Shown here: piece by piece, positions 1 through 64,000 of the stretch | How the letters are laid out: each line of letters opens with the position of its first letter | Position numbering within the stretch: position 1 is the stretch's first letter | NCBI GenBank assembly: GCA_937903005.1 | Contig: CALFNR010000144.1 | Location: forward strand, 21,948 to 85,947 | DNA: 64,000 nucleotides | DNA from: an uncultured Lachnoclostridium sp. | GTDB taxonomy: Bacteria > Bacillota > Clostridia > Lachnospirales > Lachnospiraceae | Reading direction: 5' to 3' | Notes under the pieces: generated by a model | The model's database searches: none | The model's input: the letters and a program-made list of their open reading frames with translations, nothing else | Told to the model about the DNA's origin: nothing | Position numbers and translations under genes: made by a program

Positions 1-1
1 G

Positions 2-682
2 TTATTCATAATCGATGATAACGAAGAAGCGAAGGGAATCACGGGATTAATTGCTAATAAGCTATCAGGTCAATATCAGCAGCCTTGTATAGTAATGTGG
101 GAGAGCCCAGAGCATGGAAATTACATCGGAAGTTTAAGAGGAAATGTAAAGGTTCTAAAAGATTTCAAGCAATGGTGTACTAATACCGGATTATTTAGTT
201 TAGCACAGGGTCATCCAAATGCTGCAGGTATCATACTTCCAACAAGTAATTTAGAGCAGCTTAGAGAAATGGCTCGTAATGTGGAAGCTGAAGAGTATTG
301 CAATGATGTGGATCTTATCTATAAGGGGTTTGTAAATGTTGAAGATGTAAAAATAGTCAACAGATATAAGCACCTATGGTATGGAGGTGTTGAGGAACCT
401 TTATTCGCAGTAGAACAGATTGAAGTTCCGAAATCAGCACTGGTCCTTAATAAATCAACTATGAAGTTCTATGTAAATGGATTAACTTATATCAAATTTA
501 GAACAAGTGAGTCCGAGTTTAATTCATTAAAATATGGAAATGGATTCGATGAAACCGTCACATTAAATCTGGTTGGAAGGTTTGATATAAACACATGGAA
601 CGGTAATTGTTATCCTCAATTTGTAATTGATGATTACGAAGTGGCGGAGAAGGAAGTAAATCTATACGGCATTTTCGCTTAA
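2..682 (+). CDS. RecJ-like DHH/DHHA1 ssDNA exonuclease, C-terminal part (5' end outside window)
   Basis: Frame is open from nt 2 (LFIIDDNEEAKGITGLIANKLSG..) into tracked ORF 95..682. DHHA1-type motif AQGHPNAAGI. Confidence 0.65.
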   Translation, partial: LFIIDDNEEAKGITGLIANKLSGQYQQPCIVMWESPEHGNYIGSLRGNVKVLKDFKQWCTNTGLFSLAQGHPNAAGIILPTSNLEQLREMARNVEAEEYCNDVDLIYKGFVNVEDVKIVNRYKHLWYGGVEEPLFAVEQIEVPKSALVLNKSTMKFYVNGLTYIKFRTSESEFNSLKYGNGFDETVTLNLVGRFDINTWNGNCYPQFVIDDYEVAEKEVNLYGIFA

Positions 683-749
683 CTGTTATTATACAATACA
701 AATACAAAAGATAAAAAACGAATTTTATTTGATAAAAGGAGATAATATC

Positions 750-1097
750 ATGATTACTATTGTTACTAAGGACGCTCATTATTTATCGGAATACATTATT
801 AGGACTTCTACACCAATCAATGTTGTTACAATTGGCAGCAAGCTAGATGAATGCTCTTTTAAACTGGGTGATACAGATAAGAGCGTAGAGCATTTTGAAA
901 TGGTATTCAGAGAGCTTGGACTTTCAAAAGGCGCAGGAACAACGAAAGGACGTATTGAATTAATAGAAGGATTCCATAAGGATAACGTCGTGATGATCGC
1001 CAATCTAATAGAGCAGCTATACGATGGTTACCAGGTAGAAAATAATATTGGGCTTCTGAAAAGGAAGTTCGAAGAAATGCTGAAAGCTGGGGAATAA
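750..1097 (+). CDS. hypothetical protein
   Basis: ORF 729..1097. In-frame ATG at 750 follows AAAGGAGA; the TTG at 729 has no RBS. Confidence 0.55.
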   Translation: MITIVTKDAHYLSEYIIRTSTPINVVTIGSKLDECSFKLGDTDKSVEHFEMVFRELGLSKGAGTTKGRIELIEGFHKDNVVMIANLIEQLYDGYQVENNIGLLKRKFEEMLKAGE

Positions 1098-1120
1098 TCT
1101 CTAGCTTTTCTTTTATCTGA

Positions 1121-1157
1121 GTGTACTATCAAATTAACAATTATATAATATAAATAT
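1121..1157 (+). promoter_or_regulatory. class-A phage promoter cassette
   Basis: TGTACT-N16-TATAATATAAATAT upstream of rnhA. Confidence 0.6.
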
Positions 1158-1179
1158 GATGAATAAAAGGAGGGAACCA

Positions 1180-1650
1180 ATGAAAGAAGTAATCATATAT
1201 ACAGATGGAGGTTGCAGGGGAAACCAAAGCAAAGAGAATGTTGGGGCTTATGGAATAGTAATGATGTACACGGATCCAAAGGGAACTCTTCATAAAAAAG
1301 AGGTAAGCTGTGGATTTAGAAATGTTACAAATAATCAAATGGAGCTCAAAGCAGTAGTAGAAGCATTGAGACTTTTGAATTATCCATGTCAAGTCCAATT
1401 ATACAGCGATTCAAGATATGTATGTGACGCGATCAATAAGAAATGGTTATCTGGTTGGATAGCAAAAGGATGGATTACATCAAGTAATAAACCAGTAAAA
1501 AATCAAGAGCTTTGGGTGGAGCTATTGGCTGAATTAGGAAAGCACAAGGTTACATTCCATTGGGTGAAAGGCCATAACAACAACGAAGGAAATGAACGTT
1601 GTGATCAACTATGCAATTTAGAAATGGATTTACTTACAGGAGGAAAATAG
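1180..1650 (+). CDS. rnhA: ribonuclease HI
   Basis: [26 protein letters not shown] and [16 protein letters not shown] match RNase H catalytic motifs. ATG 1180 follows AAAGGAGGG; ATG 1156 lies inside the promoter motif. Confidence 0.9.
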
Positions 1651-1651
1651 C

Positions 1652-2926
1652 ATGAATACAGTTTTTGAGGTTGTAAATAAATTAAGAGCTACAAATTCAA
1701 ATAAGGAGAAAGCTGTAATATTAGCAGCCAACAAAGAAAATGAATTATTAAGGGACGTTCTGGAATACACATACGACCCTTTTAAAAGATATGGTATAAG
1801 TGAAAAGAATATGGACAAATTAATGGATTCAGTAGAGGTTGAGGACCTACCTTCTAGTCTGGAGTTATTCGAGTTTCTTGATTTGTTATCAGTAAGCAAT
1901 TCAAATGATAGTCTAAAGAGACAGATTTGCGCATATGTGAAGTTTAATAAATACAGTGAGTTAGTCAAAGGTATATTCCTGAAAGACCTTAAAATAGGCG
2001 TTTCGGCTACTACGATAAATAAGGTATGGAAAGGATTAGTTCCTAAGTTTGAAGTACAGCTTGCAAAGAAATATTCAGATGTAAAATTGGAACCAGAGGA
2101 ATTAGTATTTGTAACGGAAAAGCTAGACGGAATCAGATGTGTAGCAATCAAGTCAGATAATGAAGTCAAATTCTTCACCAGACAAGGAAAAGAAATTTTC
2201 GGTTTAAATGATATCTGCAGAGATTTAGTTGAAATCATGGGAGATAAGATGGTGTACGATGGAGAGCTACTAGCAATCAATGAAAACGAGCTCAATAGTG
2301 GTGATTTATATAGAAAAACGACATCTATCGTGAATAGCAAATCGGAAGATAAGAAAGGTGTAATCTTCCACGTATTCGATATGCTATCATTGGAAGATTT
2401 CCAAATGGGGTGCAGCACGAATTTATATGCTGATAGAAAAATGATGTTGAATTTACAAATCATGATGATGGATCCAGAATGGGTTTCTGCTGTTCCGGTT
2501 TTATATTGGGGGACAGACCACTCGAAAATACCAGAAATCTTAGCTCAAGTAGAGAGCCAAGATAAGGAAGGTATAATGGTAAATAGAAATATGCCATATG
2601 AATGTAAGCGCACCAAAAGTCTACTAAAAGTAAAAACCATGAACACTTGTGACTTAGAGGTTATCGGATATAAAGAAGGTACCGGAAGAAATAAAGGCCG
2701 ATTAGGGTCATTAGTCGTTTCTTACAAAAATAATCAAGTGGACGTCGGTTCAGGATTTTCCGACGACCAGAGGGGGATATACTGGGAGCAAAGAGAGTCT
2801 TTAATTGGAAGAGTTATCGAGGTTCAGTATTTTGAAGAAAGCAGCAATGAAAAAGGGGAGTTTAGTTTAAGGTTTCCAATATTCAAAGAGGTAAGAGAGC
2901 TAGGAAAAGAAGTTTCTTATAACTAG
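1652..2926 (+). CDS. ATP-dependent DNA ligase
   Basis: Adenylation motif KLDGIRC, 424 aa, GGAGG RBS. Confidence 0.85.
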   Translation: MNTVFEVVNKLRATNSNKEKAVILAANKENELLRDVLEYTYDPFKRYGISEKNMDKLMDSVEVEDLPSSLELFEFLDLLSVSNSNDSLKRQICAYVKFNKYSELVKGIFLKDLKIGVSATTINKVWKGLVPKFEVQLAKKYSDVKLEPEELVFVTEKLDGIRCVAIKSDNEVKFFTRQGKEIFGLNDICRDLVEIMGDKMVYDGELLAINENELNSGDLYRKTTSIVNSKSEDKKGVIFHVFDMLSLEDFQMGCSTNLYADRKMMLNLQIMMMDPEWVSAVPVLYWGTDHSKIPEILAQVESQDKEGIMVNRNMPYECKRTKSLLKVKTMNTCDLEVIGYKEGTGRNKGRLGSLVVSYKNNQVDVGSGFSDDQRGIYWEQRESLIGRVIEVQYFEESSNEKGEFSLRFPIFKEVRELGKEVSYN

Positions 2927-2961
2927 ATTAAATCGACAATATAAATATAAAGGAGAAATAT

Positions 2962-3210
2962 ATGTATAGCAGAGAAGAATTAATGGAACAAGATTTAGAA
3001 GCATTGGTTGAAATGGTATTACAAAAAGATGAAGAGACCAAAGCGGCCAATGAACAGCAACAGAATTTACTCAATCAATACAACCAGGAATTAATGAGGT
3101 TATCTAATCAGCTAAACCAATATAAAGAAGAGAATATTGTTCTTCTAAGAAAAGTGGTAGCTTACCAGGATCGTGACCTTCAAATGTTATTACAAGAGAA
3201 ACAGGCTTAG
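2962..3210 (+). CDS. hypothetical coiled-coil protein
   Basis: 82-aa ORF with AAGGAGA RBS, Q/E/L-rich heptad-like sequence, followed by a terminator. Confidence 0.55.
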   Translation: MYSREELMEQDLEALVEMVLQKDEETKAANEQQQNLLNQYNQELMRLSNQLNQYKEENIVLLRKVVAYQDRDLQMLLQEKQA

Positions 3211-3222
3211 TCCTGTTTTTTT
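3199..3222 (+). terminator. rho-independent terminator
   Basis: AACAGG-cttagt-CCTGTT plus a T-run. Confidence 0.7.
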
Positions 3223-3233
3223 ATTACGTCGAG

Positions 3234-3269
3234 TTTACCATGAGATACACAATTATATAATATAAATAT
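3234..3269 (+). promoter_or_regulatory. class-A phage promoter cassette
   Basis: TTTACC-N16-TATAATATAAATAT after terminator 3199-3222. Confidence 0.65.
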
Positions 3270-3295
3270 GAAAGATAACATAAAGGAGAAAAGAC

Positions 3296-5224
3296 ATGAG
3301 TAAAGACACAATTAAGCAATTAGATACTAGACAACAATGTAGAGAGAAATTACCTATTTTCTTTGGTAGTAGAGACAATTTCATTCATGGTGCGAAAGAG
3401 GTTATCGCAAATGCAATCGATGAAATAACTAATAACTTTTCAAGTGGAGAAATCGAGGTCAGATTATTTGAGGATAATAGGACAGTTCAAGTAAAAGATA
3501 CAGGTCGCGGAGTTCCGATTGATGGGAAAACAGGAGATAAGCCCAATTACGTATTATTATTTGAGACGTTATTCGCAGGTACAAACTACGACAATAATGA
3601 GAATAACAAAATTGCAGTTGGGACCAATGGCTGCGGTACTTGCGTTTTAAACCATACATCTAAACTATTCAAGGTTACCTCTTCAAGAAATGGTGTAATT
3701 CATGAAGTATGTTATGAAGATGGTGGACGTTTCAAAGGATTTTCCAAAGTAGGGGAATGTGATCAGAGTTATTCAATCTTTGAGTTTAGACTAGATGAAG
3801 AAGTCTATACGAATGTGGTTTACAACCCTGCAGAGCTAAGAGAAATCTGTAAATACAATTCGGCAGTTAATAACAAAGTTACGATTACATTCTTATATGG
3901 TGATGAAGAAAACAGATTCCATTATGACAGTATAGAAGAGTATTTCGATGAAATCACATCTAGCTTAACGGCTAAAAAGGTTCTTGGTAATGAAAAAGAA
4001 TTTAATGATGTTGTTGAAGTCCACGAAGGCGTTGCAGTTGCAGAGAGAAATATCGTAAGCCTGGTACTTTCAACTTCTGGCGAGCCAGTACAGCAAACGT
4101 TCTTAAATTCCAATTATCTACCTAACAATGGCTCAATCTATGATGGAGTAGTAGCTGGTGCAAGATTAGCAGTAAACAAATATTGTAAGGATAATAAGCT
4201 GCTAGATAAAAAGATTGGAGCTATCACAAAGGAAGATATAGAAGAAAGTATTTCTTTTGTGTGTTCAGTTCTAAGTACCAATGTTGAGTATGAAAACCAG
4301 ATTAAATTATCTACTCAAAAGAAACTTTATAAGACAGTTGCACAGGAATATGTAAAAGAGCTATTAGAGGTCATGATGATAGAACAGCCAAAAGAGTTTG
4401 AGAAGATTGTTAAGCATATTCTTGAAGTCCAAAAATTTAACAGTAAGGCACAAGCCAATAAAAAGGCCTTAAAGAAGAAACTATCAGAAAAAATTGATAA
4501 CATTTCAAATAGAGTAGAGGGCTTGGTTGATTGCAAGTTGCAAGGGCAAGATTCCGAGTTATTTATCGCGGAAGGGAGATCGGCGCTTGGCTCTATCGTA
4601 TTAGCGAGAAATCCACGTAATCAAGCAGCGATACCAATCAGAGGAAAAATCCTAAACTGTTTAAAGGCGGACTATGACACGATATTTAAGAACGAGATTA
4701 TATCTGATCTAGTAAAGACTCTTGGCTGCGGAATTGAAACAGATAAGAAGAATAAAGAGCTTGGGACTTTCGATATTAATAATCTTAGATACGGAAAAGT
4801 TTTACTTGCAACAGATATGGATTCAGATGGCTATAATATTCAATGCTTATTACTTACAATGTTCTATCGATTAATGCCAACATTGATTTATGAAGGAAGA
4901 ATATATCTTGTAAAAACCCCATTATATGAAGTGAAAATGAAGAATGGCGACGTGATCTACTGGTTTAGTGAGACAGAAAAAGAAGAGGCGATGGCCAGAG
5001 GATTGGAAATCAAGAGCATTGCACGTGCAAAGGGACTTGGTGAACTTGACGCAGAAGTAATGAGCCAGACGGGCGTTCACCCTGATACCAGAAACGTTGT
5101 TCAGGTTACTGTTGACGATGTAAAGGAAATGCAAGAAGCATTTAGAATTTGGATGGATACGGAAGTTACAGACCGTAAGAAGATTGTTGAAACAGAGCTT
5201 CACAAGTATGAATTAATCGATTAG
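3296..5224 (+). CDS. type IIA DNA topoisomerase, ATPase/TOPRIM subunit (GyrB/ParE-like)
   Basis: GHKL N-terminus (VIANAIDE, DTGRGVP). TOPRIM motifs ELFIAEGRSALGS and LLATDMDSDG. Confidence 0.9.
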   Translation: MSKDTIKQLDTRQQCREKLPIFFGSRDNFIHGAKEVIANAIDEITNNFSSGEIEVRLFEDNRTVQVKDTGRGVPIDGKTGDKPNYVLLFETLFAGTNYDNNENNKIAVGTNGCGTCVLNHTSKLFKVTSSRNGVIHEVCYEDGGRFKGFSKVGECDQSYSIFEFRLDEEVYTNVVYNPAELREICKYNSAVNNKVTITFLYGDEENRFHYDSIEEYFDEITSSLTAKKVLGNEKEFNDVVEVHEGVAVAERNIVSLVLSTSGEPVQQTFLNSNYLPNNGSIYDGVVAGARLAVNKYCKDNKLLDKKIGAITKEDIEESISFVCSVLSTNVEYENQIKLSTQKKLYKTVAQEYVKELLEVMMIEQPKEFEKIVKHILEVQKFNSKAQANKKALKKKLSEKIDNISNRVEGLVDCKLQGQDSELFIAEGRSALGSIVLARNPRNQAAIPIRGKILNCLKADYDTIFKNEIISDLVKTLGCGIETDKKNKELGTFDINNLRYGKVLLATDMDSDGYNIQCLLLTMFYRLMPTLIYEGRIYLVKTPLYEVKMKNGDVIYWFSETEKEEAMARGLEIKSIARAKGLGELDAEVMSQTGVHPDTRNVVQVTVDDVKEMQEAFRIWMDTEVTDRKKIVETELHKYELID

Positions 5225-5230
5225 GAAAAG

Positions 5231-5266
5231 TTTACTATGTTATTAGCTATTATATAATATAAATAT
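5231..5266 (+). promoter_or_regulatory. class-A phage promoter cassette
   Basis: TTTACT-N16-TATAATATAAATAT. Confidence 0.65.
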
Positions 5267-5298
5267 AATAGCGAATAAAGATTTCAAAGGAGAAAGAT

Positions 5299-7296
5299 AT
5301 GAGTATTAATATAGAAAAAGTAATTAAAGAGAACAGTTTAGAATATGCCAATTATGTAATCAAGAATCGTGCCATCTGTGATGTAAGAGACGGTATGAAA
5401 CCAGTACACCGAAGAATCTTATATACAATGCACCTTATGAAAGCATATGGATTTACAAAATCTCAAAATATATCAGGACAAGTTACAAGGCTTCATCCAC
5501 ACGGAGACACGTATGGAACTATGGTTACCATGGTACAAAAGGATGGAAACCTAACTCCTTATATAGAAGGTAAGGGAAACTTCTCACAGCATACGTCCAG
5601 AGACTTGCAGGCTGGCGCAAGTAGATATACAGAAGCCCGCTTATCAGAAATGGCCAAGGATATATTTAAGGATCTTGATAAGAAAACAGTCAATTTTGTT
5701 CCGAACTTTGATGGAGCAATAATGATGCCTGAAGTATTGCCAGTTAAGTTCCCTGCAGTTCTTCACTATGCACAAGAAGGTATTGCATATTCAATGTCAT
5801 CAAGAATACCAAGTTTCAATCTGAATGAATTAAGCGAAGCAATCATCAAATATATTCAAACTGGTGAGAAAACAATCCTGGTACCTGATTTTGCAACTGG
5901 TGCATATATCGTTGAGAATCCAACTATGTTTGAAAAAATCAATATGGAAGGGCTAGGCTCAGTAAGATTAAGAGCAAAAGCTGAAATCAATAAGAACATA
6001 ATTTCAGTAACAGAAATTCCGTATTCCACAACAAGAGAAGCAATCGTTGATAAGATTATTGACCTGATTAAGAGTGGCAAAATAAAGGATATTACAGATG
6101 TAAAGGATTTAACCGGGTTACATGGTATGGAAATCGAAATCACTTGTAAGAAGAGTGCCGATATGGAAATGCTGCTTGAACAGTTATATCAAAATACTCC
6201 AATGGAATCTTCTTATAGTTGCAATATGAATGTGATCAGTACAAATGGATTGCCGCAGGTCCTTGGTGTTTGGGGAATAATTGATGAATGGCTAGAATGG
6301 AGAAGAGGTTGCATTAAGATTGGTTTATCTAATGAAATACTTGTATTAAATAAGAAGCTTCATCTTTTAAAAGGTTTGGAAAAAGTCCTTTTAGATATTG
6401 ATAAGGCGATTGAAATAATAAGATTAAGTCCTGAAAGTCAGATTAATTCTAACCTTATTGCATACTTTGGATTAGACACAACACAAGCTGAATATATTTC
6501 TAATATGAAGTTGAGAAATATCAATAAGGATTATATCGTAAAACAAATCAAAGATATTCATGATTTGGAAAAGACGAGAGACGATCTGCAGCTTAAAATG
6601 TCAGATGAAAAAGCCATAAACGAAATTGTGTGTAATGATTTAAGAGAAGTATCTTCTAAGTATGGAAAAGTGAGAAGAACTAAACCGCTTCAAATCAATG
6701 AAAAGGCGAAAGAAACCATTTCGAGAGCTAAGAAAGAGGCACCTGATTACAAGGTAAGATTAGTCGTAACAAAAGATGGTTACGCTAAGAAATTAAGTAC
6801 CGCTTCCAGAGCAGAGCAAAAGCTAAAAGAAGGCGATGAAATTGTCGCAGAGTTCGAGACTAATAATAGGAATGAGCTTGTAGTATTCCATGGAACAGAC
6901 GCATATAAAGTTAAGATTGATTCATTATCAGATAGCAAACCAACAAGTCTAGGCGATTATCTTCCTTCTATACTTGGAATAGATAAGGTACTTGGATATA
7001 CGATTGTTGATGATAATTACAAATATACATTAATTCAATACAGCAATGGAAAAATTGCTAAGATAAGCAATGAATCATATTATACGGAAACTTCAAGAAA
7101 GAAACTGGCGAACAGTTTATGTAAGGGGTTAGATGTAATCAAGGTAATTGCAATCGAAGATGATGTTGACCTTCTTCTTTCTAATACCAAAGGAAAGACA
7201 ACCGAAAAGAATACCGCAGAGCTTCAAGCTAAAAAGTCAAGAGCAACACAAGGTGTCGTTGTCATTAGAAATCTTGCTGAAATGAAGTTACTGTAA
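5299..7296 (+). CDS. type IIA DNA topoisomerase, DNA-cleavage subunit (GyrA/ParC-like)
   Basis: RAICDVRDGMKPVHRRILY and active-site Tyr context GASRYTEARLS. Directly follows the B-like subunit. Confidence 0.9.
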   Translation: MSINIEKVIKENSLEYANYVIKNRAICDVRDGMKPVHRRILYTMHLMKAYGFTKSQNISGQVTRLHPHGDTYGTMVTMVQKDGNLTPYIEGKGNFSQHTSRDLQAGASRYTEARLSEMAKDIFKDLDKKTVNFVPNFDGAIMMPEVLPVKFPAVLHYAQEGIAYSMSSRIPSFNLNELSEAIIKYIQTGEKTILVPDFATGAYIVENPTMFEKINMEGLGSVRLRAKAEINKNIISVTEIPYSTTREAIVDKIIDLIKSGKIKDITDVKDLTGLHGMEIEITCKKSADMEMLLEQLYQNTPMESSYSCNMNVISTNGLPQVLGVWGIIDEWLEWRRGCIKIGLSNEILVLNKKLHLLKGLEKVLLDIDKAIEIIRLSPESQINSNLIAYFGLDTTQAEYISNMKLRNINKDYIVKQIKDIHDLEKTRDDLQLKMSDEKAINEIVCNDLREVSSKYGKVRRTKPLQINEKAKETISRAKKEAPDYKVRLVVTKDGYAKKLSTASRAEQKLKEGDEIVAEFETNNRNELVVFHGTDAYKVKIDSLSDSKPTSLGDYLPSILGIDKVLGYTIVDDNYKYTLIQYSNGKIAKISNESYYTETSRKKLANSLCKGLDVIKVIAIEDDVDLLLSNTKGKTTEKNTAELQAKKSRATQGVVVIRNLAEMKLL

Positions 7297-7303
7297 AAAT
7301 AGG

Positions 7304-7329
7304 GGTGCGAGCAATGCTCGTGCCTTTTT
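7304..7329 (+). terminator. rho-independent terminator after the topoisomerase genes
   Basis: GGTGCGAGC-aat-GCTCGTGCC plus TTTTT. Confidence 0.7.
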
Positions 7330-7382
7330 CATACTATTATAATAAGAAGAAACTCGTTTGTTGGTCTCAAAACTTAAAAGAA

Positions 7383-7411
7383 TTGACACCGATTCCAGAA
7401 TCCAGTAAAAT
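7383..7411 (+). promoter_or_regulatory. sigma-A-type promoter of the serine recombinase gene
   Basis: TTGACA-N17-TAAAAT. Confidence 0.55.
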
Positions 7412-7431
7412 AGGCATATAGAGCGGTGTCA
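7384..7431. repeat. 8-bp perfect inverted repeat bracketing the recombinase promoter
   Basis: TGACACCG (7384-7391) and CGGTGTCA (7424-7431). Confidence 0.6.
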
Positions 7432-7464
7432 TAACTTATGTTCAAAAGTAAAGGAGATTTTGAG

Positions 7465-8037
7465 GTGATTTACGGGTATTTAAGGGTTTCAACAAAGGGG
7501 CAGTTGGATGGAAATTCCATCGAGGACCAAACACAAGAGATTTTGAAAAAATATGATAATGCAACACTGATAACAGAAAGTTATAGTGCTGCTAAAGAGA
7601 GACCAATCTTCAATGACCTGATAGAAAAATTACAACCAGGTGATTTGTTGGTAGTTACTAAGTTAGATCGTTTCTGCAGAACAACTAAAGAAGGGTTAGA
7701 CTATATCGATATGCTTATGAATAAAGGTGTCTATATACATATCTTAAATATGGGATTGATAGAAGATACCCCGATGGGAAGACTGATTGTAACTAACCTA
7801 CTAGCGTTTGCTGAATTTGAGAGAGCAATGATCATCGAGAGGACCCAAAGTGGCAAAGCAATCGCAAGACTGAAACCGGACTTTAGAGAAGGACGACCAA
7901 AGAAATTTGGCAGAGCTCAAATAGAGCACGCACTAGAATTGCTTGAAGATAATTCATATACAAGAGTTGCTGAATTAACCGGAATTAGTAAGAGCACTTT
8001 AATAAGGGCAAGAAATAACAAGTTGGCGGCCGGATAA
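7465..8037 (+). CDS. small serine recombinase (resolvase/invertase family)
   Basis: [12 protein letters not shown] catalytic-Ser motif and C-terminal HTH ([18 protein letters not shown]). GTG 7465 after AAGGAG gives the canonical N-terminus; the tracked ATG is 7438. Confidence 0.85.
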
Positions 8038-8080
8038 TTGGCTGCTGATTTCTATTATATAGAAAGAACATTCTTACTGT

Positions 8081-8148
8081 AATTTACCGTAAAGTTTTTC
8101 TAAAAAAACTATGTACGAAACTCGACAATTAATATATAATATAAATAT
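8081..8148 (+). promoter_or_regulatory. class-B promoter (distal AWTTACCG box plus cassette core)
   Basis: AATTTACCGT lies 54 nt upstream of TATAATATAAATAT (-10 at 8135). Confidence 0.5.
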
Positions 8149-8191
8149 AACGAACAACAAATTACTTTTATTTGAAAGAGGATATAGAGAA

Positions 8192-8677
8192 ATGAATTAT
8201 TTAGAAATGAGCAAAACAGAATTTAACAACACAATAACTGAAATGACAGTACCACAACTTAGAGAAGTTGCAAAAGAACTTGATATTGAAATCAAAGGTG
8301 TGAGAAGAATTGATATTTCGCAAGACCTTTTCAAAGGTTGGGAGAAAGTGAGATTTTCTCAAAAAGACGAAGCACAAGAAAATGAAGGTCAGGTAAGAAA
8401 CTTCGTTAAAAGAGATTATGATTACACTCCAAGACCATCGCAAGTGTATATTGATGAAGCTTTAGAATATGAAGTAATCAATCTTCTAATGGATGAGGAC
8501 CCAGACTCAGGTAAGAAGTTCCTGAGTAGATCTGATTTAATTTTAGTATTCACGGTTTGGAAAACTCTTGATAATTTCTTAGAAGAATACAAAAGGGAGT
8601 TAAGAGAGCTTAGGGACAACAAAGGGTACAAGATTTACTTAAAACCCCATTGGTACTTAAAATCTAAGATTGATTAA
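8192..8677 (+). CDS. hypothetical protein with SAP/Rho-N-like N-terminal helix pair
   Basis: ATG 8192 has an RBS (AGAGGA); tracked ATG 8111 lies inside the promoter. N-terminus resembles that of the ORF at 30812. Confidence 0.55.
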   Translation: MNYLEMSKTEFNNTITEMTVPQLREVAKELDIEIKGVRRIDISQDLFKGWEKVRFSQKDEAQENEGQVRNFVKRDYDYTPRPSQVYIDEALEYEVINLLMDEDPDSGKKFLSRSDLILVFTVWKTLDNFLEEYKRELRELRDNKGYKIYLKPHWYLKSKID

Positions 8678-8685
8678 TCACCATA

Positions 8686-8752
8686 AATTACCGCGTGTTT
8701 TTGAAAAATTACCCATTTACGAACAATCAAAGACACGCTATAATATAAATAT
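8686..8752 (+). promoter_or_regulatory. class-B promoter
   Basis: AATTACCGCG lies 53 nt upstream of GCTATAATATAAATAT (-10 at 8739). Confidence 0.5.
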
Positions 8753-8764
8753 AAAGGAGAACAA

Positions 8765-8983
8765 ATGATGTTTAAAAACATAGGAACCCTTGAAGATAAA
8801 GGGAAATACCGAATAGGAAGTGTACATCAGACCTTTAAAGGACAACTTGTTATTACTCGAAGATTTATTGAGAATGGGATTCCGATGGTGGAATATGCAA
8901 TGAACGGAAGGCTGTTCATTAATACCATTTCAAATGTAACGAGTAATATAAGTAAGTTCAACAAATCAAAAAAACAGAAATAG
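8765..8983 (+). CDS. small protein consisting of a ~55-aa phage-specific domain
   Basis: KYRIGSVHQTFKGQLVITRRFIENGIPMVEY..NVTSNISKF aligns by eye with the N-terminus of the ORF at 29377 and the C-terminus of the ORF at 30812. Confidence 0.6.
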   Translation: MMFKNIGTLEDKGKYRIGSVHQTFKGQLVITRRFIENGIPMVEYAMNGRLFINTISNVTSNISKFNKSKKQK

Positions 8984-8996
8984 AGGAAACAGAAAC

Positions 8997-9887
8997 ATGA
9001 AAAAGAGAAATTTAGCAGTAGTTTTATTAGCAACGACATTATTAGTAGGATGTGGAACAACAAATAATGGTGAAGCTCAGGACGTCCAAATTGAGACACA
9101 AACTAGTCAGGAGAGTGGAGCTACCGCTACTGAAACACCAAAAGAAGAAAGCACCGAAAAGGAAATCAATAAAGTGCTATATGATAACAATGGAATTAAG
9201 GCTGTGTTTACTTCATTCAATCAGAATGGAGCTTATGGACCAGAAATTAAATTACAGCTTGAAAATACAACTGAAAAGAATATAACAGTCCAGGTGAGAG
9301 AAGTCTCAATCAATGGCTATATGATGGATCCAATCTTCTCTGAGGAAGTTGGAACAGGCAAAAAGGCGAATGGCTCAATTAATTTCTTTGAAAGTGACTT
9401 AGAAGAAAACGGAATTGAGCAAGTAAATAGTATTGAATTGTCTCTTCACATCTTTGAGAGCGATTCATACGACACTATTGACGATTCCGAAACAATTAAG
9501 ATTGTTATTAATGATGTAGAAGAGACTAAAAAAGAAGTTACTGGCCAGATTTTACTTGATAAAGACGGCTTAAAAGTAACATATAAAGATATGGTAGTAG
9601 ATGGAGATGGAGAGGTTTCTCTTAAAGTCTTCGTTGAAAATGGCTTAGATACAGAAGCAACAATCCAAGTTAGAGATTGCTCCGTAAATGGCTTTATGAT
9701 TGACCCTATCTGCTCCATCGATGTTGAACCAGGAAAGAAAGCAAATGATAAGATTGGCTTTATGTCTTGGGATTTAGAAGAGCAAGGACTTGAAGGTGTT
9801 GCATTTGAAACTGTTGAATTTACATTACATGTATTCAATGATAATGGAACAATAATGGATGTTCCTGCAACAATCAATTTAAAATAA
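8997..9887 (+). CDS. lipoprotein with tandemly duplicated ~110-aa domain
   Basis: Signal peptide plus lipobox LLVGC. Two internal repeats (..VQVREVSINGYMMDPIFSEEVGTGKKANG.. / ..IQVRDCSVNGFMIDPICSIDVEPGKKAND..). Confidence 0.8.
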   Translation: MKKRNLAVVLLATTLLVGCGTTNNGEAQDVQIETQTSQESGATATETPKEESTEKEINKVLYDNNGIKAVFTSFNQNGAYGPEIKLQLENTTEKNITVQVREVSINGYMMDPIFSEEVGTGKKANGSINFFESDLEENGIEQVNSIELSLHIFESDSYDTIDDSETIKIVINDVEETKKEVTGQILLDKDGLKVTYKDMVVDGDGEVSLKVFVENGLDTEATIQVRDCSVNGFMIDPICSIDVEPGKKANDKIGFMSWDLEEQGLEGVAFETVEFTLHVFNDNGTIMDVPATINLK

Positions 9888-9960
9888 TCACTATAAAAAA
9901 CTCCAATTAAATCACTATACAGAGGATCGTAGAAATACGGTCCTTTTTCTTTCCCTAAAA

Positions 9961-9996
9961 TTTACTATGGAAATATACATTATATAATATAAATAT
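9961..9996 (+). promoter_or_regulatory. class-A phage promoter cassette
   Basis: TTTACT-N16-TATAATATAAATAT. Confidence 0.65.
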
Positions 9997-10022
9997 GAAC
10001 TAATTAATTTGGAGGGAAAAGA

Positions 10023-10409
10023 ATGAGTTCAAAGAGGTATGACATAATGAAAAAGAAAAAAATAGTGGTAGTTCCAGCGAAGCAAATAAATGATAAGTTT
10101 ACGATGGTTTCAAACGCTAGTATTACTTTGTTGGATAGTAAGAGCTTCCACATATATTGTTACTTACTAAGTTGTTGTGACGAGTCAAGCTATTGCTATC
10201 CTTCATATGATGATATTCAAGAGAAGCTAGGAGTAACAAGGCACACCATATCGGATTGCCTAAAATTCCTTTCAGAATTTGGATTAATAGATATCCAAAA
10301 AAGGAAAACTGGTACGTACTTCAATAATGCTTATGTAGTATATGGAATAGTAAAAGTATCGGAGATAATTGAAAAAGAGGATGTGATCATCGAGAAAGAA
10401 GTGGCTTAG
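10023..10409 (+). CDS. winged-helix/HTH DNA-binding protein
   Basis: YPSYDDIQEKLGVTRHTISDCLKFLSEFGLID is HTH-like. GGAGGG RBS. Confidence 0.6.
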   Translation: MSSKRYDIMKKKKIVVVPAKQINDKFTMVSNASITLLDSKSFHIYCYLLSCCDESSYCYPSYDDIQEKLGVTRHTISDCLKFLSEFGLIDIQKRKTGTYFNNAYVVYGIVKVSEIIEKEDVIIEKEVA

Positions 10410-10447
10410 GCCGCTCTTTTTTTTGGGAATTTTATAAGCTCAAAATT

Positions 10448-10513
10448 GAGTGTTCTTTTAAACACTGGGCTTAGTGTCTTTTTAACCACCCAGCTTAGTG
10501 TTTTTTTAGACAC
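10448..10513 (+). repeat. three 18-bp direct repeats at 24-bp spacing (candidate iterons/operators)
   Basis: GAGTGTTCTTTTAAACAC, TAGTGTCTTTTTAACCAC and TAGTGTTTTTTTAGACAC start at 10448, 10472 and 10496. Each has the internal dyad GTGT..ACAC. Confidence 0.65.
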
Positions 10514-10831
10514 CATAACAATAACCATATAACAATACTAATATAATAATATCCAATACATACGGCCGATAAAATCGTCCGTTTCAATGAAAAAAAATTA
10601 AGTAATGAAAAAAACGAGCTCGTATTTCAGTCATTAAGCTGCCTGAAAAAAGTTTTTGGTATAAAACATCGTCTAGACGTCAATACTCAACTATGAGCCA
10701 TATAAAGCCATTACGGAGTGATTAGCAAAAAATTAAATTTAGAAGAAAGTTAAAATAGTTATTTTATCTTACAAAAGTACATATAATTAATAGAAAAATC
10801 AAAAATGATGTAAAAATGATTAAAATAGAAA

Positions 10832-10860
10832 TTGAAAATGTAATAGATATATGGTATAAT
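10832..10860 (+). promoter_or_regulatory. consensus sigma-A promoter (extended -10)
   Basis: TTGAAA-N17-TATAAT with TGg immediately upstream of the -10. No ATAAATAT tail. Confidence 0.65.
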
Positions 10861-10891
10861 ATTCTTATTAAAAATAGCGGAGGTCATTAGT

Positions 10892-11332
10892 ATGAAAATA
10901 CAAGAGCTTAAGGCACTAAACGAGCAGGAACAAGTGAAATTTATAAATAATAGGCTAGCGGAATTAGAAGAGAAAAAGCTAACTGAAAAAGAGTTCAAAT
11001 GCGAGCTTCTTTCATTCTCGTATAATGCTGCGACAAAGCATATGGAAGAAATGGGCTATGAGCTAAGAGATGGCCGTTTCATCAAAAGATTGACAGCGAG
11101 TGAGATTGAAGCACTAAGAAGAATGCTAGATCATGAAAACTTATTTTATAGAGCATTCAGTCTAGGTGCAAAAATTAACATTAATAGAAATGACGAAGTA
11201 CAAGCTACAACAGTTCGTGTCTATAAGCAAGTTTGGGAAGACTGGAACCAGTTCTGCAAAGAAAAATCTGCAATCAGTAAGGAAGAACTTTTGACTACCG
11301 CTTTAGAGCAGTTCATGCGCGATTATAGATAA
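10892..11332 (+). CDS. hypothetical protein with C-terminal ribbon-helix-helix-like segment
   Basis: TTVRVYKQVWEDWNQFCKE..SKEELLTTALEQFM has a strand-helix-helix pattern. GGAGG RBS and its own consensus promoter. Confidence 0.5.
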   Translation: MKIQELKALNEQEQVKFINNRLAELEEKKLTEKEFKCELLSFSYNAATKHMEEMGYELRDGRFIKRLTASEIEALRRMLDHENLFYRAFSLGAKININRNDEVQATTVRVYKQVWEDWNQFCKEKSAISKEELLTTALEQFMRDYR

Positions 11333-11349
11333 AAGGGGAGGATTTCATA

Positions 11350-11655
11350 ATGACAAGTCGTACATTTGAATATTTAGTAAGGGAAGTATTGAATTGTGAT
11401 CAACCAGAAAGACTATTAACCTTTGGTGGAATTGCAAACTCTGGAATGATTGAGCAAGAGAATGGGTTCTATATGGCTGCAATATCAGCACTGGCAGTTT
11501 TACACTCTCATGCAACTTGCGACCAGGCAAGTAAGATTGATTGTATCATCGAGGAACTATCAGAAACAGAAGGAAAATCCATGGAACAATTAGACAACGA
11601 CTATACGGAAATGATTTACGACAGCATTGTGAAACTAAAGAAAGAAATTTTATAG
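11350..11655 (+). CDS. hypothetical protein
   Basis: 101-aa ORF, GGGGAGG RBS, tightly coupled to the upstream ORF. Confidence 0.5.
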   Translation: MTSRTFEYLVREVLNCDQPERLLTFGGIANSGMIEQENGFYMAAISALAVLHSHATCDQASKIDCIIEELSETEGKSMEQLDNDYTEMIYDSIVKLKKEIL

Positions 11656-11672
11656 TAAAAATGGTGAGCAAG

Positions 11673-11708
11673 TTTACCATTCAAATAACGATTATATAAT
11701 ATAAATAT
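11673..11708 (+). promoter_or_regulatory. class-A phage promoter cassette
   Basis: TTTACC-N16-TATAATATAAATAT. Confidence 0.65.
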
Positions 11709-11754
11709 AAGACGTCACTAAAGACGAAATTTGTATTATATGGAGGAATTAAGA

Positions 11755-12150
11755 ATGGTTAAATCAGTAGGAAAAATATTAGCAGGAACGGTATTAGGTG
11801 CAGGAATCGCGCTATCTTTACAATGGACTGGAACAACTAATTTAGCGGCTGCAAAAACACAAGCGGAACAATTTAAAAAGGCTGCAGTCGAGTATGTAGC
11901 GAAAGCCAAGGAATTAGAACAATACGCTGGTAGCTTATCAGAACAGAATACGGAATTAACAGATAAGGTTGCAGAATTAGAAGAGAAAATTGCAGAATTA
12001 GAATCTAGTTCAAATGACAATAACGTAAATTTGGGGCAAGCTAAAAAACAGCTAGATAAAGCCAATAAAGAACTTGAAAAAGCCAATAAAGAAGCTAAAG
12101 AGCACGAAGCTGGTATGATGGAAATCTTAGATGTTTCTATCTTCGAATAG
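11755..12150 (+). CDS. membrane-anchored coiled-coil protein
   Basis: ATG 11755 follows GGAGG. N-terminal TM (ILAGTVLGAGIALSL), then E/K-rich coiled coil. Confidence 0.6.
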   Translation: MVKSVGKILAGTVLGAGIALSLQWTGTTNLAAAKTQAEQFKKAAVEYVAKAKELEQYAGSLSEQNTELTDKVAELEEKIAELESSSNDNNVNLGQAKKQLDKANKELEKANKEAKEHEAGMMEILDVSIFE

Positions 12151-12158
12151 CATAGTAT

Positions 12159-12193
12159 AGATGGACCAAAAAATAACGGTCCATCTTTTTTTT
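12159..12193 (+). terminator. rho-independent terminator
   Basis: AGATGGACC-N10-GGTCCATCT plus T8. Confidence 0.8.
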
Positions 12194-12201
12194 ATGTCGA
12201 G

Positions 12202-12237
12202 TTTACTCCTTAAACGACTATTATATAATATAAATAT
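12202..12237 (+). promoter_or_regulatory. class-A phage promoter cassette
   Basis: TTTACT-N16-TATAATATAAATAT after terminator 12159-12193. Confidence 0.65.
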
Positions 12238-12261
12238 AAACTAGAATAAAGGAGCAAACAA

Positions 12262-15200
12262 ATGAATAATATATATACAATTACCCATTGCCATACAGAC
12301 TTTAGTAATGGAACAACAAATATCGATTCAGTTAGCAAGTATCAACAATATGTAGATAGAGCAGTAGAGCTTGGAATGAAAGCGATCGCAATCACCGAAC
12401 ATGGTAATATCTTCGGTTGGGTGAAGAAAAAAGAGTATATTGAGAGCAAAGGACTTAAGTATATTCACGGAGTTGAGATGTACCTTACAAAGTCATTAGA
12501 TAAGAAGGTAAGGGATAACTACCACATTTGCTTATATGCTAAAAACTATCATGGTATTCTGGAATTAAATAAATTAATTTCAGGTGCTTACAATAGAAAA
12601 GATGGGCATTTCTATTACGCACCAAGAATCACATTCGACGAGCTGCTGGCAACATCAGATAATATCCTCTTCACAACAGCATGTATTGGTGGCGTTCTCG
12701 CGGGCAAAGATGAAGAATTAAAAAGAAGATTTCTTGACTTCATTTGCAAGAATAAACATCGTGCATGGTTAGAAGTTCAGCACCATCAAGACCAGGTACA
12801 AATTGATTATAACCGTTACCTTTTAGGATTATCTAGGGAACTGGGCCTTAATCTAATCTGTGGTACTGACACTCATGCATTAAATGAACGTCATGCAAAA
12901 GGAAGAAAGATTCTTCAAAAGTCCAAAGGGGTAAAATTCTCGGATGAAGACGGTTGGGATGTTACTCTTAAAACATATGAAGAGCTAGTTGAACTATTTA
13001 CTAAACAAGGAATATTTAGTCTTGAAGAAATTCACCAATTATTAGATAATACAAATATATTATCTAATAATATTGAAGAATTTTCTCTTGACAGATCTCA
13101 TAAATACCCTAAGTTATTCAATGATTCTCTATCTGTTTTAAAGAAGAAAATCATGAAAGGTATAAAAGAAAAGGGTGTCGATAAATATCCAAACTTCCAA
13201 GAATATATTGACCGAATCAAATACGAGTTATCCGTATATGAACACAATAAGGCTATCGATTACTTACTTTTAGACGAGGATATAAAAGCCTTCGGTAGAG
13301 AACAAGGTATCTTCTGCGGTCCTTCTAGGGGTTCTGTATCTGGTTCTGTGATTGCATATCTAATCGGTATGACTGAAATGGATAGTATCAAGCACAAACT
13401 GAATTTCGAGAGATTCATGAATGCAGAACGTATCTCTTTAGCAGACGTGGACACTGACTGGCCACCAGCGAAGAGGGATGTTGTAAAGGACTATATATTT
13501 AATAAAGAAGGCTTGTACTGTGCTGAAATCATTACATTCAATACTGTTGCGTTAAAAGGTTCTATTCGTGATTGTGCTAGAGCCTTGGATATTCCTCTTG
13601 ATGTAGTAGGAACAATCTGCAGCGATATTGATGATCCAAATAAGGAAGCAATGTATAGAAGACAATACCCGGAATTATTCGAGTATGTAGATATTGTAAA
13701 TGGTACGATCGTTTCGACTGGTACACATCCATGTGGAAGCATTGTTTCCCCTATTCCGTTAGATACAGAAATCGGCACCTTAACATTATCTACAACAGAT
13801 AGACCTGTATCTATGCTTTATAAGAATGAGGTAGAAGGATTAAACTTCGTAAAACTTGATATCCTTGGACTAGACAATGTGGAGTTAATCAATGAGACCT
13901 GCAGACTAGCTGGTATTGAAAGATTAACACCGGATAACGTACCAGATGATTTAGAAGTATGGAGTTCAATCAGAGACAATACAGTTGGTATATTCCAATG
14001 GGAATCTGATATGGCGTCAAAATATCTAGCTTCTTTATTTAGTGATGAAACAATCAATAAGATTAGAAAAGCTAATCCGGATTTCAAATATATCGATTTG
14101 TTTTCGGTTGGAAATGGTGCTATCAGACCTGCAGGAGCTTCTTATAGAGATCAACTTGCAAATGGGATATTCCAGGATAATGGTCATAGAGCATTGAATG
14201 ACTTCTTAGCTCCTACACTTGGTTATTTAGTATATCAAGAGCAGATTATCGACTTCTTGCATATCTTCTGTGGTTTTACCATGGGTGAAGCTGATACAGT
14301 TCGTAGAGCCTTTGCTAAGAAAACAGGAACAGAAGTATATATTCCGAGAATTAAAGCCGGATTTGCTAAAACAATGTTAGAGCAACATGGAGTTTGCGAA
14401 GAGGAATCCGAAAGATTAATCGTGAACTTTATCCAGGTAATCATAGACGCTTCTAATTACCTGTTCTCATTAAATCACTCGCAAGCATACAGCTATATTG
14501 GTTATATCTGCGGATATTTAAGATATTACTACCCATTAGAGTTCTTCACTGCCATGTTGAATATCAACTCTGGAAATATGGATAAGACCTCTAAAACGAT
14601 TGAATTGGCCAAACTATCAGGAATTAGCATTGAACCTCCTACTTATGGAAAATCAAGAGCTGCTTATTTCTTTGATAAGAGCAACAATATCATCTACAAA
14701 GGAATTGAAAGTGTTAAGTACCTAAATGAAGATTTAGCAGAAAGTCTATACGAATTATCTTCATATCAGAACTATGCGTCATTTGAGGATCTATATCTTA
14801 ATACACCAGGTATCAATTCAAGACAATGGGAAGTATTAATCAAAATAGGCTATTTTAGAGCATTCGGGCCAGCTAAGAGACTTCTTGGAATCGTAGAGAT
14901 TTGCAATGCTTATGCGACTAAAAAGCAATATAAGAAGGATAGCGTTGATTGCGACCTAATTAGAAGATTTGCTGGTAGTGAAACGGAAAAAATGTTCAGA
15001 GATGTAGATAATGCTGCGCTATGCAAATATCTGATTTCAGGAATTGGGAACGATGAATTTACTATCGGAGAACTTGCTAAATTTGAAGCGGAATACATCG
15101 GCTCAATCAACATTACTAATCCAGCGACTAATAATAGAGAGTGTATCGTACTTGATATTGATACTAAATATACACCAGTTTTAACTCTATACAGGATTCA

Positions 15201-15384
15201 AAATGGTGATATCATCAAGGTAAAAGTTGCTAAAGACTTCTATTATAACAAGAAAATTAGAAAGTTCAGTCACATATATGTGTCTCATGCCGAGAAAAGA
15301 AACAAGAAAAAACGTGTTGATGGCAAGTGGATCACAATGAAAGATTTTGACATATATGTAAATTATTTTATTATTTCATTATAG
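12262..15384 (+). CDS. dnaE: DNA polymerase III alpha subunit (DnaE-type, PHP N-terminus)
   Basis: 1040 aa. PHP motif HCHTDFSNG..ITEHGN, and polymerase core (SLADVDTDW). Confidence 0.9.
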   Translation: MNNIYTITHCHTDFSNGTTNIDSVSKYQQYVDRAVELGMKAIAITEHGNIFGWVKKKEYIESKGLKYIHGVEMYLTKSLDKKVRDNYHICLYAKNYHGILELNKLISGAYNRKDGHFYYAPRITFDELLATSDNILFTTACIGGVLAGKDEELKRRFLDFICKNKHRAWLEVQHHQDQVQIDYNRYLLGLSRELGLNLICGTDTHALNERHAKGRKILQKSKGVKFSDEDGWDVTLKTYEELVELFTKQGIFSLEEIHQLLDNTNILSNNIEEFSLDRSHKYPKLFNDSLSVLKKKIMKGIKEKGVDKYPNFQEYIDRIKYELSVYEHNKAIDYLLLDEDIKAFGREQGIFCGPSRGSVSGSVIAYLIGMTEMDSIKHKLNFERFMNAERISLADVDTDWPPAKRDVVKDYIFNKEGLYCAEIITFNTVALKGSIRDCARALDIPLDVVGTICSDIDDPNKEAMYRRQYPELFEYVDIVNGTIVSTGTHPCGSIVSPIPLDTEIGTLTLSTTDRPVSMLYKNEVEGLNFVKLDILGLDNVELINETCRLAGIERLTPDNVPDDLEVWSSIRDNTVGIFQWESDMASKYLASLFSDETINKIRKANPDFKYIDLFSVGNGAIRPAGASYRDQLANGIFQDNGHRALNDFLAPTLGYLVYQEQIIDFLHIFCGFTMGEADTVRRAFAKKTGTEVYIPRIKAGFAKTMLEQHGVCEEESERLIVNFIQVIIDASNYLFSLNHSQAYSYIGYICGYLRYYYPLEFFTAMLNINSGNMDKTSKTIELAKLSGISIEPPTYGKSRAAYFFDKSNNIIYKGIESVKYLNEDLAESLYELSSYQNYASFEDLYLNTPGINSRQWEVLIKIGYFRAFGPAKRLLGIVEICNAYATKKQYKKDSVDCDLIRRFAGSETEKMFRDVDNAALCKYLISGIGNDEFTIGELAKFEAEYIGSINITNPATNNRECIVLDIDTKYTPVLTLYRIQNGDIIKVKVAKDFYYNKKIRKFSHIYVSHAEKRNKKKRVDGKWITMKDFDIYVNYFIISL

Positions 15385-15486
15385 GAAACGGTAGCCGCGG
15401 TAACTCGCGGGAATTTTCCTATATAAAATACGGTAAGAGTAGTAATTGTCAGAATATTTGGAAGAGTTTTACTTCGGTCCAAACTA

Positions 15487-15516
15487 TTTACAAGATATCC
15501 CAGCTCACGATATAAT
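15487..15516 (+). promoter_or_regulatory. sigma-A-like promoter upstream of the sigma-like gene
   Basis: TTTACA-N18-TATAAT followed by CATAAATGT, a degenerate cassette tail. Confidence 0.4.
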
Positions 15517-15543
15517 CATAAATGTGTTGCGGCACTGGTCGTA

Positions 15544-15579
15544 ACTAACAGGTTAATTATAATTATACAATATAAATAT
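15544..15579 (+). promoter_or_regulatory. class-A cassette variant
   Basis: TACAATATAAATAT core with a weak -35 (ACTAAC). Confidence 0.45.
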
Positions 15580-15629
15580 TGTGTAGAATATACAGACAAA
15601 TTTTAAAATACAGAAAGAGGTAAACAACT

Positions 15630-16214
15630 ATGAAAAAATTAATCGTAATGAACAATGGAGAAAAGAGAGTAATGGAATTTGAGGAAATCCTGAACCAATT
15701 CAGAGGGGTTGCTCTTAAAGAGCTCCTTAAATACAAAAATGGTGGAGCTATCACAGAAGACGATCTTCAAGAAATGGATATTGTTATTTTCAAGGCTTTA
15801 AAATCTTATGATGAGTATCACTGCTTTACAACCCACTTAACTTGGAAATTAAGACAATACTTCACACACACCGCAGTAAATGCAAAGAGACAAAAAAGAG
15901 ACACATCGGCTGTGACAATCTTAAATCTGGATATGAAAGTTAGTGATGGTAAAGGCGGTAATGAAATGGACCTTCACGAAATGTTGACTGATGATGCAGC
16001 TAGCTTTGAGGACAAATTAATGGACCAGGCTTTTATTGCATATATCGCTTCTAATTTAGATGATTTTGAAATGAAGCTGCTTGCAGTTAACCTTGGAAAT
16101 ATGAGAGTTATCGACCTTGCAGACGAGTACAACACAAGCAAGCAAAATATCAATAATAAGAACAGAAGATTTAAAGCGAAGCTTCTTCAATTAATTAATG
16201 ATTTTAACGCTTAG
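15630..16214 (+). CDS. sigma-70-family-like RNA polymerase sigma factor (phage-encoded)
   Basis: Region-2-like FKALKSYDEYHCFTTHLTWKLRQYF and C-terminal region-4-like HTH (VIDLADEYNTSKQNINNKNRRFKAKL). Assignment by eye only. Confidence 0.5.
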   Translation: MKKLIVMNNGEKRVMEFEEILNQFRGVALKELLKYKNGGAITEDDLQEMDIVIFKALKSYDEYHCFTTHLTWKLRQYFTHTAVNAKRQKRDTSAVTILNLDMKVSDGKGGNEMDLHEMLTDDAASFEDKLMDQAFIAYIASNLDDFEMKLLAVNLGNMRVIDLADEYNTSKQNINNKNRRFKAKLLQLINDFNA

Positions 16215-16219
16215 TCGAG

Positions 16220-16255
16220 TTTACTATCATTATATTAATTATATAATATAAATAT
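16220..16255 (+). promoter_or_regulatory. class-A phage promoter cassette
   Basis: TTTACT-N16-TATAATATAAATAT. Confidence 0.65.
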
Positions 16256-16285
16256 AACAACTATTTATAAAGGAGAAATATTATT

Positions 16286-16654
16286 ATGACAACAAATGTA
16301 TTTGACGTAATGTTACAGAAACAAAAGGAACTTCAATTAAGACTTGGTATGGATTTAGATAATTTCACACCAAAAGAGAGAGCAGCCTTCGTAAAAGAGT
16401 TTTCTCTTTGGGCAATAGATGAATACTCAGAAATGCTTCATGAATTACCTTATGCAAAAGGTTGGAGCAAGAAATACGATAAACCAGATTACGACCATGA
16501 AAAACAATATCAATTATGTAAAGAGGAGTTTATCGATGTACTTACTTTCTCCATGAGCGTTGCTGCAGCTCTTGGATTTACCGGAGAGGAAATGGAACGT
16601 ATGTATCTTGAAAAGAACGGCGTTAACCACAAAAGACAAGACAACAACTACTAG
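16286..16654 (+). CDS. all-alpha (dimeric-type) dUTPase / MazG-like NTP pyrophosphohydrolase
   Basis: WAIDEYSEMLHELP..KEEFIDVLTFSMSVAAALGF..YLEKNGVNHKRQ pattern. Confidence 0.65.
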   Translation: MTTNVFDVMLQKQKELQLRLGMDLDNFTPKERAAFVKEFSLWAIDEYSEMLHELPYAKGWSKKYDKPDYDHEKQYQLCKEEFIDVLTFSMSVAAALGFTGEEMERMYLEKNGVNHKRQDNNY

Positions 16655-16718
16655 AAATTATGGTGGCTGCTAGTCAGCCTCCTCTTTATAAAAATAACTT
16701 TAGAAAATGGAGATATAT

Positions 16719-18842
16719 ATGACACAAGTAATTAAAAGAGATGGAACTACTACAAAATTTGATTCAAGAAAAATTGAAAATGCAATCTTAAAAGCAATGA
16801 GATATGGAAGTGGCGTATGTGATTCAGATGTTGCTGCTAGTATTGCTGCTGAAATTACATTGGATTATTGTACTTTTCCGGAAGAAAAACAACCAACAGT
16901 ATATGAAATCGAAGAAAAAGTATATAAGAAACTTATCAAATATGGCCATGAATTAACAGCTAGGGCTTATGAAGAGTATAGAGCAGTTCAATCATTCAAG
17001 CGTCAATCCAATACAACTGATGAAAGTATTCTATCACTTGTTAGAAATATGAATGAAGAGGTTGCTAATGAAAATTCCAATAAGAATGCAACTATGGCCT
17101 CTACACAGCGTGATTTAATTGCGGGAGAAGTTAGTAAGGATATTTCAAGAAGAAAGTTAATTCCGGCTCATATCGTGCAGGCTCATGACAATGGAGCTAT
17201 TCATTTTCATGATATGGATTATTCAATTTCTCCAATCTTCAACTGTTGCTTAGTTAATATCGCGGATATGTTGGATAATGGGACCGTAATCAATGCCAAA
17301 TTAGTAGAGAGTCCGAAATCATTTCAAGTTGCGTGCACGGTTGTAACTCAAATCATCGCGCAGATTTCTAGTGGACAGTATGGTGGCCAGTCGTTAAATG
17401 TAAAACATCTTGGTAAATACTTAGCGAAAAGTAGAGCTAGATATGAAGAAATGCTCGCGGATCTTGATGAAGAAATCAGAGAACGTAAAGTAAAAGAGTT
17501 CCTTCAAAGAGAACTTGAATCTGGTGTACAGACTATCCAATACCAGATTAACACACTTATGACTACGAACGGCCAAAGCCCATTCGTAACATTATTCCTT
17601 GAAATTGAACCAGGACACGAATATGAAGAAGAAATCGCTATGATCGTAAATGAAATCTTAGTTCAGAGACATCTTGGAATTAAGAATGAGAAGGGTGTTT
17701 ATATCACACCAGCATTTCCGAAGTTAGTTTACGTGCTTGATGAAAACAACGTGCCTAAGGATTCCAAATATAGATATGTAACAGATTCTGCAATCAAATG
17801 TTCTGCAAAACGTCTATATCCGGATTACATTTCAGCAAAAGAAATGAGAAAAATCTATGAAGGTAACGTGTTCAGTCCAATGGGATGTAGATCATTCCTT
17901 GCGCCTTGGAAAGATGAAAACGGCGAGTATAAGTTTGAAGGTCGCTTCAACATGGGTGTTGTAACACTTAACTTGGTTCAGGTTGCTCTTACAGCTGAAG
18001 GTGATATGGATAAATTCTGGAACATTCTTGATGAAAGATTGGCACTATGCAAAGAAGCTCTACTTACTAGATACGAACTCCTAAAAAGCGCAACTTCTGA
18101 TATTTCACCTATTCACTGGCAATTTGGTGGTTTGGCTCGTTTAGGGAAGCATGAACCAATCGCTCCATTATTAGAAAACGGATATGCGACAATCAGCCTT
18201 GGATATATCGGAATGTATGAAATGACTAAATTAATGATGAATGAAAGCCACACATCAGGAAGAGGAAAAGAGTTCTGTGTGGAAGTAATCAAGAAATTAA
18301 AGGCTGCAACAGATTCTTGGAAAAAAGAGACTGGCCTTGGTTTTGGATTATATGGAACACCTGCAGAGAGCTTATGTTATAGATTCTGTAAGATTGACCT
18401 TGCTAGATTTGGAGAAATCGAAGATATCACTGCAAAAGGTTACTACACTAACAGCTACCACGTAGATGTAAGAGAAAATATCGACGCATTCAGTAAGTTA
18501 TTATTTGAAGCAGACTTCCAAAAAATCAGCACTGGTGGTTGTATCTCATATGTTGAAATCCCAAATATGAATAAGAACCTTGAAGCATTAGACCAGCTTG
18601 TAACCTTCATTTATGAAAATATCCAATACGCTGAATTTAATACTAAATCAGATTACTGCCATGTATGCAGCTATGATGGTGAAATTATCATCAATGATGA
18701 TATTGAATGGGAATGCCCTCAATGTGGTAATAAAGATAAGTCTAAAATGAACGTTACAAGACGCACATGTGGGTATTTGGGCGAGAACTACTTCAATTTG
18801 GGTAAGACGAAAGAAATCAAGTCTAGAGTTTTACACCTTTAA
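16719..18842 (+). CDS. nrdD: anaerobic ribonucleoside-triphosphate reductase
   Basis: ATP-cone start (VIKRDGTTTKFD), C-terminal Cys pairs CHVC..CPQC, and glycyl-radical motif RRTCGYLG. ATG 16719 has the GGAG RBS. Confidence 0.95.
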   Translation: MTQVIKRDGTTTKFDSRKIENAILKAMRYGSGVCDSDVAASIAAEITLDYCTFPEEKQPTVYEIEEKVYKKLIKYGHELTARAYEEYRAVQSFKRQSNTTDESILSLVRNMNEEVANENSNKNATMASTQRDLIAGEVSKDISRRKLIPAHIVQAHDNGAIHFHDMDYSISPIFNCCLVNIADMLDNGTVINAKLVESPKSFQVACTVVTQIIAQISSGQYGGQSLNVKHLGKYLAKSRARYEEMLADLDEEIRERKVKEFLQRELESGVQTIQYQINTLMTTNGQSPFVTLFLEIEPGHEYEEEIAMIVNEILVQRHLGIKNEKGVYITPAFPKLVYVLDENNVPKDSKYRYVTDSAIKCSAKRLYPDYISAKEMRKIYEGNVFSPMGCRSFLAPWKDENGEYKFEGRFNMGVVTLNLVQVALTAEGDMDKFWNILDERLALCKEALLTRYELLKSATSDISPIHWQFGGLARLGKHEPIAPLLENGYATISLGYIGMYEMTKLMMNESHTSGRGKEFCVEVIKKLKAATDSWKKETGLGFGLYGTPAESLCYRFCKIDLARFGEIEDITAKGYYTNSYHVDVRENIDAFSKLLFEADFQKISTGGCISYVEIPNMNKNLEALDQLVTFIYENIQYAEFNTKSDYCHVCSYDGEIIINDDIEWECPQCGNKDKSKMNVTRRTCGYLGENYFNLGKTKEIKSRVLHL

Positions 18843-18900
18843 TTTTGAAAGGGGGTAGAGATACCCCTTTTTATTTAACCATAAAATAGGAGCTGATAAG

Positions 18901-19254
18901 ATGTTAAATGATAAAAGATTAATTATTGCCGTTGATTTTGATGGAACTTTATGTGACTTCGGTTTTCCAAGCACGTTAGATGGAAAGCCAGTAGTAGGAA
19001 TGATTGAATTAGTAAAAGAACTAAAAAGACAAGGACACTACATGATTCTTTGGACCTGCAGAGAAGGAGAAAAGTTAGAGGATGCAAAGAGATTTTGCGA
19101 GCTCCATGGATTAGAGTTCGATTCATATAATGAAAATTCTCCAATGTCAATTGAAATGTATGGAGAAAGTCCACGAAAGGTCCATGCAGATATTTATATT
19201 GATGATAAAGTTGTTGATTACTACACTCTTAAAAGATTGGTAATCGGTTATTAG
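18901..19254 (+). CDS. HAD-like small protein (possible nucleotidase)
   Basis: N-terminal IIAVDFDGTL (DxDGT) motif, 117 aa. Confidence 0.45.
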   Translation: MLNDKRLIIAVDFDGTLCDFGFPSTLDGKPVVGMIELVKELKRQGHYMILWTCREGEKLEDAKRFCELHGLEFDSYNENSPMSIEMYGESPRKVHADIYIDDKVVDYYTLKRLVIGY

Positions 19255-19267
19255 AAAGGATGAAATA

Positions 19268-19615
19268 ATGGAAATTAAAGATAATTATACAAGAAGAGCA
19301 ATAGTGGTGAATGTAGTAGATGGTGATACCGTTGATGTGGATATTGACCTTGGCTATTATATGATAGCAAGGCATAGGGTGAGACTTCTAAGAGTCAATT
19401 CTCCTGAAAAGTTCGGAGAAACCCGCCAAGCCGGTTTTGCTGCAAAAGAATTTACAACAAATGAGTTGCTAGGTAAAGAAGTATTCCTGGTAAGCAAGAA
19501 GACCGATAGCTTTAAGAGATGGCTCGGAGAGATCTATTATAACAAAGATGGAGAGCTAAGAAATATTTCAGATGAACTACTTAAAAGTGGAAACGCAATA
19601 GAATACATGGTATAA
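19268..19615 (+). CDS. staphylococcal-nuclease-like (thermonuclease) protein
   Basis: VVDGDTVDV..RVRLLRVNSPE motif pattern. Confidence 0.6.
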   Translation: MEIKDNYTRRAIVVNVVDGDTVDVDIDLGYYMIARHRVRLLRVNSPEKFGETRQAGFAAKEFTTNELLGKEVFLVSKKTDSFKRWLGEIYYNKDGELRNISDELLKSGNAIEYMV

Positions 19616-19639
19616 AAATTAAGAAATGAGGATAAATGA

Positions 19640-20476
19640 ATGTTACTAAATGCAAAACCGATAGTTGAAAGAAAAATGAATGAGTTAAGAATGAGGGTTG
19701 AAAAACTCGTAGAAAAACCGAAATTAGTTATAATACGAGTTGGAAATGATTTTGCTTCGGGCAAATATGTCAATAACAAAGTAAAACGTTGTGATGAAGC
19801 GGGCATATTAAGTGAAATCGTACATTTTCCAGAAGATGTTGAAAGCAGCGTAGTGGAAAGCAAGATTCTAGAACTTAACCAGGATCCAGAGACAACAGCT
19901 CTATTGCTGCAGCTACCTCTTCCAAAGCACTTAGATGAAGATTACTTAACTTCTCTAATTGTTGCTGAAAAGGATGTAGATGGATTTACAACGCTTAATA
20001 TGGGTAAACTGGTACTTGGCCAAGAAGGAAACGTTGCTTGTACTCCATATGGAATAATCGAGCTGCTAAAAGCATATGACATAGCAATCGAAGGAAAAGA
20101 TGTGCTTATAATCAATAGATCTAATATCGTTGGGAAACCACTAGCTCACTTATTCCTGAAAGAAAATGCAACTGTAACAGTAGCTCATTCCAAAACAAGA
20201 AACCTAGAGCAGAAAGTTTGGGACGCCGATATCGTTGTAACAGCAGTTGGAAAGGCTAATATGTTCTCTGAACTACACTTCTCGCCATATACTACAATCG
20301 TAGACGTATCAATCAACTTCGATGAAAATGGAAAGATGTGTGGAGACGTAACAAAGTCCGATTATGATCGTCTGGTTGAAAAGCATTGCAATATAACTCC
20401 GGTACCAGGTGGAGTTGGCCAAATGACTGTATCATCACTAATTGAACAAGCTATAAGAATCAAAGAGAGAGAGTGA
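19640..20476 (+). CDS. folD: bifunctional methylene-THF dehydrogenase/methenyl-THF cyclohydrolase
   Basis: VGNDFASGKYVNNKVKRCDEAGI, LLLQLPLPKHL, DVDGF, IINRSNIVGKP and TPVPGGVGQMT match the FolD layout. Confidence 0.9.
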   Translation: MLLNAKPIVERKMNELRMRVEKLVEKPKLVIIRVGNDFASGKYVNNKVKRCDEAGILSEIVHFPEDVESSVVESKILELNQDPETTALLLQLPLPKHLDEDYLTSLIVAEKDVDGFTTLNMGKLVLGQEGNVACTPYGIIELLKAYDIAIEGKDVLIINRSNIVGKPLAHLFLKENATVTVAHSKTRNLEQKVWDADIVVTAVGKANMFSELHFSPYTTIVDVSINFDENGKMCGDVTKSDYDRLVEKHCNITPVPGGVGQMTVSSLIEQAIRIKERE

Positions 20477-20489
20477 TCTCTCTTTTTTT
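20464..20489 (+). terminator. rho-independent terminator after folD
   Basis: AGAGAGA-gagtga-TCTCTCT plus T7. Confidence 0.7.
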
Positions 20490-20499
20490 ATTTGAAAAG

Positions 20500-20535
20500 T
20501 GTACTACCAATTTTATGATTATATAATATAAATAT
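20500..20535 (+). promoter_or_regulatory. class-A phage promoter cassette
   Basis: TGTACT-N16-TATAATATAAATAT after terminator 20464-20489. Confidence 0.65.
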
Positions 20536-20559
20536 AGAGACAATAAGGAGGTTATCAAT

Positions 20560-20697
20560 TTGGAATGTATGAACTGTAAAAGATGGATCCGTACATCTAA
20601 AGAAATCAAGAAGGGTGATAAGGTAAGCTGCAAATGTGGCTGCGTTCATCTTTGCTTAGATAAAAATGAATATATATCAAGATGGAGGAAATTATAA
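20560..20697 (+). CDS. 45-aa Cys-rich zinc-ribbon-like peptide (not in ORF track)
   Basis: TTG 8 nt after AAGGAGG. MECMNCKRW..SCKCGCVHLC. Its TAA overlaps the nrdG ATG (TAATG). Confidence 0.4.
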   Translation: MECMNCKRWIRTSKEIKKGDKVSCKCGCVHLCLDKNEYISRWRKL

Positions 20698-21197
20698 TGA
20701 GATTTATGGATATAAAGCCCAATGATGTAATTAACGGTAAAGGAGTTATGGTGTCCGTCTGGCTTGCCGGTTGTCACCACCATTGTAAAGATTGTTTTAA
20801 TCCTGAAACTTGGAGCTTCAAAGCGGGCGAAAAATTTACTAACGACCATCTGAAATACGTATTGGAATTACTTGATAAGAATGGAATCAAGAGAGATTTA
20901 TCAATACTGGGTGGTGACCCGTTGGCTCCAGAGAATATCCAGGGAACTATTGGACTTTGCTCTTATATAAAATTAGCTAGGCCAGAAACAACAATCTATG
21001 TTTGGACCGGTTACACCTATGAGCAGCTTTTGGAGCGATATCCTAAGGAATGCTTTGATAAAATCGATATTTTAATCGATGGAAAGTTTGATGTGGAGCA
21101 AAAAGACCTTACTCTATTATTGAGAGGTTCCAGAAATCAAAGGATTATCGATGTAAAGAAGTCGAAAAAAGATTATGTAGTTGAGTTTACTATATAA
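20697..21197 (+). CDS. nrdG: anaerobic ribonucleotide reductase activating protein (radical SAM)
   Basis: CHHHCKDCFN is a CX3CX2C motif, with GGDPL. ATG 20697 preferred over the tracked 20682. Confidence 0.9.
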   Translation: MRFMDIKPNDVINGKGVMVSVWLAGCHHHCKDCFNPETWSFKAGEKFTNDHLKYVLELLDKNGIKRDLSILGGDPLAPENIQGTIGLCSYIKLARPETTIYVWTGYTYEQLLERYPKECFDKIDILIDGKFDVEQKDLTLLLRGSRNQRIIDVKKSKKDYVVEFTI

Positions 21198-21221
21198 ACA
21201 TTGATTATATAATATAAATAT
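21186..21221 (+). promoter_or_regulatory. class-A phage promoter cassette
   Basis: TTTACT-N16-TATAATATAAATAT. The -35 overlaps the nrdG 3' end. Confidence 0.65.
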
Positions 21222-21256
21222 AACAACAAATAAACAATCAAAAGGAGATTATTAAT

Positions 21257-21466
21257 ATGTCAAAATACCTATTAAAAGAAGTTAAAACATTTAGAACAGA
21301 TAGCGAGCTTGAAGCTGCAGCATTGGTTGATATGTACAAAGTAAAATATGATGTTGTGAGTTATTCAATCGTAAGAAAAGACAAAAAAGATGATAGCTAC
21401 TTTGTGGTAAAAATCACTCTTTATATCAATGATGAAAAGAATCCATGCGAAACATTTTCAGCATAA
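21257..21466 (+). CDS. hypothetical protein
   Basis: 69-aa ORF with AAGGAGA RBS behind a class-A promoter. Confidence 0.5.
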   Translation: MSKYLLKEVKTFRTDSELEAAALVDMYKVKYDVVSYSIVRKDKKDDSYFVVKITLYINDEKNPCETFSA

Positions 21467-21502
21467 TTATTATACAATATAAACACTTGGAGGATTATAG
21501 AA

Positions 21503-21829
21503 ATGACTAAATTTGAATTATTAATGAACATTGCAAGAATTTCTGAAAAGGCGGCGCCAGAAGACTTCCTATTTGAGTTGGTGAACTTTGTGCATGAGCT
21601 TTTATCTGATAAAGACAAAGAGATTTCACAATTAGAAGAATACGTTTGTTTTCTTGAAGAACAGGTTTGTGAAGAAGATGAAGAGGGTTTTGAATGTGCT
21701 GATTTAGATAGAGATCTAATGGACGCTATCTTCCATGAAGCAGTTTTAAGAGCTAAGACAAGAGAAGAAGAGAATAAGCCAGAGGTCGATGATTTCAGAA
21801 CTTTCTTAAAGGGAATTTTCGCAGAATAG
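21503..21829 (+). CDS. hypothetical acidic protein
   Basis: 108-aa ORF, GGAGGA RBS. Confidence 0.5.
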   Translation: MTKFELLMNIARISEKAAPEDFLFELVNFVHELLSDKDKEISQLEEYVCFLEEQVCEEDEEGFECADLDRDLMDAIFHEAVLRAKTREEENKPEVDDFRTFLKGIFAE

Positions 21830-21837
21830 GTGATTGA

Positions 21838-22272
21838 ATGGCTAAATACAACAACAAAAAGGTCGTAGTTGATGATATCACATTCGACTCAAAGGACGAG
21901 GCACTATATTACATCTATCTGAAAGAACAAAAGCAATTGGGCAATGTACTGGAATTTTCAGTACAGCCTAAATTCACTTTACTCAAAGCGTATGAGAAGT
22001 ATGGAAAGAAAGTGCGAGCAATGACATACAGCCCTGATTTCTATATTAAATATCCGGATGGAAAAGAAGAGTACATCGATGTTAAGGGAATGAGTACGCA
22101 GGCTAGTGAAATGCGAAGAAAGCTCTTTGATTACTTTTATAAGGATCTTACCTTACGTTGGGTTTCTAGGAACCTCAAACATGGTGATGAACATGGTTGG
22201 ATTGATTACGATGACCTAAAGAAAGTAAGAGCTGAAAACAGAAAGAAACTAAAACAAACCAAAGCAAAGTAA
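21838..22272 (+). CDS. DUF1064-like putative endonuclease
   Basis: YNNKKVVVDDITFDSKDEA..QPKF..YSPDFYI..EYIDVKG is the pattern typical of DUF1064 phage proteins, as I recall it. Confidence 0.55.
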   Translation: MAKYNNKKVVVDDITFDSKDEALYYIYLKEQKQLGNVLEFSVQPKFTLLKAYEKYGKKVRAMTYSPDFYIKYPDGKEEYIDVKGMSTQASEMRRKLFDYFYKDLTLRWVSRNLKHGDEHGWIDYDDLKKVRAENRKKLKQTKAK

Positions 22273-22333
22273 AACAAACCGTAACAAAGTGATTGAAAGT
22301 ACATTAAATTATTGGCACCAGGGAGAAACTACT

Positions 22334-22891
22334 ATGACTAATAAAATATATGCGTTTTGCGGATTATCTGGAACTGGTAAGACAACTGTTGCTAGAATAA
22401 TCAGCGAATTTTATGATCTGCCTTTCATAGTCTCATGTACTACTAGACCTATGAGACCAGGGGAAAAGGACGGAAAAGATTATCGCTTTGTAGATGATCA
22501 TACATGGAATAAATTATCTAAGAATGGAGCTCTTGCTGCAACACAGGAATTTAAAGTTGCTTGCGGTAGTGTTTGGAAGTATGGAATTAAACGAGATGAT
22601 CTAAAAGATTCTTGTGTAATGGTACTGACTCCTTCTGGAATAAATGAACTAAGAGCTGCAGGTTATAACGTCGTTTCTTTCTATATTACAATGATTGAAG
22701 AAACTAGACTAAAAAGAATTGGCTGCAGAAATGACAATCAAAGTAATGCGGAGATTGTCAGGAGAACTAAGGCTGATAAAGCAGTATTCAAAAAGTTTAC
22801 TCCTGATTATATAATAGATAACTCCGGAGAGCTTGCAGATACTATATTATATGTAGCCCAGCAAATGAGTAAAGAGAAGAGTGGCAAATAA
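22334..22891 (+). CDS. gmk: guanylate-kinase-like nucleoside monophosphate kinase
   Basis: P-loop GLSGTGKTT and TTRPMRPGEKDGKDYRFV. ATG 22334 follows GGGAG. Confidence 0.75.
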   Translation: MTNKIYAFCGLSGTGKTTVARIISEFYDLPFIVSCTTRPMRPGEKDGKDYRFVDDHTWNKLSKNGALAATQEFKVACGSVWKYGIKRDDLKDSCVMVLTPSGINELRAAGYNVVSFYITMIEETRLKRIGCRNDNQSNAEIVRRTKADKAVFKKFTPDYIIDNSGELADTILYVAQQMSKEKSGK

Positions 22892-23129
22892 GTCATTCTT
22901 CTTTTTTTATACAGAAAAAGGCCCTAGCTGCTTGCCAGAACCTTATCTATACAGAAATATTATTTAGACACAAACGCTCGAAACAGTAAACGTTTGGACA
23001 TCTGTTATTATAACGTATTTTTTACTAAAAGTACATATATATTTTAACAATACTAATTGTAAGGAATATTATGCAAAAAACTATGTACAAATGTTTTCAA
23101 TGTCTTAGAATGATCATATCATGTGGAAT

Positions 23130-23191
23130 ATATGTATAATTATAACATTTGTGTTAAAATTATACATATTTCTTGAAATATGTATACATAT
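23130..23191. promoter_or_regulatory. operator-like palindromes at the RiPP operon promoter
   Basis: ATATGTATAATT (23130-41) and AATTATACATAT (23158-69) form a perfect 12-bp inverted repeat. A 14-bp palindrome ATATGTATACATAT (23178-91) lies inside the promoter spacer. Confidence 0.6.
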
Positions 23192-23201
23192 ATACTATAA
23201 T
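23173..23201 (+). promoter_or_regulatory. sigma-A promoter of the RiPP operon
   Basis: TTGAAA-N17-TATAAT, 50 nt upstream of the ABC exporter ATG. Confidence 0.6.
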
Positions 23202-23251
23202 TTTTATTGTTTATTAATTTATTGACTTTATTTAATGTTATAAGGAGAATT

Positions 23252-25018
23252 ATGAAAAAATTCATTAATAAATTGGCGTTTGTTGCAAAAATTGTATTTA
23301 TTCAAAATCATATATACACACTAATATACATATTAGGAATACTTTTATCGGGGCTAGCTCCCGTTATACAATTATATATTCTAAATTACATTTTAAGGCT
23401 TATGGAGATCGCATTAACCCAGGGACTTAATGACAAATTGGTTCTAAATGGAGTATTAATTCTAGTATCAGAGGGTCTTATATTTACGTTTATTTATGTA
23501 ATTGATATGTTTAAAGATTTGCTTAATCAACTAATGATTGTGCGTGTGAATTATAATCTTCAGGAACAAATAATTAATAAGCTAAAAGATGTAGAAATTA
23601 GCGCATTTGAAGATCCTGAATTTTATGATAACTATTACAATGCTTCTGAACAATCACAGCAAGCTGTTACGCAAATAGTAAATACTGTAACTTATGGTGC
23701 TTCAATACTCATAAGTACATTGGGATATCTTCAAATAATCGCAAATTTTCACCTTGCAGCAATGTTTATAGTTCTCATATCATTTTTACCTAATATTATT
23801 TTTCATTATAAATTTCAAAGTAAAAAATACCAACTAATAGTGCGTGAAGCAAAAAATCAAAGAAAGCTAAATTACTATTATGATATTCTTGCCAAAAAGG
23901 AATATGTGAAAGAAAGCAAAATATACCCTTTACATAACTTTTTTGAAACTAAAAGAAAAATAACCTTTAAAAAATACTATGAACATTATAGAAAAATAAA
24001 TTCAAAAGAATTTAATGTAAACTTATTGCTAAATATGCTGGGACGAACTGGACGTTCACTCTGTATTATATGGATGTTTATTGATATTGTACATGGAAAT
24101 TACGATATTGCAGGATTTGCTACTTTTTTTAACGCTACATCATCTTTGGACAACTCTTTGAAGTCAATGGTAGCGTTTACTTCTATGGCAAAATCGTCTT
24201 GGATGATGTTGGACTTTTTTATGGACTTTTTGCAATATGAACCACGCTTAATAGGTGGGGAAATAAATGTGCAAAAGAGACAATCACATAAAATAGTGTT
24301 CGAGCATGTTTGGTTTCGATATCAAAATGAGGAGAGCTATGCTCTAAAGGATATCTCTCTTGAATTTAATACTGGCGAACTGACTGTGATATTAGGAATG
24401 AATGGAAGCGGAAAATCTACATTGCTTAAATTGTTACTAAGATTGTATGACCCTCAAAAAGGGAGTATTTTTCTGGATGATAACAATATAAAAAATTATA
24501 AACTAGATGAGTTATATTCCATCTATTCTGTAATATTTCAAGATTTTAATCGATACTCTGCGACACTCTATGAAAACTTAACATTTAGTATAAAACGTGA
24601 TCTTAATTTAAATCATCAATACATACTAGACCTTCTAAATTTTTTAGATACTTTAAGTGAAGGAGTAGACACTGAATTAACACAAGTTTTTGAAGAAGGA
24701 AGTGAATTATCTGGAGGACAATGGCAACGTGTAGCATTATCGAGAATGTTACTCAAAGATGCTGATATTATGATATTAGATGAACCAACCTCTGCCTTAG
24801 ATACGTTCTCAGAAAACTATATTTCAAATCTTCTTCGAAATCAAAAAAACAAGATGATTGTTTGTGTTACCCATAAATTATTCTGTATTGAGGAAGCAGA
24901 TAATATAGTGTTCCTAGAAGATGGGGAACTAATAAGCCAGGGAAAACATTCAATACTAATTAATTCCTGTGAGCAATATAGGCAATTATATAATCTACAA
25001 TTTGGGAATAAAGAATAG
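23252..25018 (+). CDS. ABC exporter, fused permease/ATPase (no C39 peptidase domain)
   Basis: N-terminal multi-TM half. Walker A GMNGSGKST, signature LSGGQWQR, Walker B IMILDEPTSALD. ATG 23252 follows AAGGAG. Confidence 0.9.
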   Translation: MKKFINKLAFVAKIVFIQNHIYTLIYILGILLSGLAPVIQLYILNYILRLMEIALTQGLNDKLVLNGVLILVSEGLIFTFIYVIDMFKDLLNQLMIVRVNYNLQEQIINKLKDVEISAFEDPEFYDNYYNASEQSQQAVTQIVNTVTYGASILISTLGYLQIIANFHLAAMFIVLISFLPNIIFHYKFQSKKYQLIVREAKNQRKLNYYYDILAKKEYVKESKIYPLHNFFETKRKITFKKYYEHYRKINSKEFNVNLLLNMLGRTGRSLCIIWMFIDIVHGNYDIAGFATFFNATSSLDNSLKSMVAFTSMAKSSWMMLDFFMDFLQYEPRLIGGEINVQKRQSHKIVFEHVWFRYQNEESYALKDISLEFNTGELTVILGMNGSGKSTLLKLLLRLYDPQKGSIFLDDNNIKNYKLDELYSIYSVIFQDFNRYSATLYENLTFSIKRDLNLNHQYILDLLNFLDTLSEGVDTELTQVFEEGSELSGGQWQRVALSRMLLKDADIMILDEPTSALDTFSENYISNLLRNQKNKMIVCVTHKLFCIEEADNIVFLEDGELISQGKHSILINSCEQYRQLYNLQFGNKE

Positions 25019-25060
25019 TGAAAACTAATCTATAAAATATATTAAAAGGGGAGTACATAT

Positions 25061-25246
25061 ATGTTAAAAAAATTAAATCATTCAAATGAATTGCAAAAAG
25101 GTAGCGCATTAGCCAAATGTGCATGTTTATGTATCTGTTTTGGTAGTAAAAAAGTAGGATTTGCCGTAACTGGTTCGGAAAATGGTATTCTTACAATGGC
25201 TGCATTAGATTTAGAAGAGGATATTTTAAACTTTATTCTAAAATAA
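25061..25246 (+). CDS. putative RiPP precursor peptide (61 aa, CxCxCxC)
   Basis: GGGGAG RBS. MLKKLNHSNELQKGSALAKCACLCICFGSKK.. Lies between the exporter and the radical-SAM maturase. Confidence 0.6.
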   Translation: MLKKLNHSNELQKGSALAKCACLCICFGSKKVGFAVTGSENGILTMAALDLEEDILNFILK

Positions 25247-25290
25247 ACCGTATAGTAATTTTATATTCTCATTATTCTTTATTCCTTAAT

Positions 25291-25321
25291 CTATAATAAG
25301 CAATAAAAATGCTTATTATAG
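25291..25321 (+). promoter_or_regulatory. perfect 12-bp stem hairpin between precursor and maturase genes
   Basis: CTATAATAAGCA-ataaaa-TGCTTATTATAG with no U-tract after it. Confidence 0.6.
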
Positions 25322-25350
25322 AGAAAATACTATGTAAGTTGGAGGAGACT

Positions 25351-26691
25351 ATGATATACAAGTTATTAACTGTTGACTCAGAAAAATATATATATGATGC
25401 ATATGATAACATTACCGTGCAAATAAGTGATGAATTATTCGATATGATTAATAATGGAATTTGTAATCATAGGTATCATGAACTTATAGAGCAGTTTGGT
25501 ATAAGAGATATATATCAGGATAAACACCTAAGCAGATCTGATTATGTTCATTCGGATGAATATAAATGGCAAGTGCAAAATTCTCAGAAACAATTAGTCC
25601 TTTCTATTACAGAAAATTGCAATATGAGATGTGAATACTGTGGTTATTATGATAAACGTTATGAAAAAAACGATCATAATATATCAGATTCTATGAGTGA
25701 ACATACTTTAAAAGCTGCCATTAAAAAATTCTTAACATGTTCCAGAGAAATGGATGTTGTATACATATCATTCTACGGTGGGGAACCTTTATTGAAGTTC
25801 GACCTAATACAAACAGCGGTTAAATTTGTAAGAGAAATGCATTATGGCCAGAAAATATGTTTTACAATTACAACAAATGGTCTTTTACTAACCCCAGATA
25901 TAGTTCAATTTTTTGTGGAAAACGATTTCACGATAACGATTAGTCTCGATGGACCAAAATATGTTCATGATAAATACCGCCTAGATGCAAATGGTAATGG
26001 TACTTATACAAGAATTATTAATAACATCATGTATATCAAAAAGAACTATATAAATTATTATGAACACAACATTCGTTATAATGTTGTACTGATAGAGCAT
26101 GACAAAAAAAATGAAATTGTTGATTTCTTTTACCACGAAAGTGTTAGCTATTTAGGTTTAAGTCTTACTAACCATTTTCGTGAAAAGTATAAAGACACAA
26201 TAAACTACTACAAAAATAAAGAAGTGCATTTAGGTGACGAAGTAGCTTCAGCTTTTTTTAATGTAGAAAAAGATATTAGACAACTAATCAAATTTTGTAA
26301 AATTGGAAGAGATGATGAACATAAAGTTTATATGCCCGCAGCCTATTGTTTACCATATGAAAGAAAGGTCTATGTTACTGCAAATGGTTCTCTGTATCCT
26401 TGCGAAAAAGTACCTGAAACTGCAAATTATATGTTGGGGAATCTTGAGGATTGGAACAATATCGAAGCTGTATCATCTGTAATTGAAAAAAGCTATAATA
26501 CTTATTGCAAAAAGTGTGCCAATTGTTGGGCTCAACGCTTTTGCGGAATGTGTTTTGCTAATGAATCAATAATTGAGGATAAGTGTGATGAAACACGTGC
26601 TAATATTGAGAAGAGCTATTCATTCTTCTTGAGTAAGGAATTTCAAGAAAGCAATATGTACAATAAATTATTACAAATTGGATTAGACTAG
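25351..26691 (+). CDS. radical SAM / SPASM-domain peptide maturase
   Basis: CNMRCEYCGYY (CX3CX2C), SFYGGEPLL, C-terminal Cys cluster ..SLYPCEKV..CKKCANCWAQRFCGMCF. ATG 25351 follows GGAGGAG. Confidence 0.85.
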   Translation: MIYKLLTVDSEKYIYDAYDNITVQISDELFDMINNGICNHRYHELIEQFGIRDIYQDKHLSRSDYVHSDEYKWQVQNSQKQLVLSITENCNMRCEYCGYYDKRYEKNDHNISDSMSEHTLKAAIKKFLTCSREMDVVYISFYGGEPLLKFDLIQTAVKFVREMHYGQKICFTITTNGLLLTPDIVQFFVENDFTITISLDGPKYVHDKYRLDANGNGTYTRIINNIMYIKKNYINYYEHNIRYNVVLIEHDKKNEIVDFFYHESVSYLGLSLTNHFREKYKDTINYYKNKEVHLGDEVASAFFNVEKDIRQLIKFCKIGRDDEHKVYMPAAYCLPYERKVYVTANGSLYPCEKVPETANYMLGNLEDWNNIEAVSSVIEKSYNTYCKKCANCWAQRFCGMCFANESIIEDKCDETRANIEKSYSFFLSKEFQESNMYNKLLQIGLD

Positions 26692-26723
26692 AAGCAAATA
26701 AATGAAGGGGAGGATAAATACAT

Positions 26724-28403
26724 ATGGATTTAAATAATATTAGTATGTATTCAGGAAAAAACAAAAGAATTGCCGTAATAGATACAGGCGTCGCATTAAA
26801 AAGTCCTAATATTCATCATTACATGGTTGACGCTCAAAATACTTTTAATGAATGCCACACTTCCTTCATCAAAAATATGCATGGGACATATTGTTCATTA
26901 AGAATTTTGAGTGAACTACCAGAGATAGAGCTTTATTCCTATTGTGCATGTAATAGGGATGGAGAGATAGATATTAATTTAGTGAAATTGGCTATAGAAT
27001 CTGCAATTCAAAACTCTGTTGACGTTATAAATATTAGTTTAAAATTTGATAAATTTTCAGAATCATTATATAATACCTGTAATAAGGCGTATGAAAGCAA
27101 TATCATTATTGTTGCTGCATCGGATGGAAACTTATCATATCCGGCTAATCAAAGAAATGTACTAAGTGTTAGTTCACAAAAATTATTAAAAGGTAATGAA
27201 GTTTTTATAGAATTTGAAAAAGGAAATATAATTCTATATGATAAAGACTTTACTTGTAATTTTGAAGGAAGAAGCATCGTTGTCCCTGTTTCTAGCAGTC
27301 TTGCAAGTGCATATTTAAGTTGCAAAATTATATCTGCAATAAATGAATATCCCCTACTATCTGGGAAAATGCTTTTCCGAAAACTATTAGGGGTTGATCT
27401 TTATTGTGATACTTGCCAAGAAATAGCTGATACAATAAATCCAAACACTTTAGTATTTGATTCATCATATGCATTTACTGAGTTACTAAAATTTCATAGC
27501 TGTATGAATAAAAATATTAAAGGTTACTATGACATATCTAAGGATATATTTACTGATTTTTCAGGAAATGAGTTATTAGATACTTCTGATAGTTTTCTAC
27601 TAGAAGTCAACTCTTCTATAAAAGAGAAAAATTCAGTATACGCTCAGAAAAGACTAAATATTGGTAACCATTCGCTTATTGGAAATTTTACCAATCCTGA
27701 AAATTATGACACCGTTACACTATTACAGCATAAACCGCCAGAGATAGCGTATATAGAAAAGATTAGTAAGCCTATAATTTGCATTTGCGGCTTTGGCCAT
27801 AGTAGTTCAAAGTTCTATACACAAGTAATGCTACATAAACAATTTCTTAATAAAAATAATGCACCTATTTCAATTACTTATAATTCTTTAGGGTACATAT
27901 TCGACTTTAAAGTGTTTAAATATCCTGAAAAGATAATACTTCCAGACTTAATCTATTCCATTAATCAGGATTTATACCTATATGATTCACAATATGTCGA
28001 TAACGATATTTTTATCATTGACATTGCTGGAGGTATCTGCCCTATTAATAATAAAAATAATAACAACTTTGGGAAGCTTTTTGATTCCTACACCGACGCT
28101 GCAAATATTGATATTGTGGTGTTATGTATTAACCAAGCAATTGATCCTATTGTAATTGAGCGCGAAATAAAGAGAATTGAAATGAAAGGCATACCATATA
28201 TCTATTTAGTAATTTCGAATGAATGTTACACGCAAGCGTCACTGGTGCATTCAGACGGCGTTAAGAGTGTATATAAAAATTCGATTTCTGAAAAAGAATT
28301 TTATTCAATGTATAAAGAGATATTTTACAAATACCCAACCTACTTTAAAAGTGACTTGGATAGCGGAAACTTGTTCAATGATATATATAAACTTTTTGTG
28401 TAA
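26724..28403 (+). CDS. subtilisin-like (S8) peptidase fused to a ~330-aa uncharacterised C-terminal domain
   Basis: IAVIDTGV (Asp), MHGTYCS (His), AASDGN (Asn), SSSLASAY (Ser) in the first ~220 aa. I recognise no motif in the rest. Confidence 0.7.
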   Translation: MDLNNISMYSGKNKRIAVIDTGVALKSPNIHHYMVDAQNTFNECHTSFIKNMHGTYCSLRILSELPEIELYSYCACNRDGEIDINLVKLAIESAIQNSVDVINISLKFDKFSESLYNTCNKAYESNIIIVAASDGNLSYPANQRNVLSVSSQKLLKGNEVFIEFEKGNIILYDKDFTCNFEGRSIVVPVSSSLASAYLSCKIISAINEYPLLSGKMLFRKLLGVDLYCDTCQEIADTINPNTLVFDSSYAFTELLKFHSCMNKNIKGYYDISKDIFTDFSGNELLDTSDSFLLEVNSSIKEKNSVYAQKRLNIGNHSLIGNFTNPENYDTVTLLQHKPPEIAYIEKISKPIICICGFGHSSSKFYTQVMLHKQFLNKNNAPISITYNSLGYIFDFKVFKYPEKIILPDLIYSINQDLYLYDSQYVDNDIFIIDIAGGICPINNKNNNNFGKLFDSYTDAANIDIVVLCINQAIDPIVIEREIKRIEMKGIPYIYLVISNECYTQASLVHSDGVKSVYKNSISEKEFYSMYKEIFYKYPTYFKSDLDSGNLFNDIYKLFV

Positions 28404-28454
28404 TAACTTACACTTAGTTAACTAAAATACTTTTGTTAAACAGGAAGGACAAAA

Positions 28455-29195
28455 ATGAACGAAAATTATATAAGAGGAATTATTAAAAAGAAGAATTTTG
28501 AACTTGATGATGAATATTACAATAGCATCGCTGCATTAAAAGACTTAAATAAGTTGGATTTTAATAGACCCGTCACATTTTTCGTTGGAGAAAATGGTAC
28601 TGGTAAATCTACTGTTTTAGAAGCAATCGCCGTTGCTCATGGTTTCAATCCAGAAGGTGGGAGTATAAACTTTAATTTTGAATCTAAAAGTACACATTCT
28701 AACCTATATAAGCAACTTACACTAGTTAAAGGAGCTAAGAGACCCAAGGATGGCTTTTTCTTACGTGCAGAGAGCTTTTATAATGTTGCTACCGAAATTG
28801 ATAATTTGAATGACTCTGCAGATGTATTTTTGGACAACTATGGCGGCAAGTCATTGCATAAACAATCTCACGGAGAGAGCTTTCTATCACTAATACAATA
28901 TAGATTTCATGGCAACGGATTATACCTGTTAGATGAACCAGAAGCTGCTTTATCGCCACAACGTCTCTTAACAATGCTCATATATATTAATAAATTAGTA
29001 CAAGAAAATTCACAATTCATAATCGTAACCCATTCTCCAATTTTACTAGGTTATAGAGATGCTGACATTTATTCATTTGACAACGGAGAAATTGAAAAAA
29101 TAAAGTACGAAGAAACCGAAAGTTATTTTATAACTAAAACATTTTTAGATGATCCAGATAGAATGCTGGCCAATCTATTTGACAACGATTATTAA
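28455..29195 (+). CDS. stand-alone ABC/SMC-head-like AAA ATPase
   Basis: Walker A GENGTGKST, SHGES signature-like loop, Walker B LYLLDEPEAALS, THSP. No TM or partner permease. Confidence 0.75.
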   Translation: MNENYIRGIIKKKNFELDDEYYNSIAALKDLNKLDFNRPVTFFVGENGTGKSTVLEAIAVAHGFNPEGGSINFNFESKSTHSNLYKQLTLVKGAKRPKDGFFLRAESFYNVATEIDNLNDSADVFLDNYGGKSLHKQSHGESFLSLIQYRFHGNGLYLLDEPEAALSPQRLLTMLIYINKLVQENSQFIIVTHSPILLGYRDADIYSFDNGEIEKIKYEETESYFITKTFLDDPDRMLANLFDNDY

Positions 29196-29268
29196 TTAAA
29201 TTAATTTGACTACTCAATATTTACAAGTTAGTTATCCTGAATCTCCTGTAGAATATAAAATTAGAAGT

Positions 29269-29345
29269 ATTTACCGCCTCCTTTATATAAAAAGGGGGCT
29301 CGCGAATCGCTACATCTAAGCTATAATATAAATACAGTGATTAAT
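29269..29345 (+). promoter_or_regulatory. class-B promoter
   Basis: ATTTACCGCC, GC box GGGGCTCGCGAAT (29295-29307), GCTATAATATAAATAC, AGTGATTAAT. Confidence 0.55.
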
Positions 29346-29376
29346 AATTTTAATATTTGATTGGAGAAAAATAAAT

Positions 29377-30408
29377 ATGAGAATAACAAAAAGATTTGAA
29401 ATTGGAAGTCAGCACTTAATGGCGAAAGGAACTCTTAAAGTAAAGAGCTACTTTGAAGAAAACGACATTTTATATATGGTTTACACTTTAAATGAAGACC
29501 CAACTGAATATACTAACAAATATGTAAATGTGATTTCTATCATTTACAAATGGCAAAAGAAAAATGGTATTACATCGGCAACTACTGTTGAAGAGTTCGT
29601 TGAATTAACATTAACAAGAAGTCTTAAATTTGGCCTAGAAATGGAGCTTACGGTTCCATCTAAAGAGCTTCTTAGAACAAAACTAATTGAAGCCGGCGTG
29701 AGAGTATCTAATCCATCATCTACACACGAAGTTGTTGTTGGTTGGAAACTAGTATATGATGGTTCAATCCAAACTTCTAGGGGTTATGAAGGCGTAGAGC
29801 TTGTTGCTCCACCAAGTACAAATTTTGATGAATTAGAAATCGTATGTAAAGTTCTTAATGAGATCGGAGCAAAAGTAAATAATTCTTGCGGGTTACACGT
29901 TCACCATGAAATCGCTGATTTCAAAAGACAACAAATTCTTAGAATGTACAATTTCTATAGCAAATATGAAGAGGTAATCAATAGCTTCATGCCTGCTTCA
30001 AGATTAAATAATAGATATTGTCAACCTGTTTCTAGAATCATCGATAAAGTAAATAACTGCCCTACTAAAGAAAAATTACTAAAAGATATTGCGGGTAAGG
30101 GTGCAAGAGGTTATTATGATAGTTGTAGATACTACACAATGAACTTAAGAAGTTACCTGTATTATGGTACCATTGAGTTCCGCCAACATGCTGGGTCTAC
30201 AAACTTCGAAGAAATCTCAAATTGGATTCTATTCACTCACAAAATCTTAGAAAGAGGATTAGAGATTGGAAACAATGTTCAACCATTAGATAGTAGCATT
30301 ACTACTAAAAAGGCTAAGTACGAAGAGCTTAAAAAGGAACTTAAAATTGAGAGAACTAAATTAGCAAAACACTTTGAAAATAGATTAAAGAAAGCGAGAG
30401 TGGCCTAA
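29377..30408 (+). CDS. putative amidoligase (Amidoligase_2, glutamine-synthetase-like fold) with N-terminal phage-specific domain
   Basis: GLEMELTVP, WKLVYDGSI, GVELVAPP, CGLHVHHE, YYTMNLRS, GTIEFRQHAGS. The N-terminal ~60 aa is paralogous to the ORF at 8765. Confidence 0.65.
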   Translation: MRITKRFEIGSQHLMAKGTLKVKSYFEENDILYMVYTLNEDPTEYTNKYVNVISIIYKWQKKNGITSATTVEEFVELTLTRSLKFGLEMELTVPSKELLRTKLIEAGVRVSNPSSTHEVVVGWKLVYDGSIQTSRGYEGVELVAPPSTNFDELEIVCKVLNEIGAKVNNSCGLHVHHEIADFKRQQILRMYNFYSKYEEVINSFMPASRLNNRYCQPVSRIIDKVNNCPTKEKLLKDIAGKGARGYYDSCRYYTMNLRSYLYYGTIEFRQHAGSTNFEEISNWILFTHKILERGLEIGNNVQPLDSSITTKKAKYEELKKELKIERTKLAKHFENRLKKARVA

Positions 30409-30445
30409 GGGTCACTTTTGCATATGTGAGAAAGGAATATTATAT

Positions 30446-30631
30446 ATGACTGAACAACAAGCAATGGATATTATCAATAAAGCGAGAATAAGCAACTCAT
30501 TTACAATGGGTCAAACTACTGAGGAATTTATACAGAATCTTAGAAAGCGTTACTTACAGATTTACAATATCGTATTGCCTGCAGATCATATCGAGATTGC
30601 CAAGGTAATCCTGGAGTTAGATGAAGAGTAA
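30446..30631 (+). CDS. hypothetical protein
   Basis: 61-aa ORF, AAAGGAA RBS, followed by a terminator. Confidence 0.45.
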   Translation: MTEQQAMDIINKARISNSFTMGQTTEEFIQNLRKRYLQIYNIVLPADHIEIAKVILELDEE

Positions 30632-30660
30632 AACACTAAAATATTGCAATACAGAGTCTT

Positions 30661-30700
30661 AGAGCGGAATTAGATTGAAGTCTAGTTCTGCTCTTTTTTT
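30661..30700 (+). terminator. rho-independent terminator
   Basis: AGAGCGGAA-N16-TTCTGCTCT plus T7. Confidence 0.7.
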
Positions 30701-30706
30701 ACTGTA

Positions 30707-30785
30707 AATTACCAAGTAAATTCTCAAAATAGGGCGCTCGCGAATGGCTCGAACTACGCTATAATATAAATATGTTAGTGATTAA
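30707..30785 (+). promoter_or_regulatory. class-B promoter
   Basis: AATTACCA, GC box GGGCGCTCGCGAAT (30732-30745), GCTATAATATAAATAT, AGTGATTAA. Confidence 0.55.
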
Positions 30786-30811
30786 ATAATTTATTGATTG
30801 GAGAATATGAT

Positions 30812-31477
30812 ATGTATAATAATTTTTTAGAAATGAATAGAGAAGAATTTAAGGCTATGGCTATGGAACTTACATTAAAGAAGATCGCAGAAATCGCTGT
30901 TGAATACCAAATCACAGTAAACACAAAAACTAAAAAGACTGTTGCTGTTGCTCAGTTAGTTGCTGAATTTGAAAGACTTCAAGCGGAACAAGCAGTAGAA
31001 GAGGAAACAAATACTTGCGACTCTAATTCAGCTCTTGATGAAGAATCTCTTTCTTCTATTGTTGCAATGCAAGAGAAGCTTTCAGAGCTTGGTGTTCAGG
31101 TAATGCCAATGAGAGATAACTTCTTTTTCTCTGGAAGAGTAGAGCTTACATGCGAGAGAAATTTCGAAGTGACATATGACATCGAGACAAGAGAGTTTGC
31201 TCTTGCAACTACTTTCTCAAACCAGGTACTCGATGAAGATTACCTAAAACTTCTTATGAAGATTTCCAATGTGATTAATGGAAATGAAAATCGTACTACA
31301 AGCAAATATGGTGTTGGAACAACTCATATGACCGCCAAAGGTGAAATCGAGATTACTAAAGTTTTCTTAGAAAATGGCGTTGAAATGATCGAGTATAAAA
31401 TCGGAAATGACTTCAAAATAAATAAGAAGGTGAATGTGGTATCTAATATCCATAAATTCGCTAAACGTGCAAACTAG
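30812..31477 (+). CDS. hypothetical protein (SAP-like N-terminus; C-terminal ~55-aa shared domain)
   Basis: ATG 30812 follows GGAG. C-terminus KYGVGTTHMTAKGEIEITKVFLENGVEMIEY..NVVSNIHKF. Confidence 0.6.
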   Translation: MYNNFLEMNREEFKAMAMELTLKKIAEIAVEYQITVNTKTKKTVAVAQLVAEFERLQAEQAVEEETNTCDSNSALDEESLSSIVAMQEKLSELGVQVMPMRDNFFFSGRVELTCERNFEVTYDIETREFALATTFSNQVLDEDYLKLLMKISNVINGNENRTTSKYGVGTTHMTAKGEIEITKVFLENGVEMIEYKIGNDFKINKKVNVVSNIHKFAKRAN

Positions 31478-31481
31478 TGAA

Positions 31482-31560
31482 AATTACCGCCATGCATTGA
31501 TAACTTAGGGGCTCCCGGGTTGTCAATGTTACGGTATAATATAAATATATTAGTGATTTA
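31482..31560 (+). promoter_or_regulatory. class-B promoter
   Basis: AATTACCGCC, GC box GGGGCTCCCGGGT (31508-31520), GGTATAATATAAATAT, AGTGATTTA. Confidence 0.55.
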
Positions 31561-31576
31561 ATTAAGGAGAATTGAA

Positions 31577-31903
31577 ATGAATAAAGTTATTGTAAAAGAA
31601 CCAGGTAAGGGCTTAGTGATTGAGAATGTAGAAAAAGTTGATTTAGATTACTTTTACTCTAAGTGCGGAGCCCCAATAGATATGATGGAAGTTGGAGAAG
31701 GAGTCGATATTGTTTTCAATGATGAAATGCTTATGCGTGATGAATTTGAACCAAACTTCTGTTTCTTTGGTAATGGAAGAATACAACCATTACATGGAAC
31801 CGTAATCTTTGTCGGCGTTGATTATTGCACTGGAAAGTCAAAGGGATTAACCGCCGATGAAATTATTACAATCTATGAAAGCTTTGCAGATGATGAAAAA
31901 TAA
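31577..31903 (+). CDS. hypothetical protein
   Basis: 108-aa ORF, AAGGAGA RBS, class-B promoter upstream, terminator downstream. Confidence 0.55.
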   Translation: MNKVIVKEPGKGLVIENVEKVDLDYFYSKCGAPIDMMEVGEGVDIVFNDEMLMRDEFEPNFCFFGNGRIQPLHGTVIFVGVDYCTGKSKGLTADEIITIYESFADDEK

Positions 31904-31908
31904 CGTTT

Positions 31909-31935
31909 AGACTACCACTATACGGTAGTCTTTTT
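31909..31935 (+). terminator. rho-independent terminator
   Basis: AGACTACC-actatac-GGTAGTCT plus TTTTT. Confidence 0.8.
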
Positions 31936-32066
31936 GCTTTATAGTTCTTGTAAATATCTAATTAAATGTTCCCGAATTTGCCCTTGCTATGTTATTATAT
32001 AAATCTACCAATCAATACATGCAGATTTTGGAGCTAGAATATGAAACTCACAGAGGAGGTTATAAT

Positions 32067-32438
32067 ATGGATTCAATAGGGGAACGTATTCGCAAATTAA
32101 GAAAATCAAAAGGAATTACACAAACAGAAATACAAGAAAAGACTGGTATTTCTTCAGGAAATATAAGTGAAATAGAAAATGGTAGGTATCTACCATCTGC
32201 TATCGCACTCATGGAGCTATCTAAAATTTTAGAGTGCTCGACTGATTATATCCTGTTTGGTGATTCTCACCCACCTAAAAGTACTAGCAATATTTCTAAT
32301 AATGAAATATATTTACTTAATGAACAAGAAGCTCGCTTATTAAATTATTATCGTGAAATATCTAAACCAGAACAAGAAGAACTAGTTTGTATTGCAAAGA
32401 TGAAATTTAATAAAGAATTGAGAATATTTGATATATAA
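32067..32438 (+). CDS. XRE-family HTH transcriptional regulator (candidate phage repressor)
   Basis: IGERIRKLRKSKGITQTEIQEKTGISSGNISEIENGRYLPS. ATG 32067 follows GAGGAGG. No S24 peptidase-like C-terminus. Confidence 0.85.
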   Translation: MDSIGERIRKLRKSKGITQTEIQEKTGISSGNISEIENGRYLPSAIALMELSKILECSTDYILFGDSHPPKSTSNISNNEIYLLNEQEARLLNYYREISKPEQEELVCIAKMKFNKELRIFDI

Positions 32439-32500
32439 ACCGAATGATATGTAAATTATCACAAAAATAACTGTATACTTCGTTAAATTGTTGCTATTTT

Positions 32501-32529
32501 TTGACGAAAATTCTTCTCTGTGGTATAAT
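32501..32529 (+). promoter_or_regulatory. consensus sigma-A promoter of the agrC-like/agrD-like operon
   Basis: TTGACG-N17-TATAAT with TGg extended -10. Confidence 0.65.
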
Positions 32530-32558
32530 AATAGAAAAAAATATACAGGGGGGATTTT

Positions 32559-33935
32559 TTGAAATCGTTATTTGTTATTCTAATTCTTCTATGCAGACTT
32601 ACAGAACCCTTTGTATGGGATTGGTTCTGTTCTAAGCTTGCGTGCACATTGGTTATAACAAATACAAAAGATAAAAAGAAAAGCTTATTACTATTCATTC
32701 TTGCTTGTTTTGGAAGTTTCCTGATAAGTGATTTTATTGGAGAATTAAACGTTCTATCATTCTTGTTTAATAACTCCTTAATAGTTATTTTTTACTTTTA
32801 TGCGGTTAGGGTTTATCATCTTAACTTCAAGATTGTTTGTGGCTGTTTATCTATTCACTACATATTTTCTTGCTTTACGGAGTATCTTCTTTCGTTCTTA
32901 CAGATTATTATTTTCAACTCATTAAGAATTACTTCGTTTGAACCGTCACTAACACGATGTATTATGTATATTATTTTTACGGTGCTTTCCTTCTTGGTTT
33001 TCTTTTTTCTATCAAGGTTGGATCTACATGCTCTTTGTGCCTTGGAGCATGACCGTATCTTTTATACTTTAGTTTTCGTTTTTACATTGGACATATTTGC
33101 CTTTTGCTTGTTTTCCTGTATTCCTAACGAAAACATTTTTAACATTGGGACATTTGTATCTCTTATGATAGAGGTAGCCGTTACTTGTCATGCTTTACGA
33201 ATGTTATTTCTGGATGTTAATACTTTAAGAAATTTTGAAACCGAATTACTTTGTACGAAAAATAGGCTTGAAATGTTTCAGTTTGACGCGGATAAATTAG
33301 AACAGACTTCTAAATTCATGCATGATGTGAAACACCACATTAATACAATTTCTTATTACCTGGAGCATGACGACATGAAGTCTGCAAAAGAGTATATTTC
33401 GGGTCTTACACCTGCTATGGACGATTTGCGTATCGAAGACTTTGGTTACAACCGCTTTAGCAACTTGATTCATAAGAAAGTACTTGAGGCTAAAAGTCAT
33501 GGGATTGATTTTACCTTTTCGAGCGAACTTATTGATTTAAAGATTCCACTTTATGAACTTAGTTCTGTATTTAACAATTTACTAGATAATGCAATCGAAG
33601 GGTGCCTGGCCAATACCGCCTCGACTTATCACAATATTTCCTTTTTCATTCGTAAAATGCCTACGGAAATATTGATTATTGTTATCAATGATTGCCTGCC
33701 TACTTTAGATGGTGTTCCTACTGGAACCACTAAAGACGATAAAGAAAATCACGGTTTTGGCATTGGTATTATTACTGATTTTGCATATAAGTATTCCGGT
33801 GATTCGTTTATTCTTGCGGAAGATAGTCTTTTTATGGTGCAAATAAGTTTACCTCTCAATTATGGGGTTTGGGAGGAAAACGATTCAATTGACACCGAAA
33901 TTACCGATTTAGAATCTTCACTTGATTTAACTTGA
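32559..33935 (+). CDS. agrC: AgrC-like membrane sensor histidine kinase (GHKL)
   Basis: ~200-aa polytopic N-terminus, H-box SKFMHDVKHHINTI, N-box FNNLLDNAIEG, G-box ENHGFGIGI. TTG start after a G-rich RBS. Confidence 0.75.
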   Translation: MKSLFVILILLCRLTEPFVWDWFCSKLACTLVITNTKDKKKSLLLFILACFGSFLISDFIGELNVLSFLFNNSLIVIFYFYAVRVYHLNFKIVCGCLSIHYIFSCFTEYLLSFLQIIIFNSLRITSFEPSLTRCIMYIIFTVLSFLVFFFLSRLDLHALCALEHDRIFYTLVFVFTLDIFAFCLFSCIPNENIFNIGTFVSLMIEVAVTCHALRMLFLDVNTLRNFETELLCTKNRLEMFQFDADKLEQTSKFMHDVKHHINTISYYLEHDDMKSAKEYISGLTPAMDDLRIEDFGYNRFSNLIHKKVLEAKSHGIDFTFSSELIDLKIPLYELSSVFNNLLDNAIEGCLANTASTYHNISFFIRKMPTEILIIVINDCLPTLDGVPTGTTKDDKENHGFGIGIITDFAYKYSGDSFILAEDSLFMVQISLPLNYGVWEENDSIDTEITDLESSLDLT

Positions 33936-33968
33936 TTTAAGAAGCTTCCTGGGGAGGAGGTGATTTTT

Positions 33969-34115
33969 ATGAAGAAACTAACGACAAAGCTTTTAAGAAA
34001 CTTCGCAGAATCTTCACTTCGTAATGAAGTTTCTTATTGCCATTATTATTGTTATCAGCCAAAAGTTCCACAAATGGATAAAATTGTCGAGCGTTTTGGG
34101 AAAAGAAAAATCTAA
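33969..34115 (+). CDS. agrD: 48-aa AgrD-like autoinducing-peptide precursor (not in ORF track)
   Basis: ATG 7 nt after GGGGAGGAGGTG. MKKLTTKLLRNFAESSLRNEVSYCHYYCYQPKVPQMDKIVERFGKRKI has a leader, a Cys-containing core, then a QPxxP tail. Ends at a bidirectional terminator. Confidence 0.55.
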   Translation: MKKLTTKLLRNFAESSLRNEVSYCHYYCYQPKVPQMDKIVERFGKRKI

Positions 34116-34150
34116 TTTTTTAGCACCAAGAAAGTTCTTGGTGCTTTTTA
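34115..34150. terminator. bidirectional terminator between the agrD-like gene and the recombinase
   Basis: AGCACCAAGAA/TTCTTGGTGCT stem flanked by T6 on the + strand and A-run/T5 on the other side. Confidence 0.75.
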
Positions 34151-34156
34151 ATTTAA

Positions 34157-35140
34157 CTACATTCCAAACGCTTCTAGCAATTTATCTGTGGATTTATCTT
34201 CAAGATAACTCTGTGTTGTGCTGATATCTGAATGATTAGCTAATAACTGCAGTTCTTGTAGTGTAAATCTCTTTCCTAACTTCTCGCACATGTAATGTGT
34301 TCCATTTTCATAGTTATTTAAAGAGCTGTGTCTGAAGCTGTGAGGATTAAACTCTTTTTCTACTCCCATTTCTTTTAATAAGATTTTTCTCCAACTTACG
34401 ATCTGGTTATATAAGGTTTCATAAGCTGCTGGTCCACCATGTCGAGTTTCCCATAAATGCTGTTCTTCATCATTTCTGTGCTCCATATATAAGCCATATG
34501 CTTCCTTAGTAAGTTGGTGATATATAAGACGGAACTTCTTACCTCTTTTTCCTGTTACCTCATTCTTTGTGAAATTAGCTTCGATTGAAATATCTTCTCT
34601 TGTTACCTGGAAAGCTTCGTTTCTACGACATGAGCTGTCATAAAGGAAGGCACAAAGTAAGGCCTCGGAATATCTTTCTTGTTTAACTAATGAATTGTAA
34701 ATGCACATTACTTCTTCGTTAGTCAAGAATATGATATCACGGGCCTTTTCTTTTCTAAGTCCTTTTAATCTATTTGGATTTACCTTGCAATCCTCGAAAT
34801 CCTCTTCGTAGTCATCATCTTCGGCCACAAAGTTGAAGAGGTTTCTGGTAGTTGATAGCATACGATTTATTCTCGCTGCACTCATACCGTTGTCTTGCAT
34901 CCATAACACGAAATTTCTTAGAGCCTTTCTGTTCAAGCGGTATAACTGCTTATTATCCAGTTCTTCCATTATATATATAAGAATTATTCTTGCGTCATTG
35001 TAATATTGCTTGATTGACTTTTCCGATTTTCCTTCGGAACGTATCTGTAGGATATAGTCGTCTAGTAGCTGTTTATTGTATTTATTTACTTTTTCCCATC
35101 TCTCTGGTGTATATATTCGATTATAGGTTTGTTTTGCCAT
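34157..35140 (-). CDS. tyrosine recombinase / phage integrase family
   Basis: N-terminal SAM-like domain. Catalytic pattern ..SSCRRNE.., HSFRHSS, LANHSDISTTQSYL. Confidence 0.9.
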   Translation of the reverse strand: MAKQTYNRIYTPERWEKVNKYNKQLLDDYILQIRSEGKSEKSIKQYYNDARIILIYIMEELDNKQLYRLNRKALRNFVLWMQDNGMSAARINRMLSTTRNLFNFVAEDDDYEEDFEDCKVNPNRLKGLRKEKARDIIFLTNEEVMCIYNSLVKQERYSEALLCAFLYDSSCRRNEAFQVTREDISIEANFTKNEVTGKRGKKFRLIYHQLTKEAYGLYMEHRNDEEQHLWETRHGGPAAYETLYNQIVSWRKILLKEMGVEKEFNPHSFRHSSLNNYENGTHYMCEKLGKRFTLQELQLLANHSDISTTQSYLEDKSTDKLLEAFGM

Positions 35141-35160
35141 AATTAATTTTCTCCTTAGTT

Positions 35161-36327
35161 CTATCTATAAAATTCTTGTGTCGCGTAAATCTTGTTACCG
35201 ATTTTGTAAACTCCAATACCAATACTAGAAAAGTTATTGGATAAGATATTTGCTCGATGTCCAGAAGAGTTCATCCAGTTAGTCATGAACTGTTGAGCTA
35301 ATCCAGATCTATTAGTCATCCAAGCAATATTTTCACCCCACGCTCGATAAGAAACTCCATCAGCCTTCATTTGCACTGTGATAAGATTTCCGTTTAGGTC
35401 CTCATGAGAGAAATAATTGTTATCCCCCATATCTTTAGATTTGATACGAGCGTATTTCTGCATTGTATTGTTATAAGATAGTGCTGGTAATCCATTCGCA
35501 GCTCTTTCTTTATTTACGATCTGGAATATCTCTTGCTCTACCGTAGCAATGAAATTAGATTCATTAACTTCTGGCTTAACTTCTGGTTTTGTTTCCGGCG
35601 TTACCTCTGGTTTAATGGAAGGCTTATCATTAGGTTTAATTACTGGAAATGACGGCCTTACTATTGGTGTACTAGGAATTTCAGATGGCTTTTCAACTGG
35701 CTTGTTAGGCGTTTCTGTTGAAGGCGGAGTCACTGGTTTATTTTCTGGAACTGGTGGTTTTTCTGTTGGTTCCTGAATGCCAGGTTCCTCACTTGGTTTT
35801 GTCTCTGGTTTTATAACCTCTTCTTCATCATCTGGCTTTGTTTCCGGCTTATCTTCCGGTTTGATTTCTGGCTTAATCTCTGGGTTTTCTTCCTTGTCTG
35901 GAACTACAACCGTGTCTTTATCCGGTTCCTTATTTGGTTTTTCAGTATTAACACTTGACTCTGGTTTCTCAGGTTTATTGAATGTGCCATTAATCACTGC
36001 GTCCACACTAACGATATTTTGTTGTATAGAACTAGAGATATGATTGAAATCTGGTATTTCACCTTTGACTTCCCCAGTCTCCTTATCAACGATTTCTAAA
36101 CCGTCTTTTCCTGGAATAATTGCGATATTCTCTGATACAAATAGATCTAAGCTAGATTCTCCTTCATTCTCATTGGAATCGGTTGAATTGTCTTGTTCGG
36201 TTTCTAATACGATTGCTTCATCTGTTGGTAAATTTGGTACTGTATCATTAGTAAAAGTATTTAATTGTGCAGCGCTCATGGCTACCATGATTGTCCCCAT
36301 TACAAATCCTAATACTTTCTTTTTCAT
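35161..36327 (-). CDS. secreted CAP/SCP (YkwD-like) domain protein with Pro/Glu/Lys-rich linker
   Basis: Signal peptide, KPEIKPEIKPEDKPETKP.. low-complexity linker, C-terminal CAP pattern (NKERAANGLPAL..YFSHE..GENIA..GHRANIL). Confidence 0.8.
   Translation of the reverse strand: MKKKVLGFVMGTIMVAMSAAQLNTFTNDTVPNLPTDEAIVLETEQDNSTDSNENEGESSLDLFVSENIAIIPGKDGLEIVDKETGEVKGEIPDFNHISSSIQQNIVSVDAVINGTFNKPEKPESSVNTEKPNKEPDKDTVVVPDKEENPEIKPEIKPEDKPETKPDDEEEVIKPETKPSEEPGIQEPTEKPPVPENKPVTPPSTETPNKPVEKPSEIPSTPIVRPSFPVIKPNDKPSIKPEVTPETKPEVKPEVNESNFIATVEQEIFQIVNKERAANGLPALSYNNTMQKYARIKSKDMGDNNYFSHEDLNGNLITVQMKADGVSYRAWGENIAWMTNRSGLAQQFMTNWMNSSGHRANILSNNFSSIGIGVYKIGNKIYATQEFYR
35577..35970 (-). repeat. coding low-complexity P/E/K/T repeat region
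   Basis: Repeated (K/E)P(E/D)xKP units. This creates the spurious + strand G/S-rich ORFs 35549..36403. Confidence 0.7.
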
Positions 36328-36437
36328 AAAATCTCCTTCTTATAAAGTGAAAGGTACCGGCGAGGCCCTTCAACGCCTTTCCGATACCCAAATTCCAAGT
36401 TAAAATAATAATTTTATTTTGTATTTATATTGTAGAA

Positions 36438-36752
36438 TTATTGTGATTCCTCTTTTTCTGATTTCTTATCTTCATCTTTATCTACTGTATTTTTGATACC
36501 TCTGATTTCATTCACATAGGTACCACCGTAAAATCCTAGCCCCGAACAGATAACGCCTGTCATAAAACTTTGTACTGAAAATTCCATTAAAAGCGCTAGT
36601 GTCACACCGATGAATACACAGCCCAAAGCCTGAATAGATTCCTGTATTGGTGGCTCATAATTACTCAAAATTAATTTAAAAACAACGATTACAAAAACTA
36701 GCTCGACCGTTGCTACACTCAATATTGTCTGAATTACATTGATTTCTTCCAT
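36438..36752 (-). CDS. holin-like membrane protein
   Basis: 104 aa, about 3 hydrophobic helices, highly charged C-terminus (DKDEDKKSEKEESQ), adjacent to the endolysin. Confidence 0.6.
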   Translation of the reverse strand: MEEINVIQTILSVATVELVFVIVVFKLILSNYEPPIQESIQALGCVFIGVTLALLMEFSVQSFMTGVICSGLGFYGGTYVNEIRGIKNTVDKDEDKKSEKEESQ

Positions 36753-36769
36753 GTTACTTATCCCTTCGG

Positions 36770-37564
36770 TTACCTTTTAGTTGTATATGCTAGACTAATC
36801 CAGCCAGCCCCACTTTTTAATTTACCCCATTTTCCATCTTTGGAAGTTTCAACAATAGTATATACATCGCCTTCCTTTACAGTTGTATTAATCTTATATT
36901 GTGTACCAGCTCCATCTCTTACGTTTAATACATCAGCTGTAACCGTAACTAAGAAATCTCCTGTGGCTGGTGTAACTGGTGCTGATTTCTTAACTAATCC
37001 GAAGTATGCTGCGATTGCTTCTACTTCCGCCTTAGCAAGCTTTTTAAGATTTTCATCTGATAATAACCAATTAGTTGCAGCTTTGTTAGTGTGGAATGAA
37101 TGTTCTACGATATAGTAATAATTTAAGCCTGCAGCTCTCGCACCTCTTAATACACCGTAATATTCATTATTTCCACTATCTCCAACTCTTGTAGCTGTCT
37201 TTGCAGCCTGCTTAGTTTTCATTGTAGATTGGATAACCTGTGATAATTTAAGGCCAAACTCCTTAGCATTACCGCGATTGTCAAAAGCACCGTAAACTAC
37301 TGGATAATCAACACTTTCGGTTCCGCAAGCATTTGAGTGGTTAGATAAAAAGAGCTTGCAGCCTTTCGCTTTATATCCTCTGTCGTATAACCCCATATCT
37401 CTTTCATCAGTTCTTGTTAAGATAACTTCAACATCTTTGTATTGTTCAAGATATTCTTTTTGGTATTTAGTTAATTTCAACATTGCCACTGATTCGTAGT
37501 AGGCTTTATTTACTGGTGACTGATTGTACTTTCCATAGTGTCCTGCATCTAAACAAATTCTCAT
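36770..37564 (-). CDS. N-acetylmuramoyl-L-alanine amidase endolysin with C-terminal SH3-like domain
   Basis: ICLDAGHYG..LFLSNHSNA (Amidase_3-like) and C-terminal LNVRDGAGTQY..GKWGKLKSGAGWISLAY. Confidence 0.85.
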   Translation of the reverse strand: MRICLDAGHYGKYNQSPVNKAYYESVAMLKLTKYQKEYLEQYKDVEVILTRTDERDMGLYDRGYKAKGCKLFLSNHSNACGTESVDYPVVYGAFDNRGNAKEFGLKLSQVIQSTMKTKQAAKTATRVGDSGNNEYYGVLRGARAAGLNYYYIVEHSFHTNKAATNWLLSDENLKKLAKAEVEAIAAYFGLVKKSAPVTPATGDFLVTVTADVLNVRDGAGTQYKINTTVKEGDVYTIVETSKDGKWGKLKSGAGWISLAYTTKR

Positions 37565-37591
37565 AATAATATCCTCCTGATTTTTATTATC

Positions 37592-37627
37592 TTTATAAAA
37601 AGAGAGAGATTTTTTAGGTCTCTCTCT
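37592..37627 (-). terminator. terminator between the tail and lysis genes
   Basis: AGAGAGAGA-N9-TCTCTCTCT plus a U-run on the minus strand. Confidence 0.65.
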
Positions 37628-37628
37628 A

Positions 37629-37943
37629 CTAATGATCTATTGCATTGGCAAAATGTTCATCGTTTTCTTTGATATATTCATAAGCTAATTCATATATATT
37701 TTTATTTCTATATGTGGTAGCTTGTGGCGAGAAGTAATTTTCAAATTCTTCTTCATTCCATTTTGCTCTCACCTTTTTTAAATTCATTGGCTCAGCATTA
37801 CTGTCTCTAGCTTCCTTGTTCCTATAAGAAGCGACTGTAATATCTGCATACTTATACTGAACATTTATATTGATGTTTAGAAGTCTCCAATACTCTTCTT
37901 CGACTCCATACTGATTAATATTTCCCTCAGTTATTAGTGCCAT
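37629..37943 (-). CDS. hypothetical tail-associated protein
   Basis: 104-aa ORF overlapping the tail-fibre stop by 17 nt and followed by a terminator. Confidence 0.5.
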   Translation of the reverse strand: MALITEGNINQYGVEEEYWRLLNININVQYKYADITVASYRNKEARDSNAEPMNLKKVRAKWNEEEFENYFSPQATTYRNKNIYELAYEYIKENDEHFANAIDH

Positions 37944-40900
37944 GCCTCATTTCCTCCACTTCATTTTCTAGTTGTTCAATCTTCAAAATTGCTTCTTTTA
38001 AAGCTCCAAGAATCATTGATGTGTATGAATACATATCAACAGCTTTTCCGTCTCCGCCTTCTTCGTCATAGAAGACTGTTTCAAGTGGTAATTCATCAAC
38101 CATGCAACCGAGCATCAAGTCGCTACGTTTATGCTTGTCAATTACATTTCCTTCATCATCGCATATATCTGACACTGTTCGGTAATTGTACACCTTAATA
38201 TCTTTTACATTCTCATAAAGAGCCGCGGTGTCTGCTTTGGAAATGTCATATTTTCTGTTCCTATCGGAAACACTACCACCAGATCCATAAATTCTATACC
38301 AACCCTGGCCACTTCCACCGATATACCCCCAACCACCAGTTGCGTTCGGATAGAATGAAGGTTCAGTTCCTTTAGACCCCGACCACTTTCCATCTAATCT
38401 TGCTCTAATTCCAGAAGCTGTTGTAACATCAAAGTAAACTGATTTATCGGTCACAATGTCAATATTCTGACCTGCTGGTGATACGAGCTTTCTCGTCTGA
38501 ATCCTAGAACTGTTTGGACTATCATCTGATACGAAAATGAAAGTATTTGTTCCATCGTCGTAAGTGATATTATCATTATTCGCAAATTCTATCTTAGGTG
38601 TTATTACCTGGTTGGTTGCTTTTAATGTTGGCCCTGTAAGCATTCCCGTAATTGTTCCACCTGAAAGTGGTAAATAGGAATGTGTATGGCTCGCTGGGGC
38701 TGCTCCGATTGAAGCTGCAGTATGAGTGTGATTTGCTGCGGCTGCTCCAAGATCTGCAAGACTTGGCTTGTTGTTTGGAGAATATACTCTTGTTGAAGAG
38801 GTAACTGTTCCTGTCTCTTTATCTATAACCGCGCTTTCGTAAATCGCATTATTCACATATAAGGAACCATTAGAGCCAATCAAAGATAGCTTTTTATTAG
38901 CGATTGTCTGGCATCCGCTCACAAAGTAAACATGATTATCAGATGTCAAAAGTAAATGCTCTGTGGCTTTATTTTTACTAAAATAACTGTTTTCCTCTTC
39001 CATGACGTTAGTAGCACTTTCCCCACCGCCAATAGAAGTAAGACCACCGGCACCAATCGCCACACCCATACCATTGCTATCGCCCTCATACGATTTAATT
39101 AACGTTGTAGCGTATGAACCGTTCGGGCTTTTTACTTTGACACTTCCCTTGAAAGCAATCGAGTTGTTTCTATCAGCCTTCTCGCCATTCACACCAATTC
39201 CATATTTATTTACGAAGAATATAGGTGAGTTTGCTGCGATCGCAATCGTCTTTTCATCATTAACCGAAAATCCAGTATTATCATTAAAAGTAACTACAAG
39301 GTCATAGGTTCCGTCCTCTGTTAAATTCGTTACTGTGACCACTTGGTTTTTCTGTGTGATTGAAAGTCTTCCGTTAGATACTTCTTCCGTTGTACCTTTC
39401 TTTCGACAAGACCAAGTTCCAACAGTCTCGATATTCAGGATAGAAGAATTTGACTTAACCATTAACGATATATCTGCACCATTTGCACTTCTGGTAACAC
39501 TATTCGTCGATAATGCTGGAGCATTGTAAAATTCCAACGATACAGCGTCCTGGGCTACTGCATCCACATAAGTTTCATAGCTTGTCTTAGTCTTTACCAT
39601 GTATGTCAAAGTTTGCTGCTTTGCTAATTTTGCAATAGTGTGATTATAAGATAATGCCGTTAACCCACTTGCTTGTAGTTGCCATGTCCCACCGCCAATT
39701 GAATAATATAAATCATACGAAACTGACCCACCTAATTTATCTCTACCAGCATTCCACGAAACGTTGATCACATTACTTCCATCTGGTAAGAAATAATCTA
39801 GCTTTGTGGAGCTTGTTGTCTTGATAGCGGTTGAAACGTTCTTATCTCTTGATATCTTGATATTAGAACTTGAAACCGGATTAGTCTGCAAGTTAGTTGA
39901 AATATTCATCTGAGAAGCTGCACTGGAACCATACGCATTATTTGTAGTTAAAACAAATGTTAATGTTCCTTTGTAAGAGCTTCCAGCAAACTTGTTCTTA
40001 AGGTCCTCAAACTTCACATACGGACCACTTGGTAACGTTCCTTCTTTGTAGATTGTTAAATCTATTGGTGATTTGGTAATCGTATTATTATAAACTGTAA
40101 TGCCATTGCAAGTTAATGTTCTCGTGAACGTGCCATTGCTACCCCCTAAAGTAGCGGTATTCTTTTCTCCACTATAAGTAAATCTTAGAGTCGAATTACT
40201 ATCAGTATACTTAATTGTTCCTGTCGAGCTTATTGTATTCCCGGTGAAGTTATTCTTCATAAATTGGGTAGCATTGATTGTGTTAGATTTTAATCCTCCA
40301 TTATCAGTTGCTTTCACATAGTAATCATATTTGGAACCTTGATTACCTGTACCGATTTTATGTGTATAATTAGTTGCGGTACCTTCGTAAATAACAACCC
40401 ATGAACCGTTGTCTCTTTGGTGATATAGTTCATATTTGATTGTTCCACCTTCTTTATCCGAAGCTGCAGGCCATGATACATAAATACTTGATACGTTTTC
40501 TGGTATTTTTACAGCATCTTCAGGGCCATCTCCTTCCGCGGTAATAACTGCACCGGTAGAGCTATTCATTCTACATGTGATATATCCCGACATTGTAGGA
40601 GCTGTATTTGTTGAACCGACTGTAAATGAACCAGTAGCACTTCCATTCCACGATTTATACGTCCCATGATTTGCTTCTAATCCAACAGTAATTGATGTAC
40701 TAGAAGTTGTTCCAACATCAACTTTTATTGTCTGGCTGAATGTTCTGTACCCATCCCCACCACTCCACTTTGTGTTTGATTTCATTTCTTGGTAGGCACC
40801 ATAAGAACTTCCAACTCTAGCTCTCCAGTTACATGGATATGAATAGTAACTCGATGAACCACCATTAACTTTAAATTTGGCTGTTACTTTAACTGTTCTC

Positions 40901-40995
40901 GATGTTCCACTTGCTGCGGTTTGCTCTGCATATAATTCATATGCCAATAAAGGCGACCCAGTTCCAAGAGTACCAGTTTTTATCAATGTAGCCAT
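37927..40995 (-). CDS. tail fibre protein with FN3-like repeats and C-terminal S74 intramolecular-chaperone domain
   Basis: FN3-like segments (VSWPAASDKEGGTIKYELY, VSWNAGRDKLGGSVSYDLY). C-terminus SDRNRKYDISK..MILGALKEAILKIEQLENE is typical of Peptidase_S74. Confidence 0.8.
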   Translation of the reverse strand: MATLIKTGTLGTGSPLLAYELYAEQTAASGTSRTVKVTAKFKVNGGSSSYYSYPCNWRARVGSSYGAYQEMKSNTKWSGGDGYRTFSQTIKVDVGTTSSTSITVGLEANHGTYKSWNGSATGSFTVGSTNTAPTMSGYITCRMNSSTGAVITAEGDGPEDAVKIPENVSSIYVSWPAASDKEGGTIKYELYHQRDNGSWVVIYEGTATNYTHKIGTGNQGSKYDYYVKATDNGGLKSNTINATQFMKNNFTGNTISSTGTIKYTDSNSTLRFTYSGEKNTATLGGSNGTFTRTLTCNGITVYNNTITKSPIDLTIYKEGTLPSGPYVKFEDLKNKFAGSSYKGTLTFVLTTNNAYGSSAASQMNISTNLQTNPVSSSNIKISRDKNVSTAIKTTSSTKLDYFLPDGSNVINVSWNAGRDKLGGSVSYDLYYSIGGGTWQLQASGLTALSYNHTIAKLAKQQTLTYMVKTKTSYETYVDAVAQDAVSLEFYNAPALSTNSVTRSANGADISLMVKSNSSILNIETVGTWSCRKKGTTEEVSNGRLSITQKNQVVTVTNLTEDGTYDLVVTFNDNTGFSVNDEKTIAIAANSPIFFVNKYGIGVNGEKADRNNSIAFKGSVKVKSPNGSYATTLIKSYEGDSNGMGVAIGAGGLTSIGGGESATNVMEEENSYFSKNKATEHLLLTSDNHVYFVSGCQTIANKKLSLIGSNGSLYVNNAIYESAVIDKETGTVTSSTRVYSPNNKPSLADLGAAAANHTHTAASIGAAPASHTHSYLPLSGGTITGMLTGPTLKATNQVITPKIEFANNDNITYDDGTNTFIFVSDDSPNSSRIQTRKLVSPAGQNIDIVTDKSVYFDVTTASGIRARLDGKWSGSKGTEPSFYPNATGGWGYIGGSGQGWYRIYGSGGSVSDRNRKYDISKADTAALYENVKDIKVYNYRTVSDICDDEGNVIDKHKRSDLMLGCMVDELPLETVFYDEEGGDGKAVDMYSYTSMILGALKEAILKIEQLENEVEEMRHGTNN

Positions 40996-41046
40996 TCCTT
41001 CACTTCCTTTCGTAATAATAAAAAGGAAGATTAAAAATAATCTTCC

Positions 41047-44000
41047 TTAACTGATATAGAAGCCCCAGCCTTCATCATCAACACATCGCATCTCGATATT
41101 GTGGTTACTTCCTTTTATTCTATTTTTTATTTGAAGATTTCCTTGGATCCTTACATCGATATCCTCATTCACATCTTCGCGTCTCATACAGATATCTCCG
41201 TATTCCATACCTTTACTACCTTTTGAAGTCATAATAAACGTATTTCTCCAAGCTGCATTATCAACTTCGGTTCCACCTGCATAACCCATTGTAAGATTAC
41301 CACCGTTCCAGTTCTTTCTGGCTGCATAATTCACACCATCTTGGAATCCGTCTTCTTTTTCTACTGTAATGCTCGTTGTTCCGCCATTAACAGTAAAATC
41401 AATATTGTTTATATCAATATAATTATTCTGATTAGAATATATAAAATTCTTCTGGTCCACTGTTCCAAAGAACACATCATTGTTGAATAAACAAAATTCT
41501 GTGTTTAAATCAACATAAGCATCTTCGTTTAAGTCTCTTGATGTTCCAAAAGTTCTCACAACGCCTTGATCATCCACTGTTGTATGAACTCTATTCAAAG
41601 TAATAGATTTATCATGCACGTGAACTTGACCACTATCTAAGGAACCAAAAATCTTACCACGGATTGTTGCATTTGTTGCGAACAAATCACCTTTTTGAGT
41701 TACCCTGAAAGGGGCGTCGTCTCTACCATCGTAATTTGAGCCAGCCCAGATTCTTGTTGCATTTTCATGTAAATCAGAATTTGTCATACCCGCATTTTCT
41801 AATTCAACCGTACCTCTGATTGTCGCCTGATTCAAAATTGCAATCCCGTTGGTATCAATCTTATAACCAGTCTTTCTATTTTCATCGTAGTTTCCAGATT
41901 TCAACAATCCATTGACTTCGACGTTACCTTCACTACTTACTGAAAATGTTGTCATACCATCTAATCCACGAACGTTGATACCAGATAATAAATCAATGCT
42001 ATCAGCTTTTATGGATCCTGTGGAGATGTTTCCGCCATTGATATAAGTCTTGTCATAGACCTTATTTCCATTTTCATCAATAGTTAATACCGGGAAGATT
42101 AGATCTTTCAACTCTTCGTTAAATGTCTCGAATGCTACGAGACCTTTCATATTGATTCTTTCATTACTGATGAACCCAGTCGTAATCCTGCTTGCGTCAA
42201 TTTCCACAGCCTTTAAATTCTGTATAAAGGCGTTATCCTCTACAAATAATTCTTGGAGATTTAATTTGTCCGGACCTACTGCCCCATTAACAATCTTGCT
42301 TGCAGAAACAACATCATCGGAAAGACCTTCCGGAGCAAGAACCCCTCTTTCACTATCAAAGATTGGTTGTCCATTTGCATTGAATACTAAAATTCCATAC
42401 TGATTCCTTGCATCTTTACCGATTTGGACCCTAACCTTTTTATCTGGCTGATTATCTTTAATCTGGATTGTATTCCCCTTCATAGTTAAACTTCCATCAA
42501 TAGAAGAAATATCTAACTCACCAGTTTCTACAGTTCCAGATTTAATTTGGCTTGCGTAAATCTCCTTGATTTTAGCAGAATCTATTGTAGCATCTTGGAT
42601 TTGGGCATTTGTAATCGAACCATTTTCTATTTTTGCACCGGAGATGGTACCATCAATAATATTTGCATTACCGACTTGCAATGTTTCAATCTGACCTTGT
42701 TTGATTTTCATTTCTCCGGCATATGCGTTAATCGCCGATATTACATTAGCCTTAATTCTATCCATGTCGATATCGCCACCGGTAATCATTCCAGCGTCGA
42801 TGTTTTCAACTTTAATAGATCCTACATCGATATGCTCTGCGTCAATTTTACCAATACTAGCATTAATCGCTTCAATAACAGTCGCAGAAAGGAGCTCCGC
42901 GTCAATATGGCCGCCCTTAATCTTATCAGCAGATACAAAGCCAATTTTAGCATTTTCAATCTTTAAGTCCTCGAAACTACCGTTGATTGCTTCGATAATA
43001 TTAGCTTGAAGAATCTTGGTATCGATTTTAGTACCAGTGATGTTCTCGGCGTCAATTGATTCTGCTTTGATTCCTGTTGTATCAATGTGAGTTGCATCAA
43101 TTTTTCCAATACTTGCATTGATAGCTTCGATTACATTTGACTTCAATATTTCAGCATCAATTTGACCACCTGAAATTTTATCAGCGGATAAACTATCAAT
43201 CTTTGCATTGGTAATTGCAGCATCTTCGATATGGGCACTTCCGATTGCTGCTTCGCCGATTTTGGCTGAATCGATAGCACCATCTTTGATGTGAGCTGTT
43301 CCGATTTCACCTTCCTTAATGTTCGCACTCTCAATAGCACCATGAGCGATAAGAGCGTTCGTGATTGCTCCATTCTGGATTACTCCACTATCAGCGGTAA
43401 TTGTTCCAGTTGCAATCTTATCAGCTGTAATCGTATTTGATTGAAGGTGATCTGCAGTAATTTCATTCGCTTTGATTTTCTCAGCTGTGATACTGTTTGC
43501 CTTGATTTTATCAGCATCAATGGAATCAGCCTGTAAGTGTTTCGTTTCAATCTGATTTGCCGAGATATGCTTAGCTTGGATTTCATTAGCTTTAATCTTC
43601 TCGGCCGTAATGCTATCTGCTTTAAGATGTTTTGTCTCGATACTGTACTCAACAATCTTATCTTGCGTAATTGCACCATTGGCGATATTTTCACTAGTTA
43701 CGGGGAATTTACTTCCTATGGAATTATCAACATACCCTTCTAACTTAGCAGCAATCTTGCGCATAGCATCAGTAATATTGGACTTAACTTCAACGAAGTT
43801 TGCTAGAACACACTTGTCGTTCTGCGGATCCGTCATAGAAGTTTCCAATTTGTTCACCCTCGCAGCAAGATGTACTGGCGGATTAAAATAATTATCTACG
43901 ATATAAACCGTGTCGCCGATTGCAACAGTATTCCAATCTTGTCCTAACAGCTCTCCAAGTAAGGCAACATTTACTTCATATTCGATTTTTGGATTCTTAC

Positions 44001-44850
44001 TTTTTTGAAGCTGCTTATACGTTTCTCTAAGTAGCTCTTCCGGGGATTCTGTGTCGTACTCAAAAACACCCATGATATGATATCCATTATTATTGTATCT
44101 ATCAAAAGCAGCCTGGTCCGCAACATAATCTTGGCCTTTAGGCTTATTGATTCCAGATACCGAAACATCTCTAAAAGTAAGCCCATCTTTTCCTTTACCG
44201 ATTAAAGCAGTATACAATTCTGTTGCATCTGTCTTTCTTGATAAACCTTCGATGTCTTTTCCAAATTCAAATCTTTTACCCGTTACATTCCCTCTCGTTT
44301 CGTGTAAATCGATATATTTATCTGATACTCGACCCTTTTTAAGCTCCACTCGAAACTCAATCTCTACTCCATATTTAGACAAATTATTTTGTAGTACCGA
44401 ATACACGGAATCGTCTTCTATTTCAATATCATAAGACTGCTCAATAGTTGGACACTTTCCTAGTTTCCATTCGGTTCCATCCAATACAGTTGTCATGAAT
44501 CGTCTTAACGTAGAGGATATTAATTTTTGCTTTCTTACAACCTGGTTTATCAATCCAAGTCCTGCACTTTCAGCATATACTGTCATTTCCATCTCTTGTG
44601 AATGGTCCTCGGATGTTTGCATGATTTGGAATAACTTCATTTTGTCGTCTTTCTTAAATGCTACATAGTTTCCTACACATAAATCAGACGCGGTGTCATT
44701 TCCCATAATTGTTGTGAACTGGAACGTTTCAGCTCCTGTTGCTAAGTCTTCTGTCAACAAATCATCGTAAAATGGTGCAGCCCCTGAATTGACACCTCCA
44801 TTCTTTAGGAGACCGATAACTTGTTCTTGTCTATCTAAAATAAAAATCAT
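41047..44850 (-). CDS. tail-associated (Tal-like) protein, prophage-tail-endopeptidase-type N-terminus plus long repeat fibre
   Basis: 1267 aa, downstream of the Dit-like gene. N-terminal ~380 aa are globular, followed by ~380 aa of repeats. Confidence 0.75.
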   Translation of the reverse strand: MIFILDRQEQVIGLLKNGGVNSGAAPFYDDLLTEDLATGAETFQFTTIMGNDTASDLCVGNYVAFKKDDKMKLFQIMQTSEDHSQEMEMTVYAESAGLGLINQVVRKQKLISSTLRRFMTTVLDGTEWKLGKCPTIEQSYDIEIEDDSVYSVLQNNLSKYGVEIEFRVELKKGRVSDKYIDLHETRGNVTGKRFEFGKDIEGLSRKTDATELYTALIGKGKDGLTFRDVSVSGINKPKGQDYVADQAAFDRYNNNGYHIMGVFEYDTESPEELLRETYKQLQKSKNPKIEYEVNVALLGELLGQDWNTVAIGDTVYIVDNYFNPPVHLAARVNKLETSMTDPQNDKCVLANFVEVKSNITDAMRKIAAKLEGYVDNSIGSKFPVTSENIANGAITQDKIVEYSIETKHLKADSITAEKIKANEIQAKHISANQIETKHLQADSIDADKIKANSITAEKIKANEITADHLQSNTITADKIATGTITADSGVIQNGAITNALIAHGAIESANIKEGEIGTAHIKDGAIDSAKIGEAAIGSAHIEDAAITNAKIDSLSADKISGGQIDAEILKSNVIEAINASIGKIDATHIDTTGIKAESIDAENITGTKIDTKILQANIIEAINGSFEDLKIENAKIGFVSADKIKGGHIDAELLSATVIEAINASIGKIDAEHIDVGSIKVENIDAGMITGGDIDMDRIKANVISAINAYAGEMKIKQGQIETLQVGNANIIDGTISGAKIENGSITNAQIQDATIDSAKIKEIYASQIKSGTVETGELDISSIDGSLTMKGNTIQIKDNQPDKKVRVQIGKDARNQYGILVFNANGQPIFDSERGVLAPEGLSDDVVSASKIVNGAVGPDKLNLQELFVEDNAFIQNLKAVEIDASRITTGFISNERINMKGLVAFETFNEELKDLIFPVLTIDENGNKVYDKTYINGGNISTGSIKADSIDLLSGINVRGLDGMTTFSVSSEGNVEVNGLLKSGNYDENRKTGYKIDTNGIAILNQATIRGTVELENAGMTNSDLHENATRIWAGSNYDGRDDAPFRVTQKGDLFATNATIRGKIFGSLDSGQVHVHDKSITLNRVHTTVDDQGVVRTFGTSRDLNEDAYVDLNTEFCLFNNDVFFGTVDQKNFIYSNQNNYIDINNIDFTVNGGTTSITVEKEDGFQDGVNYAARKNWNGGNLTMGYAGGTEVDNAAWRNTFIMTSKGSKGMEYGDICMRREDVNEDIDVRIQGNLQIKNRIKGSNHNIEMRCVDDEGWGFYIS
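42541..43689 (-). repeat. coding repeat array: ~16 decapeptide units plus an ~85-aa tandem duplication
   Basis: HLKADSITAE/KIKANEIQAK/HISANQIETK.. has 10-aa periodicity. Residues 556-640 match 641-725 (ADKISGGQIDAEIL..INASIGKIDATHID.. / ADKIKGGHIDAELL..INASIGKIDAEHID..). Confidence 0.8.
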
Positions 44851-44892
44851 TTTTTATCATAGCTCCTATCTTATAATATATTAAATATCCCC

Positions 44893-44932
44893 TATGTTTA
44901 TATTGAGTAATATATCTCTATTATATATATAC
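44893..44932 (-). promoter_or_regulatory. late-operon motif (candidate late promoter)
   Basis: Minus strand reads ATATATATAATAGAGATAT-N-CAATATAAACATA, about 40 nt upstream of the Tal-like gene. Confidence 0.5.
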
Positions 44933-44971
44933 ATAAACAAGGGGATTGTACATAGATTTTAATTCATTGTT

Positions 44972-46792
44972 TTATAGATATCTTTCTTGGAAACCACATA
45001 CGATATCAGCCTTTTTGTCGTCAGTCTTAATTGCGATCTCACTATATCCGGTTGGAGTAGAAAAGAACTCTGAACCAATATCGATATAAGATAGGCATTC
45101 TTTTTTATTCAAAGTAACAAGACCTGTCTCGAAATCTATATGAAGCCTATCTCCATCATCGAAGATCTCTTCATTGTTGCTAGAAGTAACCTTCGCTGCA
45201 GGACTCAAATCTTTTACATTGATATGAGTGATAGTCATAACATCAACTGGCCTTTCTGAACCATATCTACCAATATAGAAACCTAGATAATTCAATGCAC
45301 CCGTTGGATAACTGCTATTAGATAAACTATTAGCCGTCTTTATTGTTTGGGTGATTTCACCGCCTTTGTATCTATATAGAGTTGCTGTCCATAAATATTT
45401 CCCTTTTCCATCTTTGGTTCTTTTAATTACAAACTTTCCATCTAGGTCGTTCCACTTACCGTATGTTCCTGACGCTGCAGATTCAGTTTTAGTAGTTTTT
45501 CCGTCTTTGTCCTTTGTTACTACTTTTCTTGGCGAAGGGCAGCTTGCATCATCGGCAAGGACTTTAGAAGTTCCAACATATACTCTAGGTTTCACGTATT
45601 CATAATATTGATTAGCATCATCTACTTGAGCCTTGAATAACTTAGCTCCATTCTGATCATAACCATAAACCTCTAATAATCCTAATTCATCCTCTGCATA
45701 TTCAGTAGCTCTGGCACTTTTTGAAGAGGAAACTTTCTTTAAATAATCAGAATGACTATATCCAGTATACGTTTTGCTTCCAACCTTAGTTGTATGCTTA
45801 ATCCATTTTCCACTAATTTCAGTCGCATTAATTTTAGTTCCATAAGGCATTGCTGCTAGCTTGGTACTTTTCGTACTATTTGATGATCTAATAATCAGTC
45901 CTGCTTTTGCAGTAACCTGGTACGTTCCCAATGATGAAGCCCCAGAACCAGCCGAGTAATTCGTTCCCTTAGAACTAAATATAAAATCGATTGACACCTC
46001 AAACTCTTCTACATTCTTTCCTAACGCTCTTTTAAATGCTGCACCAGTCCATGTGTTTTCAGCCGATGTACCGAAGTTAGAGCATACGATACCAATTCCA
46101 TTGTGACCCACAGCATAATTTCCTGTAACTGTTCTCTTGCTATCCAGAAGGGCTTCCGGTAATGCCGTAAAAGTAGAAGAAAGCTCGCATTTATCATTTA
46201 CTACCGTATTAGATAATTTTGTATTCTGTTTAGTGGCCTGTTTTGGTTTCCCAATTAGTACAGTTTCACCCTTATTATTTGTTGCTTGGAAGAAGCAAGC
46301 GTCCGAGTTGAACTCTACATCGATACTCATATTTGTATCAGTCGTGCCATTGTTTTCAAGAGCAACTATATTCTTGCTATTTGGTTCAAAGGTTTTCCAT
46401 TCATCCGAGTACGCAACCGGATCGTGACATATAAAATTGATTGTTAATGTTCCAGAGAATACCGTCTTTTCTAAGGCTGTTTCTCCATCAACGACAGCAT
46501 AATAATATTTCCCTGGTTCATCACTAACTGTTAATTTACATGGATTTTCTGTGTGAAGAACGTCTGCTAATCTACGAACCTTTTTCACATACTCCTCTTT
46601 AGTTGGTGCTTTTACATATACTTCTAAAGAGATTGCCCTCTCCCCATAGCGATAGCCCGTATAATACGAGCCATGCATTGTAGGGATTGTTTTAGAAAAA
46701 TTTTCTCTAGGAGGTAATACACTCCTTTCGATATTTAGCACAGTACAGTAATCTGAAAGATTAACTCCTGCAAAGTTTACTTCATAAGCCAT
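44972..46792 (-). CDS. distal tail protein (Dit-like) with C-terminal extension
   Basis: Position between the tape measure and Tal. N-terminus MAYEVNFAGVNLSDY..IERSVLPP is typical of siphovirus tail component proteins. Confidence 0.7.
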   Translation of the reverse strand: MAYEVNFAGVNLSDYCTVLNIERSVLPPRENFSKTIPTMHGSYYTGYRYGERAISLEVYVKAPTKEEYVKKVRRLADVLHTENPCKLTVSDEPGKYYYAVVDGETALEKTVFSGTLTINFICHDPVAYSDEWKTFEPNSKNIVALENNGTTDTNMSIDVEFNSDACFFQATNNKGETVLIGKPKQATKQNTKLSNTVVNDKCELSSTFTALPEALLDSKRTVTGNYAVGHNGIGIVCSNFGTSAENTWTGAAFKRALGKNVEEFEVSIDFIFSSKGTNYSAGSGASSLGTYQVTAKAGLIIRSSNSTKSTKLAAMPYGTKINATEISGKWIKHTTKVGSKTYTGYSHSDYLKKVSSSKSARATEYAEDELGLLEVYGYDQNGAKLFKAQVDDANQYYEYVKPRVYVGTSKVLADDASCPSPRKVVTKDKDGKTTKTESAASGTYGKWNDLDGKFVIKRTKDGKGKYLWTATLYRYKGGEITQTIKTANSLSNSSYPTGALNYLGFYIGRYGSERPVDVMTITHINVKDLSPAAKVTSSNNEEIFDDGDRLHIDFETGLVTLNKKECLSYIDIGSEFFSTPTGYSEIAIKTDDKKADIVCGFQERYL

Positions 46793-49700
46793 TAAAATGC
46801 TCCTCCTAGTCTTGTTTTTCTTTTATTGATTGTATTTATTTCTGCATCCATGTATTTGGCTGTTGCCTTAGCAATCTGTTTTCCATCTACATCGATAGAT
46901 ACATTTACACCACTGTTCTTTGTTAATAGAGAAACCATCTGTAAAAGAAGCTCGTTTTGAGTTCTCAATGCTTCTGTAAGTTCGTTGTTGCCACTACTAG
47001 AAGTCTGTTCTACGCTTCCAATTCCAGCACCAGCCATAACACCAGCAGCTCTCATTTCAGTTGCAACATCATAAGCAGAAGGTACATGTATAGAATCGGT
47101 TAATCCAAATGCACTTCTACTTACAGAAGAACTATAATTCATAGCCATATCTGACATAAATGCTTTCTTAGCTTTACCACTTCCTGAATCGCCAGATCCT
47201 GATTTATCTTTAGTGAATATATTCGCAACGAAGTTTTTGGCCTTTGGAACCCAACCATTCCACCAGTCTTTTAATTCATCCCATTTGGTTTTAATCTGAC
47301 CAGTAGTTGTATTTACGCTCTTGGTAAGGTCCGAATTTAAGTCCTCCATCTTTTTAACAGCACCATCGCGGGTATCTTGGGCAGCCTTGATTGTATCATC
47401 TTTCTGACGGTTTGCTTCTTCAATCATCTTATCTGCTTGCTCTTTGGAAATAGTTCCAGTTTCATCACGCATTTTGATAATCGATTTAACTACCTTGTCA
47501 TATTCTTCTTCTGCGGCTGATATAGCTTTATCTCTTTGTTCGTTCAAGTTTTTGATATGCTCCGAAGCCATTTCTGCGGTCATACGGCCATCATAAGACT
47601 TCATACGTTCTAAGATAAGGCTTGCTTCAATTTCTTGTTCAGAAAGAGCATTAACGCTTTCCTCACGCATTTTGTTTTGAATATCCGTGACAGTTTGATA
47701 TTCTTCTTCCGTTAACTCTCTATTTTTATCAGCAGCCGTCTGTAAGATCTGATTAATCTGGTCCTGATATCCTTGGATAGCCATCTGTTTATCGGAATAG
47801 TATTTATTAGTTTTTTGAAGGATTCCTTTTTCTCCTTCTTCTGAAATTGCATCACTCTTAGCAAAGAAGGCAGATAGAGTTGTTACATTCTCATTACAAG
47901 TTGCCGCATAACCTTCCTTAATTGTGTTAGCCATTTCAGCAAACTGTGTTTTCATACTTTCAACAGTTTCTTTTGTGATAACAGTAGAGCTTGTATATAA
48001 TCCATACATGGAATTTCTAACGCCATCATCCATTGCTATATAAGCACCCACGGCTGTTGCTGTTGCTTCTGAAATTTCCTGTACGTTTCTTTGTGTTTCG
48101 ATAGATACGTTTCCAAATTCATCAATCACCGTCTTGCTTGTAACTGTTACTTCGTCAGCAAATAAATCTACTGCTGGTATAGCTTCTTTCTTTAATTCAT
48201 GCGCGATTAAAGCTCCAGTTCCAACAATTAATGCTCCACCTGCGACCCATGGTGCTGCGGCTGCAGCCATACCGCCTAAAGCTGTTGCAAATGTTCCAAG
48301 ACCACCCGTTGCTGCGGCTCCTGCGGCTACTCCTGCAGCTTCTGCAGCTCCTGCAACTGCAGTTGTAGCGACCGATGTTGAACCCAAGAGTTTTGCAACA
48401 CTTCCACCGAATTTTATAATGCTACCTAATCCGGATGTTAAGCCACCAAGCATTTTAATAGCCCCAGTTCCAGCGACTGCGAATAATCCTAATTTAACGA
48501 TCATCTCTTTTGTCTCTGGACTCAACTCTTCAAACTTAGTAAGCCATTCACTAACCTTAGCAATGAAATCATTGATAACTGGAAGTAGCGTCTTTCCTAT
48601 CTGAATACCAATGGCTTCGAGTTGTGACTTCAATGTTTCAATCTGGCCGTCTGTTGTGTCACTCATGACACCGTACATTTCTTCCAATGCACCCTTTGAA
48701 TTTGCGATGGACTTCTCTAGATCGTTATATCTTTCATCACTAACTTTTAAGGCGTTATTTAATGCTGTAAGCTGTGTTTTACCACCTAATGCAGCTAAGG
48801 CCATATCTGCCTGTTCATCTGTCATTTTCTTAGTGGCTTCCATAATATCGCCTAATACAACTTCCAACCCTCTAAACTTTCCTGCGGAGTCATATGTGCT
48901 TACACCTAATTTTTTCAATGCTCCTTCTGTTGTTGAAGTTGTACCCATTAAGTTAACCATTACGGATTGCAGACTTCGACCTGCTTCGGATCCTTTTAGA
49001 CCATTATCAGCAAGAACGGAAAGGACTTTGGCACTTTCTTGTAATGGAACTCCCATCTTGTTCATTGTTCCACCACATAGAACATATGCTTCCATCATCT
49101 GAACCGCTGATGTATTTGCGTTCCTTGAACATTGAGCTACCAGGTCAAGGTATTCTCCCATCTGTTCCGCTTCCATTCCCATAGCTGACATGGAATCCGT
49201 TGCTAAATCTGTTACAGTAGCCATGTCGGCGTTAAATGCGATAGAAGCCTTGACATTGGGTTCAATGGCAGCAAGCATTTGATTGGTATTATAACCAGCA
49301 AGGGCTAAGTAGTTAAATGATTCAGCAACGTCAGAAGCCGAAGCACCAGCGATACTTTTACCAAGAGCTGTTGCTTTATCAGTAAGTTTAGCCATTTCAT
49401 CAGCACTAGCACTTGAAGTCGCTTGCACCTGGGCCATGGCTTTTTCAAAAGATACACTTACTTTAGCAGCACCCACTCCAATAGCAGTCAATGGAGCTGC
49501 CACGCCCAAAGCCAACTTATTACCTACGTTACTGATTTTCTTACCAGCAGCTTGAAACTTGTCACCCGTAGCATTTAATGTGTCACCAAGGTTACTTAAA
49601 GATTGTTTCGCCTGATCTAACTTAAAGTTTTTTAGTGACTCCGACGCGTCTTTTACTTCCCTATCTAACTTATTAAATTCTGTTTCTGACTTATTAAGTT

Positions 49701-50157
49701 CCGTTTGTAAGCTAGTTAACCTACCATTTGTACTGACAATCCTAGTTTCAAGATTTTGTTTAGACTTATCTAACTTCTCAATTTCATCTTTAAGAGCCTT
49801 AGCTTCTTTCGAGTTCTTTCCATACTTCTGACATGCTTCATCATACTTTTTGTTAGAAGAAGCAAGTTTGGAATCAACCTCTCCATATTTCTTTGTAAGC
49901 TCTGATAAGGTTGTCTTTGTCTTATTTACTTCATTTTGGTATAAGGAAACCTTCTTCCCCTGTAATTCGAGTTTGTCAGTAAGATTTTTTACCTTACTCT
50001 TTGCTCCGTCCATGGAGCTAGCAAAGTCCTTTGTGGAAGAAGCTACCTTTCCAAATTCACTTTCAGTCAGCTTGACTTGTCTATTTACATCCTGGATTTG
50101 CTTAGCGAATGATGAGCTGTTCAATATCAGCGATACCGTAAGTTTTTGATCCGACAC
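46792..50157 (-). CDS. tape measure protein
   Basis: 1121 aa, coiled-coil N-terminus, Ala/Gly-rich TM-like core, position after the chaperone genes. Confidence 0.9.
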   Translation of the reverse strand: MSDQKLTVSLILNSSSFAKQIQDVNRQVKLTESEFGKVASSTKDFASSMDGAKSKVKNLTDKLELQGKKVSLYQNEVNKTKTTLSELTKKYGEVDSKLASSNKKYDEACQKYGKNSKEAKALKDEIEKLDKSKQNLETRIVSTNGRLTSLQTELNKSETEFNKLDREVKDASESLKNFKLDQAKQSLSNLGDTLNATGDKFQAAGKKISNVGNKLALGVAAPLTAIGVGAAKVSVSFEKAMAQVQATSSASADEMAKLTDKATALGKSIAGASASDVAESFNYLALAGYNTNQMLAAIEPNVKASIAFNADMATVTDLATDSMSAMGMEAEQMGEYLDLVAQCSRNANTSAVQMMEAYVLCGGTMNKMGVPLQESAKVLSVLADNGLKGSEAGRSLQSVMVNLMGTTSTTEGALKKLGVSTYDSAGKFRGLEVVLGDIMEATKKMTDEQADMALAALGGKTQLTALNNALKVSDERYNDLEKSIANSKGALEEMYGVMSDTTDGQIETLKSQLEAIGIQIGKTLLPVINDFIAKVSEWLTKFEELSPETKEMIVKLGLFAVAGTGAIKMLGGLTSGLGSIIKFGGSVAKLLGSTSVATTAVAGAAEAAGVAAGAAATGGLGTFATALGGMAAAAAPWVAGGALIVGTGALIAHELKKEAIPAVDLFADEVTVTSKTVIDEFGNVSIETQRNVQEISEATATAVGAYIAMDDGVRNSMYGLYTSSTVITKETVESMKTQFAEMANTIKEGYAATCNENVTTLSAFFAKSDAISEEGEKGILQKTNKYYSDKQMAIQGYQDQINQILQTAADKNRELTEEEYQTVTDIQNKMREESVNALSEQEIEASLILERMKSYDGRMTAEMASEHIKNLNEQRDKAISAAEEEYDKVVKSIIKMRDETGTISKEQADKMIEEANRQKDDTIKAAQDTRDGAVKKMEDLNSDLTKSVNTTTGQIKTKWDELKDWWNGWVPKAKNFVANIFTKDKSGSGDSGSGKAKKAFMSDMAMNYSSSVSRSAFGLTDSIHVPSAYDVATEMRAAGVMAGAGIGSVEQTSSSGNNELTEALRTQNELLLQMVSLLTKNSGVNVSIDVDGKQIAKATAKYMDAEINTINKRKTRLGGAF

Positions 50158-50174
50158 TCTTTTCCACCATCCTT

Positions 50175-50707
50175 CTATAAGCTAATTTCATCTATAAATT
50201 TTTCTTCCTGAGTGTAATCAGGAACGTTCGATTTCTTATCATTCTTATCTGGCACTTTATTAAAATCTTTGTGAACACGTACCAGCTCAAAAATATATCT
50301 CAAATCATTTTGGAGGATTTCTTCCTCACTCATATTGAGGAAGACCCTACACACATAAGAGATCCAGTACCAGTCTATTTCATCGTTTTTTGAACTGCTT
50401 CTACGTTTTTTTCCTTACCTGCTGGCGGAAATGCTAATGAGATTGCTTCCATAAGAGGATTTAAAAGTTCTTCCATTTCGTCAAAATAAAGAGACTCTAC
50501 AAAGTCAACGCCCACTGGCTTTCCGTTTTTCTTTAAGCAGGCACCTAGTAAGATTGAAACTGGTAGTAAATCTCCACTTTCCATCTCCGCTAATACTTTC
50601 ATAAATCCTTTACGTGCGGTTTTTTCTACTGCAATCATGGCTCCCACATTAACCACGATTTCTAAATGTTCACCTTTTACTGTCACTGGGACTGAATTTC
50701 TTATCAT
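50175..50707 (-). CDS. tail assembly chaperone G-T fusion via -1 programmed frameshift
   Basis: The -1 frame after the heptamer stays open for 76 codons (RRSSSKNDEIDWYWISYV..EKFIDEISL*) and fills the otherwise ORF-less 50175-50374 gap. Confidence 0.6.
50375..50707 (-). CDS. tail assembly chaperone (G-like)
   Basis: 110-aa ORF between the major tail and tape measure genes. Confidence 0.7.
   Translation of the reverse strand: MIRNSVPVTVKGEHLEIVVNVGAMIAVEKTARKGFMKVLAEMESGDLLPVSILLGACLKKNGKPVGVDFVESLYFDEMEELLNPLMEAISLAFPPAGKEKNVEAVQKTMK
50405..50411 (-). other. slippery heptamer A_AAA_AAC (-1 frameshift site)
   Basis: In zero frame reads gaA AAA AAC at codons 99-101 of the chaperone ORF. Confidence 0.55.
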
Positions 50708-50751
50708 ATCTGTTTTCCTCCAAGTTAAAATTTCGTTTTTATTTCATGTTT

Positions 50752-50800
50752 TTAAGAAAAAAAATAAATACTGCGAGAAATTAAATTCTCAACAGTATTT
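50752..50800 (-). terminator. terminator after the major tail gene
   Basis: AAATACTG-c-GAGAA..TTCTC-aa-CAGTATTT compound stem, then a T-run on the minus strand. Confidence 0.65.
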
Positions 50801-50817
50801 ATATTGAATAATATTTG

Positions 50818-51402
50818 TTACTCTGGTAACTGAACTTCATCAAACCAGTTAGTAATCATTTCCTGTAATGCGATATCTGCGTCGCCATCTCCGATAAGAG
50901 TATCAGAATCTGCTGTTGCAGCCATCTTTCCATTAGAAGCTAACGGGATAAATGTACCAACTAGTTTTACAGTTGCAGATTCAACAGAATCTTCCTGTGT
51001 AGCATATTCAGATTCAGTTCTTGCTAAAGTACCTTTATAAAGGACCATGTATCTAAATCCACCTTTAGATTTTGGCGCTCTAAATAAAAGAGCAACTTCC
51101 ATTGGCATATCATCTCCACCCTGAACTAGAACACCATTCTTGTACTCTTTACCAGTGATTAAGGCTTCTAATTCAGTTGTTAGATAACCAAGTTCGATTG
51201 TAATTTCCTTTCCAGCTGTCTTAGAGAAAGACTGCTCGATTACGTCATCTGAATAGAACTTAGATTGCTCTACTGTATCAGATACTGACACGTTGATAAG
51301 AGATGGAACTCTGATTGGTTTATCCCAAGTTGGTGTTCCACCTGGTGTATCTTTTGTTAATTTAGCTATATGCATGTCGCGACAGCCCACAATTCTGCTC
51401 AT
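50818..51402 (-). CDS. major tail protein
   Basis: Position and size. ATG 51402 is 9 nt after AGGAGG. Confidence 0.7.
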   Translation of the reverse strand: MSRIVGCRDMHIAKLTKDTPGGTPTWDKPIRVPSLINVSVSDTVEQSKFYSDDVIEQSFSKTAGKEITIELGYLTTELEALITGKEYKNGVLVQGGDDMPMEVALLFRAPKSKGGFRYMVLYKGTLARTESEYATQEDSVESATVKLVGTFIPLASNGKMAATADSDTLIGDGDADIALQEMITNWFDEVQLPE

Positions 51403-51435
51403 ATACAATTTCCTCCTAATTAAAAAAACTGCCGA

Positions 51436-51777
51436 TTACTCGACAGCTTGGTAATATACAAAGGCCATAGGCTGATTAAAAACTTTTTCTTTTTCTAACC
51501 ATTCTGTAGCCGGTATTTGATTCTTTATGAAGCCATTTTCTTTCATGGCTTTTATGATTTCTTTCTTTAGGTTTTCAAAGTTATACTCTGGTTTAGAGAA
51601 GAGGTTAACTGAAATCATAGAAAGTGTCCCTTCCTCTTCATCATCGGCAAAATCATAAGGAGTTTCAGAAACGTTAAATACTATGAATGGAAATTTTCCA
51701 TCGTCCTCTCTCGTAAGAAACTCAACTGGAACACCTAAAGGAAGTAATGCTTCCATCACTTTTCTTTTTACACTCAT
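51436..51777 (-). CDS. hypothetical tail-completion-region protein
   Basis: 113-aa ORF between the gp10-like and major tail genes. Confidence 0.5.
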   Translation of the reverse strand: MSVKRKVMEALLPLGVPVEFLTREDDGKFPFIVFNVSETPYDFADDEEEGTLSMISVNLFSKPEYNFENLKKEIIKAMKENGFIKNQIPATEWLEKEKVFNQPMAFVYYQAVE

Positions 51778-52184
51778 TACAGTTTCAGCTCCTTATTTAT
51801 AATTGTAAGCATCAGCTTAGCAGCAACCCCTTTCGCTTTTTCAAAAGAGTGGTCCATCCACAACGATCCAGCGTGGTATTTTCCTGTTCGATGGTTCTTA
51901 TAACCATAGTGCTGGAAATATACACCCTGCACATTTTCCCAATTTGACCCGTTTACAATACCAACCTGAATATATTTGTTCTTAGCTGCAGATGTCTTTA
52001 TCTTTCCTGGTTTTAGGCTTTCAGCACCTTTTCCAGTATTTCTAGGAGCATCTTTCTTTTGCTGCTCTACAATTACCTGACTTGCAGCTTTTAGGGCATT
52101 ATTGCCGATTTTATTACCAACCTGACCCATGGTATCTAGTTTCTTTATAAGGTCATCAAAACCTTCCATACGAAAGCTACTCAT
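51777..52184 (-). CDS. HK97 gp10-family head-tail joining protein
   Basis: MSSFRMEGFDDLIKKLDTMG.. is the characteristic gp10-family start. Overlapping start/stop with neighbours. Confidence 0.7.
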   Translation of the reverse strand: MSSFRMEGFDDLIKKLDTMGQVGNKIGNNALKAASQVIVEQQKKDAPRNTGKGAESLKPGKIKTSAAKNKYIQVGIVNGSNWENVQGVYFQHYGYKNHRTGKYHAGSLWMDHSFEKAKGVAAKLMLTIINKELKL

Positions 52185-52503
52185 TTGCTAATGTAATCCT
52201 TAAAAATCTTCTCTCGAAGTTTATATCTTCAATATCAGTAATTGAGTATCTGATACCATTTAGTTCAACCGTATCGTTGTTATTAATATCAGCAAACCTA
52301 ATTACACACTTAATTTTGGGCCTAACAATATTGATAGTAGATGTGGCTCCAAAGTCACTATCAGTCGTTTGGTATTTTTCCAAGGCCGCTTTACATTTTA
52401 AAACCACTTTATGAGTTTTTGTTTTGAATCCTTCTGGATCCACTGTTTCGGTATATCTGTAAATTACGATATTATGCTTTAATAAACCTGGATTAATTAT
52501 CAT
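52177..52503 (-). CDS. head closure / head-tail adaptor protein
   Basis: 108 aa. Position and the LKHNIVIYRYTE..DPEG pattern. Confidence 0.65.
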   Translation of the reverse strand: MIINPGLLKHNIVIYRYTETVDPEGFKTKTHKVVLKCKAALEKYQTTDSDFGATSTINIVRPKIKCVIRFADINNNDTVELNGIRYSITDIEDINFERRFLRITLANE

Positions 52504-52790
52504 AGATGATGTACCATATCCAGGTCGATAAATCTATCAAAGATAGCATTTACATACCTAGAACCCTTAATTGATTTGTTTTCATAAAATTCAGCTACTA
52601 ACATAAGAACTGGAATGGAATAATACTCATTTTCCTCAATCTTATCTTCTGTAAGGCCTGTGTACTTAACTAAGTAGTGTTTTGCTGCGTCAAGGTACAT
52701 TTGAAGTTCCATTTCATCCTCACTACCAGCCCCTATCGGCAGTCTTAGATAATTTTGTACAACTTCAAGGTTTATTTCACTAATCTTCAA
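52500..52790 (-). CDS. gp6-like head-tail connector protein
   Basis: 96 aa. VVQNYLRLP..LQMYLDAAKHYLVKYTGL pattern. Confidence 0.65.
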   Translation of the reverse strand: MKISEINLEVVQNYLRLPIGAGSEDEMELQMYLDAAKHYLVKYTGLTEDKIEENEYYSIPVLMLVAEFYENKSIKGSRYVNAIFDRFIDLDMVHHL

Positions 52791-52995
52791 CGACTTTCTT
52801 CTTCTTCGTTGTTTTCTTAGGTTTTTCAGGGGCTTCTTCTTTTACTTCCACTTGTTCCTCGATTACAACTGCGTATTTTGCACCCACATAGGCTTCCGCC
52901 AGCTTTTCATCGATAGAAACACCTGTCTCGTAAACATTGAGATTGTGGAACGTCTGCTTCTCTGTAACTGCAGAAACAATCATTTTGATTTTCAT
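52780..52995 (-). CDS. hypothetical head-module protein
   Basis: 71-aa ORF with AAGGAGG RBS after the capsid-gene terminator. Confidence 0.5.
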   Translation of the reverse strand: MKIKMIVSAVTEKQTFHNLNVYETGVSIDEKLAEAYVGAKYAVVIEEQVEVKEEAPEKPKKTTKKKKVVED

Positions 52996-53009
52996 GAACT
53001 AGCCTCCTT

Positions 53010-53049
53010 TTAAAAATAAAACAGTCCCAGGAATGAACCCGAGACTGTT
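53010..53049 (-). terminator. terminator after the major capsid gene
   Basis: On the minus strand, a 12-bp stem (AACAGTCTCGGG/CCTGGGACTGTT, with G-U pairs) plus TTTTATTTTT. Confidence 0.6.
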
Positions 53050-53080
53050 ATTGTATTACATATTTATATTATATAATAAA

Positions 53081-54226
53081 CTATGCTAATTCAACAAATC
53101 TGATGGCTTCTGGCTGAACGATTTTCACGTCTACATAAGCATCAAGAACTAATGTTACAGTTCCTTTTAAAGCGTTGTGTCTATCACCATCGATAGTTTT
53201 TAATCCAACTTCTTTCTTAACCATACCTTTGAATGCATGAGCGAAGTTTGCTAAGAAGATTTTACCTTTAGCAGCATCATTGATTAAGATAGTTAAACCA
53301 AATAATTTATAAGCGATAGTTCCATCAACTTCCTGTGCTCTCACAACGTAGAAGTGTCCGTTACCATCTTTCATAGCAGCTAATTTCTCAAACGCTGCTC
53401 TATCCATTACCCATTTTGCACCTGTTTGGTAAACAGTTTTCATGTTAGCAGCCATTTTCATCATATCATCGATAGTTAATGTTCCAGGTACGCCTAATTC
53501 AACTTTGCAAGTTTCTGGAGCATTTACAAGACCTTCAATAGATTTTGTTCCATCACCAGTAACCATTGCTCTATCTAATGCGTAACCAAGTCTACGGAAT
53601 AATAATTCCTGAGAGTAAGCAACTACATCGATACCAGCATCGTTGATTAATTTTTGAGATAACTCGATAGCTGCACCAGCTCTTTTCTGAGTTAATTCAA
53701 CAAAATCTGTTTTAACGTCAGCTAATGTTAATTCTTCATCTTCACCAACGAAACCAGCTTCACCAAGCTGTTTTTCTCTAGCTACTCTTAATGTACCTGC
53801 AACTGGTGTTAATTTTGGTACTTCTGCAAATAATGGAGCAACCTCTGGAAGAGTTTTCACTAATTCACCGTGAAGGTACTCAGGTACTAAATGGCCGTTT
53901 GCACCGTAAGTCATTGCTCTAACTTCTTCGCCATCTGTCTTTCTAAGGTACTGCTCTACGCCTCTTACTTCTAGTTCTTTGTTCATTTCCATACTTCTTT
54001 CTTCTCCTTTAAGATCGTTATTTTCTACAACTTCAACAACCGCGCCTTCTTTTGCACGCTCTTCTGTTGCTTTGATTTCATTGTTTAAATCTTCTATTTC
54101 AGCTTTTAAAGCTATATATTTTTCATTCTCTTCATCTGTTAGACCTCTAACTTCTGTCTCGCAAGCAGCTAATAATTCCTCTGCCTGTGCGATAAGAGAA
54201 TTTTTCTTTTCAATTAACTTTTTCAT
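53081..54226 (-). CDS. major capsid protein, HK97 family
   Basis: 381 aa, coiled-coil delta-like N-terminus, position after the prohead protease. Confidence 0.9.
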   Translation of the reverse strand: MKKLIEKKNSLIAQAEELLAACETEVRGLTDEENEKYIALKAEIEDLNNEIKATEERAKEGAVVEVVENNDLKGEERSMEMNKELEVRGVEQYLRKTDGEEVRAMTYGANGHLVPEYLHGELVKTLPEVAPLFAEVPKLTPVAGTLRVAREKQLGEAGFVGEDEELTLADVKTDFVELTQKRAGAAIELSQKLINDAGIDVVAYSQELLFRRLGYALDRAMVTGDGTKSIEGLVNAPETCKVELGVPGTLTIDDMMKMAANMKTVYQTGAKWVMDRAAFEKLAAMKDGNGHFYVVRAQEVDGTIAYKLFGLTILINDAAKGKIFLANFAHAFKGMVKKEVGLKTIDGDRHNALKGTVTLVLDAYVDVKIVQPEAIRFVELA

Positions 54227-54237
54227 TGAAAATCCTC

Positions 54238-55197
54238 CTATTTAAGTCCTTGTAGTTCTTTGTATTTATGGAATAAATCCATGATCTTTGCCTTATCATC
54301 AACCTCTGGTGCCGATACCACTTCATCCTCTTTTGGAGTTTCCGTTTGAACAGGCTCATTCACTTCCGGATTGCTTTCCGAAATCATGCTATCTTCCTTT
54401 TTGCTTTCTTCTTGAATCGTTTCTGAATCATTTTTGATTTTTTCTATAATTATTTTATCATCGTTTTGTAATTCATTCTGATTCGTCTTTACTTCTTCAC
54501 TATTACTATTTGAAATCATTTCCTCATTTTTTGTAATTTCCTTTGCGGTCGTTTTTTCATTAGACTGCATTAATTCAGCAAGAAGTTCTTTTTTAAGCTC
54601 AGCCTTCAACGCATCAACGTCAATTGCTCTTTCTTCGACCTCTTCATCAAGTTCTTTTGGAATCTCAACATCTTCGATAAGGTCAATTCCACGTGCTGCG
54701 ATTGCAGATTGCGGATAAGCTGGATTTCGAACAGCCGAAACCTCTAGTAGTTCTAAGCTTTCAATCATTCTTTCATAAATTCCATCAACACCCTTTTTCC
54801 AGCTGTCTTTGACAACCTTGAACCCAAAGCTCATGTGAGAAATAACCTTCTCGCTCATAAGAGTGTAAAAATCTTTACCATAGCTTGTAGGGGCGATTTT
54901 GGCTCTCATTTTTAAGCCTTCTTCATCTTCCCAAAGCTGCAGCGAACCATTTTCAGTAGTTGCCAGTAATGCTTCTTGCTTGTGTTCTCCAAGGAAGTCA
55001 ATACGTCTTGCTTCTTGAATTGCTTTATCAAATGCACCCTTGACGATCTGCTCTCTAAATTTCTTTCTGTTACCGAGAACATGAGACCAACTTCCTGTTT
55101 CATTTACTAATCCTTCAACAACTAAATCATCATTACTTGTAAATTCAGTCGAAGAGGACAAAACCCTAAGCTCCATCTTTTCCAATTCCCTTTTCAC
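54238..55197 (-). CDS. HK97-family prohead protease with acidic C-terminal extension
   Basis: FLGEHK..ISHMSFGFKV..LLEVSAVRNPAYP. The start is ambiguous (GTG 55197, TTG 55185 or ATG 55176). Confidence 0.8.
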   Translation of the reverse strand: MKRELEKMELRVLSSSTEFTSNDDLVVEGLVNETGSWSHVLGNRKKFREQIVKGAFDKAIQEARRIDFLGEHKQEALLATTENGSLQLWEDEEGLKMRAKIAPTSYGKDFYTLMSEKVISHMSFGFKVVKDSWKKGVDGIYERMIESLELLEVSAVRNPAYPQSAIAARGIDLIEDVEIPKELDEEVEERAIDVDALKAELKKELLAELMQSNEKTTAKEITKNEEMISNSNSEEVKTNQNELQNDDKIIIEKIKNDSETIQEESKKEDSMISESNPEVNEPVQTETPKEDEVVSAPEVDDKAKIMDLFHKYKELQGLK

Positions 55198-55210
55198 CTC
55201 CTGTAATTAA

Positions 55211-55250
55211 TCAAAACAAAAAAGCACATCCGGATAACCAGACATGCTTT
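55211..55250 (-). terminator. terminator-like hairpin after the small membrane ORF
   Basis: AAAGCATGTCTGG-ttat-CCGGATGTGCTTT (with G-U pairs) plus TTTGTTTT. Confidence 0.5.
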
Positions 55251-55259
55251 CAATAAACT

Positions 55260-55481
55260 TTACCAACCTGAATTATTTCTCTTATTGCCTTTCTTGTTTA
55301 ATTCGACAATCAGACTTGTTAGCACGGAAACAACACCAATAGACAATATCAATGTTGGCACTCCGTAAGTTATTTTGATAAAATACAGAATGAAGATAAT
55401 TCCGACCAGTAAACAATAATTACTGAAGTTCCTGATCAGGTGCTGAAGGGTCACTGTCAGAGCTTGAACCACTTTGTTCAT
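55260..55481 (-). CDS. 73-aa two-TM membrane protein overlapping the portal 3' end
   Basis: ATG 55481 is 9 nt after AAGGAG. Two hydrophobic helices and a basic tail, followed by a terminator hairpin. Confidence 0.45.
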   Translation of the reverse strand: MNKVVQALTVTLQHLIRNFSNYCLLVGIIFILYFIKITYGVPTLILSIGVVSVLTSLIVELNKKGNKRNNSGW

Positions 55482-56751
55482 CCTTATCTTCTCCTTGCTT
55501 TTGATTTGGCTTATCATAGCCATCAATTCCGATACCCATGTTTGGTATCTTCATTTCTCCGGTTTCCGGATAATACAACACCGAACCAAGAGACCATTTC
55601 ATAATATCATCCTTAATTCCCTTAAGATTTAACTTATATCTCGCTTCATTCAAAGTGATGATACCAGTATCAAGACCTACTTTTAATGATTCGTACCTTT
55701 CCTTTTCAGTCGTTCTAAGAACTTCCGATGTATCAAACGCGAAGAACATACCCTTTTCCTTTTCTTCTTCAAGAAGCAAGGATTTATTAAGACCGTCTTC
55801 GATTGCACAGATAATCGGGCTTAGTGTGTACTGCAGGAAGAAGATATTGTTCTGTTCCAGTGATCCATACTTATTCGCGTTCGGATTAACCAAACTTTCA
55901 GGAATATTGAACAGACGACAAATATCACTGATATTGTCTTTTTTATTCTCATTTAAAAGCAAATCTCTAGGGTTTAATGATACAGCCTTATATTCAAGTC
56001 CTTCTTCTAAAATAACCGTTTTACCAGCGTTAGAAGAGCCTGAATACAATCTACTCCAGGACTCACGAAGCCTTTCAACTGCGTCTCTTGTTAAACGCCC
56101 TTTGGCTTGGAGCACACCAAGCGGCAATGTACCATTCTTATAAATATTTTCTGTGTAATTCAATTCCTCATTTACAACTTTGAAAATACTCTTACCGTAA
56201 TAGAGAGCTCCTTTGGAAGTCAATCCGTCTTCACTCTCTTTGAGACAAATCATTAATTCATGCGGCTTGAATATTTCTTGTCCGCATTCTCCGTTAAGAA
56301 TAATATCAGCATCTTCTACCCTGTAGCCCCTCTTTTTATAGAGCTTTACAGTAAGGTTCTTGGACTCTAAATTATAAAGACCAGTAACCTCGTTTCTGAC
56401 GCTTTCGATATATGAATAACTTCCACCGTGTAAAAGATAATCCTTTACGATATTTTTCTTAAAGTTATAAGCTGTCTGCATTGAGTTTGGCTCGTTATTT
56501 AAGAGATATTCTCTATGGTCCTCTACTCTCTCAATGCTGCCATCTCCATTGTCTTTATATAAATAAACTGGAAGCTGCGCGATTGTCCCACCGATGATTT
56601 CTAAAATAGCTTGAACTGTTGGTATTCTTACAACATCATCTTCATGCGCTGTTGTCACTCCATAGAATGAAGTGATTCCTGTTGAATACATTCGTTCTTC
56701 AAGGTTTGCTGTGTTAGAGTTGTCTTCTCTTAAAAAATCAAATAAACCCAT
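55420..56751 (-). CDS. portal protein, HK97 family
   Basis: 443 aa, position between the terminase and protease, acidic disordered C-terminus. Confidence 0.9.
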   Translation of the reverse strand: MGLFDFLREDNSNTANLEERMYSTGITSFYGVTTAHEDDVVRIPTVQAILEIIGGTIAQLPVYLYKDNGDGSIERVEDHREYLLNNEPNSMQTAYNFKKNIVKDYLLHGGSYSYIESVRNEVTGLYNLESKNLTVKLYKKRGYRVEDADIILNGECGQEIFKPHELMICLKESEDGLTSKGALYYGKSIFKVVNEELNYTENIYKNGTLPLGVLQAKGRLTRDAVERLRESWSRLYSGSSNAGKTVILEEGLEYKAVSLNPRDLLLNENKKDNISDICRLFNIPESLVNPNANKYGSLEQNNIFFLQYTLSPIICAIEDGLNKSLLLEEEKEKGMFFAFDTSEVLRTTEKERYESLKVGLDTGIITLNEARYKLNLKGIKDDIMKWSLGSVLYYPETGEMKIPNMGIGIDGYDKPNQKQGEDKDEQSGSSSDSDPSAPDQELQ

Positions 56752-56776
56752 TCTCTTGCCTACCTTTATTATTCAT

Positions 56777-56820
56777 TGTATTTATATTGTTGAATCAATA
56801 TATCTCTATTATATATATAT
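56777..56820 (-). promoter_or_regulatory. late-operon motif (candidate late promoter)
   Basis: Minus strand reads ATATATATATAATAGAGATATAT-N-CAATATAAATACA, about 25 nt upstream of the portal ATG. Confidence 0.5.
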
Positions 56821-56922
56821 CCGTAACTACCAAATGTTCACGCTTATTTGGAATATTTTTATAAAAAATTCTACTATCCCTTTGCCGCCTCACAAGGTGA
56901 GTCGGGTTAAGTGATTTAAAGT

Positions 56923-56996
56923 AGTTGTGAACAGTTTCAAATAGTTTGTTTTAGTTGTTAGTATTTCGTTTCAGTTTGTAATAGTTATATGTTGTT
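56923..56996. repeat. helically phased 10-bp repeat (AGTT every 10 bp, 8 units)
   Basis: AGTT (or ATTT/TGTT) begins at 56923, 56933, 56943, 56953, 56963, 56973, 56983 and 56993. Confidence 0.7.
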
Positions 56997-57161
56997 TCAA
57001 TTAATTACTAATTAATATTAGATATAATAAGCCTTAAGTTACTTAACTTGATAGTTTGAAACAAGAAAGATCCATACTCAATCAAGCCTTGTATGGATTT
57101 GTAATCTTGCCAAACTCGGTTCCTACCAGTATTATTTTTCAGTTAGAATACTAAAACTAAC

Positions 57162-57193
57162 AAAACGGTTTTTTATCAAGAAACGGTTTTTAA
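57162..57193. repeat. two direct repeats AAACGGTTTTT, 18 bp apart
   Basis: AAAACGGTTTTTTA (57162) and GAAACGGTTTTTAA (57180). Confidence 0.6.
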
Positions 57194-57398
57194 TTAAAAC
57201 TTGTAAAGATTATAATAGCTTGACGTACATATTATTGAGACCAAAGAAGTGGACCGTAGGAGCAGTAACCACCTGAATGGAACAACGTATCAATTTCTTA
57301 TGCGACAGCTGATAAAACTTATCTTTCTTTTTGATAAACCAGTAGAATCGGCAAAACAACTGGATAGTACTATTAAAATACTGTTTTTATTCAATTAC

Positions 57399-57434
57399 AT
57401 ATTTATATTATATAATGTTATTTCCAAAAGTAAA
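57399..57434 (-). promoter_or_regulatory. class-A cassette on the minus strand, firing into the ORF-free terL-portal gap
   Basis: The reverse complement reads TTTACT-N16-TATAATATAAATAT. Confidence 0.55.
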
Positions 57435-57447
57435 CCAATTGGAACGA

Positions 57448-59145
57448 CTAAATCATGATGAATCCTTCGTCTCTTTCATTGGTATCATAGATATTTTTAC
57501 CTTCACTGAACTCTTTCTCCCAGAATACCATAGCATTGATTAGAGCTGCCACCATATCGATTTTTCCGGTACTTTTCTTTTTGTTGATATACCCATTAAG
57601 GTTGGTATCAAGCACAAGTCTTGCATTGGAGAAGTTGATTTCCAACAGCTTATTCTCTTCATAAAGAAACTCTTCTTTCAGCACCACTTCTTTAAGGAAT
57701 TTTGTTGCTGGGTGTAAAACACTTGAATGCTGCTTAATCTCTGTAACTTGATATCCTGCGTTATACCATCTATTTGCAGACCCTATACAGTTATATCTAT
57801 CGTAGCCTATATCAAGAACCTTGACGCCATATGTGTCCTCTAAGGCTATCACAAAGTCCTCTACGAAGGCATGGTCAATAACGTTGTCACCACAATGATA
57901 GCAATAACCTAATTCCTTATACAAGAAATAATCTACTTTTTCCATTTTCGTCTTGTTGGCTGCATTATCTGCAGGTATAAACGCCCATGACTTAGAAACG
58001 AATTTTCCTAGATCGTAATCATACGTAACCATGGAAATGGCGGTGTTATCGGTAGTTTGAGATAAATCGACTCCGATATAAACTTCCCTTCCATACCAAT
58101 CATATCCACTTGTGGCACACTTTCTTACATTGTCCATTGGAATATAGACTTCTGAATCATCACCATCAACGAAGATGTTCATATGCTTGGTTAAGAAGTT
58201 TTTCTTAGCTGAGGGCATTTCTATTGCAATATTTCTCTGCTTTTTCAGATACTCTAAGTTTTCCGGTACATCGAAACATAACGGATTAGCTTCTAAAAGT
58301 GATATATCGCTCATCCACTCTTTTGGATTATCTGGCTTATATAACAAAGCAAATAAGGTGTCGTCCTCGATAACTCCATCTAGGACCTTCTCTGCGTACT
58401 CTACCTCTTGTGTCATTGGATTATCTGTACTTTCATAAGCTGTACTAATCAGGATTCCTGTACGGTTAACCATTGACATCTGCGAAGATTGCATGGCATC
58501 GATTGGATATCTAGTACGTAGTGCTCCAACTTCATCAGCTACGAATACATTGGCTTTACGCCCATCCATACGGTTTTCTGAATTGGCAAGCGCAACATAT
58601 TTACTCTTTGTAAGCTCACACCTTACCTCACTACGGAGAGGTTTAAATCGGCTTGCAATCAACGGAGAAGCTTGTATCATCTGCTCAATTTCTTTCTTTA
58701 CAATCGATGACAGCTCTCTATCTGGTGCAACCGAGTAAAACTCCGAAAACTCTGGTTCGATTAACAATAAGATAACGAAAATTAGTGCAACTAAAAACGA
58801 CTTACCTGACTTTCTAGCTATCAGTAAGGTTGATTTTTCATACCTTCTTTTGATTGGATTATCCTTATGGTACCAACATAAGGCATTAACTAAAAAGAAC
58901 CACTGGAAACCAGCTAGAGCATCATGAGCTGATACCCCAACCTTTAAACCAGTGGCCATATTTATAAGTTTTGTTATATTTGTTATTTTCTTTAATTCAT
59001 CCTCTTTGATGAAGTATTTGCAATTAGGATCGTCTATATCTTTCAGGAAGTTTTCACAGGCTTTAATTACGTATTTTCCAGCCGTCTCTTCCTTGTTTAC
59101 GACTCGAACCGCATAAGCATAAGCCTTATGTTCTTTGATGTTCAT
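57448..59145 (-). CDS. terL: terminase large subunit
   Basis: 565 aa, Walker-A-like ARKSGKS, ATGA overlap with the small-subunit stop. Confidence 0.9.
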   Translation of the reverse strand: MNIKEHKAYAYAVRVVNKEETAGKYVIKACENFLKDIDDPNCKYFIKEDELKKITNITKLINMATGLKVGVSAHDALAGFQWFFLVNALCWYHKDNPIKRRYEKSTLLIARKSGKSFLVALIFVILLLIEPEFSEFYSVAPDRELSSIVKKEIEQMIQASPLIASRFKPLRSEVRCELTKSKYVALANSENRMDGRKANVFVADEVGALRTRYPIDAMQSSQMSMVNRTGILISTAYESTDNPMTQEVEYAEKVLDGVIEDDTLFALLYKPDNPKEWMSDISLLEANPLCFDVPENLEYLKKQRNIAIEMPSAKKNFLTKHMNIFVDGDDSEVYIPMDNVRKCATSGYDWYGREVYIGVDLSQTTDNTAISMVTYDYDLGKFVSKSWAFIPADNAANKTKMEKVDYFLYKELGYCYHCGDNVIDHAFVEDFVIALEDTYGVKVLDIGYDRYNCIGSANRWYNAGYQVTEIKQHSSVLHPATKFLKEVVLKEEFLYEENKLLEINFSNARLVLDTNLNGYINKKKSTGKIDMVAALINAMVFWEKEFSEGKNIYDTNERDEGFIMI

Positions 59146-59639
59146 TATTCACCTCTAAGAACTTTAAGCAATGGATCCTCTTCCGTTTGCTTCGCTTCCA
59201 TTTGTTTCCCTGCTAGAGCTGAACGTGCTGCAGGTGATAATCCTAATTGATTGCATAGAGCTGCGTACTTTGTTTGATAGTTTAGTTTTACTTTGATACA
59301 TGGATTTTCTTTCTCTTCCATATTCCCAAACCTATCAATTTTTGGAACTAGTATTCCGTTAGTTCTGATATGATCGTCGCACTGTCTCATGACATGTAAG
59401 CAGTTTGCAGTCTGCTCTATCAGCGGTTTATCCAGGTTAGTTAAAATTCCACTGATTTCAATTTCGTTTACAAGCCATGTATAATATATCTTTTCTTCAT
59501 CTGATAAGTATTCGGGAATGGACTTCACATCGTCAGAATTGCCCATGAGCTGTCTCTCAATCTCTTCTCTTCTTTGTAACTGTTCCTTCGTCTCCGATTT
59601 TCCCTTCTTAAGAGACGCTGGCTTTCTCGCTCTGCTCAT
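59145..59639 (-). CDS. terS: terminase small subunit (P27-like)
   Basis: ..YAALCNQLGLSPAARSAL.. pattern. Position upstream of terL. Confidence 0.8.
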   Translation of the reverse strand: MSRARKPASLKKGKSETKEQLQRREEIERQLMGNSDDVKSIPEYLSDEEKIYYTWLVNEIEISGILTNLDKPLIEQTANCLHVMRQCDDHIRTNGILVPKIDRFGNMEEKENPCIKVKLNYQTKYAALCNQLGLSPAARSALAGKQMEAKQTEEDPLLKVLRGE

Positions 59640-59662
59640 TCCATTTCACTCTCCTTATTAAT

Positions 59663-60040
59663 TTATAAATTAAAACTGTTTTGTTTGGTATTCCATTCAA
59701 AATCTAGCTTATCCGATGTTCCTAAGGCCGAGTTGCATGAACCACATACGCAGATTAGGTTATCATCATCCCAGGCAAGTTCAGGATAATGATTTCTGGA
59801 CTTGATATGATGGACCGATAAATCGGTAGTGGTAATCAGTTTATATTTGATTAAACACCTCTGACACATGTTGTTATCTCGTCTTCGGATAAACTCTCTT
59901 TTCTTTTTCCATCTGTAAGATCCAATCATCGGATCTCTTTCATAATTTCTTCTTGCTTCGGTATTTGCAGCTTTTCTACATTCACATCTAGTACCCTCAT
60001 TAAAAAATTTACCGCAGCTACCACATATCTTTTTCCTCAT
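59663..60040 (-). CDS. HNH endonuclease
   Basis: CxxC..C.C, DLSVHHIKSR, and CVCGSCNSALG Cys/His pattern. Classic position next to the terminase in HK97-like cos phages. Confidence 0.85.
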   Translation of the reverse strand: MRKKICGSCGKFFNEGTRCECRKAANTEARRNYERDPMIGSYRWKKKREFIRRRDNNMCQRCLIKYKLITTTDLSVHHIKSRNHYPELAWDDDNLICVCGSCNSALGTSDKLDFEWNTKQNSFNL

Positions 60041-60072
60041 AAAATGAAGAAAGACGCCTATAATGGCGCCTT
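60041..60072 (-). terminator. terminator-like hairpin between the phosphoesterase and HNH genes
   Basis: AAGGCGCC-attata-GGCGTCTT pairs better on the minus strand (one G-U), then TCTTCATTTT. Confidence 0.45.
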
Positions 60073-60109
60073 TATATGAACTAAATTATTGGAGGGTACA
60101 ATAATTCTA

Positions 60110-61270
60110 TTAACTTGCATTCTTAATCCTCGCTAGATTAAATAATTTGATATCAGTCAATCCATAACCATCTTCGATAGTATACATGGTTGCTCCAGGA
60201 TTACTTGTTTTTAGTATTTTCTTGCTATATGGACAAACTCCCACAAAAGAAGGAGCCACAAGCACCATACAATCACTATCAGTTTCTTTGATATTTGTAT
60301 GATGAACGTGGCCCATCAGTAGGTAATTATAGAATTTTTTATTTGTCATTGATAAATCTCTGATTGCATTATCAATACTCTTAACCGTATGACCGTGCAT
60401 ACAGATAAATTCATATCCATAGATATTCATTTCTATATAAGGCTTTGTCATATCAGTATGGACGTAAACTCTCTCATTGTCTGATAAAACATCCTTAATA
60501 TAGCTCATGATCACTTTTTCAAAGTCTTCCTCAGGCATAGCTCCAGCTTGTGTTCCAATGAATCTCGGTTCACTATGGTTTGCTGATGTTATATGATAAT
60601 ATTCCACATTTACATATTCACTAAGATTATTCAGAAATTCAGACATTAGCCTAGAAAAACCAACAATGCTTTCAACAACCGGTAGTTCGTTCTTCTTAAC
60701 ATCTGATAATCTCAACATCCCTTGAATACTGTCTCCGGTATTAACAACCTTGATTCTTTGTATATTATCTCGTTTTACCTTTGTAATAACTCTTGATAAT
60801 AGCGTAAATAATCTTTCTTCACACGTCTTAATATTATAAGAATTTCCTTCAACTTCAAATTCACTTCCGTAATGAATATCGCTCATATGAAGAATATATT
60901 CTTTATCATTATCAGGAAGTTCAGGAATCATTTGATATTTTGGCGGCTCTAATCGTTGAATAACGTCTGAGATCTGCTCGAAAAATAGTTCGTCTCTTGC
61001 GTCTTTTCTAAGATTCTTATTAAGCTCCGATTTAAGAGTAGCCAACTTCATAATCTCTTTCCTGATTTCTAACAACTTCTCGTCGTTCTCTGTATCTTCG
61101 TTTACCATACCAAGATAACCACTATCTATTAATCTTTTATATCCATAAGCTAAGTTCTTTAAATGAGCTACTGAATGCTCGAAATTAGCTGATTCTTTTA
61201 TTTCTTCCCAAGATAATTCACTATTACCAGAAAGTTTGTCATAACATAATTGGATTTCTAAATCTATCAC
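60110..61270 (-). CDS. calcineurin-like metallophosphoesterase with N-terminal helical domain
   Basis: LHMSDIHYG, NTGDSIQG, ANHSE, MHGHT and GHVHH metallophosphatase motifs. Confidence 0.7.
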   Translation of the reverse strand: MIDLEIQLCYDKLSGNSELSWEEIKESANFEHSVAHLKNLAYGYKRLIDSGYLGMVNEDTENDEKLLEIRKEIMKLATLKSELNKNLRKDARDELFFEQISDVIQRLEPPKYQMIPELPDNDKEYILHMSDIHYGSEFEVEGNSYNIKTCEERLFTLLSRVITKVKRDNIQRIKVVNTGDSIQGMLRLSDVKKNELPVVESIVGFSRLMSEFLNNLSEYVNVEYYHITSANHSEPRFIGTQAGAMPEEDFEKVIMSYIKDVLSDNERVYVHTDMTKPYIEMNIYGYEFICMHGHTVKSIDNAIRDLSMTNKKFYNYLLMGHVHHTNIKETDSDCMVLVAPSFVGVCPYSKKILKTSNPGATMYTIEDGYGLTDIKLFNLARIKNAS

Positions 61271-61273
61271 TAT

Positions 61274-61438
61274 TTATTCGCTCTCTTTCCAGTATAATAT
61301 TTCAATTTCCTCTTCTCCAAGCTCTTCTTCTGAATGATAAGTATCGCATTCTGGACACTTGAAAAGAGTAATGTGCTCGAATATCATCATGTTTTCGTAT
61401 ACCAGCCTTAGCTGCTCATTACATTCTTTACACTTCAC
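61274..61438 (-). CDS. 54-aa zinc-ribbon protein (not in ORF track)
   Basis: GTG 8 nt after GGGAG. MKCKECNEQ..FKCPECDTY has two CxxC pairs. Ends 4 nt before the next start. Confidence 0.4.
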   Translation of the reverse strand: MKCKECNEQLRLVYENMMIFEHITLFKCPECDTYHSEEELGEEEIEILYWKESE

Positions 61439-61451
61439 ATTAATGACTCCC

Positions 61452-61491
61452 TATATTTATATTGGATAATTAATATCCCTATTATATATAT
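61452..61491 (-). promoter_or_regulatory. late-operon motif (candidate late promoter)
   Basis: Minus strand reads TATATATAATAGGGATAT-N-CAATATAAATATA at the head of the packaging operon. Confidence 0.5.
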
Positions 61492-61553
61492 CTATTTCTT
61501 GGCATTTTGTTAGCCCATAGTAAACCCGAAAAAAAGTTTTTTTTAAAAAAGTG

Positions 61554-61597
61554 TGTACAATCTTGTCGAAATGATATATAATCAATAATATAAATAC
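61554..61597 (+). promoter_or_regulatory. degenerate class-A-like promoter facing the replicon region
   Basis: TGTACA-N17-TATAAT, then CAATAATATAAATAC. Confidence 0.4.
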
Positions 61598-61635
61598 TAA
61601 ATTGAATAGAATTTGTTTGGATAAACAGAAGAAAT

Positions 61636-61644
61636 GTGGATAAT
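61636..61644 (-). promoter_or_regulatory. perfect DnaA box (TTATCCACA on the minus strand)
   Basis: TGTGGATAA. A one-mismatch copy TTTGGATAA lies at 61616-61624. Confidence 0.55.
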
Positions 61645-61700
61645 TACTTGAAATTATATTTAGATTTATGAAGTTATTAACATTTTATTTCCGATATCTG

Positions 61701-61729
61701 TTGATAAATGAAATTCTTGGTGTTATAAT
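61701..61729 (+). promoter_or_regulatory. consensus sigma-A promoter (extended -10)
   Basis: TTGATA-N17-TATAAT preceded by TGt. Confidence 0.6.
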
Positions 61730-61735
61730 GATAAA

Positions 61736-61931
61736 AAAATAACGATAACAAAGCAAGATGTAACGAGATCGCCAAATCTCTTTACAGAAAGAACCTCAAC
61801 TTCTAACTGCTTATAACATATCGCTTGTATTACCGTTATGTGTAAACTATTAATTAGTTTTATACATCTTATTTTAATCGCAAGTCTAGTAAATGTCAAG
61901 GCAAGAAGTGTATTTTCTATGCCTTTTTTTT
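61736..61931 (+). ncRNA. candidate ~195-nt small RNA
   Basis: Bounded by the 61701-61729 promoter and the 61898-61931 terminator. It contains no ORF with an RBS. Confidence 0.3.
61898..61931 (+). terminator. rho-independent terminator
   Basis: AAGGCAAGAA-gtgtatt-TTCTaTGCCTT plus T8. Confidence 0.7.
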
Positions 61932-62731
61932 GTGTATATATCTATATTCACGCAAAAAAGAGGACCGCTTTGGACAGACTGGACGCCGTAACAGTATAAA
62001 CCGTATAAGGTCAGGCCACCCACCGCAAAAATTACAAGGAACGTCGTGAGACGATTCTGGGCCCGGTTCACTTCATATTACACTTGTATGAAGTGATGAC
62101 GTAAGTCCTATTGAAAGTAGCCTACAGGATGTTGAATCTGCGGATATTTAATTTATCTTAGTCCGAGAGGACAGTAAGCCGCTGTAAATTATTACATGCT
62201 TATGGATAAAGAGGTTGGTGTTTGGTTTGCATTAAATTTATTGTTTTACCAAGGATATGTATAGAAAATACGAAAGTATTGACTGGAAGGGCAAAACTCC
62301 AGTTTTGATATGCAATGTAGCTGAAATGCTGCATACTAAAGTGTTGTGTGCGTTGTCGTGTCGTAAACGTCAGACTGATGGCGGTAATAACCCCACATAT
62401 AGTTATTCTAGAGAAGATAAGCAGAACTCTATCTTTTTTTGCCTTTTCCCTAGGATAACTATATATATTGAAGAGCTGAAACGGTAATTATGCTTCGCTC
62501 GACTCACTGTAGTCAACATAAATATTAAATATATAGTTAATATATTAGTTCTTCAATTATATAGTTTATATATCAATAAATCTTTCAGATAGCGATATAT
62601 TAAGATATTGAAGGTATAAAGAATGAAGAAGCTAAGGGGAAGCATAAGTGCAATAACATTAAGAGCATGAAGACGGATCCTAATGATAGAATGAACATCT
62701 AAGTAATTCAGTAAGTAGTCATGGATTATTT

Positions 62732-63137
62732 AAAAATAACCTTTTGACAGTTAAGATTTTTCATGAAGCTATATATGTATATATATAATTACTTTTATTA
62801 CTTTAATACTTAGGACAAACTATTATGAAGTTAAGAGCTGTCAAACCGTGGAAAATCAAGGGGTTGCAGAGTTATCCACAACTACTTAAAAATAACCTAT
62901 CGACAGCTAATTATAACCTAAGGACAGTAATAAAATAACCTTTAGACAGTTTGGGATAATTTGATGATTTCAATAAAATAACCTTTAGACAGTCACCTCG
63001 TTTTGTCATAAAAAGTTATGCACATTTCCAGCATTTCATTAAAAATAACCTTTAGACAGTCAACAAATGGTGGATTCAATCTATTTAAAACGCCTCTTTG
63101 CTAGAATATATGTATTTAAAAATAACCTTTTGACAGT
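62732..63137 (+). repeat. iteron array of the plasmid-type origin (7 direct copies)
   Basis: AAAATAACCTTTWGACAGT at 62732, 62888, 62913 (degenerate), 62932, 62975, 63041 and 63118. An inverted half-site CTGTCAAA lies near 62838. Confidence 0.85.
62872..62880 (+). promoter_or_regulatory. perfect DnaA box
   Basis: TTATCCACA, between iterons 1 and 2. Confidence 0.6.
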
Positions 63138-63247
63138 CTCAATGAAAATCACTATGAATTATACTCATATTGAGCATTGACATACCTGCTAAAACACTAT
63201 AAAATTTAATTAAAATAACCCGAAAGAAGAAAGGTAATAGTTAGACT

Positions 63248-64000
63248 ATGTACGAGCAATTATCACTTCCTATGAACCTAAATTCTAACAATTATGTGGT
63301 TCAAGCAAATGATTTAATTAGTGGAAAACAAACGCTTACATTGAACGAAGCAAAAATATTAAGATTAGCAATTATGCAAATCGTAAAAGAGGACAAACAA
63401 TTCAAACCATATCGTGTTAAAATAACGGATCTTGCTGAAATCCTTGGAATTGATAGCTCAAACATATATCGAGATATCGATAAAATTACTGACGGTTTAA
63501 TGAGTAAATTCGTTAAGATTAAGGACAAAAATAAGCCTAATAGCAAGTCATTTCTCAAATTTAAGTGGGTTGATTATTGCAAATATACAGAAGGCACTGG
63601 CATTATTGAAATTAAGCTCTATGAAGGTTCTGGTGAGGATAAAGGATTACGTCCTTACTTACTTGGCCTAAAGGAATATTACGCTCAATACCCTTTAGAG
63701 AATATATTAGCTATGAACTCCGTTTATGCTATTAGAGTATTTGAATTACTTCAAGCTAAAATCACACAAAAGGTTCTTCCAAAGGAAGGTGTTCTGGTTC
63801 GATTAACAGTTGACGAAATCAGAGCTGCATGTGAGTGTGAAGATAAATTTACCCAGTTCGGAATGTTTAGGAAGAAAGTCGTTGACATTGCGAAAAAGGA
63901 AATCGAAAGGGTTACTCTATTCACAGTTGATTTTAAATATGTTAAGGAGGGCCGAAAAGTCGTTGCATTTGATATATTGGTTAATATGAAATATCATTGA
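63248..64000 (+). CDS. Rep_3-family (RepB-like) theta-replication initiator
   Basis: YVVQANDLISGKQTLTLNEAKILRLAIMQI is a typical Rep_3 N-terminus. Directly preceded by iterons. TGA at 63998-64000 completes the 250-aa ORF. Confidence 0.85.
   Translation: MYEQLSLPMNLNSNNYVVQANDLISGKQTLTLNEAKILRLAIMQIVKEDKQFKPYRVKITDLAEILGIDSSNIYRDIDKITDGLMSKFVKIKDKNKPNSKSFLKFKWVDYCKYTEGTGIIEIKLYEGSGEDKGLRPYLLGLKEYYAQYPLENILAMNSVYAIRVFELLQAKITQKVLPKEGVLVRLTVDEIRAACECEDKFTQFGMFRKKVVDIAKKEIERVTLFTVDFKYVKEGRKVVAFDILVNMKYH

Follow-up and report, generated by a model that had tools for sequence, protein, structure and literature searches.

A G+C-rich, hairpin-dense non-coding block beside the Rep_3 origin of a gut phage-plasmid: an orphan candidate for a structured RNA

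Among the systems already described, the RNA II pre-primer of ColE1 and the transcriptional activation of ori-lambda offer parallels to the reading favoured here, single-strand initiation signals are known beside plasmid origins (the G-site of R1/R100, the G4-type ssi and ssiA of pAMbeta1), and pSC101, a plasmid of the Rep_3 family, possesses a par locus that functions in double-stranded form by binding gyrase. The phage-plasmids of gut Firmicutes have, to our knowledge, barely been studied, and we know of no account of how they keep up their copy number. Large ornate RNAs, often borne by prophages, make up the families ROOL (RF03087) and GOLLD (RF01998; Weinberg et al., 2017, PMC5737381; cryo-EM preprint 10.1101/2024.12.08.627333). 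The block considered here resembles these RNAs in being phage-borne, several hundred nucleotides long, non-coding and rich in hairpins, and is unlike them in that neither covariance model matched it, even at relaxed thresholds.

The window, i.e., the whole 64-kb stretch of DNA that was analysed, is part of a circle of 86,020 bp (contig C144, whose first 48 bases recur at its end) from a gut Lachnospiraceae bacterium with a host genome of 4.4 Mb. The circle carries a packaging operon, a Rep_3 origin and TubZ partition genes, and the element is therefore a phage-plasmid. Its block lies within a 1.8-kb, ORF-poor control region, between a strong terminator and the AT-rich repeats, iterons and Rep_3 gene of the origin (Table 1), and both flanks are AT-rich and free of ORFs. 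To the left, on the minus strand, stands the packaging operon (zinc-ribbon protein, exonuclease, HNH, TerS, TerL, portal), with two other genes separating the block from TerS; a 0.63-kb ORF-free gap separates TerL from portal in the window. To the right, on the plus strand, the AT-rich tandem repeat follows after about 80 nt and is the probable unwinding region of the origin; the six iterons and the Rep_3 gene come next, and a further iteron copy, in inverted orientation, follows rep at contig 406-428. In Rep_3 replicons at 45-51% identity, the stretch that precedes rep is usually no longer than 550-720 nt and contains no such block; the block is therefore an addition and not a standard part of the replicon. 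More similar Rep proteins are P0002 (68-71% identity) and P0004, P0005 and P0006 (54-60%), and P0099 belongs to a variant strain. A TubZ-like tubulin/FtsZ GTPase gene is located on the same contig outside the window (L060:2827-4299), preceded by a 108-aa winged-helix TubR-like gene with A-rich repeats upstream of it (L060:4330-4600); the TubZ and TubR-like pair is the type III partition system of the phage-plasmid.

Table 1. Coordinates, in the window, of the block and of the features in and around it.
Feature	Position	Strand	Basis
Variant of the phage early promoter cassette, rightward, no gene behind it	61554..61597	+	Promoter scan 10/12
Near-consensus sigma-70 promoter, extended -10, rightward	61701..61729	+	Promoter scan 11/12, TG present
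Terminator T1, 9-bp stem with one bulge, then T8; ends the upstream small-RNA unit	61898..61931	+	Sequence
Flagged block, G+C-richer (40.3%), non-coding, G>C on the plus strand	61950..62450	+	Composition; no coding signal; single copy in genome
Structured core, chain of local hairpins	62030..62340	+	RNA, plus strand, -80.7 kcal/mol, z -2.73
Hairpin 1, C(GUGA)G cap at 62042-62053	62037..62058	+	Pair probability 0.99; GNRA scan
Perfect 10-bp hairpin, 9-nt loop	62068..62096	+	Pair probability 0.99; no T-run after it on either strand
Branched domain: hairpin 2, C(GAGA)G cap at 62161-62172, plus hairpin 62174-62203	62152..62210	+	Pair probabilities 0.92-0.99; GNRA scan
Domain: hairpin 3, C(GAAA)G cap at 62267-62280, plus hairpins 62281-62304 and 62315-62334	62258..62334	+	Pair probabilities 0.78-0.97; GNRA scan
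19-nt inverted repeat around weak hairpin and T7 run (62434-62440), right end of block	62397..62464		Repeat I12, 89% complementary; arms 62397-62415 / 62446-62464
Promoter-like site aimed leftward into the block	62487..62516	-	Promoter scan 10/12
AT-rich tandem 28-nt repeat, probable origin unwinding region	62527..62582		Repeat D4; G+C about 27%
Six 25-nt iterons	62727..63137	+	Repeat D1; internal matches
Rep_3 replication initiator, 250 aa, complete	63248..64000	+	Pfam Rep3_N 3e-33, Rep3_C 1.5e-12; full length confirmed

An earlier note, made from the letters of the DNA, had flagged this stretch as G+C-rich, hairpin-dense and poor in ORFs, and had proposed for it either a large structured RNA or a recombination or partition site; as an observation, the block was confirmed to be real. 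The two G+C peaks described there were recovered by measurement (48.6% over 61961-62100 and 44.2% over 62281-62400), and the block as a whole reaches 40.3% as compared to 25.3% and 28.2% in its flanks (61440-61949 and 62451-63247, respectively) and 34.9% in the window. The 140-nt peak is in the top 0.4% of such windows and constitutes the fourth G+C-richest segment of the window, the sole one of these four outside a long ORF. On the plus strand of the block G exceeds C, like in the sense strands of the phage. The GNRA-capped hairpin (CGTC-GTGA-GACG, 62042-62053) was found where the note had placed it, the GGGCCC palindrome that it names is at 62059, and the stem CACTTCATA/TATGAAGTG, reported at 62069-62095 with 9 bp, actually comprises 10 perfect pairs (62068-62096). 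The recurring word pairs are both present at the stated positions, but as two-copy matches only, one a 7-mer and the other identical at 13/17 positions, and by our own estimate several two-copy pairs of such kind are expected by chance per 500 nt. The terminator-like hairpin followed by T7 (62409-62440) is present but weak (5-bp stem, 13-nt loop), and was unreported by the terminator scan; the inverted repeat that surrounds it shows a local fold with z about -2.7 on both strands.

The block is non-coding, in agreement with the scarcity of ORFs noted earlier. No start codon in it was convincingly preceded by a ribosome-binding site in our scan, and the codon scores of its ORFs ranged from -0.14 to -0.05, against 0.29 +/- 0.11 for real phage genes and below the 5th percentile (0.115) of real 60-codon chunks of the phage. 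No single stop-codon reassignment opened a frame, searches of its ten stop-free frames with Pfam and PHROGs matched no family, and tblastx of the block against the host genome and all fetched loci returned nothing. A 76-aa ORF spans 62257-62484, and the identical sequence occurs on 9 short public contigs that were called independent, with no other relative among 5.8 billion clusters. On the minus strand, a 61-aa ORF (62071-61886) with a GTG start and a codon score of -0.14 would encode one hydrophobic helix and a basic tail; it was never called by gene callers, and among 1.84 billion representatives it had no true relative, two spurious low-complexity matches being the only ones returned.

The hairpins of the block provide a signal that differs between the strands and departs widely from randomness. 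On the plus strand, three GNRA hairpins of 4 or more Watson-Crick pairs fall within 240 nt, while the minus strand has none, all three loops are closed by C-G, and 0 of 5000 dinucleotide shuffles of the block reached three (mean 0.09). Against a background of 29 C(GNRA)G hairpins in 1.58 Mb, or 0.009 per 500 nt, the Poisson P is about 1.3e-7 per 500 nt, a statistic that was devised post hoc, when the hairpins had already been seen, and that survives genome-wide correction by a wide margin. The window contains no second 500-nt stretch with three GNRA hairpins on either strand, nor was a cluster found in about 1 Mb of related phage DNA, and the only other clusters in the 4.4-Mb genome (three within 300 nt) are CRISPR arrays on contigs C17, C64 and C197, where a single repeat hairpin recurs. 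These host arrays (G000:C17:10650-11450, C64:1-700 and 10130-10900, C197:1-3700) consist of 36-nt repeats with a CCCC-GNRA-GGGG hairpin, ending in ACGGAAAC. A CRISPR-repeat mimic, be it an RNA anti-CRISPR or a solitary CRISPR repeat, was rejected because the host repeats align to the block no better than to the rest of the phage-plasmid.

The best hairpins of the block are almost wholly Watson-Crick, and in the predicted fold the 10-bp hairpin is enclosed by a helix (62059-62062 / 62105-62108) of which the GGGCCC palindrome forms part. When the 311-nt core was folded as plus-strand RNA, 0 of 100 shuffles were as good as the native sequence (z -2.73) and the centroid was close to the minimum free energy structure, whereas the minus strand gave a fold 23 kcal/mol weaker (z -1.68); with DNA parameters the two strands behaved alike (z -2.26 on the plus and -2.36 on the minus strand). 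Over the whole 501 nt the fold was not significant with respect to shuffles (z -1.76 and -1.37 on the plus and minus strands), nor was it in most 150-nt windows. Such a signal, confined to one strand and made up of very stable tetraloop hairpins, speaks against sites that act as plain duplex DNA and against neutral decay, and it fits RNA or folded single-stranded DNA.

Relatives of the block were sought in several ways. The Rfam comparison that had been proposed for it, with ROOL and GOLLD included, matched no family: with Rfam 15 nothing in the whole window reached gathering score, neither a 1.9-kb region nor a 516-nt block gave a match at E<=10, and ARAGORN detected no tRNA or tmRNA in the 64-kb window. 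The earlier impression that the block does not look like RNase P, tmRNA or a group I or II intron was thereby borne out. A group I intron was rejected since the RF00028 model, run genome-wide, did not hit the block, and its AT-rich, ORF-free flanks show no exons of an interrupted gene; a sub-threshold group I match is present elsewhere in the host genome (G000:C223:4678-4853 (+), 36.8 bits, E 1.5e-7, gathering score 50). In the host's own genome the block is single copy. No homologue was retrieved by blastn among phage and plasmid records, only chance matches of 20-30 nt appeared in 460 genomes (60 relatives and 400 of the family; blastn), and exact-word scans with four 18-22-mers in viral, genome and metagenome collections gave either no match or chance matches in high-G+C phages; the collections behind this negative include GTDB representative contigs, JGI metagenomes and IMG/VR, and the methods include nhmmer. 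The block was equally missing from the loci of 30 Rep_3 relatives, from the closest phage relative (G061) and from 43 relatives found via TerL, and a single-sequence covariance model of 62034-62212 recovered only the block itself from 0.7 Mb of loci and a further 150 genomes. No relatives of the exonuclease gene were detected in metagenomes and genomes, and duplex prediction revealed no base-pairing target in the rep leader, the upstream small RNA or the late leader. A diversity-generating template repeat was discarded, as no second near-copy exists on the contig.

Structured elements of other kinds are carried by related phages. Six related IMG/VR phage loci (L066, L068, L072, L096 and L101/L102) share an ORF-free element of 220 nt (L066:930-1150, L068:4877-5098, L072:4477-4701, L096:4595-4814 and L101:355-614, on the plus strand of the loci, in TerL sense), located 0.8-3.4 kb upstream of HNH-TerS-TerL in phages of 80-95 kb. 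Compensatory changes affect 15 of its 59 predicted pairs, as compared to 5.1 +/- 1.7 in shuffles and 0-2 with slid partners; it belongs to no Rfam family, its invariant word was found on 8 IMG/VR contigs, and on these grounds it is a candidate for a new structured RNA. The element is absent from the window and not homologous to the block, and homology between the two was rejected accordingly. It shows that structured non-coding elements are maintained close to the packaging genes in this phage clade. Related phages also harbor arrays of tRNA genes (L084:4257-4841, L085:4256-4840, L101:4931-5079, L080:5222-5520 and others), in two cases together with a skipping-rope RNA (RF02924, 65.9 bits), and these arrays and RNAs sit between TerS and TerL or between TerL and portal. 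In L101 and L102 (4855-7001) the TerL match begins only at residue 196, with about 2.1 kb containing tRNA genes between TerS and it, and TerL may be interrupted or rearranged there.

Transcription signals surround the block and do not adjoin it on the left. T1 stops 20 nt short of it, with a T-tract able to pair with the A-run 61954-61959 (inverted repeat I14), and the promoter scan found no promoter between T1 and the block. Two rightward promoters lie farther upstream (Table 1), one of which was recognized as a cassette variant by comparison with ten other copies of the cassette. A second leftward promoter-like site is located at 61899-61871, in addition to the one aimed into the block from the right. 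The near-consensus promoters at 61701-61729 (+) and 61899-61871 (-) converge, about 130 nt apart, across the small-RNA unit ending at T1, with the leftward one aiming into the late packaging operon, an arrangement that suggests transcriptional interference or antisense control.

We tentatively favour, while giving it somewhat less than an even chance, the view that rightward transcription of the block, into the origin, yields a structured RNA specific to this lineage. The promoters at 61554 and 61701 would supply a rightward transcript by read-through of T1, giving a G-rich, C-poor RNA of about 0.5 kb that is not translated and whose 0.3-kb core would fold into a succession of highly stable hairpins, three with C(GNRA)G tetraloops. 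The U-run 62434-62440, immediately short of the origin, would form the end of the RNA, which might act in cis on replication, either by carrying transcription to the origin or as a pre-primer or copy-control RNA. We infer the transcription of the block, the end of the RNA and its role in replication from this arrangement, and the RNA reading is preferred because the strand asymmetry is stronger under RNA rules, because the plus strand has the G>C bias of phage sense strands and because two rightward promoters stand upstream, one of them an early cassette without a gene. The tRNAs, the skipping-rope RNA and the covarying 220-nt element of related phages were also counted in its favour. Counted against it were the lack of a homologue or Rfam family, the position of T1, 20 nt before the block, which plus-strand transcription would need to read through, the weak 3' "terminator", the non-significant fold of the whole block and the failure of duplex prediction to find an RNA target, besides the similar folding of both strands with DNA parameters and the fact that Rep_3 replicons at 45-51% identity work without the block. 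Of the structured-RNA half of the earlier proposal, the strand-specific C(GNRA)G cluster and a core fold that beats shuffles on the plus strand have stood, while an Rfam family, a homologue and a promoter directly upstream did not emerge. Partly supported by strong internal statistics, the idea concerns an orphan candidate represented by one sequence. An unlikely extension of it would make the block the first member, known so far from a single lineage, of a new class of structured RNAs in phage-plasmids, 0.3-0.5 kb long, built from hairpins with C(GNRA)G caps and produced next to an iteron origin; such an RNA would regulate how the episomal prophage replicates or, in the manner of ROOL and GOLLD, form a higher-order particle by way of tetraloop contacts. 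If true, gut phage-plasmids would have a new control part, a folded RNA or single-stranded DNA module connected to a Rep_3 origin.

C(GNRA)G loops are very stable also in single-stranded DNA, and d(C-GNRA-G)-type mini-hairpins, which are exceptionally stable, occur in the origins of single-stranded DNA phages. As the main alternative, the block might be an accessory of the origin that folds as DNA: the AT-rich region would melt, the helicase would move leftward, and the exposed plus strand would fold into an entry site for primase or a primosome that primes the leading strand. This somewhat unlikely alternative assumes a leftward fork, for which the plus strand, as we reason from fork polarity, is the leading-strand template, like at the R1 G-site. 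It is consistent with the short distance to the AT-rich repeats and iterons, with best hairpins that are almost all Watson-Crick and fold significantly under DNA parameters, and with T1, which shields the block from rightward transcription. However, with DNA parameters the strands are equal and the clear advantage of the plus strand appears only with those of RNA, no primase start motif could be assigned, and related Rep_3 replicons do without such a block. If, on the other hand, the block were a functionless remnant, left by a gene that has decayed or by a captured piece of foreign DNA whose composition has yet to become as AT-rich as that of the intergenic DNA around it, its coding-like G+C, its sense-like G>C skew and its absence from every relative examined would follow, together with the early promoter cassette that stands upstream as if its gene had been lost and the 8-nt direct repeats (TGCCTTTT) at both ends (repeat D12). 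We consider such a remnant decidedly unlikely, as no translated similarity was found with Pfam, PHROGs, tblastx against the host and the fetched loci, or protein databases, the sequence of the 76-aa ORF is exactly the same on its 9 independent contigs, and decay leaves unexplained both the three one-strand C(GNRA)G hairpins (P about 1e-7) and the z of the core.

A recombination or partition site was the other half of the earlier proposal, which found no support. In favour of a site acting as duplex DNA, whether for partition (a centromere), for recombination (attP included) or for packaging (cos), the block is non-coding, G+C-rich and palindromic (GGGCCC, the 10-bp and the 19-nt inverted repeats), it lies upstream of the HNH-TerS-TerL operon, and long ORF-free regions occur there in related phages too. 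Nevertheless, two other genes stand between the block and TerS, no repeated binding sites exceed chance, and palindromes bound as duplex give no reason for three GNRA spacers on the same strand, so that a site of this sort appears very improbable. The attB-like match to be looked for in the host genome was not found at 18 nt or more; attP was rejected as the best host matches, of 16-17 nt, are at chance level, none was significant in 460 related genomes, and the recombinase genes lie far off, at 27 kb and 54 kb. A partition centromere (parS or tubC) was rejected because TubZ and the TubR-like gene, with their own repeats upstream of tubR, lie 5.9 kb away, the contig has no ParA or ParB gene and the block no repeat array. 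The minus strand was considered as well. From the promoter-like site at 62516-62487, which scores 10/12, the block would be read as the long leader of a leftward transcript, maybe encoding the 61-aa product as a type I toxin-like membrane peptide, with a 3' end overlapping the convergent small RNA that ends at T1. The hydrophobic helix and basic tail of the peptide, the convergence with the unit of the 61701 promoter and T1, and a start codon inside the 10-bp hairpin, a geometry known for toxin mRNAs, point in this direction. We hold this reading to be hardly credible, since the GTG start has no ribosome-binding site, the codon score is as low as -0.14, and relatives and gene calls for the ORF are missing, while the minus strand has no GNRA hairpins, folds more weakly and is followed by no terminator in the terminator scan. 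For a type I toxin-antitoxin pair as such, the convergent geometry is the one feature that fits; it was rejected on the ribosome-binding site, the codon score and the absence of relatives.

When set beside the systems described above, the block is smaller than ROOL and GOLLD, which measure about 580-800 nt and build multistem junctions and pseudoknots, whereas the block has at most 500 nt and is predicted to form a 0.3-0.5 kb chain of mostly serial local hairpins. Neighbouring tRNAs, frequent for ROOL and GOLLD in phages and prophages, do not occur in the 64-kb window, and unlike these families it has no relatives. Single-strand initiation signals are similar in being hairpin-dense, strand-specific, non-coding and situated close to where an origin unwinds; they are about 50-150 nt long with two or three hairpins, as compared to a core of about 310 nt, and the likeness is one of position and foldability, with a strand asymmetry of the block that is stronger under RNA than under DNA energy rules. 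With ColE1 RNA II and ori-lambda, the block as proposed shares loosely a folded RNA of about 0.5 kb that is not translated, heads for the origin and ends beside it, and which here we infer to be made. It differs in that its origin is of the iteron/Rep_3 type with an initiator of its own, and in having no promoter at its 5' end and no antisense gene resembling RNA I opposite to it. The one-strand GNRA signal has no counterpart in pSC101 par; yet block and par are alike in being non-coding, in carrying inverted repeats, in acting in cis, as we propose for the block, and in adjoining a Rep_3 iteron origin.
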